The notes under the pieces: generated by a model
Told to the model about the DNA's origin: nothing
Seen by the model: the letters and a program-made list of their open reading frames with translations, nothing else
The model's database searches: none
Translations under genes and position numbers: made by a program
From: Enterobacteria phage SP
Sequence record: JF719740.1
Length of the DNA stretch: 4,189 nucleotides
Direction: 5' to 3' (one strand)
In this document: positions 1 through 4,189 of the stretch, piece by piece
Layout of the letters: each line of letters begins with the position of its first letter
How positions within the stretch are numbered: position 1 is the stretch's first letter

Positions 1-5
1 AGGAG
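1..5 (+). promoter_or_regulatory. Shine-Dalgarno-like AGGAG upstream of the maturation protein start
   Basis: AGGAG at 1..5, then a 5-nt spacer before ATG at 11..13. The window starts here, so the upstream leader is not visible. Confidence 0.5.
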
Positions 6-10
6 AATCT

Positions 11-1363
11 ATGCCAACCCTTCCGAGAGGTCTTCGCTCCGGATCGAATGGCGAAGTCCTTAATGACTTCGAGGCGCTCTGGTTTCCAGAGCGCCATACC
101 GTAGATCTAAGCAATGGGACCTGCAAGCTCACTGGTTATATCACTAACCTGCCTGGCTACAGTAACATATTCCCTAATAGAGGAGTCACTGTTGCTCGTA
201 CGCCGTACAGAAGTACAGTGCCCGTTAACCATCTTGGTTACAGGCCAGTTACGACTGTTGAGTACATTCCCGACGGAACTTACGTGCGCCTCGATGGGCA
301 CGTGAAATTTGAAGGGGGCTTGGTTAATGGGTCAGTTGATCTCACGAATCTCGTGATCTCGTTAGCTGCTCAGGGTGGCTTCGATTACCAATCGGTAATC
401 GGACCTAGGTTCTCTGCGCGCTTCTCCGCGTTTAGCACCAAATATGGTGTCTTACTCGGAGAAGGGAGAGAGACTCTTAAGTATCTTCTCCTGCTGCTTC
501 GCAGAATGCGTGAAGGGTACCGCGCCGTAAGGCGTGGCGATCTCAAGCGTCTCAGGAATGTGATATGGACGTTCGAGCCGAGTACCGTAAAAGGTAAACG
601 AGCAAGGGCCGAGTTTTCACAGACCTATCGCGACAAGCTTACCGGAAACAAGGTCGAGGTTAGACCGAGTGAAGGTAAGTGGAATAGCAGTAGTGTGAGT
701 GACCTGTGGTTAGAGTTCCGTTATGGGCTGATGCCGTTATTCTACGACATACAGTCCGTTATGGAAGACTTCATGCGTGTTCATAAGAAGATCGCAAAAA
801 TTCAGCGGTTTTCAGCTGGACACGGTAAGCTCGAGACGGTTAGTTCGCGGTTTTACCCGGACGTCCATTTCGGCCTTGAGGTCACTGCAGTGTTACAGCG
901 GCGTCATCGTTGGGGTGTCATATACCAGGATACTGGTTCTTTTGCCACTTTCGACAATGGTCGTCTAGTCCCGGTGAAGGACTGGAAGACAGCGGCGTTT
1001 GCACTCCTTAATCCCGCCGAAGTTGCGTGGGAAGTTACCCCCTACAGCTTCGTGGTGGATTGGTTTGTAAATGTTGGTGATATGCTTGAGCAGATGGGCC
1101 AGCTTTATCGGCACGTCGATGTCGTTGACGGTTTCGACCGGAAAGACATAAAACTCAAATCCGTATCAGTACGCGTGCTAACGAACGACGTTGCGCATGT
1201 TGCTAGCTTTCAGCTGCGACAAGCAAGACTGTTGCATAGTTATTACTCGCGCGTGCATACCGTTGCGTTTCCGCAAATTTCACCACAGCTCGATACTGAG
1301 ATCCGTAGCGTTAAGCACGTAATCGATAGTATCGCCCTATTAACCCAACGCGTTAAGCGTTGA
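11..1363 (+). CDS. A2: Maturation (A2) protein; in Qbeta-like phages also the lysis effector that inhibits MurA
   Basis: 450-aa ORF, ATG at 11 and TGA at 1361..1363. First gene in the levivirus order. The N-terminus MPTLPRGLR..., internal motifs (LWLEFRYGLMPLFYDI, EVAWE.TPYSFVVDWF.NVGD, GQLY...D.VDGFDR.DI.LKS) and the C-terminal LLTQRVKR match my recollection of the Qbeta A2 protein. Confidence 0.92.
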   Translation: MPTLPRGLRSGSNGEVLNDFEALWFPERHTVDLSNGTCKLTGYITNLPGYSNIFPNRGVTVARTPYRSTVPVNHLGYRPVTTVEYIPDGTYVRLDGHVKFEGGLVNGSVDLTNLVISLAAQGGFDYQSVIGPRFSARFSAFSTKYGVLLGEGRETLKYLLLLLRRMREGYRAVRRGDLKRLRNVIWTFEPSTVKGKRARAEFSQTYRDKLTGNKVEVRPSEGKWNSSSVSDLWLEFRYGLMPLFYDIQSVMEDFMRVHKKIAKIQRFSAGHGKLETVSSRFYPDVHFGLEVTAVLQRRHRWGVIYQDTGSFATFDNGRLVPVKDWKTAAFALLNPAEVAWEVTPYSFVVDWFVNVGDMLEQMGQLYRHVDVVDGFDRKDIKLKSVSVRVLTNDVAHVASFQLRQARLLHSYYSRVHTVAFPQISPQLDTEIRSVKHVIDSIALLTQRVKR

Positions 1364-1382
1364 ACTTTGGGTCAATTTGATC

Positions 1383-1781
1383 ATGGCAAAATTAAATCAG
1401 GTAACTCTTTCCGAAATCGGAAAGAATGGGGATCAGACTTTAACTCTTACACCGCGCGGGGTAAACCCGACGAACGGCGTGGCGTCGCTATCTGAAGCTG
1501 GAGCTGTTCCGGCATTAGAGAAGCGCGTAACTGTGTCAGTTGCGCAGCCATCTCGGAACCGTAAGAACTTTAAAGTTCAGATTAAACTCCAAAACCCGAC
1601 TGCATGCACGAAGGACGCATGTGACCCATCTGTGACGCGATCTGCTTTCGCAGACGTAACGCTGTCGTTCACGTCGTATTCTACCGACGAGGAACGTGCG
1701 CTGATTCGCACTGAATTGGCAGCTCTACTGGCGGATCCACTGATTGTCGATGCTATTGACAATCTGAACCCAGCCTACTGA
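1383..1781 (+). CDS. cp: Major coat (capsid) protein
   Basis: ATG at 1383 gives MAKLNQVTLSEIGKNGDQTL...NLNPAY (132 aa plus stop), ending at TGA 1779..1781. It is near-identical in pattern to the allolevivirus coat protein (PRGVNPTNGVASLS.AGAVPALEKRVTVSV.QPSRNRKN.KVQ, STDEERA..RTELAALLA.PL..DAID.LNPAY). The ORF track starts at an in-frame TTG at 1377, but the conserved N-terminus points to ATG 1383 as the real start. Confidence 0.95.
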   Translation: MAKLNQVTLSEIGKNGDQTLTLTPRGVNPTNGVASLSEAGAVPALEKRVTVSVAQPSRNRKNFKVQIKLQNPTACTKDACDPSVTRSAFADVTLSFTSYSTDEERALIRTELAALLADPLIVDAIDNLNPAY

Positions 1782-2378
1782 GCGGCGTTACTGGTAGCCT
1801 CGTCCGGCGGTGGGGATAATCCCTCCGATCCAGACGTCCCGGTTGTCCCAGACGTCAAACCGCCAGACGGTACGGGGCGCTATAAGTGCCCCTTCGCCTG
1901 TTACCGCCTCGGTAGTATTTACGAGGTCGGTAAGGACGGTTCTCCTGACATTTATGAAAGGGGAGACGAAGTCTCAGTCACTTTCGATTACGCTCTCGAG
2001 GATTTCCTTGGGAACACGAATTGGCGTAACTGGGATCAGCGATTATCAGATTATGATATAGCTAATCGTCGTCGTTGCCGTGGCAATGGGTACATCGACC
2101 TAGATGCAACCGCTATGCAGTCTGATGATTTCGTATTGTCAGGCCGCTACGCGGTGCGAAAGGTCAAGTTTCCCGGCGCCTTCGGCTCAATCAAGTATCT
2201 CTTGAACATTCAAGGTGATGCCTGGTTAGACTTATCCGAGGTAACAGCGTACCGTTCCTACGGAATGGTTATTGGTTTCTGGGCAGACTCTAAGAGCCCG
2301 CAGCTACCAACCGATTACACGCAGTTTAACAGTGCGAATTGCCCTGTGCAGACGGTGATAATCATACCCTCACTTTAA
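1383..2378 (+). CDS. A1: A1 read-through protein (coat fused to a C-terminal extension; minor capsid protein)
   Basis: In-frame continuation beyond the coat UGA. The extension begins AALVASSGGGDNPSDPDVPVVPDVKPPDGTGRYKCPF... and carries the conserved block LGNT.WR.WD.RLS......CRGNGYIDLDAT, then KPGAFG.I, then VIGFW, ending ...CPVQTVIIIPSL. This matches the Qbeta A1 read-through domain as I recall it. The ORF-track entry 2115..2378 is the Met-initiated tail of this same frame. Confidence 0.85.
1779..1781 (+). other. Leaky UGA stop codon of the coat gene (programmed read-through site)
   Basis: TGA at 1779..1781 is followed by G (UGA-G). The same frame stays open with no stop from 1782 to TAA at 2376..2378; I translated it codon by codon. 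Confidence 0.8.
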
Positions 2379-2387
2379 GCAACTTAA

Positions 2388-2392
2388 AGGAG
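2388..2392 (+). promoter_or_regulatory. Shine-Dalgarno sequence of the replicase gene
   Basis: AGGAG at 2388..2392 with a 5-nt spacer before ATG 2398. Confidence 0.6.
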
Positions 2393-2393
2393 A

Positions 2394-2413
2394 TAGCATG
2401 CCAAAGACAGCTA
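2394..2413 (+). promoter_or_regulatory. Translational operator hairpin (coat-protein binding site) enclosing the replicase start codon
   Basis: UAGC-A-UGCC AAA GACAGCUA. Pairs are 2394-2413, 2395-2412, 2396-2411, 2397-2410, 2399-2409, 2400-2408 and 2402-2406, with A2398 (the A of the AUG) bulged, one C-A mismatch (2401/2407) and a 3-nt loop AAA. The architecture is the same as the Qbeta operator (8-bp-type stem, bulged A, 3-nt loop) as I recall it. Confidence 0.6.
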
Positions 2414-4128
2414 GTCGCAGAAGAGAAATTACTCAACTATTGGGTAAGGTCGACATCAACTTCGAAGACGACATCCATATGTCTATTGCTAATGACCTCT
2501 TTGAGGCCTACGGCATCCCTAAACTTGATTCGGCGGAGGAGTGCATTAACACCGCATTCCCGAGCCTCGATCAAGGCGTTGACACGTTTCGTGTCGAATA
2601 CTTACGCGCCGAAATCTTATCAAAGTTTGATGGGCACCCTCTCGGTATTGATACCGAAGCGGCTGCATGGGAAAAGTTCCTAGCGGCCGAGGAGGGTTGT
2701 AGACAAACGAACGAACGACTATCGCTAGTTAAGTACCACGATAATTCCATTTTGTCGTGGGGCGAGCGTGTTATTCACACGGCCCGTCGAAAAATACTTA
2801 AACTAATCGGCGAGTCTGTACCGTTCGGGGATGTGGCGTTGCGCTGCCGTTTTTCTGGCGGCGCGACGACCTCGGTTAACCGTTTACACGGTCATCCGTC
2901 GTGGAAGCATGCCTGTCCGCAGGATGTTACCAAACGCGCATTCAAGTACCTGCAAGCCTTTAAGCGGGCCTGTGGTGACGTTGTAGATCTACGCGTCAAC
3001 GAGGTGCGCACTTCAAATAAAGCAGTCACTGTTCCAAAGAACAGTAAAACTGATCGCTGTATTGCTATCGAGCCCGGCTGGAATATGTTTTTCCAGTTAG
3101 GCGTCGGTGCAGTGCTACGCGATAGGTTGCGTTTATGGAAGATTGATCTTAATGACCAATCGACCAATCAACGCCTCGCGCGTGATGGGTCTCTGCTAAA
3201 TCATTTAGCTACCATAGACTTATCTGCAGCCAGCGATTCAATCAGCCTTAAGCTTGTTGAGTTGCTCATGCCCCCTGAATGGTATGACCTTCTAACGGAT
3301 CTCCGATCCGATGAAGGAATACTGCCTGACGGGCGAGTTGTGACCTATGAGAAAATATCCTCCATGGGTAATGGCTACACTTTCGAACTCGAGTCGCTTA
3401 TTTTTGCGGCTATCGCTCGAAGTGTGTGCGAGTTACTGGAAATTGACCAATCTACTGTTAGCGTGTACGGGGATGATATAATCATCGATACCCGTGCCGC
3501 AGCTCCATTAATGGATGTCTTTGAGTACGTCGGGTTCACTCCTAACAGAAAGAAAACGTTCTGCGATGGACCCTTCCGCGAATCGTGCGGTAAGCACTGG
3601 TTCCAAGGGGTAGATGTAACGCCCTTTTACATACGACGACCAATACGTTGCCTAGCCGATATGATACTTGTATTAAATAGTATCTATAGGTGGGGCACTG
3701 TTGATGGCGTATGGGATCCTAGAGCACTGACCGTTTACGAAAAGTATCTTAAACTGCTGCCAAGAAATTGGCGTCGCAATCGGATACCAGACGGCTACGG
3801 AGACGGAGCTCTCGTCGGATTGGCTACGACGAACCCGTTTGTAATAGTTAAGAATTATTCAAGACTATACCCGGTATTAGTTGAAGTCCAGAGGGACGTC
3901 AAGCGCAGCGAGGAGGGTAGTTATTTATATGCCCTCCTACGTGATCGCGAGACACGTTACAGTCCTTTCCTGCGTGACGCAGATAGGACTGGTTTTGATG
4001 AAACGCCGCTAGCTACTAGCCTTCGTCGCAAGACAGGTCGGTACAAAGTGGCGTGGATTCAGGACAGTGCCTTCATCCGGCCCCCGTATTTTATTACGGG
4101 AATTCCCGAGGTGAAGCTCGCAAGCTAG
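2398..4128 (+). CDS. rep: RNA-dependent RNA polymerase (replicase beta subunit)
   Basis: 576-aa ORF, ATG 2398 to TAG 4126..4128. The YGDD catalytic motif (VSVYGDDIIID) is encoded at 3466..3477. Conserved blocks match the Qbeta replicase from memory: CRFSGGATT, HPS.K, NKAVTVPKNSKTDRCIAIEPGWNMFFQLG, NHLATIDLSAASDSISL, VTYEKISSMGNGYTFELESLIFA, FRESCGKH, VDVTPFYIR, YRW...DGVWDPRA. Confidence 0.95.
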   Translation: MPKTASRRREITQLLGKVDINFEDDIHMSIANDLFEAYGIPKLDSAEECINTAFPSLDQGVDTFRVEYLRAEILSKFDGHPLGIDTEAAAWEKFLAAEEGCRQTNERLSLVKYHDNSILSWGERVIHTARRKILKLIGESVPFGDVALRCRFSGGATTSVNRLHGHPSWKHACPQDVTKRAFKYLQAFKRACGDVVDLRVNEVRTSNKAVTVPKNSKTDRCIAIEPGWNMFFQLGVGAVLRDRLRLWKIDLNDQSTNQRLARDGSLLNHLATIDLSAASDSISLKLVELLMPPEWYDLLTDLRSDEGILPDGRVVTYEKISSMGNGYTFELESLIFAAIARSVCELLEIDQSTVSVYGDDIIIDTRAAAPLMDVFEYVGFTPNRKKTFCDGPFRESCGKHWFQGVDVTPFYIRRPIRCLADMILVLNSIYRWGTVDGVWDPRALTVYEKYLKLLPRNWRRNRIPDGYGDGALVGLATTNPFVIVKNYSRLYPVLVEVQRDVKRSEEGSYLYALLRDRETRYSPFLRDADRTGFDETPLATSLRRKTGRYKVAWIQDSAFIRPPYFITGIPEVKLAS

Positions 4129-4142
4129 GCACTAGCTTGTGA
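4118..4142 (+). other. Stable RNA stem-loop spanning the replicase stop codon
   Basis: UCGCAAGCUA (4118..4127) pairs with UAGCUUGUGA (4133..4142): 10 bp including one G-U pair. The loop is GGCAC (4128..4132), or GCA if G4128-C4132 also pair. The UAG stop (4126..4128) sits at the top of the stem. Confidence 0.5.
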
Positions 4143-4189
4143 TGGGAAGGGTGGTCTCTGACCGCCCGAGAGGAGAAAGAAAGAAAACT
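4129..4189 (+). other. 3' untranslated region (apparently incomplete; no CCCA terminus within the window)
   Basis: Non-coding sequence after the replicase stop. It ends in a purine-rich tract GAGAGGAGAAAGAAAGAAAA (4168..4187) rather than the pyrimidine-rich ...CCCA 3' terminus typical of leviviruses. Confidence 0.55.

Follow-up and report, generated by a model that had tools for sequence, protein, structure and literature searches.

A coding-complete, terminally incomplete cDNA-sense sequence, very probably of a laboratory isolate of the RNA coliphage SP

Results

Gene content and layout

Four genes occupy the stretch of DNA analysed here (4189 nt; 'the window'), all lying on the plus strand in the order A2, coat, A1 read-through and replicase (Table 1); the ORF coordinates thus bear out a preliminary description of this DNA, which had given the same order on one strand with 19-nt gaps between genes. 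The longest ORF of the minus strand reaches 91 aa. Each of the four proteins matches a Pfam family (E-values 1e-48 to 1e-258), and the solved structures that match proteins of the window are all from phage Qβ.

Table 1. Features of the window, numbered from its first nucleotide
Feature	Position	Strand	Description
5′ UTR remnant	1-10	+	Shine-Dalgarno-like AGGAG at 1-5, five nt upstream of the A2 AUG
A2 maturation protein gene	11-1363	+	450 aa, UGA stop; ORF, Pfam, exact protein match
Putative replicase binding region S	1287-1399	+	Spans the coat start; X07489 misc_feature 1331-1443 minus 44
A2-coat intergenic gap	1364-1382	+	Exactly 19 nt
Coat gene	1383-1781	+	132 aa; ends in a predicted leaky UGA at 1779-1781
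A1 read-through gene	1383-2378	+	331 aa, coat plus 198-codon extension; ends in UAA at 2376-2378
A1-replicase intergenic gap	2379-2397	+	Exactly 19 nt; Shine-Dalgarno AGGAG at 2388-2392
Candidate coat-protein translational operator hairpin	2394-2413	+	Encloses the replicase AUG; alignment and comparative pairing
Replicase β subunit (RNA-dependent RNA polymerase) gene	2398-4128	+	576 aa; Pfam, structures, exact protein match
Putative replicase binding region M	2585-2912	+	Inside the replicase gene; X07489 misc_feature 2629-2956 minus 44
3′ UTR, proximal part	4129-4189	+	Lacks the final 43 nt of the genome with its terminal CCCA; from comparison with the ends of GQ153935

The A2 protein carries the Phage_mat-A domain (PF03863, E=5e-86) and matches the Qβ A2 structures 5vlz and 5mnt (E~1e-116); the gene is annotated as encoding the maturation protein in every SP record. 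Following this, the coat protein is recognised both as Levi_coat (PF01819, E=3e-58) and through the Qβ coat structures 1qbe, 5kip and 4l8h (E~1e-60 to 1e-66). Its identity is 98.5% to the coat of SP (X07489) and 97.0% to that of FI strain BR1, dropping to 90-91% for NL95 and FI and to 78-80% for Qβ and M11; in agreement with the earlier opinion that this protein is closest to SP/FI-type phages.

Past the UGA that terminates the coat gene the reading frame remains open, with in-frame stops at codons 133 and 332 only. The A1 product contains the Read-through domain (PF16814, E=1e-48) and matches the Qβ A1 domain structures 3rlc and 3rlk (E=2.5e-47), and SP records annotate the product of this interval as the read-through protein. 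The open frame, taken together with this homology, predicts that ribosomes read through the UGA to give A1.

The replicase matches RNA_replicase_B (PF03431, E=6e-258) and the Qβ replicase structures 3mmp, 4q7j and 3agp (E~1e-202), with the YGDD catalytic motif found at amino acids 357–360 (nt 3466-3477); this RNA-dependent RNA polymerase is the sole replication gene in the window. The two putative replicase binding regions, S and M, take their function from the depositor's annotation of X07489; with respect to that record region S contains one substitution (at position 1288) and region M three.

A single sizeable alternative-frame ORF, encoding 114 aa in the +1 frame (positions 2339-2683), straddles the A1/replicase junction, the site of the L gene in MS2. 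We considered this ORF as a hidden lysis gene and rejected it: it is not conserved, because stops break the frame in NL95, FI, M11 and Qβ, and an ORF of 114 aa is about what chance would supply in 4.2 kb.

Extent of the genome covered

By comparison with GQ153935 and X07489, the window runs from position 45 to position 4233 of the SP genome (4276 nt). The 5′-terminal 44 nt (GGGGG...) and the 3′-terminal 43 nt (...CUCCUCCCA) are both missing, and the window is for this reason a partial genome, complete in its coding sequence but not at its termini. The preliminary description had called the window a Qβ-like genome with the full gene set; this holds, the one correction being the absence of the two ends. 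Ends missing in this way would be expected from the sequencing of RT-PCR amplicons generated with primers inside the genome ends.

Within the part of the 3′ UTR that is present, we see a stable hairpin with an 8-bp stem at positions 4149-4167 (GGGUGGUC UCU GACCGCCC); the fold of the interval 4125-4189 has a free energy of -17.9 kcal/mol (z=-1.66).

Comparison with SP and its relatives

Phage SP, whose sequence dates from the 1980s, is a classical F-specific RNA coliphage of group IV (serogroup IV) and belongs to the species Qubevirus faecium, family Fiersviridae; the genus Qubevirus was formerly known as Allolevivirus. A megablast search of a phage collection returned eight SP records that each align to the window as one gapless piece, over 100% of its 4189 nt and at 98.9-99.8% identity; the SP records compared are assigned to Qubevirus faecium in their taxonomy. 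The best match is GQ153935 ('SP_ancestral'; 99.8%, seven substitutions in 4189 nt), and the SP reference, X07489/NC_004301, is 98.9% identical (48 substitutions). Five laboratory isolates of SP are 99.5-99.8% identical to the window, with 100% coverage and no gaps. As the window is covered completely at 99.8% identity to SP, and as all four of its proteins find their Pfam families, the gene set and the level of identity lie, at the level of sequence, far beyond chance.

The four CDS have matching coordinates in the annotation of every SP record, and the same layout is annotated in the eight SP records, FI, NL95, M11 and Qβ. The SP sequences GQ153935, JF719738/JF719739 and X07489 (= NC_004301) are colinear with the window over 4189 nt and have CDS of identical length (450/132/331/576 aa), both intergenic gaps in SP records being 19 nt here as there. 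At the protein level three of the products have exact counterparts amongst the NCBI proteins of Enterobacteria phage SP: A2 is identical to AEQ25560.1, coat to AEQ25562.1 and replicase to AEQ25559.1/AEQ25563.1. It had been proposed that the window represents a known or closely related phage and not a new system, and the exact matches support this; the check on whole-genome identity that had been suggested for deciding between a known isolate and a new species likewise points, at 99.8% to SP_ancestral, to the known phage SP. The sequence of the window has almost certainly already been deposited in GenBank.

Moving outwards from SP, protein identity to the window is graded, with SP above FI BR1, FI BR1 above NL95 and FI, and these above Qβ and M11. 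FI BR1 (FJ539134), NL95 (AF059243) and FI (NC_028902) are of the same species and architecture as SP, with coat identities across the three of 90-97%. FI BR1 is 91.8% identical to the window in nucleotides and has CDS of the same lengths, whereas NL95 and FI reach only about 79-81% in nucleotides, about 72% in A2 and 83-86% in replicase, and differ from the window in the lengths of A2, A1 and replicase.

Qβ (Qubevirus durum), which serves as the model of the genus in both mechanism and structure, shares with the window its gene order, a coat UGA followed by an open read-through frame, the replicase YGDD motif and a bulged-A operator hairpin whose loop has 3 nt; like Qβ, SP probably lacks a separate lysis gene. 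Its nucleotide identity to the window is ~74%, in short stretches only, and similarity is detectable only across ~470 nt around the coat gene. Protein identity between the two is only 47% for A2, 80% for coat, 58% for A1 and 56% for replicase; compared with Qβ, SP has an A2 that is 30 aa longer and a replicase that is 13 aa shorter.

A candidate operator hairpin at the replicase start

The candidate operator (UAGC-A-UGCC AAA GACA-GCUA) has a stem of eight positions with a bulged A, closed by a loop of 3 nt. In an alignment of seven genomes (SP, FI, NL95, M11, Qβ) the hairpin is kept: 93.8% of the cells are paired, versus 21–48% in slid controls; at two pairs both partners have changed in a compensatory manner (U-A<->A-U and A-U<->U-A). 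Taken by itself the hairpin folds only weakly, at -2.6 kcal/mol (z about 0 for the single sequence against shuffled ones), and neither the operator nor the coat-start fold displays extra stability over shuffled sequence in single-sequence tests (z = 0 to +1). The candidate is, then, supported by comparative analysis and unsupported by thermodynamics alone. An Rfam search at a permissive E-value yielded no matching family for a Qβ-type operator or for the replicase sites; the only result, a sub-threshold minus-strand hit to the Yersinia sRNA Ysr209 that scored 28.6 bits (gathering score 59; E=0.058), was taken as chance.

An operator function is known for the corresponding hairpins of Qβ and MS2 (reviewed in PMC10610835), and from these we infer the same role for that of SP. 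One pair of the SP hairpin, 2401/2407, is a C·A mismatch, in place of which the operator hairpins of NL95 and FI have U-A; repression mediated by the coat protein could perhaps be weaker in SP than in FI, NL95 and Qβ.

Strain-level substitutions

We compared the substitutions of the window with those of six SP sequences. With respect to SP_ancestral, the window encodes S186W in A2, K11E in coat and A536T in replicase, the other four substitutions being synonymous. None of the six has 567 C>G or 2589 C>T, and W186 of A2 likewise occurs in no compared SP sequence other than the window. A linked group of four A>G changes (472, 1288, 1413 and 2348) is common only to the window and the mutagenised line GQ153934. 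The records GQ153912-35 comprise ancestral and mutation-accumulation genomes of laboratory phages, SP included, that were grown on E. coli C IJ1862 (PMC2776273). Substitutions specific to the window might be adaptive, or might represent a standing haplotype in laboratory SP stock. Overall, we think it unlikely that either account of the SP substitutions, or a weakening of repression by the C·A mismatch, is correct.

These differences also provide what case there is for a distinct and undescribed Qubevirus, whether a new strain or a new species allied to SP and FI: the phage collection holds no record that is 100% identical to the window (the best being 99.8%), and the changes at 567 and 2589 occur in none of the six SP sequences. 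Against this, seven substitutions in 4189 nt fall within the spread of laboratory clones of the same stock, sister lines differing from the window by 14-22; moreover the A2 protein, the unique W186 included, exactly equals the deposited AEQ25560.1, with coat and replicase also being exact SP matches. We consider a new Qubevirus very improbable.

RNA genome or DNA-borne copy

The sequence is presented as DNA, without the authentic ends of the RNA, as a cloned or PCR-derived fragment would be, and for Qβ there are infectious cDNA plasmids (PMC2776273); even so, we find it extremely improbable that a cDNA clone or some other copy in DNA (a plasmid insert or a chromosomal integration) stands here in place of the viral RNA genome, as neither end carries a vector or non-phage flank, all 4189 nt align to SP, and a record derived by RT-PCR is technically cDNA anyway, which leaves the nature of the entity unchanged. 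Membership of a DNA replicon had been named as an observation that would count against a phage genome of this type; megablast searches of 72,556 plasmids and 20,395 E. coli genome records, taking in all complete E. coli genomes, found zero matches to the window, and we reject it. The absence of matches to allolevivirus proteins had been named alongside, and here the maturation, coat and replicase matches are very strong.

Promoters and terminators had not been expected in such a genome, and indeed neither is enriched: there is one promoter-like site where 4.1±2.0 are expected, and there are six terminator-like sites where 3.8±1.9 are expected. Together with the lack of plasmid and E. coli matches and an RNA-dependent RNA polymerase as the only replication gene, this indirectly favours a single-stranded RNA genome with no DNA stage, as in the genus Qubevirus.

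Discussion

The features found in the window are those of a Qubevirus: a length of ~4.2 kb, the order A2, coat, A1 and replicase on one strand, a coat UGA followed by an open A1 extension, a replicase with YGDD and a hairpin at its start codon. Recognition of the window as a cDNA-sense genome of a Qβ-like allolevivirus (now Qubevirus), as made in the preliminary description, is upheld by the alignment to SP, by the annotations of the SP records and by the four Pfam families. We conclude, with a probability of roughly 98%, that the window comes from a laboratory isolate of coliphage SP, a positive-strand RNA phage, whose sequence it reproduces in cDNA sense with all four genes present; none of the results speaks against this identification.

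Homology to Qβ predicts that the genomic RNA of SP doubles as mRNA. Of its genes, coat would be the most translated, with occasional read-through of the coat UGA yielding the minor capsid protein A1, and the replicase β subunit, together with host factors (EF-Tu, EF-Ts and S1 in Qβ), would copy the RNA, as well as repress translation of the coat gene by way of the S and M binding regions. Coat dimers, in turn, are predicted to bind the hairpin at the replicase AUG; thereby switching off translation of replicase and nucleating packaging.

MS2-type phages (Emesvirus) have a separate lysis gene, whereas in Qubevirus it is A2 that carries out lysis. By its homology to Qβ A2, the A2 protein of SP would act in attachment to the pilus, as an RNA-binding component of the virion and in lysis; present as a single copy, it would bind both the RNA and the F pilus and also cause lysis (in Qβ, by inhibition of MurA), so that SP, like Qβ, would lyse its host without a separate lysis gene. 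For Qβ, lysis through the action of A2 on MurA is documented (PMC10610835).

The window is therefore ordinary and already known; it is not a new system and is no longer a candidate for anything new, and its practical value is as a positive control for recognition from raw sequence. Should the reading of its substitutions as adaptive or as a standing haplotype, or that of a weaker operator, prove true, this would be a small strain-level detail of a known phage. The hairpins, the overlapping ORFs and the in-gene stop of the window are to be interpreted through Qβ-like biology, that is, as UGA read-through, an operator and the S and M sites.

Identity with phage SP

Compared by megablast with 50,697 phage records, the window as a whole aligns in a single gapless piece, at 100% coverage, with eight Enterobacteria phage SP records; the closest of them is GQ153935 ('SP_ancestral'; 99.8% nucleotide identity, 7 differing positions), followed by JF719739 (99.7%), by GQ153934, GQ153933 and JF719738 (99.5–99.6%) and by the reference X07489 / NC_004301 (98.9%; 48 differences from X07489). 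Identity falls to 91–92% for FI strains BR1 and relatives and to 79–84% for NL95 and FI, with Qβ at about 74% over a match limited to ~470 nt around the coat gene; the taxonomy of the SP, FI and NL95 records is Fiersviridae, Qubevirus, Qubevirus faecium. By exact-sequence look-up in the NCBI proteins, A2 is AEQ25560.1, the coat protein AEQ25562.1 and the replicase AEQ25563.1, all of Enterobacteria phage SP, the last being identical to AEQ25559.1 of JF719739; this numbering continues directly from AEQ25556–59, the proteins of JF719739. The window is an already known phage genome, and almost certainly one already deposited; the preliminary description had thought a known or closely related phage most likely. 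The GQ153912–35 records come from six laboratory phages, SP among them, and comprise their ancestral and mutation-accumulation genomes; the phages were obtained from J. J. Bull and had E. coli C IJ1862 as host (PMC2776273).

All four products score far over the curated Pfam cut-offs, each in its expected family, and the nearest solved structures are in every case those of Qβ (see table). Protein identity declines in the order expected of a group IV phage, the coat protein lying nearest to the SP/FI-type phages, in line with the preliminary description. Many members of the 90%-identity clusters of A2, coat and replicase come from Logan assemblies of public sequencing runs and one comes from ENA, their contigs measuring about 4.0–4.3 kb; public read archives therefore contain unannotated genomes of SP/FI-like phages. 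Some of the clustered coat entries are 150–195 aa long, probably through upstream starts picked by gene callers.

The preliminary description had left its reading open to two objections: a lack of significant allolevivirus protein matches, or signs of a DNA replicon. The protein matches are strong, and neither the 72,556 plasmid records searched nor the 20,395 from complete E. coli genomes contain a match to the window; megablast finds no flanking non-phage sequence within it. There is no enrichment in the window of either sigma-70-like promoters (1 found against 4.1±2.0 expected) or terminator-like sites (6 against 3.8±1.9), as had been anticipated; this fits an RNA genome needing neither.

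Gene organisation and lysis

The mechanical ORF list gives four long ORFs on the plus strand and, across the whole window, no minus-strand ORF longer than 91 aa. Taken with our reading of the junctions, it follows that the layout described beforehand—A2, coat, A1 read-through and replicase on one strand, with two 19-nt gaps—is accurate; the finding is real, its interpretation correct, and the window keeps throughout to the textbook Qubevirus plan. The ORF list begins the coat ORF at a TTG (1377), the annotated start being the ATG at 1383; its UGA stop (1779–1781) lies in the context UAC UGA GCG GCG, and in-frame stops across the A1 frame are found only at codons 133 and 332, with the final UAA at 2376–2378. 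Replicase residues 357–360 are YGDD.

Features of the window. Identities are global, at the protein level, against SP X07489 / FI BR1 / NL95 / Qβ; regions S and M follow the X07489 annotation.
Feature	Position	Strand	Details	Pfam family (E)	Nearest structures (Qβ)	Identity (%)
A2 (maturation protein)	11–1363	+	450 aa; UGA stop	Phage_mat-A (5e-86)	5vlz, 5mnt, 5vm7 (with MurA)	96.9 / 95.6 / 72.3 / 47.3
A2–coat gap	1364–1382	+	19 nt, then coat AUG			
Coat	1377/1383–1781	+	132 aa from annotated ATG	Levi_coat (3e-58)	1qbe, 5kip, 4l8h (with operator RNA)	98.5 / 97.0 / 90.2 / 79.7
A1 (coat read-through)	1383–2378	+	coat frame open past 1781	Read-through domain (extension; 1e-48)	3rlc/3rlk (read-through domain)	98.2 / 94.9 / 75.5 / 57.6
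A1–replicase gap	2379–2397	+	19 nt; AGGAG Shine-Dalgarno at 2388–2392, then replicase AUG			
Replicase (β subunit)	2398–4128	+	576 aa	RNA_replicase_B (6e-258)	3mmp, 3agp, 4q7j (core complexes)	99.5 / 97.4 / 86.3 / 55.6
Replicase binding region S	1287–1399		1 substitution vs X07489			
Replicase binding region M	2585–2912		3 substitutions vs X07489			
Operator hairpin	2394–2413		UAGC-A-UGCC / AAA / GACA-GCUA			
3' UTR hairpin	4149–4167		8 bp; GGGUGGUC-UCU-GACCGCCC			
Junction ORF (probable chance ORF)	2339–2683	+	114 aa; TTG start			
Ysr209-like match (almost certainly chance)	932–969	−	Rfam 28.6 bits, gathering 59, E=0.058			

Modelled on Qβ (PMC10610835) and on what is established for the genus, the plus strand would serve as mRNA, and coat would be translated more than any other gene. 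When the coat UGA is occasionally decoded, the protein would be extended to give the minor capsid protein A1—both the open A1 frame and the read-through domain are present in the window—whilst the replicase β subunit would combine with host translation factors to form the holoenzyme, and coat dimers would bind the operator hairpin around the replicase AUG.

MS2-type phages have their lysis gene (L in MS2) at the position of the A1/replicase junction; in the window, this junction is spanned by an ORF in the +1 frame relative to replicase. Open in SP, this ORF is truncated in FI BR1 and broken by 1–5 stops in NL95, FI, M11 and Qβ, so that it looks like a chance ORF and not a lysis gene. Because A2 of Qβ inhibits MurA (PMC10610835) and a separate lysis gene is apparently absent, we attribute lysis to A2, which by analogy would carry it out in SP.

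RNA elements

The operator hairpin encloses the replicase AUG. In an alignment of the window with SP, FI BR1, NL95, FI, M11 and Qβ, 93.8% of cells are paired, against 21–48% in controls with the 3' partners shifted by 1–3 columns, and the two basal pairs are reversed between the SP/FI and Qβ groups, one from U-A to A-U and the other from A-U to U-A; the hairpin thus has comparative support, genuine but from a small sample. Folded as a single sequence it is thermodynamically unremarkable. At the third pair from the loop (2401/2407) all SP isolates carry a C·A mismatch, whereas FI BR1, NL95, FI, M11 and Qβ have U-A; the C at 2401 also turns replicase codon 2 from Ser to Pro, and the mismatch may weaken coat-protein repression in SP.

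Just 3' of the replicase stop lies a stable, GC-rich hairpin followed by a purine-rich AGGAGAAAGAAAGAAAA tract. No Rfam family matches any part of the genome, operator hairpin included; the sub-threshold resemblance to the Yersinia sRNA Ysr209 is almost certainly chance.

Substitutions and termini of this isolate

Relative to SP_ancestral, four changes are synonymous (A2 E154, A2 Q426, A1 V322, replicase F64) and three alter amino acids (A2 S186W, coat/A1 K11E, replicase A536T). At 472, 1288, 1413 and 2348 the window has G for the A of SP_ancestral, a state common only to GQ153934 ('SP_3'), a nitrous-acid mutation-accumulation line, among the SP records (at 472 FI BR1 also carries G); this suggests that the four linked A>G changes did not arise as independent mutations but belong to one haplotype that was segregating beforehand in the stock kept in the laboratory. 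The change at 4003 is common to the window and JF719739, and those at 567 and 2589 are found in the window alone among six SP sequences compared: the former is the non-conservative S186W (A2 codon 186, TCG>TGG), the latter a synonymous TTC>TTT in replicase codon 64, inside the annotated M-site, with T also in FI BR1.

The window corresponds to positions 45–4233 of the 4276-nt SP genome (GQ153935/X07489 numbering); absent are 44 nt at the 5' end, with its G-rich start (GGGGGUAGGGGGG...), and 43 nt at the 3' end (...CUCCUCCCA). JF719738 and JF719739 are labelled 'partial genome', and the window aligns from their positions 2 and 3, so all three starts fall within two bases; this shared start suggests that the genomes were sequenced from amplicons whose primers lay inside the termini. 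RNA transcribed from the window would be without the termini recognised by the replicase.

Follow-up and report, generated by a model that had tools for sequence, protein, structure and literature searches.

A group IV-specific insertion in A2, the presumed lysis protein of phage SP, and its predicted position on the Qβ A2 fold

Small single-stranded RNA phages can lyse their host with one gene product. L of MS2 and other membrane single-gene lysis proteins answer this need, and for the Qubevirus genus the accepted, textbook view is that it is answered by A2, the maturation protein. The protein considered here is related to Qβ A2 (PDB 5MNT and 5VLZ; 5VM7 for the complex with MurA), which is likewise encoded by the first cistron of a genome that lacks a separate lysis gene. 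It is 420 aa long (CDS 61..1323 in AB971354; PDB chains of 420/421 aa) and forms a molecule of ~110 Å, in which a four-helix end bearing two patches of positive charge lies opposite an end built of β-strands. In the virion, the capsid encloses the α-region, which is connected to the genomic RNA and touches an internal coat dimer with its C-terminal part. The β-region faces outward and makes most of the MurA contacts through residues 30 to 120 (as cited in PMC12856241); the pilus site is thought to lie nearby. The shortest lytic fragment of Qβ A2 comprises residues 1 to 180; free A2 also loses its lytic activity through mutations in the C-terminal α-region, so in the cytosolic form the helical end has some bearing on lysis. 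Demonstrations of lysis and of MurA inhibition exist for Qβ only.

The A2 gene of phage SP, the 450-aa length of its product, and the missing lysis cistron have been on record since 1988 (Inokuchi et al. 1988; X07489/NC_004301, protein CAA30372). Here we describe where the additional residues of SP A2 lie, what they may do, and how the case for lysis by this protein compares with that for Qβ.

Genome layout and the A2 protein of SP

When compared with deposited phage genomes by megablast, the stretch of DNA analyzed here (4,189 nt in full; referred to below as the window) gave a full-length match to Enterobacteria phage SP (Qubevirus faecium, group IV). Over its whole length, it shares 99.8% of its nucleotides with the laboratory strain GQ153935 ("SP_ancestral") and 98.9% with the 1988 reference (X07489/NC_004301). 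It corresponds to nt 45–4233 of 4276, so that the first 44 nt and the last 43 nt are missing. The 7 nt differences between SP_ancestral and the window amount to A2 S186W, coat K11E, replicase A536T, and four synonymous changes, of which two fall in A2; with so few differences, the window represents an SP clone of laboratory lineage. The 1988 record holds the same 450-aa gene at coordinates offset by 44 nt, and the two A2 proteins are about 97% identical, with point differences only. The window also has the gene order of a Qubevirus: A2 is the first cistron, the coat gene with its leaky UGA and A1 extension follows, and the replicase gene comes last; a separate lysis cistron is absent (Table 1).

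Table 1. Features of the window, numbered from its first nucleotide
Feature	Position	Strand	Remarks
A2 (maturation/lysis protein) gene	11..1363	+	ATG ORF, 450 codons + stop; annotated in X07489 as "maturation protein (AA 1-450)"
Most divergent A2 segment, residues 30-118	98..364	+	Counterpart of Qβ 30-120; 27% identity SP/Qβ
Conserved strip, residues 63-87, RTPxRxTVPxxxxGxRPxTxVxYxP	197..271	+	Within the divergent β-region
Group IV-specific 31-codon insertion in A2, residues 190-220	578..670	+	PSTVKGKRARAEFSQTYRDKLTGNKVEVRPS; gap opposite Qβ H191/N192
Nine codons, residues 211-219, TGNKVEVRP	641..667	+	From alignments; SP/BR1/BR8/P0001 clade only
Second small length difference in A2, residues 403-405	1217..1225	+	Three extra codons relative to Qβ
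Coat gene	1383-1781	+	Leaky UGA at 1779-1781; Levi_coat E 3e-58
A1 read-through extension of coat	to 2378 (coat + A1 = 1383..2378)	+	Read-through domain E 1.5e-48
Alternative-frame ORFs, coat start to early replicase	1810..2061, 2104..2205, 2272..2358, 2339..2683	+	Highest 19-residue Kyte-Doolittle score 1.29
Replicase β-subunit gene	2398..4128	+	RNA_replicase_B E 6e-258

The product of the first cistron is a member of the maturation-protein family (Pfam PF03863, Phage_mat-A, E 5e-86). A phmmer search matched it to the Qβ A2 chains 5vlz and 5mnt with an E value of 1e-116 in two blocks, residues 1-188 and 221-450. Overall, the SP and Qβ proteins are 49% identical, and both finish in a C-terminal helix with a conserved TQRxKR end. 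Relatives of SP A2 were confined to 13 clusters in the database search, and an AlphaFold2 model calculated from a 13-sequence alignment was of moderate quality (mean pLDDT of 69, pTM of 0.57). The best Foldseek matches of this model were nonetheless the Qβ A2 crystal chains 5mnt (E 1e-38, TM 0.62-0.73), and the assignment of SP A2 to the Qβ A2 fold is sound. The predicted structure has the same two parts, namely, a β-region with strands at residues 8-118, 266-307, and 369-416 and a four-helix α-region (α1, 127-187; α2, 229-263; α3, 345-366; α4, 434-449). The first cistron of the window is SP A2, a protein of the Qβ A2 fold encoded in a genome of Qubevirus layout.

The insertion in group IV A2 proteins

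A preliminary description of this DNA had noted that the ORF at 11..1363 encodes 450 aa, compared with about 420 aa in Qβ, and both lengths proved correct. It had also placed the extra sequence in the poorly aligning N-terminal part of the protein, and here the alignments gave a different answer. In a MAFFT alignment of eleven phage A2 proteins, the insertion forms a single discrete block of 31 residues between well-aligned flanks, and phmmer paired SP 1–188 with Qβ 1–190 and SP 221–450 with Qβ 192–420. The worst-aligning segment, residues 30-118, is not longer in SP than in Qβ. The comparison with Qβ, SP, and FI A2 that had been proposed as a check thus located the extra residues at 190-220 and 403-405. 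Since four Qβ residues fall in small N-terminal gaps of the SP protein, the difference in length is 31 + 3 − 4 = 30 residues.

The insertion is present at the same site in the other group IV A-proteins (NL95, FI, HB-P22, HB-P24, BR1, and BR8), which are 74-96% identical to SP A2, and they have in common the core motif R-x-x-F-[SN]-x-[TSA]-Y-[RC]-D. It is 31 aa long in SP, BR1, BR8, and one metagenomic relative and 22 aa long in NL95, FI, HB-P22, and HB-P24; these last four differ from SP in lacking the nine residues TGNKVEVRP, which is why their A2 proteins are 438-442 aa long rather than 450. The insertion is absent from the A2 proteins of Qβ, M11, FrBurgundy, P0008, P0011, and P0012, and three short-form lineages (group III, P0008, and P0011/P0012) have an identical junction, YH-[NK]G-W. 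The most economical reading of this distribution is that the insertion was gained in the group IV ancestor at an indel-tolerant loop. A search for an origin by duplication returned only short matches at chance level.

At the same site, the distant protein P0013 (35% identity) carries an unrelated ~24-aa insertion.

In the AlphaFold2 model, the insertion consists of a short loop and an extra helix at residues 193-212 (pLDDT of 78, falling to 57), followed by a low-confidence coil that runs to residue 228; pLDDT values in the second half of the insertion are 36-57. Its position can be described from topology. Because α1 leaves a β-strand and α2 re-enters one, the connection between them is at the closed end of a helical hairpin, furthest from the β-region, and the insertion is predicted to sit in this α1-α2 connection at the distal tip of the helical bundle. 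The insertion is also basic, with 8 K/R and 3 D/E residues and a net charge of +5. If SP A2 is arranged in the virion as Qβ A2 is, the insertion most likely extends the helical tip inside the particle, on the side of the genomic RNA or of the internal coat dimer.

The preliminary description had suggested that the extra residues could alter pilus or receptor interaction or MurA binding. The model argues against this suggestion, since the β-region, to which MurA and the pilus bind, occupies the end of the molecule opposite the predicted α1-α2 position, and since residues 190-220 fall outside the counterpart of the Qβ minimal lytic fragment, 1-180. A direct part of the insertion in binding either partner is therefore unlikely as judged from the predicted fold. 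The length difference between Qβ and SP A2 can now be pinned to essentially one insertion, and the topology points to contacts with RNA or internal coat, rather than to a role at the MurA or pilus surface.

We also considered whether the insertion is maintained as a peptide or as RNA. Within group IV, its dN/dS ratio is 0.12-0.52 (Nei–Gojobori); the insertion is under purifying selection and is constrained as a peptide. It is at the same time the fastest-changing stretch of A2, with a dN of 0.14 between SP and BR1 versus about 0.02–0.03 elsewhere in the protein and a dS of 1.15 for the same pair versus 0.09-0.48 in other regions. An extra genomic stem-loop, kept for folding of the RNA or for coat binding and not for the peptide, would fit a group of phages whose genomes are densely structured and have many stem-loops that touch coat dimers, and nt 560-690 do form a more stable fold than their shuffled counterparts (z = -2.5). 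However, a z value of this size is unremarkable in genomes of this kind, and an Rfam search returned zero matches. The constraint seen at the protein level also speaks against this explanation, as does the unusually high dS, since a conserved RNA element would be expected to keep synonymous divergence low. Given that synonymous divergence is locally high, a conserved RNA element is disfavored, and we regard an RNA-level function in place of a peptide one as highly improbable.

The search for separate or cryptic lysis genes

The + strand ORFs of at least 25 codons were all surveyed by their best 19-residue Kyte-Doolittle score (KD19), for which ~1.6 was taken as the transmembrane threshold. For eight candidate ORFs, openness was followed through the aligned genomes of eight phages of group IV and three of group III, and none of the eight is conserved; five of them were also compared with Pfam and PHROGs (E ≤ 1). 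Between the coat gene and early replicase, alternative-frame ORFs of this size contained no segment of transmembrane grade (Table 1), in agreement with the earlier statement that no gene of the MS2 L type lies between or overlaps coat and replicase. Elsewhere, KD19 scores of about 1.7 were reached in ORFs 114-305, 777-968, and 3881-4012, each of which is interrupted by stops in at least two of the eight group IV genomes. The ORFs at 1810..2061 and 2339..2683 are likewise closed in at least one of these genomes; the second is interrupted in four of the eight, and its start codon is missing at the aligned position in three. The sole match among the five ORFs scanned against Pfam and PHROGs was that of ORF 1810–2061 to a family of unknown function, with an E value of 0.31. 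A conserved alternative lysis ORF is absent from the SP genome.

In Qβ, a cryptic lysis gene (Nishihara 2004) is reported to have a lytic 67-aa product made up of 24 replicase codons and 43 codons of the +1 frame, joined at a GAGGUUG shift/restart site. The 24 + 43 codons could be confirmed in the Qβ sequence at GAGGTTG, nt 2421. The positional counterpart in SP is ORF 2339-2683, which lies in the +1 frame over the replicase start and stays open for 95 codons beyond the replicase AUG. However, GAGGUUG is absent throughout the window, the SP and Qβ +1 products are unrelated in sequence, and the +1 frame meets a stop at about codon 15 in NL95, HB-P24, and HB-P22. The other candidate, ORF 777-968, is a 63-codon GTG ORF with the L-like layout of a basic N terminus and a hydrophobic C terminus (KD19 = 1.69). 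It is open in SP, BR1, BR8, and HB-P22, but it has stops in NL95, HB-P24, and FI. Upstream of both candidate starts, a good Shine-Dalgarno motif was not apparent by eye, the candidates are without a Pfam or PHROG family match, and open frames of this size are expected by chance in a 4.2-kb genome. It is thus very unlikely that a cryptic alternative-frame product from either ORF causes or aids SP lysis.

Proposed lysis by A2 and the MurA-contact segment

By homology with Qβ A2, we infer that A2 lyses the host of SP and that it acts through MurA. In such a scheme, the single-copy maturation protein would bind the F-pilus with its exposed β-stranded end, while the buried α-helical end would hold the 3' end of the genomic RNA inside the capsid. 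A2, either free or bound to the virion, would bind substrate-liganded MurA via the outer face of the β-region, and the resulting block of MurA would stop the first committed step of peptidoglycan synthesis, with lysis at the next division. The SP data agree with this reading, because the protein is homologous to Qβ A2 from end to end and has the same predicted fold, the genome has the Qubevirus layout, and a conserved lysis ORF is absent; applied to SP, the textbook view of A2-mediated lysis is nevertheless an extrapolation from Qβ. In contrast to MS2 L, the presumed lysis protein of SP is a soluble 450-aa structural protein. We consider it quite probable that ORF 11-1363 is an A2 that lyses the host via MurA in the Qβ manner and that carries its insertion at the RNA-facing interior tip.

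GenBank notes on the A-proteins of NL95, FI, and M11 read "particle maturation and bacterial lysis," albeit as annotation only. Our literature search for a direct lysis test of SP or any other group IV A2 found none, and the genus-wide statements about MurA in the accessible literature cite Qβ experiments only. The claim that all qubeviruses lyse their hosts through MurA therefore appears to be based on Qβ alone, while the surface concerned is the most divergent part of A2: identity between SP and Qβ is 27% over residues 30-118 versus 50-62% elsewhere in the protein. This segment is modeled as all-β, with pLDDT values mostly of 76-91 and a dip to 62 in the block 71-80. Since so little of the contact segment is identical, conservation of the MurA interface cannot be read from sequence.

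SP A2 might accordingly lyse its host without a Qβ-type MurA interface, through another mode of binding MurA or through another cell wall step. The low identity of the counterpart of Qβ 30-120 and the lack of a direct lysis test for group IV in the literature searched would leave room for this, and both shifts and convergence of lysis targets are known among ssRNA phages. Divergence alone says little, however, because the β-region also changes rapidly inside groups, with identities of only 53% between Qβ and M11 and 53% between SP and FI. SP and Qβ also have the same host, the same F-pilus receptor, and the same A2 fold, MurA binding is treated by the field as a property of the genus, and the strip at residues 63-87 survives in the SP β-region. 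We judge a departure from the Qβ-type interface to be quite unlikely.

An allele of MurA, L138Q (rat), was reportedly described by Bernhardt et al. in 2001. Lysis by Qβ is blocked by this allele or by overexpression of murA, and MurA co-purifies with Qβ virions. It is conceivable, if unlikely, that group IV A2 has kept its lysis role with a rebuilt MurA surface that binds differently, escapes alleles of the L138Q type, or has moved to another target; the insertion would then be an interior contact to RNA or the coat dimer that co-evolved with the slightly different SP 3' UTR. Should group IV A2 bind MurA differently, it would represent a second solution to inhibiting this enzyme.

Within the otherwise divergent β-region, the strip at residues 63-87 is strongly conserved. 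Its positions T64, P65, R67, T69, V70, P71, G76, R78, P79, T81, V83, Y85, and P87 are invariant across 11 group III and group IV phages, and most of the strip adopts non-regular structure in the AlphaFold2 model. The strip is a candidate for a shared binding surface or for part of the structural core.

Alternative-frame reading frames

Three plus-strand ORFs that overlap the major genes were considered, together with the coding changes that separate this genome from the SP laboratory strain (table). The ORF inside A2 encodes GVIVGVSYTRILVLLPLSTMVV, which has a basic N terminus, a hydrophobic C terminus, and an "LS" dipeptide, and its best 19-residue Kyte-Doolittle score (KD19) is 1.69 (TM threshold, about 1.6). 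The product loosely resembles L-type lysis proteins, the membrane type of MS2. The frame is intact in SP, BR1, BR8, and HB-P22 and interrupted in NL95, HB-P24, and FI, and no good Shine-Dalgarno motif was seen for it when the sequence was inspected by eye.

The ORF that spans the A1-replicase junction matches in frame and position the reported "cryptic lysis gene" of Qβ, in which 24 replicase codons are joined to 43 +1-frame codons at GAGGUUG (nucleotide 2421 of the Qβ genome, AB971354). Unlike Qβ, however, SP lacks this heptamer, and the SP product is unrelated in sequence to that of Qβ. The frame also meets an early stop in NL95, HB-P24, and HB-P22. The start and stop codons of the ORF within replicase are kept in all eight group IV genomes (SP and its relatives), and the frame is open in six of them, with BR1 and BR8 carrying a premature stop at codon 12; this ORF is probably a side effect of conserved replicase sequence.

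ORFs and non-synonymous changes in the SP genome
Feature	Window position	Strand	Description
GTG ORF, 63 codons	777-968	+	alternative (+2) frame within A2 gene
TTG ORF, 114 codons	2339-2683	+	+1 frame relative to replicase; A1 end to replicase start
TTG ORF, 43 codons	3881-4012	+	+1 frame of replicase; KD19 1.68
A2 S186W	566-568 (codon 186)		versus GQ153935
Coat K11E	1413 (codon 11)		versus GQ153935
Replicase A536T	4003 (codon 536)		versus GQ153935

Divergence around the A2 insertion

Between SP and BR1/BR8, dS was about 1.2 across the group IV-specific insertion (578-670) and about 0.1 in the adjoining segment encoding helix α1 (365-577), a ~10-fold difference based on small numbers. The α1 segment may be constrained at the RNA level, or the contrast may come from a local patch that is hypervariable or has recombined. 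P0008, a metagenomic A2 homologue of 421 aa, stands at roughly the same distance from the Qβ-containing group III (56-57%) as from group IV (53-56%). The insertion is missing from P0008, yet its conserved β-region strip is group IV-like in sequence. This protein may belong to an intermediate Qubevirus lineage that has not yet been described.

Strain differences and annotation of A2

The three non-synonymous changes relative to GQ153935 ("SP_ancestral"), one each in A2, coat, and replicase, suggest that this SP descends from a line used for laboratory evolution or mutation accumulation. S186W lies four residues N-terminal of the insertion. In PHROGs, A2 (11-1360) falls in phrog_4286 (E = 2.5e-141), a family that carries the label "head maturation protease". 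This label looks like a mis-annotation derived from the word "maturation"; to our knowledge, levivirus maturation proteins are not proteases. Both this genome and the laboratory strain carry A2 F10S, whereas every other coliphage A2 protein has Phe at that residue.

Follow-up and report, generated by a model that had tools for sequence, protein, structure and literature searches.

The coat/A1 cistron of bacteriophage SP and the lineage-specific base that follows its UGA read-through codon

The window, by which we mean the whole stretch of DNA that was analysed (4,189 nucleotides), carries a maturation (A2) gene, a coat gene whose frame continues into the A1 extension, and a replicase gene. All of them lie on one strand, in the order known from the approximately 4.2 kb RNA genomes of Qubevirus, and a separate lysis gene is lacking. 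The names of the main open reading frames were transferred from the matching SP records, and the features relevant to the analysis are as follows.

11-1363, plus strand: maturation (A2) ORF.
1383-1781, plus strand: coat ORF, the coat protein gene of SP, 132 codons and UGA (Pfam PF01819 Levi_coat, E = 2.9e-58; annotated at 1427-1825 in X07489 and GQ153935).
1779-1781, plus strand: leaky UGA, the read-through site of the coat gene, read from the sequence.
1782-1790, plus strand: 3' stop context GCG GCG UUA with G at +4 (position 1782), from the comparison of junctions.
1782-2378, plus strand: read-through extension, 198 sense codons and UAA (2376-2378), from the open frame, PF16814 and 3RLC.
1383-2378, plus strand: complete A1 cistron (coat plus A1 ORF), 331 residues, about 36 kDa, annotated in X07489 (1427-2422), GQ153935 and JF719739.
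2398-4128, plus strand: replicase ORF.

Megablast against the GenBank phage records matched the window over its full length to GQ153935.1 (Enterobacteria phage SP) with 99.8% identity. The other full-length SP matches were JF719739.1 (99.7%) and the original sequence, X07489 / NC_004301 (98.9%). The window is bacteriophage SP itself, a member of Qubevirus faecium and of group IV of the F-specific RNA coliphages. It lacks the first 44 and the last 43 nt of the 4276-nt SP genome, and positions in the window correspond to SP positions minus 44. Seven point differences from GQ153935 were detected over the 4189 nt (positions 472, 567, 1288, 1413, 2348, 2589 and 4003), none of them near the coat stop. 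In comparison to the GQ153935 SP 'ancestral' isolate, the differences at 567, 1413 and 4003 change the amino acids S186W in A2, K11E in the coat protein and A536T in the replicase, respectively. The remaining four (472, 1288, 2348 and 2589) are synonymous, and 2348 is the only one located within the extension. The seven differences suggest a laboratory-passaged or evolved SP clone.

The coat gene ends with the sequence AAC CCA GCC TAC TGA GCG GCG TTA CTG, in which the TGA occupies positions 1779-1781; the end given in the earlier note (CCA GCC UAC UGA GCG GCG) can be read directly in it. Translation of 1383-2378 bore out the further claim that the same frame stays open for 198 sense codons (1782-2375) up to the UAA at 2376. 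An in-frame stop within 1782-2375, which the earlier note had named as one of the observations that would overturn its reading, is absent in this sequence. A Levivirus-type coat gene that ends in a single UGA, a codon which all relatives have at this position, is thus followed directly by a stop-free extension whose length falls within the range of about 195-200 codons. Such an open frame is rarely obtained by chance, as only one of 20,000 mononucleotide shuffles of 1782-2375 was free of stops (5e-5), and the probability expected from the stop-trinucleotide frequency of the window was 1.4e-4. Over 1782-2375, each of the other five frames contains 8-14 stops. With Trp placed at the UGA, the predicted A1 protein has 331 residues and a mass of about 36.0-36.2 kDa, in agreement with the approximately 36 kDa expected previously. 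Its predicted junction peptide is ...DNLNPAY-X-AALLVASSGGGDNPSDPDVPVVPDVK, where X is the residue inserted at UGA (also given as ...NLNPAY-X-AALLVASSGGG...). Behind the terminal UAA (2376-2378), the A1 frame contains two further in-frame stops, at 2385 (UAA) and 2394 (UAG), which overlap the Shine-Dalgarno region of the replicase gene (AGGAG at 2388-2392, ATG at 2398).

The extension consists of a Gly/Pro-rich linker followed by a globular read-through domain. Residues 23-196 matched the Pfam family PF16814 Read-through with an E-value of 1.5e-48 and 165.5 bits (cutoff 27), and the extension also matched the structures of the Qbeta A1 read-through domain, PDB 3RLC/3RLK (E = 2.5e-47 for 3RLC_A). 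An alignment of seven extensions (SP-, NL95-, FI-, Qbeta-, M11- and FrBurgundy-type) contains 60 invariant columns. The conserved motifs, which include GTGxYxCPF, LGNTNWRNWD and CRGNGYIDLDA, were thereby recovered as had been proposed from the single sequence. The extension is under purifying selection: in Nei-Gojobori comparisons with BR1, BR8, HB-P22, HB-P24, NL95 and FI, its dN/dS was 0.09-0.26 at pS values of 0.29-0.64, so that the coding selection anticipated for this region is borne out within group IV. The first in-frame ATG, GTG or TTG past the UGA lies at 2115, 111 codons into the extension, and all the motifs named above are located upstream of it. Since no in-frame start precedes 2115, only ribosomes that come from the coat frame can translate the first 111 conserved codons. 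Independent initiation of the extension was rejected for this reason, and a frameshift origin was rejected as well, because the extension lies in the coat frame and a shifted ribosome would meet a stop after 5 codons in the +1 frame and after 12 in the -1 frame. The conserved protein can therefore be made only by read-through of the UGA in the same frame.

As a gene, the A1 read-through cistron of SP is already known, its annotation going back to the original genome sequence (X07489). The GenBank note on the CDS at 1427-2422 of that record reads 'readthrough protein; readthrough stop codon', and this CDS corresponds exactly to 1383-2378 of the window. As the window is SP itself, there is nothing new in the gene. 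The coat and read-through CDS coordinates of X07489, NC_004301 and GQ153935 are identical to those found here after the 44-nt offset, and JF719739 and GQ153935 are annotated with the same CDS pair as X07489. Residues 31-198 of the extension are 100% identical to GQ153935, JF719738 and JF719739.

The mechanism, UGA read-through, is the textbook case from Qbeta, which is the experimentally established model for A1, whereas the A1 of SP is known here from its sequence and annotation. In Qbeta, Trp is misincorporated at the UGA, read-through amounts to a few per cent, and A1 is essential, being present in few copies per capsid and required for infectivity (PMC6071253, PMC13517186, PMC13114773, PMC8067240). 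The evidence for Qbeta read-through goes back to Weiner & Weber (1971/1973) and Hofstetter (1974), which are cited in these papers. The same papers also match what the earlier note had said about Qbeta, namely that A1 is required for infectivity and that tRNA-Trp decodes the UGA at low frequency.

We regard it as almost certain that the window holds the coat/A1 cistron of SP, in which a leaky UGA at the end of the coat gene is read through by a minority of ribosomes to give A1. Nothing was found in the sequence that speaks against this explanation. The majority of ribosomes translating the coat gene would stop at the UGA (1779-1781) with the help of release factor 2 (RF2) and yield the major coat protein of 132 residues. 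At the same codon, a near-cognate tRNA, which is tRNA-Trp in Qbeta, would compete with RF2, and a small fraction of the ribosomes would decode the UGA, remain in frame for 198 codons up to the UAA at 2376 and produce the minor capsid protein of about 36 kDa. The A1 protein would thus combine the coat domain, the Gly/Pro-rich linker and the globular read-through domain. By analogy with Qbeta, and in keeping with the SP annotation, tRNA-Trp would read the UGA at a frequency of a few per cent to give the extension, and the infectivity of SP would likewise depend on A1. No published read-through frequency, inserted residue or A1 copy number for SP or any other group IV phage was found in the literature searched.

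The comparison with Qbeta (Qubevirus durum) extends over the whole region. Both phages have the gene order A2, coat/A1, replicase, and in both a Levi_coat gene ending in ...LNPAY-UGA is followed by an in-frame extension of 195-198 codons composed of a linker and a PF16814 domain. The extension proteins of SP and Qbeta are about 45% identical. The two differ in the last coat codon (UAC in SP, UAU in Qbeta), in the 3' context (UGA GCG GCG UUA in SP versus UGA ACA CUG CUC in Qbeta) and in the end of A1, which is a UAA in SP and the tandem UAG UAA in Qbeta and the group III phages. The closer relatives FI, NL95, BR1, BR8, HB-P22 and HB-P24 share the stop context UAC UGA GCR GCG UUA with SP, and among these faecium isolates the first Ala codon has A or G as its last base. 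Their extensions comprise 197-199 codons, all end in UAA, and are about 66% to 94% identical to that of the window. Judged by its sequence, the cistron belongs to the Qubevirus coat/A1 read-through family, as all the features of that family recognisable at this level are present.

In SP a G follows the stop (position 1782), whereas Qbeta (AB971354) and the other group III genomes checked all have an A there; the earlier note was right in giving an A for Qbeta. The comparison of stop contexts across allolevivirus genomes that it had suggested was based on a table of 19 junctions (18 GenBank Qubevirus genomes, including the window, and one IMG/VR contig). Further junctions came from five loci found by scanning IMG/VR and JGI contigs, two of which were the SP and FI reference genomes again, and from eight contigs recovered via a large protein database. 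A UGA was present at the homologous coat end in all 19 tabulated sequences and in all further metagenomic relatives examined, and the NPAY-UGA junction was kept in all relatives. The +4 base splits by lineage. The junction UAC UGA GCR GCG UUA was found in 13 of 13 faecium-type sequences, namely ten group IV genomes (SP in four records, BR1, BR8, HB-P22, HB-P24, NL95 and FI) and three metagenomic contigs (L024, L025/L026 and L016). The junction UAY UGA ACN was found in all Qbeta-type sequences examined, i.e., Qbeta, TW18, BR12, BZ1, FrBurgundy, FrMerlot, M11, MX1, the IMG/VR contigs and the contig L027. A third lineage, represented by assemblies only (L028-L031), reads UAC UGA ACU. Across these sequences, the +4 G is fixed in one of the three deep lineages and does not mark this genome in particular: being common to the whole Qubevirus faecium lineage, it is no peculiarity of the window. 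The difference has already been printed in a 2026 review, which gives UGAACU for Qbeta and UGAGCR for FI (PMC13517186).

The scan of contigs for read-through domains yielded four loci among viral contigs and two among metagenome contigs, and a search of 5.8 billion proteins returned only seven clusters. No C or U at +4 was seen at the six scanned loci or in the contigs of four of the seven clusters (P0001, P0003, P0004 and P0007), all of which were Qubevirus-like. One of the SP-like metagenomic contigs, L016 (MAVO01000006.1), has an extension that starts at 1879, is 92% identical to that of SP and follows the junction UAC UGA GCG GCG UUA. This extension is interrupted by an in-frame TAG after 106 codons, which may stem from an error in assembly or sequencing or mark a defective genome. 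The third lineage was recovered from public assemblies as L028 (Logan SRR33038103_87406, 4175 nt), L029, L030 (ENA ERZ28490142) and L031 (ERR2632531). It is approximately equidistant from SP and Qbeta, with 67-71% identity in the coat protein, 38-43% in the extension and 52-58% in the replicase. Its genomes are laid out as A2, coat-UGA-198-codon extension and replicase, with the context UAC UGA ACU CUC, and the junction UGA of L028 lies at 1746-1748. No GenBank phage record was more than 60% identical to the third-lineage extension, and this lineage may represent an undescribed species.

By the E. coli rules UGA-G is less leaky than UGA-A, and if the A1 requirement of SP equals that of Qbeta, a compensating feature that escaped detection might exist. 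A candidate for such a feature is RNA structure downstream of the stop, which would boost read-through as in many eukaryotic viruses and offset the less leaky stop. Known read-through stimulators lie about 8 nt past the stop. Neither a stem at this distance nor raised synonymous conservation was found at the SP site. Within eight codons on either side of the stop synonymous conservation was not raised: 9 of the 13 codons for conserved residues vary, in comparison to 71% overall. The gathering search gave no match to any Rfam family in the whole window, and no well-placed stimulatory RNA element was found downstream of the stop. The nearest conserved downstream stem pairs 1800-1811 with 1859-1870 in the linker-coding region and is formed by Gly-rich codons (GGN) pairing with Pro-rich codons (CCN). 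This stem would be the best argument for a boosting structure, as it is conserved in group IV with three pairs kept through changes on both sides, and a similar stem showed 6-7 double changes between the groups in a combined group III/IV alignment, although the alignment of the linker between the groups is uncertain. When metagenomic lineages were added for the analysis of covariation, the linker region gave no reliable alignment between lineages. However, the stem starts about 22 nt past the U of the UGA. By the established geometry of the bacterial mRNA channel, this is well beyond the mRNA entrance of a ribosome with the UGA in the A site and too far for the stem to touch it. Synonymous conservation is not raised from the stop to the stem either. 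Because the genomes of RNA phages are base-paired nearly throughout, a conserved stem would be expected here in any case, and this one probably belongs to the overall fold of the genome. For Qbeta read-through, a downstream structure is listed as 'ND' (not determined) in PMC13517186. The SP site is not structure-stimulated read-through of the eukaryotic-virus kind, and we consider it very improbable that a downstream structure offsets the UGA-G. The simplest explanation for the leak in the coat/A1 cistron would combine the immediate context of the UGA with the fact that UGA is an intrinsically weak stop in E. coli.

Folding was also considered as the force that holds the G at +4 in place. In this model, UGAGC (1779-1783) pairs with GCUC (1722-1725) and closes a hairpin domain containing the coat gene's 3' end. 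The pairs G1722-C1783, C1723-G1782, U1724-A1781 and C1725-G1780 are predicted in the single-sequence minimum free energy structure as well as in the consensus fold of group IV, all four are intact in seven of seven group IV sequences, and the 181-nt region around them (1720-1900) folds better than shuffled sequences (z = -3.7). As the four pairs are invariant, they gain no support from covariation, and the alignment neither supports nor contradicts them. The comparison with group III is less favourable: the +4 base does not covary with its predicted partner C1723, and the C retained in group III faces the +4 A as a C.A mismatch with no compensating change. Moreover, the two-group consensus fold assigns 1722-1727 to another, downstream partner. 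A helix of 4 bp is also weak, and since it cannot form when the UGA is in the ribosomal A site, it would have no bearing on read-through. Conservation of the G by folding is thus improbable. A separate hairpin of ten pairs (1742-1751 with 1755-1764) is located late in the coat gene (...LIVDAIDNL...), is conserved in groups III and IV and shows compensatory changes at three pairs.

For read-through of the coat UGA, the consequence of a G at +4 may be approached through the context rules of termination in E. coli. Poole et al. are said to have ranked RF2 termination in 1995 as UGAU > UGAG > UGAA > UGAC, and Kopelowitz et al. reportedly ranked suppression in 1992 as A > G > C > U. From both rankings, somewhat less read-through would be predicted in SP than in Qbeta. 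According to Wei & Xia (PMC5289835), how efficiently E. coli terminates is a function of the +4 base, as the earlier note had also stated. The passage of their paper that cites Engelberg-Kulka 1981 describes UGA as especially liable to misreading by tRNA-Trp when it precedes an A. It is plausible that the read-through rate and the A1 copy number of SP differ from those of Qbeta.

These data could be taken to mean that the +4 G is an adaptive tuning, in which group IV phages make less A1 than Qbeta, or an otherwise different amount, and in which that dose is optimal for them; at UGA-G, RF2 would terminate better and tRNA-Trp would misread worse than at UGA-A. The invariance of the base is consistent with such tuning, as G was kept in 13 of 13 faecium-type sequences despite pS values of up to 0.64 and A was kept in the third lineage and throughout the Qbeta-type sequences. 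The preference of tRNA-Trp misreading for a +4 A and the two rankings point in the same direction. However, the +4 base doubles as the first base of a codon, since the G opens the Ala codon with which the extension begins and the A of Qbeta-type phages opens a Thr codon, and its fixation may reflect the protein or neutral history. As only three deep lineages are involved, one or two substitutions account for the pattern, which is no case of repeated selection. Further differences lie at +5 to +9 and in the last codon of the coat gene (UAC versus UAU), so that the net effect is not readable from +4 alone. Adaptive tuning is in our opinion possible, at somewhat less than an even chance. The more specific proposal is that the UGA-G of Qubevirus faecium sets a read-through frequency, and hence an A1 dose per virion, at least 2-fold different from that of Qbeta, or, with less likelihood, that another near-cognate tRNA takes part and the junction residue is not only Trp. 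We hold this proposal to be rather unlikely.

With the cistron already known, the remaining question about SP is a quantitative one, namely the effect on A1 dosage of a +4 G versus a +4 A in the two cultured Qubevirus species. The answer is relevant to the display of peptides on A1 of the Qbeta type, in which the valency depends on the read-through rate. If the A1 dose or the junction residue does differ between the two phages, the SP/Qbeta pair would be a natural experiment on the control of minor capsid protein stoichiometry by the +4 context in bacteria.

Follow-up and report, generated by a model that had tools for sequence, protein, structure and literature searches.

The replicase operator of coliphage SP, an ortholog of the Qβ operator hairpin probably destabilised by a C·A mismatch

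Introduction

In the RNA phages Qβ and MS2 the replicase start lies within an operator stem-loop that coat-protein dimers bind with high affinity, and this binding represses replicase synthesis and nucleates encapsidation (PMC10610835, PMC3561173). The Qβ coat protein requires a loop of 3 nt, an 8-bp stem, and an A as the last loop base; A+1 and A+7 stack on tyrosines of the two monomers while A+8 enters a pocket of Ser, Gln, and Lys (PMC12724129, citing Rumnieks & Tars 2014). Selection in cells with the Qβ coat yielded a UAA loop, a C-G closing pair, and four upper-stem pairs, with mismatches tolerated in the lower stem; the coat-operator complex of Qβ is available as structure 4L8H (PMC11724954). 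The TR hairpin of MS2/R17 resembles the SP element discussed here in its coat-dimer ligand, its position at the replicase start, its pocketed adenine, and its unpaired stem purine (PMC3561173, PMC12724129). It differs from the Qβ type by a 4-nt loop, a shorter stem, and a bulged A that is essential and occupies a second adenine pocket.

The element of coliphage SP is already known, being the textbook coat-protein operator in a reference phage, and the mismatch within it is a single-isolate polymorphism. In the accessible literature we found no experiments on the binding of SP coat to its operator RNA or on repression through it. Our comparison of sequences and folding models makes it highly probable that the SP element is an ortholog of the Qβ operator, that its AAA loop is a near-neutral wobble variant, and that its C·A mismatch is an uncompensated transition of the SP lineage that destabilises the hairpin.

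Results and Discussion

Genome context and layout of the operator

Megablast against the phage collection identified the window (the whole stretch of 4189 nt analysed here) as coliphage SP (Qubevirus faecium, serogroup or group IV), matching GQ153935 ('SP_ancestral') from end to end at 99.8 % identity and the reference X07489/NC_004301 at 98.9 %, the latter a genome said to have been sequenced in 1988 by Inokuchi et al. The window corresponds to positions 45-4233 of the 4276-nt SP genome; absent from it are the first 44 and the last 43 nt, and with them the hairpin at the 5' terminus and the CCA region at the 3' terminus, which is consistent with a sequence derived from an RT-PCR amplicon. It differs from GQ153935 at seven positions (472, 567, 1288, 1413, 2348, 2589, and 4003), three of which alter a protein: A2 S186W, coat K11E (numbered with the initiator Met, a site at which the other Qubevirus coats examined carry K, G, or N), and replicase A536T. 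The window thus has the look of an SP line derived in the laboratory and absent from the phage collection. The open reading frames follow the standard allolevivirus layout (Table 1).

Table 1. Features of the SP window that bear on the replicase operator
Feature	Position	Strand	Basis and remarks
Maturation protein gene	11-1363		ORF map
Coat protein gene	1383-1781	+	ORF; presumed trans-acting repressor that binds the operator as a dimer
Candidate long-range competitor, GGCGUUACUGGUAGC	1784-1798	+	Full-length MFE; weak lead; 3-17 nt after coat UGA
A1 read-through extension of coat	to 2378		ORF map
Upstream 7-bp hairpin, CUUUAAG-CAA-CUUAAAG	2373-2389	+	Predicted in all folds; holds A1 read-through stop UAA (2376-2378)
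Replicase Shine-Dalgarno, GGAG	2389-2392	+	Sequence; GGAG/GGAU in relatives; 5 nt upstream of AUG
Replicase translational operator hairpin, SP ortholog of the Qβ 20-mer operator	2394-2413	+	Sequence, orthology, covariation
Lower stem, 5' strand, UAGC	2394-2397	+	Partner GCUA, 2410-2413
Replicase start codon, AUG	2398-2400	+	A2398 (A+1) unpaired between lower and upper stems
Replicase β-subunit gene	2398-4128	+	ORF; regulated cistron
Upper stem, 5' strand, UGCC	2399-2402	+	Partner GACA, 2406-2409
Nominal triloop, AAA	2403-2405	+	A2403 = +6, A2404 = A+7, A2405 = A+8

The operator reads UAGCAUGCCAAAGACAGCUA and divides in the Qβ register into UAGC / A / UGCC / AAA / GACA / GCUA. Its lower stem pairs U2394-A2413, A2395-U2412, G2396-C2411, and C2397-G2410; the upper stem offers U2399-A2409, G2400-C2408, the mismatch C2401·A2407, and C2402-G2406. 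The start codon lies inside the element, directly downstream of the Shine-Dalgarno sequence, and A2398 is unpaired in every predicted hairpin structure. A previous sequence-only reading had assigned the 20-mer, the bulged start-codon A, the AAA, and the C-A mismatch at 2401/2407 to exactly these bases, and it was right in all of them.

The Qβ operator (20-mer AUGCAUGUCUAAGACAGCAU; 4L8H) occupies the same site on the replicase AUG, with the start-codon A likewise unpaired. The two phages share the core UG(U/C)C-(U/A)AA-GACA, in which A+7, A+8, and G+9 are identical, and their adenine-pocket residues are unchanged. SP departs from Qβ in carrying C instead of U at +4 and A instead of U at loop position +6, and in having the two outermost lower-stem pairs swapped (UA/AU in SP, AU/UA in Qβ). 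Because C replaces U at +4, the second pair below the loop is C·A in SP, which leaves seven standard pairs and a mismatch where a Qβ-type operator has eight pairs. Since C2401·A2407 breaks this eighth pair, the SP operator belongs to the Qβ type by descent and is a non-canonical, weakened allele by structure.

Conservation across Qubevirus

We compared the region around the annotated replicase start in all group IV records of the phage collection and in representatives of group III, and coat-anchored protein scans of the metagenome and IMG/VR collections contributed four additional Qubevirus contigs. All 15 group IV records carry the same 20-nt element at the replicase AUG, and so does group III; its orthology was established over 14 Qubevirus records. 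The SP 20-mer matches the canonical operator of BR1/BR8 at 19 of 20 positions and that of Qβ at 16 of 20. Among 11 distinct sequences the core UG(U)C-NAA-GACA is invariant, except for +6 (U or A) and the C of SP at +4; A+7, A+8, and G+9 do not vary, and the pair C2401·A2407 is broken in SP alone. The two outermost lower-stem pairs covary, as UA/AU in SP, BR, and HB phages, AU/UA in Qβ, AU/AU in NL95, and UA/UA in FI (in the covariation count the variants were UA/AU, then AU/UA/UG). For the structure of two hairpins, that is, the operator and its upstream neighbour, 93 % of cells are paired and the covariation score was reached by none of 500 shuffles.

The upper stem is also coding (Met-Ser-Lys-Thr). 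Its synonymous sites G+9 (Lys3, AAG) and A+12 (Thr4, ACA) are invariant, against a background in the replicase gene of 25.5 % of 2-fold and 12 % of 4-fold synonymous sites invariant in codons of invariant residues, which argues for constraint on the upper stem at the RNA level. The Qβ-type layout that the sequence-only reading had recognised on the replicase AUG is thus well founded, with 19 of 20 positions shared with BR1/BR8 and a covarying lower stem. The covariation across genomes that it had proposed to examine is found in the outer lower-stem pairs; none of it links the operator differences to the coat.

M11 and MX1 of group III keep the upper stem and the triloop, and in both the start-codon A is paired with U while a C is bulged on the 3' strand. 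Their operators (M11 2348-2369, MX1 2347-2368) have a 9-bp stem at -9.0 kcal/mol. Because these phages pair the start-codon A, the bulged A+1 is not universal in the genus, nor is it conserved within group III. Witherell and Uhlenbeck reportedly found in 1989 that the bulged base is dispensable in the Qβ-type operator.

Other collections added little. No Rfam family covers the operator element; its only match, below threshold, was Ysr209 (minus strand, 932-969; E = 0.058; 28.6 bits, where the gathering score is 59), which was dismissed as chance. A pattern scan of viral contigs with GCATGNCNAAGACAGC returned 120 loci, nearly all of them chance matches in large DNA-phage contigs, with one levivirus-like. 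A homologue search with the N-terminal 150 aa of the replicase scored nothing, the collection evidently being poor in RNA-phage proteins. The metagenome contig MAVO01000019.1 carries in its region 1736-1790 an exact BR1-type 20-mer (UAGCAUGUCAAAGACAGCUA) and encodes a coat 79 % identical to that of SP; it departs from that type in the upstream hairpin (CGUUAG-UAA-CUAAUAAGG region) and in the downstream codons, and the contig ends 26 nt past the AUG. It may belong to a separate lineage of Qubevirus.

The AAA loop and the C·A mismatch

The AAA loop occurs in SP, BR1, BR8, NL95, MX1, and the contigs MAVO01000006 and MAVO01000019, and the UAA loop in the Qβ strains, M11, FI, HB-P22, and HB-P24. 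The base at +6 falls on the wobble position of Ser2 (UCA/UCU); U and A alternate there within both serogroups, and the variation tracks no coat difference. The choice between AAA and UAA is a neutral or near-neutral wobble polymorphism at a loop position that the coat does not read, a common and harmless variant.

The distribution at +4 is of another kind. C is present in all eight SP records (X07489, GQ153932-35, JF719738-39, and an IMG/VR copy). U is found in BR1, BR8, HB-P22, HB-P24, NL95, FI, the Qβ strains, M11, MX1, FrBurgundy, and FrMerlot, and also in the contigs MAVO01000006/19, Ga0179939_1057709, and IMGVR 3300019247_000442. Some of the holders of U are close to SP, BR1/BR8 having about 91 % nucleotide identity and MAVO01000006 95 % coat identity. 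BR1 and BR8 in addition share with SP the AAA loop, the upstream hairpin, the Shine-Dalgarno sequence, the downstream sequence, and the β-sheet of the coat; together with HB-P22, HB-P24, NL95, and FI they differ from it, within group IV, by U at +4, an 8-bp stem, a predicted stability of -5.5 to -5.9 kcal/mol, and a hairpin probability that is 0.86 or higher (mostly 0.97 or higher) whatever the context.

The change from U to C at +4 turns replicase Ser2 into Pro, codon 2 being CCA in SP and UCU or UCA in its relatives. No compensating change is present in SP at A+10, where it would need Thr4 to become Arg. On this sequence comparison the C·A mismatch is a single U-to-C transition limited to the lineage of the SP isolate and uncompensated in the RNA partner or in the coat. 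We found no comment on it in the accessible literature. Three of the SP records are mutation-accumulation lines (GQ153932-34; PMC2776273) and GQ153935 is ancestral. The persistence of C in these evolved lines was considered as evidence of selection and rejected for that reason; since all SP records descend from one isolate, it says little on selection.

Coat protein

The coat of SP is about 80 % identical to that of Qβ and matches the Qβ coat structures strongly, 4L8H among them; the PDB holds coat structures for Qβ only, among them the 4L8H complex, and none for SP. The ancestral SP coat differs from that of BR1 at alignment columns 117, 119, and 122 (Ala to Gln, Pro to Asn, and Val to Ile), in the C-terminal helices, and from that of BR8 at residue 11 and alignment columns 103 and 117. 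The RNA-facing β-sheet is identical in SP and BR1/BR8. Residues V32, T49, S51, Q65, K67, N58, R59, K60, and K63, which the literature, reportedly including Rumnieks & Tars 2014, assigns to the adenine-pocket and phosphate contacts, are invariant throughout the genus. The RNA-binding surface, made up of adenine pocket, aromatic stacker, and basic EF loop, is conserved in the SP coat. Between the serogroups the only coat differences on the RNA surface are Tyr62Phe and Tyr89Phe (Qβ numbering): SP has Phe at both positions and Qβ has Tyr. Phe62 and Phe89 are common to all group IV phages with canonical operators, among them BR1, BR8, HB-P22, HB-P24, and FI.

These data bear directly on the proposal of the sequence-only reading that the AAA loop and the C-A mismatch reflect co-variation with the RNA-binding surface of this coat. 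In its strongest form the two features would be specificity determinants that co-evolved with the SP coat surface, so that the SP coat would prefer the variant hairpin. The replacement of the group III Tyr by Phe at positions 62 and 89 in group IV agrees with this, as Tyr89 stacks on A+7 and the bulged A. The same Phe residues, however, occur in BR1, BR8, HB-P22, HB-P24, and FI, where the U-A pair is perfect and the loop is either UAA or AAA; AAA is also found in the group III phage MX1, which has Tyr89; the coats of SP and BR1/BR8 are identical over the whole β-sheet; and the adenine-pocket residues are invariant across the genus. Co-evolution of this kind is extremely improbable, and the proposal of co-variation is not supported, there being no change in the β-sheet and the loop alternating in both serogroups. 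With an identical β-sheet and invariant pocket residues, operator and coat are co-conserved, not co-varying.

The record of NL95 (AF059243) is peculiar in that coat codons 88-90 read Gly-Ser-Arg where the other group IV coats have Ala-Phe-Ala, which would remove the aromatic equivalent of Qβ Tyr89. Its nucleotides there (TCCGGTTCTCGCGAC, compared with TCCGCGTTCGCGGAC in HB-P24) resemble a compensated frameshift in a GC-rich stretch, and the anomaly is probably a sequencing artefact of a record from the 1990s.

Predicted folding of the operator

RNAfold gives the SP 20-mer a minimum free energy (MFE) structure of ((((.((.......)))))) at -1.8 kcal/mol, a 6-bp stem with the bulged A under a 7-nt loop. 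Its z-score against shuffled sequences is -0.57, with 49 of 200 shuffles folding at least equally well; for the Qβ 20-mer the same program gives -5.7 kcal/mol, a 3-nt loop, and z = -2.4. In a scan of the window for the operator motif (4 bp, a bulged A, 4 positions with at most 1 mismatch, and an NNA triloop) we obtained 1 match against 0.87 expected from dinucleotide shuffles of the window, and 5 against 3.6 when an A in the bulge was not required. By the z-score of the 20-mer and by these motif counts the hairpin alone is statistically unremarkable. The reality of the operator rests on its exact register with the replicase AUG, its orthology, and its covariation across the genus, not on its folding energy.

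The loop of 3 nt drawn by the sequence-only reading is not the predicted one. C2402 and G2406 are present and could close the AAA triloop, but RNAfold prefers the 7-nt loop and gives this top pair a probability of at most 0.08 in all contexts from 20 to 1350 nt. A shift of register to a 4-nt, MS2-like loop was also tried and rejected, as no alternative local register pairs better than the form with the 7-nt loop. When SP is held in the closed, Qβ-like form, where C·A makes a 1x1 internal loop under the top C-G pair, its energy is -0.8 kcal/mol, which is 1.0 above the MFE; the same form comes to -5.9 kcal/mol in BR1 and -5.7 kcal/mol in Qβ. Judged from -1.8 against -5.9, the mismatch costs about 4 kcal/mol of hairpin stability. 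In silico, the single change C2401U restores the hairpin to -5.9 kcal/mol, with p of at least 0.98 for all upper pairs, and amounts to a stabilisation of 4.1 kcal/mol in every context. All eight pairs of this revertant have p of at least 0.67, rising to at least 0.86 in contexts of 100 nt or more, and seven of the eight stay at 0.97 or above throughout. The lower stem of SP itself has pair probabilities of 0.45-0.97 depending on context, and for the hairpin the value falls in long contexts to about 0.45-0.55. In the partition functions that we ran on domains of 800 nt and 1350 nt it reaches 0.45-0.83, against 0.82-0.88 for the outermost pair and at least 0.95 for the other seven in BR1, NL95, Qβ, and the C2401U revertant.

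Long-range pairing

In the MFE structure of full-length SP the hairpin is absent; positions 2396-2412 pair with 1784-1798, and C2401 pairs with G1794. The partner segment comprises the first codons of the read-through domain, just past the coat UGA. Forcing the hairpin costs 1.1 kcal/mol out of about 1640, and the global MFE of both the C2401U revertant and BR1 contains the complete Qβ-type hairpin. In the domain partition functions the pairing with 1784-1798 has p = 0.03-0.10, and the partner changes with the window of folding (1718-1721 in another). Complementarity to 1784-1798 is kept in seven of seven group IV sequences at 12-13 of 13 pairs, with one-sided changes only, in conserved coding sequence.

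C2401 could be regarded as adaptive if it served to switch the operator into the helix 2396-2412/1784-1798, so that ribosomes that terminate at the coat stop, or pass through it, would control replicase initiation. The full-length MFE uses precisely this helix, in which C2401-G1794 is a G-C pair in SP where the relatives would have G·U; the complementarity persists in the seven group IV sequences, and every fold with U at 2401 favours the hairpin. Such a switch is nevertheless very unlikely, given an energy gap of 1.1 kcal/mol in some 1640, the low probability of the helix in the domains and its replacement by 1718-1721, and the lack of double-sided compensatory changes between two segments of conserved coding sequence. 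Moreover, the hairpin persists at p of at least 0.86 (mostly at least 0.97) in relatives whose partner sequence is the same, and Qβ is reported to be able to express replicase without coupling to the translation of coat (PMC2978339). That C2401 is a selected change, whether as a bistable long-range switch coupling replicase to coat and read-through or as an A+·C wobble sensitive to pH or ions, appears highly improbable. A strongly favoured alternative fold, which the sequence-only reading had named as evidence against its hairpin, is thus not seen at this gap, although the SP allele is marginal, unlike its relatives.

Upstream hairpin

The hairpin that precedes the operator ends at the replicase Shine-Dalgarno sequence, and five of its seven pairs change on both sides across the genus. 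It is operator-like in shape, with a 3-nt loop that ends in A; the homologous hairpin of Qβ has 5 bp and a UAA loop, against 7 bp and CAA in SP. In GQ153934 (the SP_3 line) a U-to-A change at the equivalent of window position 2375 (ACUAUAAG) breaks the pair U2375-A2387 of this hairpin and is synonymous in A1 (CUU to CUA).

Operator-like elements of this sort raise the possibility that the SP hairpin has lost high-affinity coat binding, and that shut-off and packaging proceed through other operator-like stem-loops (e.g., 2373-2389) and general encapsidation. In Qβ RNA, 33 operator-like stem-loops contact coat dimers and the true operator is one of them (PMC8880383); the upstream hairpin of SP has 7 bp, an NNA triloop, and strong covariation, and abuts the Shine-Dalgarno sequence; and the Qβ coat is reported to require a 4-bp upper stem (PMC11724954). 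We nonetheless think such a loss unlikely: SP retains A+7, A+8, the closing C-G, the bulged A, and the lower stem, and the closed form lies only about 1 kcal/mol above the MFE. The upstream hairpin, in turn, is not an SP-specific compensation, because it is identical in BR1/BR8, which have a canonical operator.

Proposed mechanism

Most likely, then, the SP hairpin is a functional but weakened operator allele. By analogy with Qβ, the SP coat would repress replicase through it: a coat dimer would bind the hairpin enclosing the replicase AUG, with A2405 (A+8) inserted into the adenine pocket, A2404 and A2398 stacked on the aromatic residue at Qβ position 89 (Phe in SP), and the EF loop of the coat in contact with the lower stem. 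Binding would occlude the start codon and shut off replicase synthesis late in infection, and would provide one packaging contact. SP keeps every base-specific determinant, namely A2405, A2404, A2398, and the closing C-G, and lacks one upper-stem pair. Free SP RNA is predicted to be mostly an open 7-nt loop on a 6-bp stem; the coat would need to trap the Qβ-like closed form or bring it about, and a protonated A+·C wobble may take part.

Hairpins are said, after de Smit and van Duin, to inhibit initiation from a threshold of about -6 kcal/mol. As -5.9 and -1.8 kcal/mol are both below this strength, neither hairpin alone would be expected to impede initiation much, and the main effect of the mismatch would be expected on coat-mediated repression, not on basal translation. 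From the folding model we estimate a pre-organisation penalty of about 1.6 kcal/mol relative to BR1 (ensemble values of about 1.8 for SP and 0.3 for BR1), which would translate into roughly 10-fold weaker binding, other things being equal. The loss of affinity could be smaller if A2407 protonates to form the A+·C wobble. Conversely, the SP hairpin may be a considerably poorer ligand than estimated, because the free RNA would lack the four upper pairs and the 3-nt loop (PMC11724954).

Implications

It would be a mistake to treat the SP 20-mer as an orthogonal RNA tag that co-evolved with the SP coat; of the two versions, the canonical one with U+4, found in BR1/BR8, is predicted to suit this coat surface better as a ligand. 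SP itself provides a natural single-nucleotide experiment on the upper-stem pairing needed by Qβ-type coats and on the substitution of A+·C for a U-A pair.
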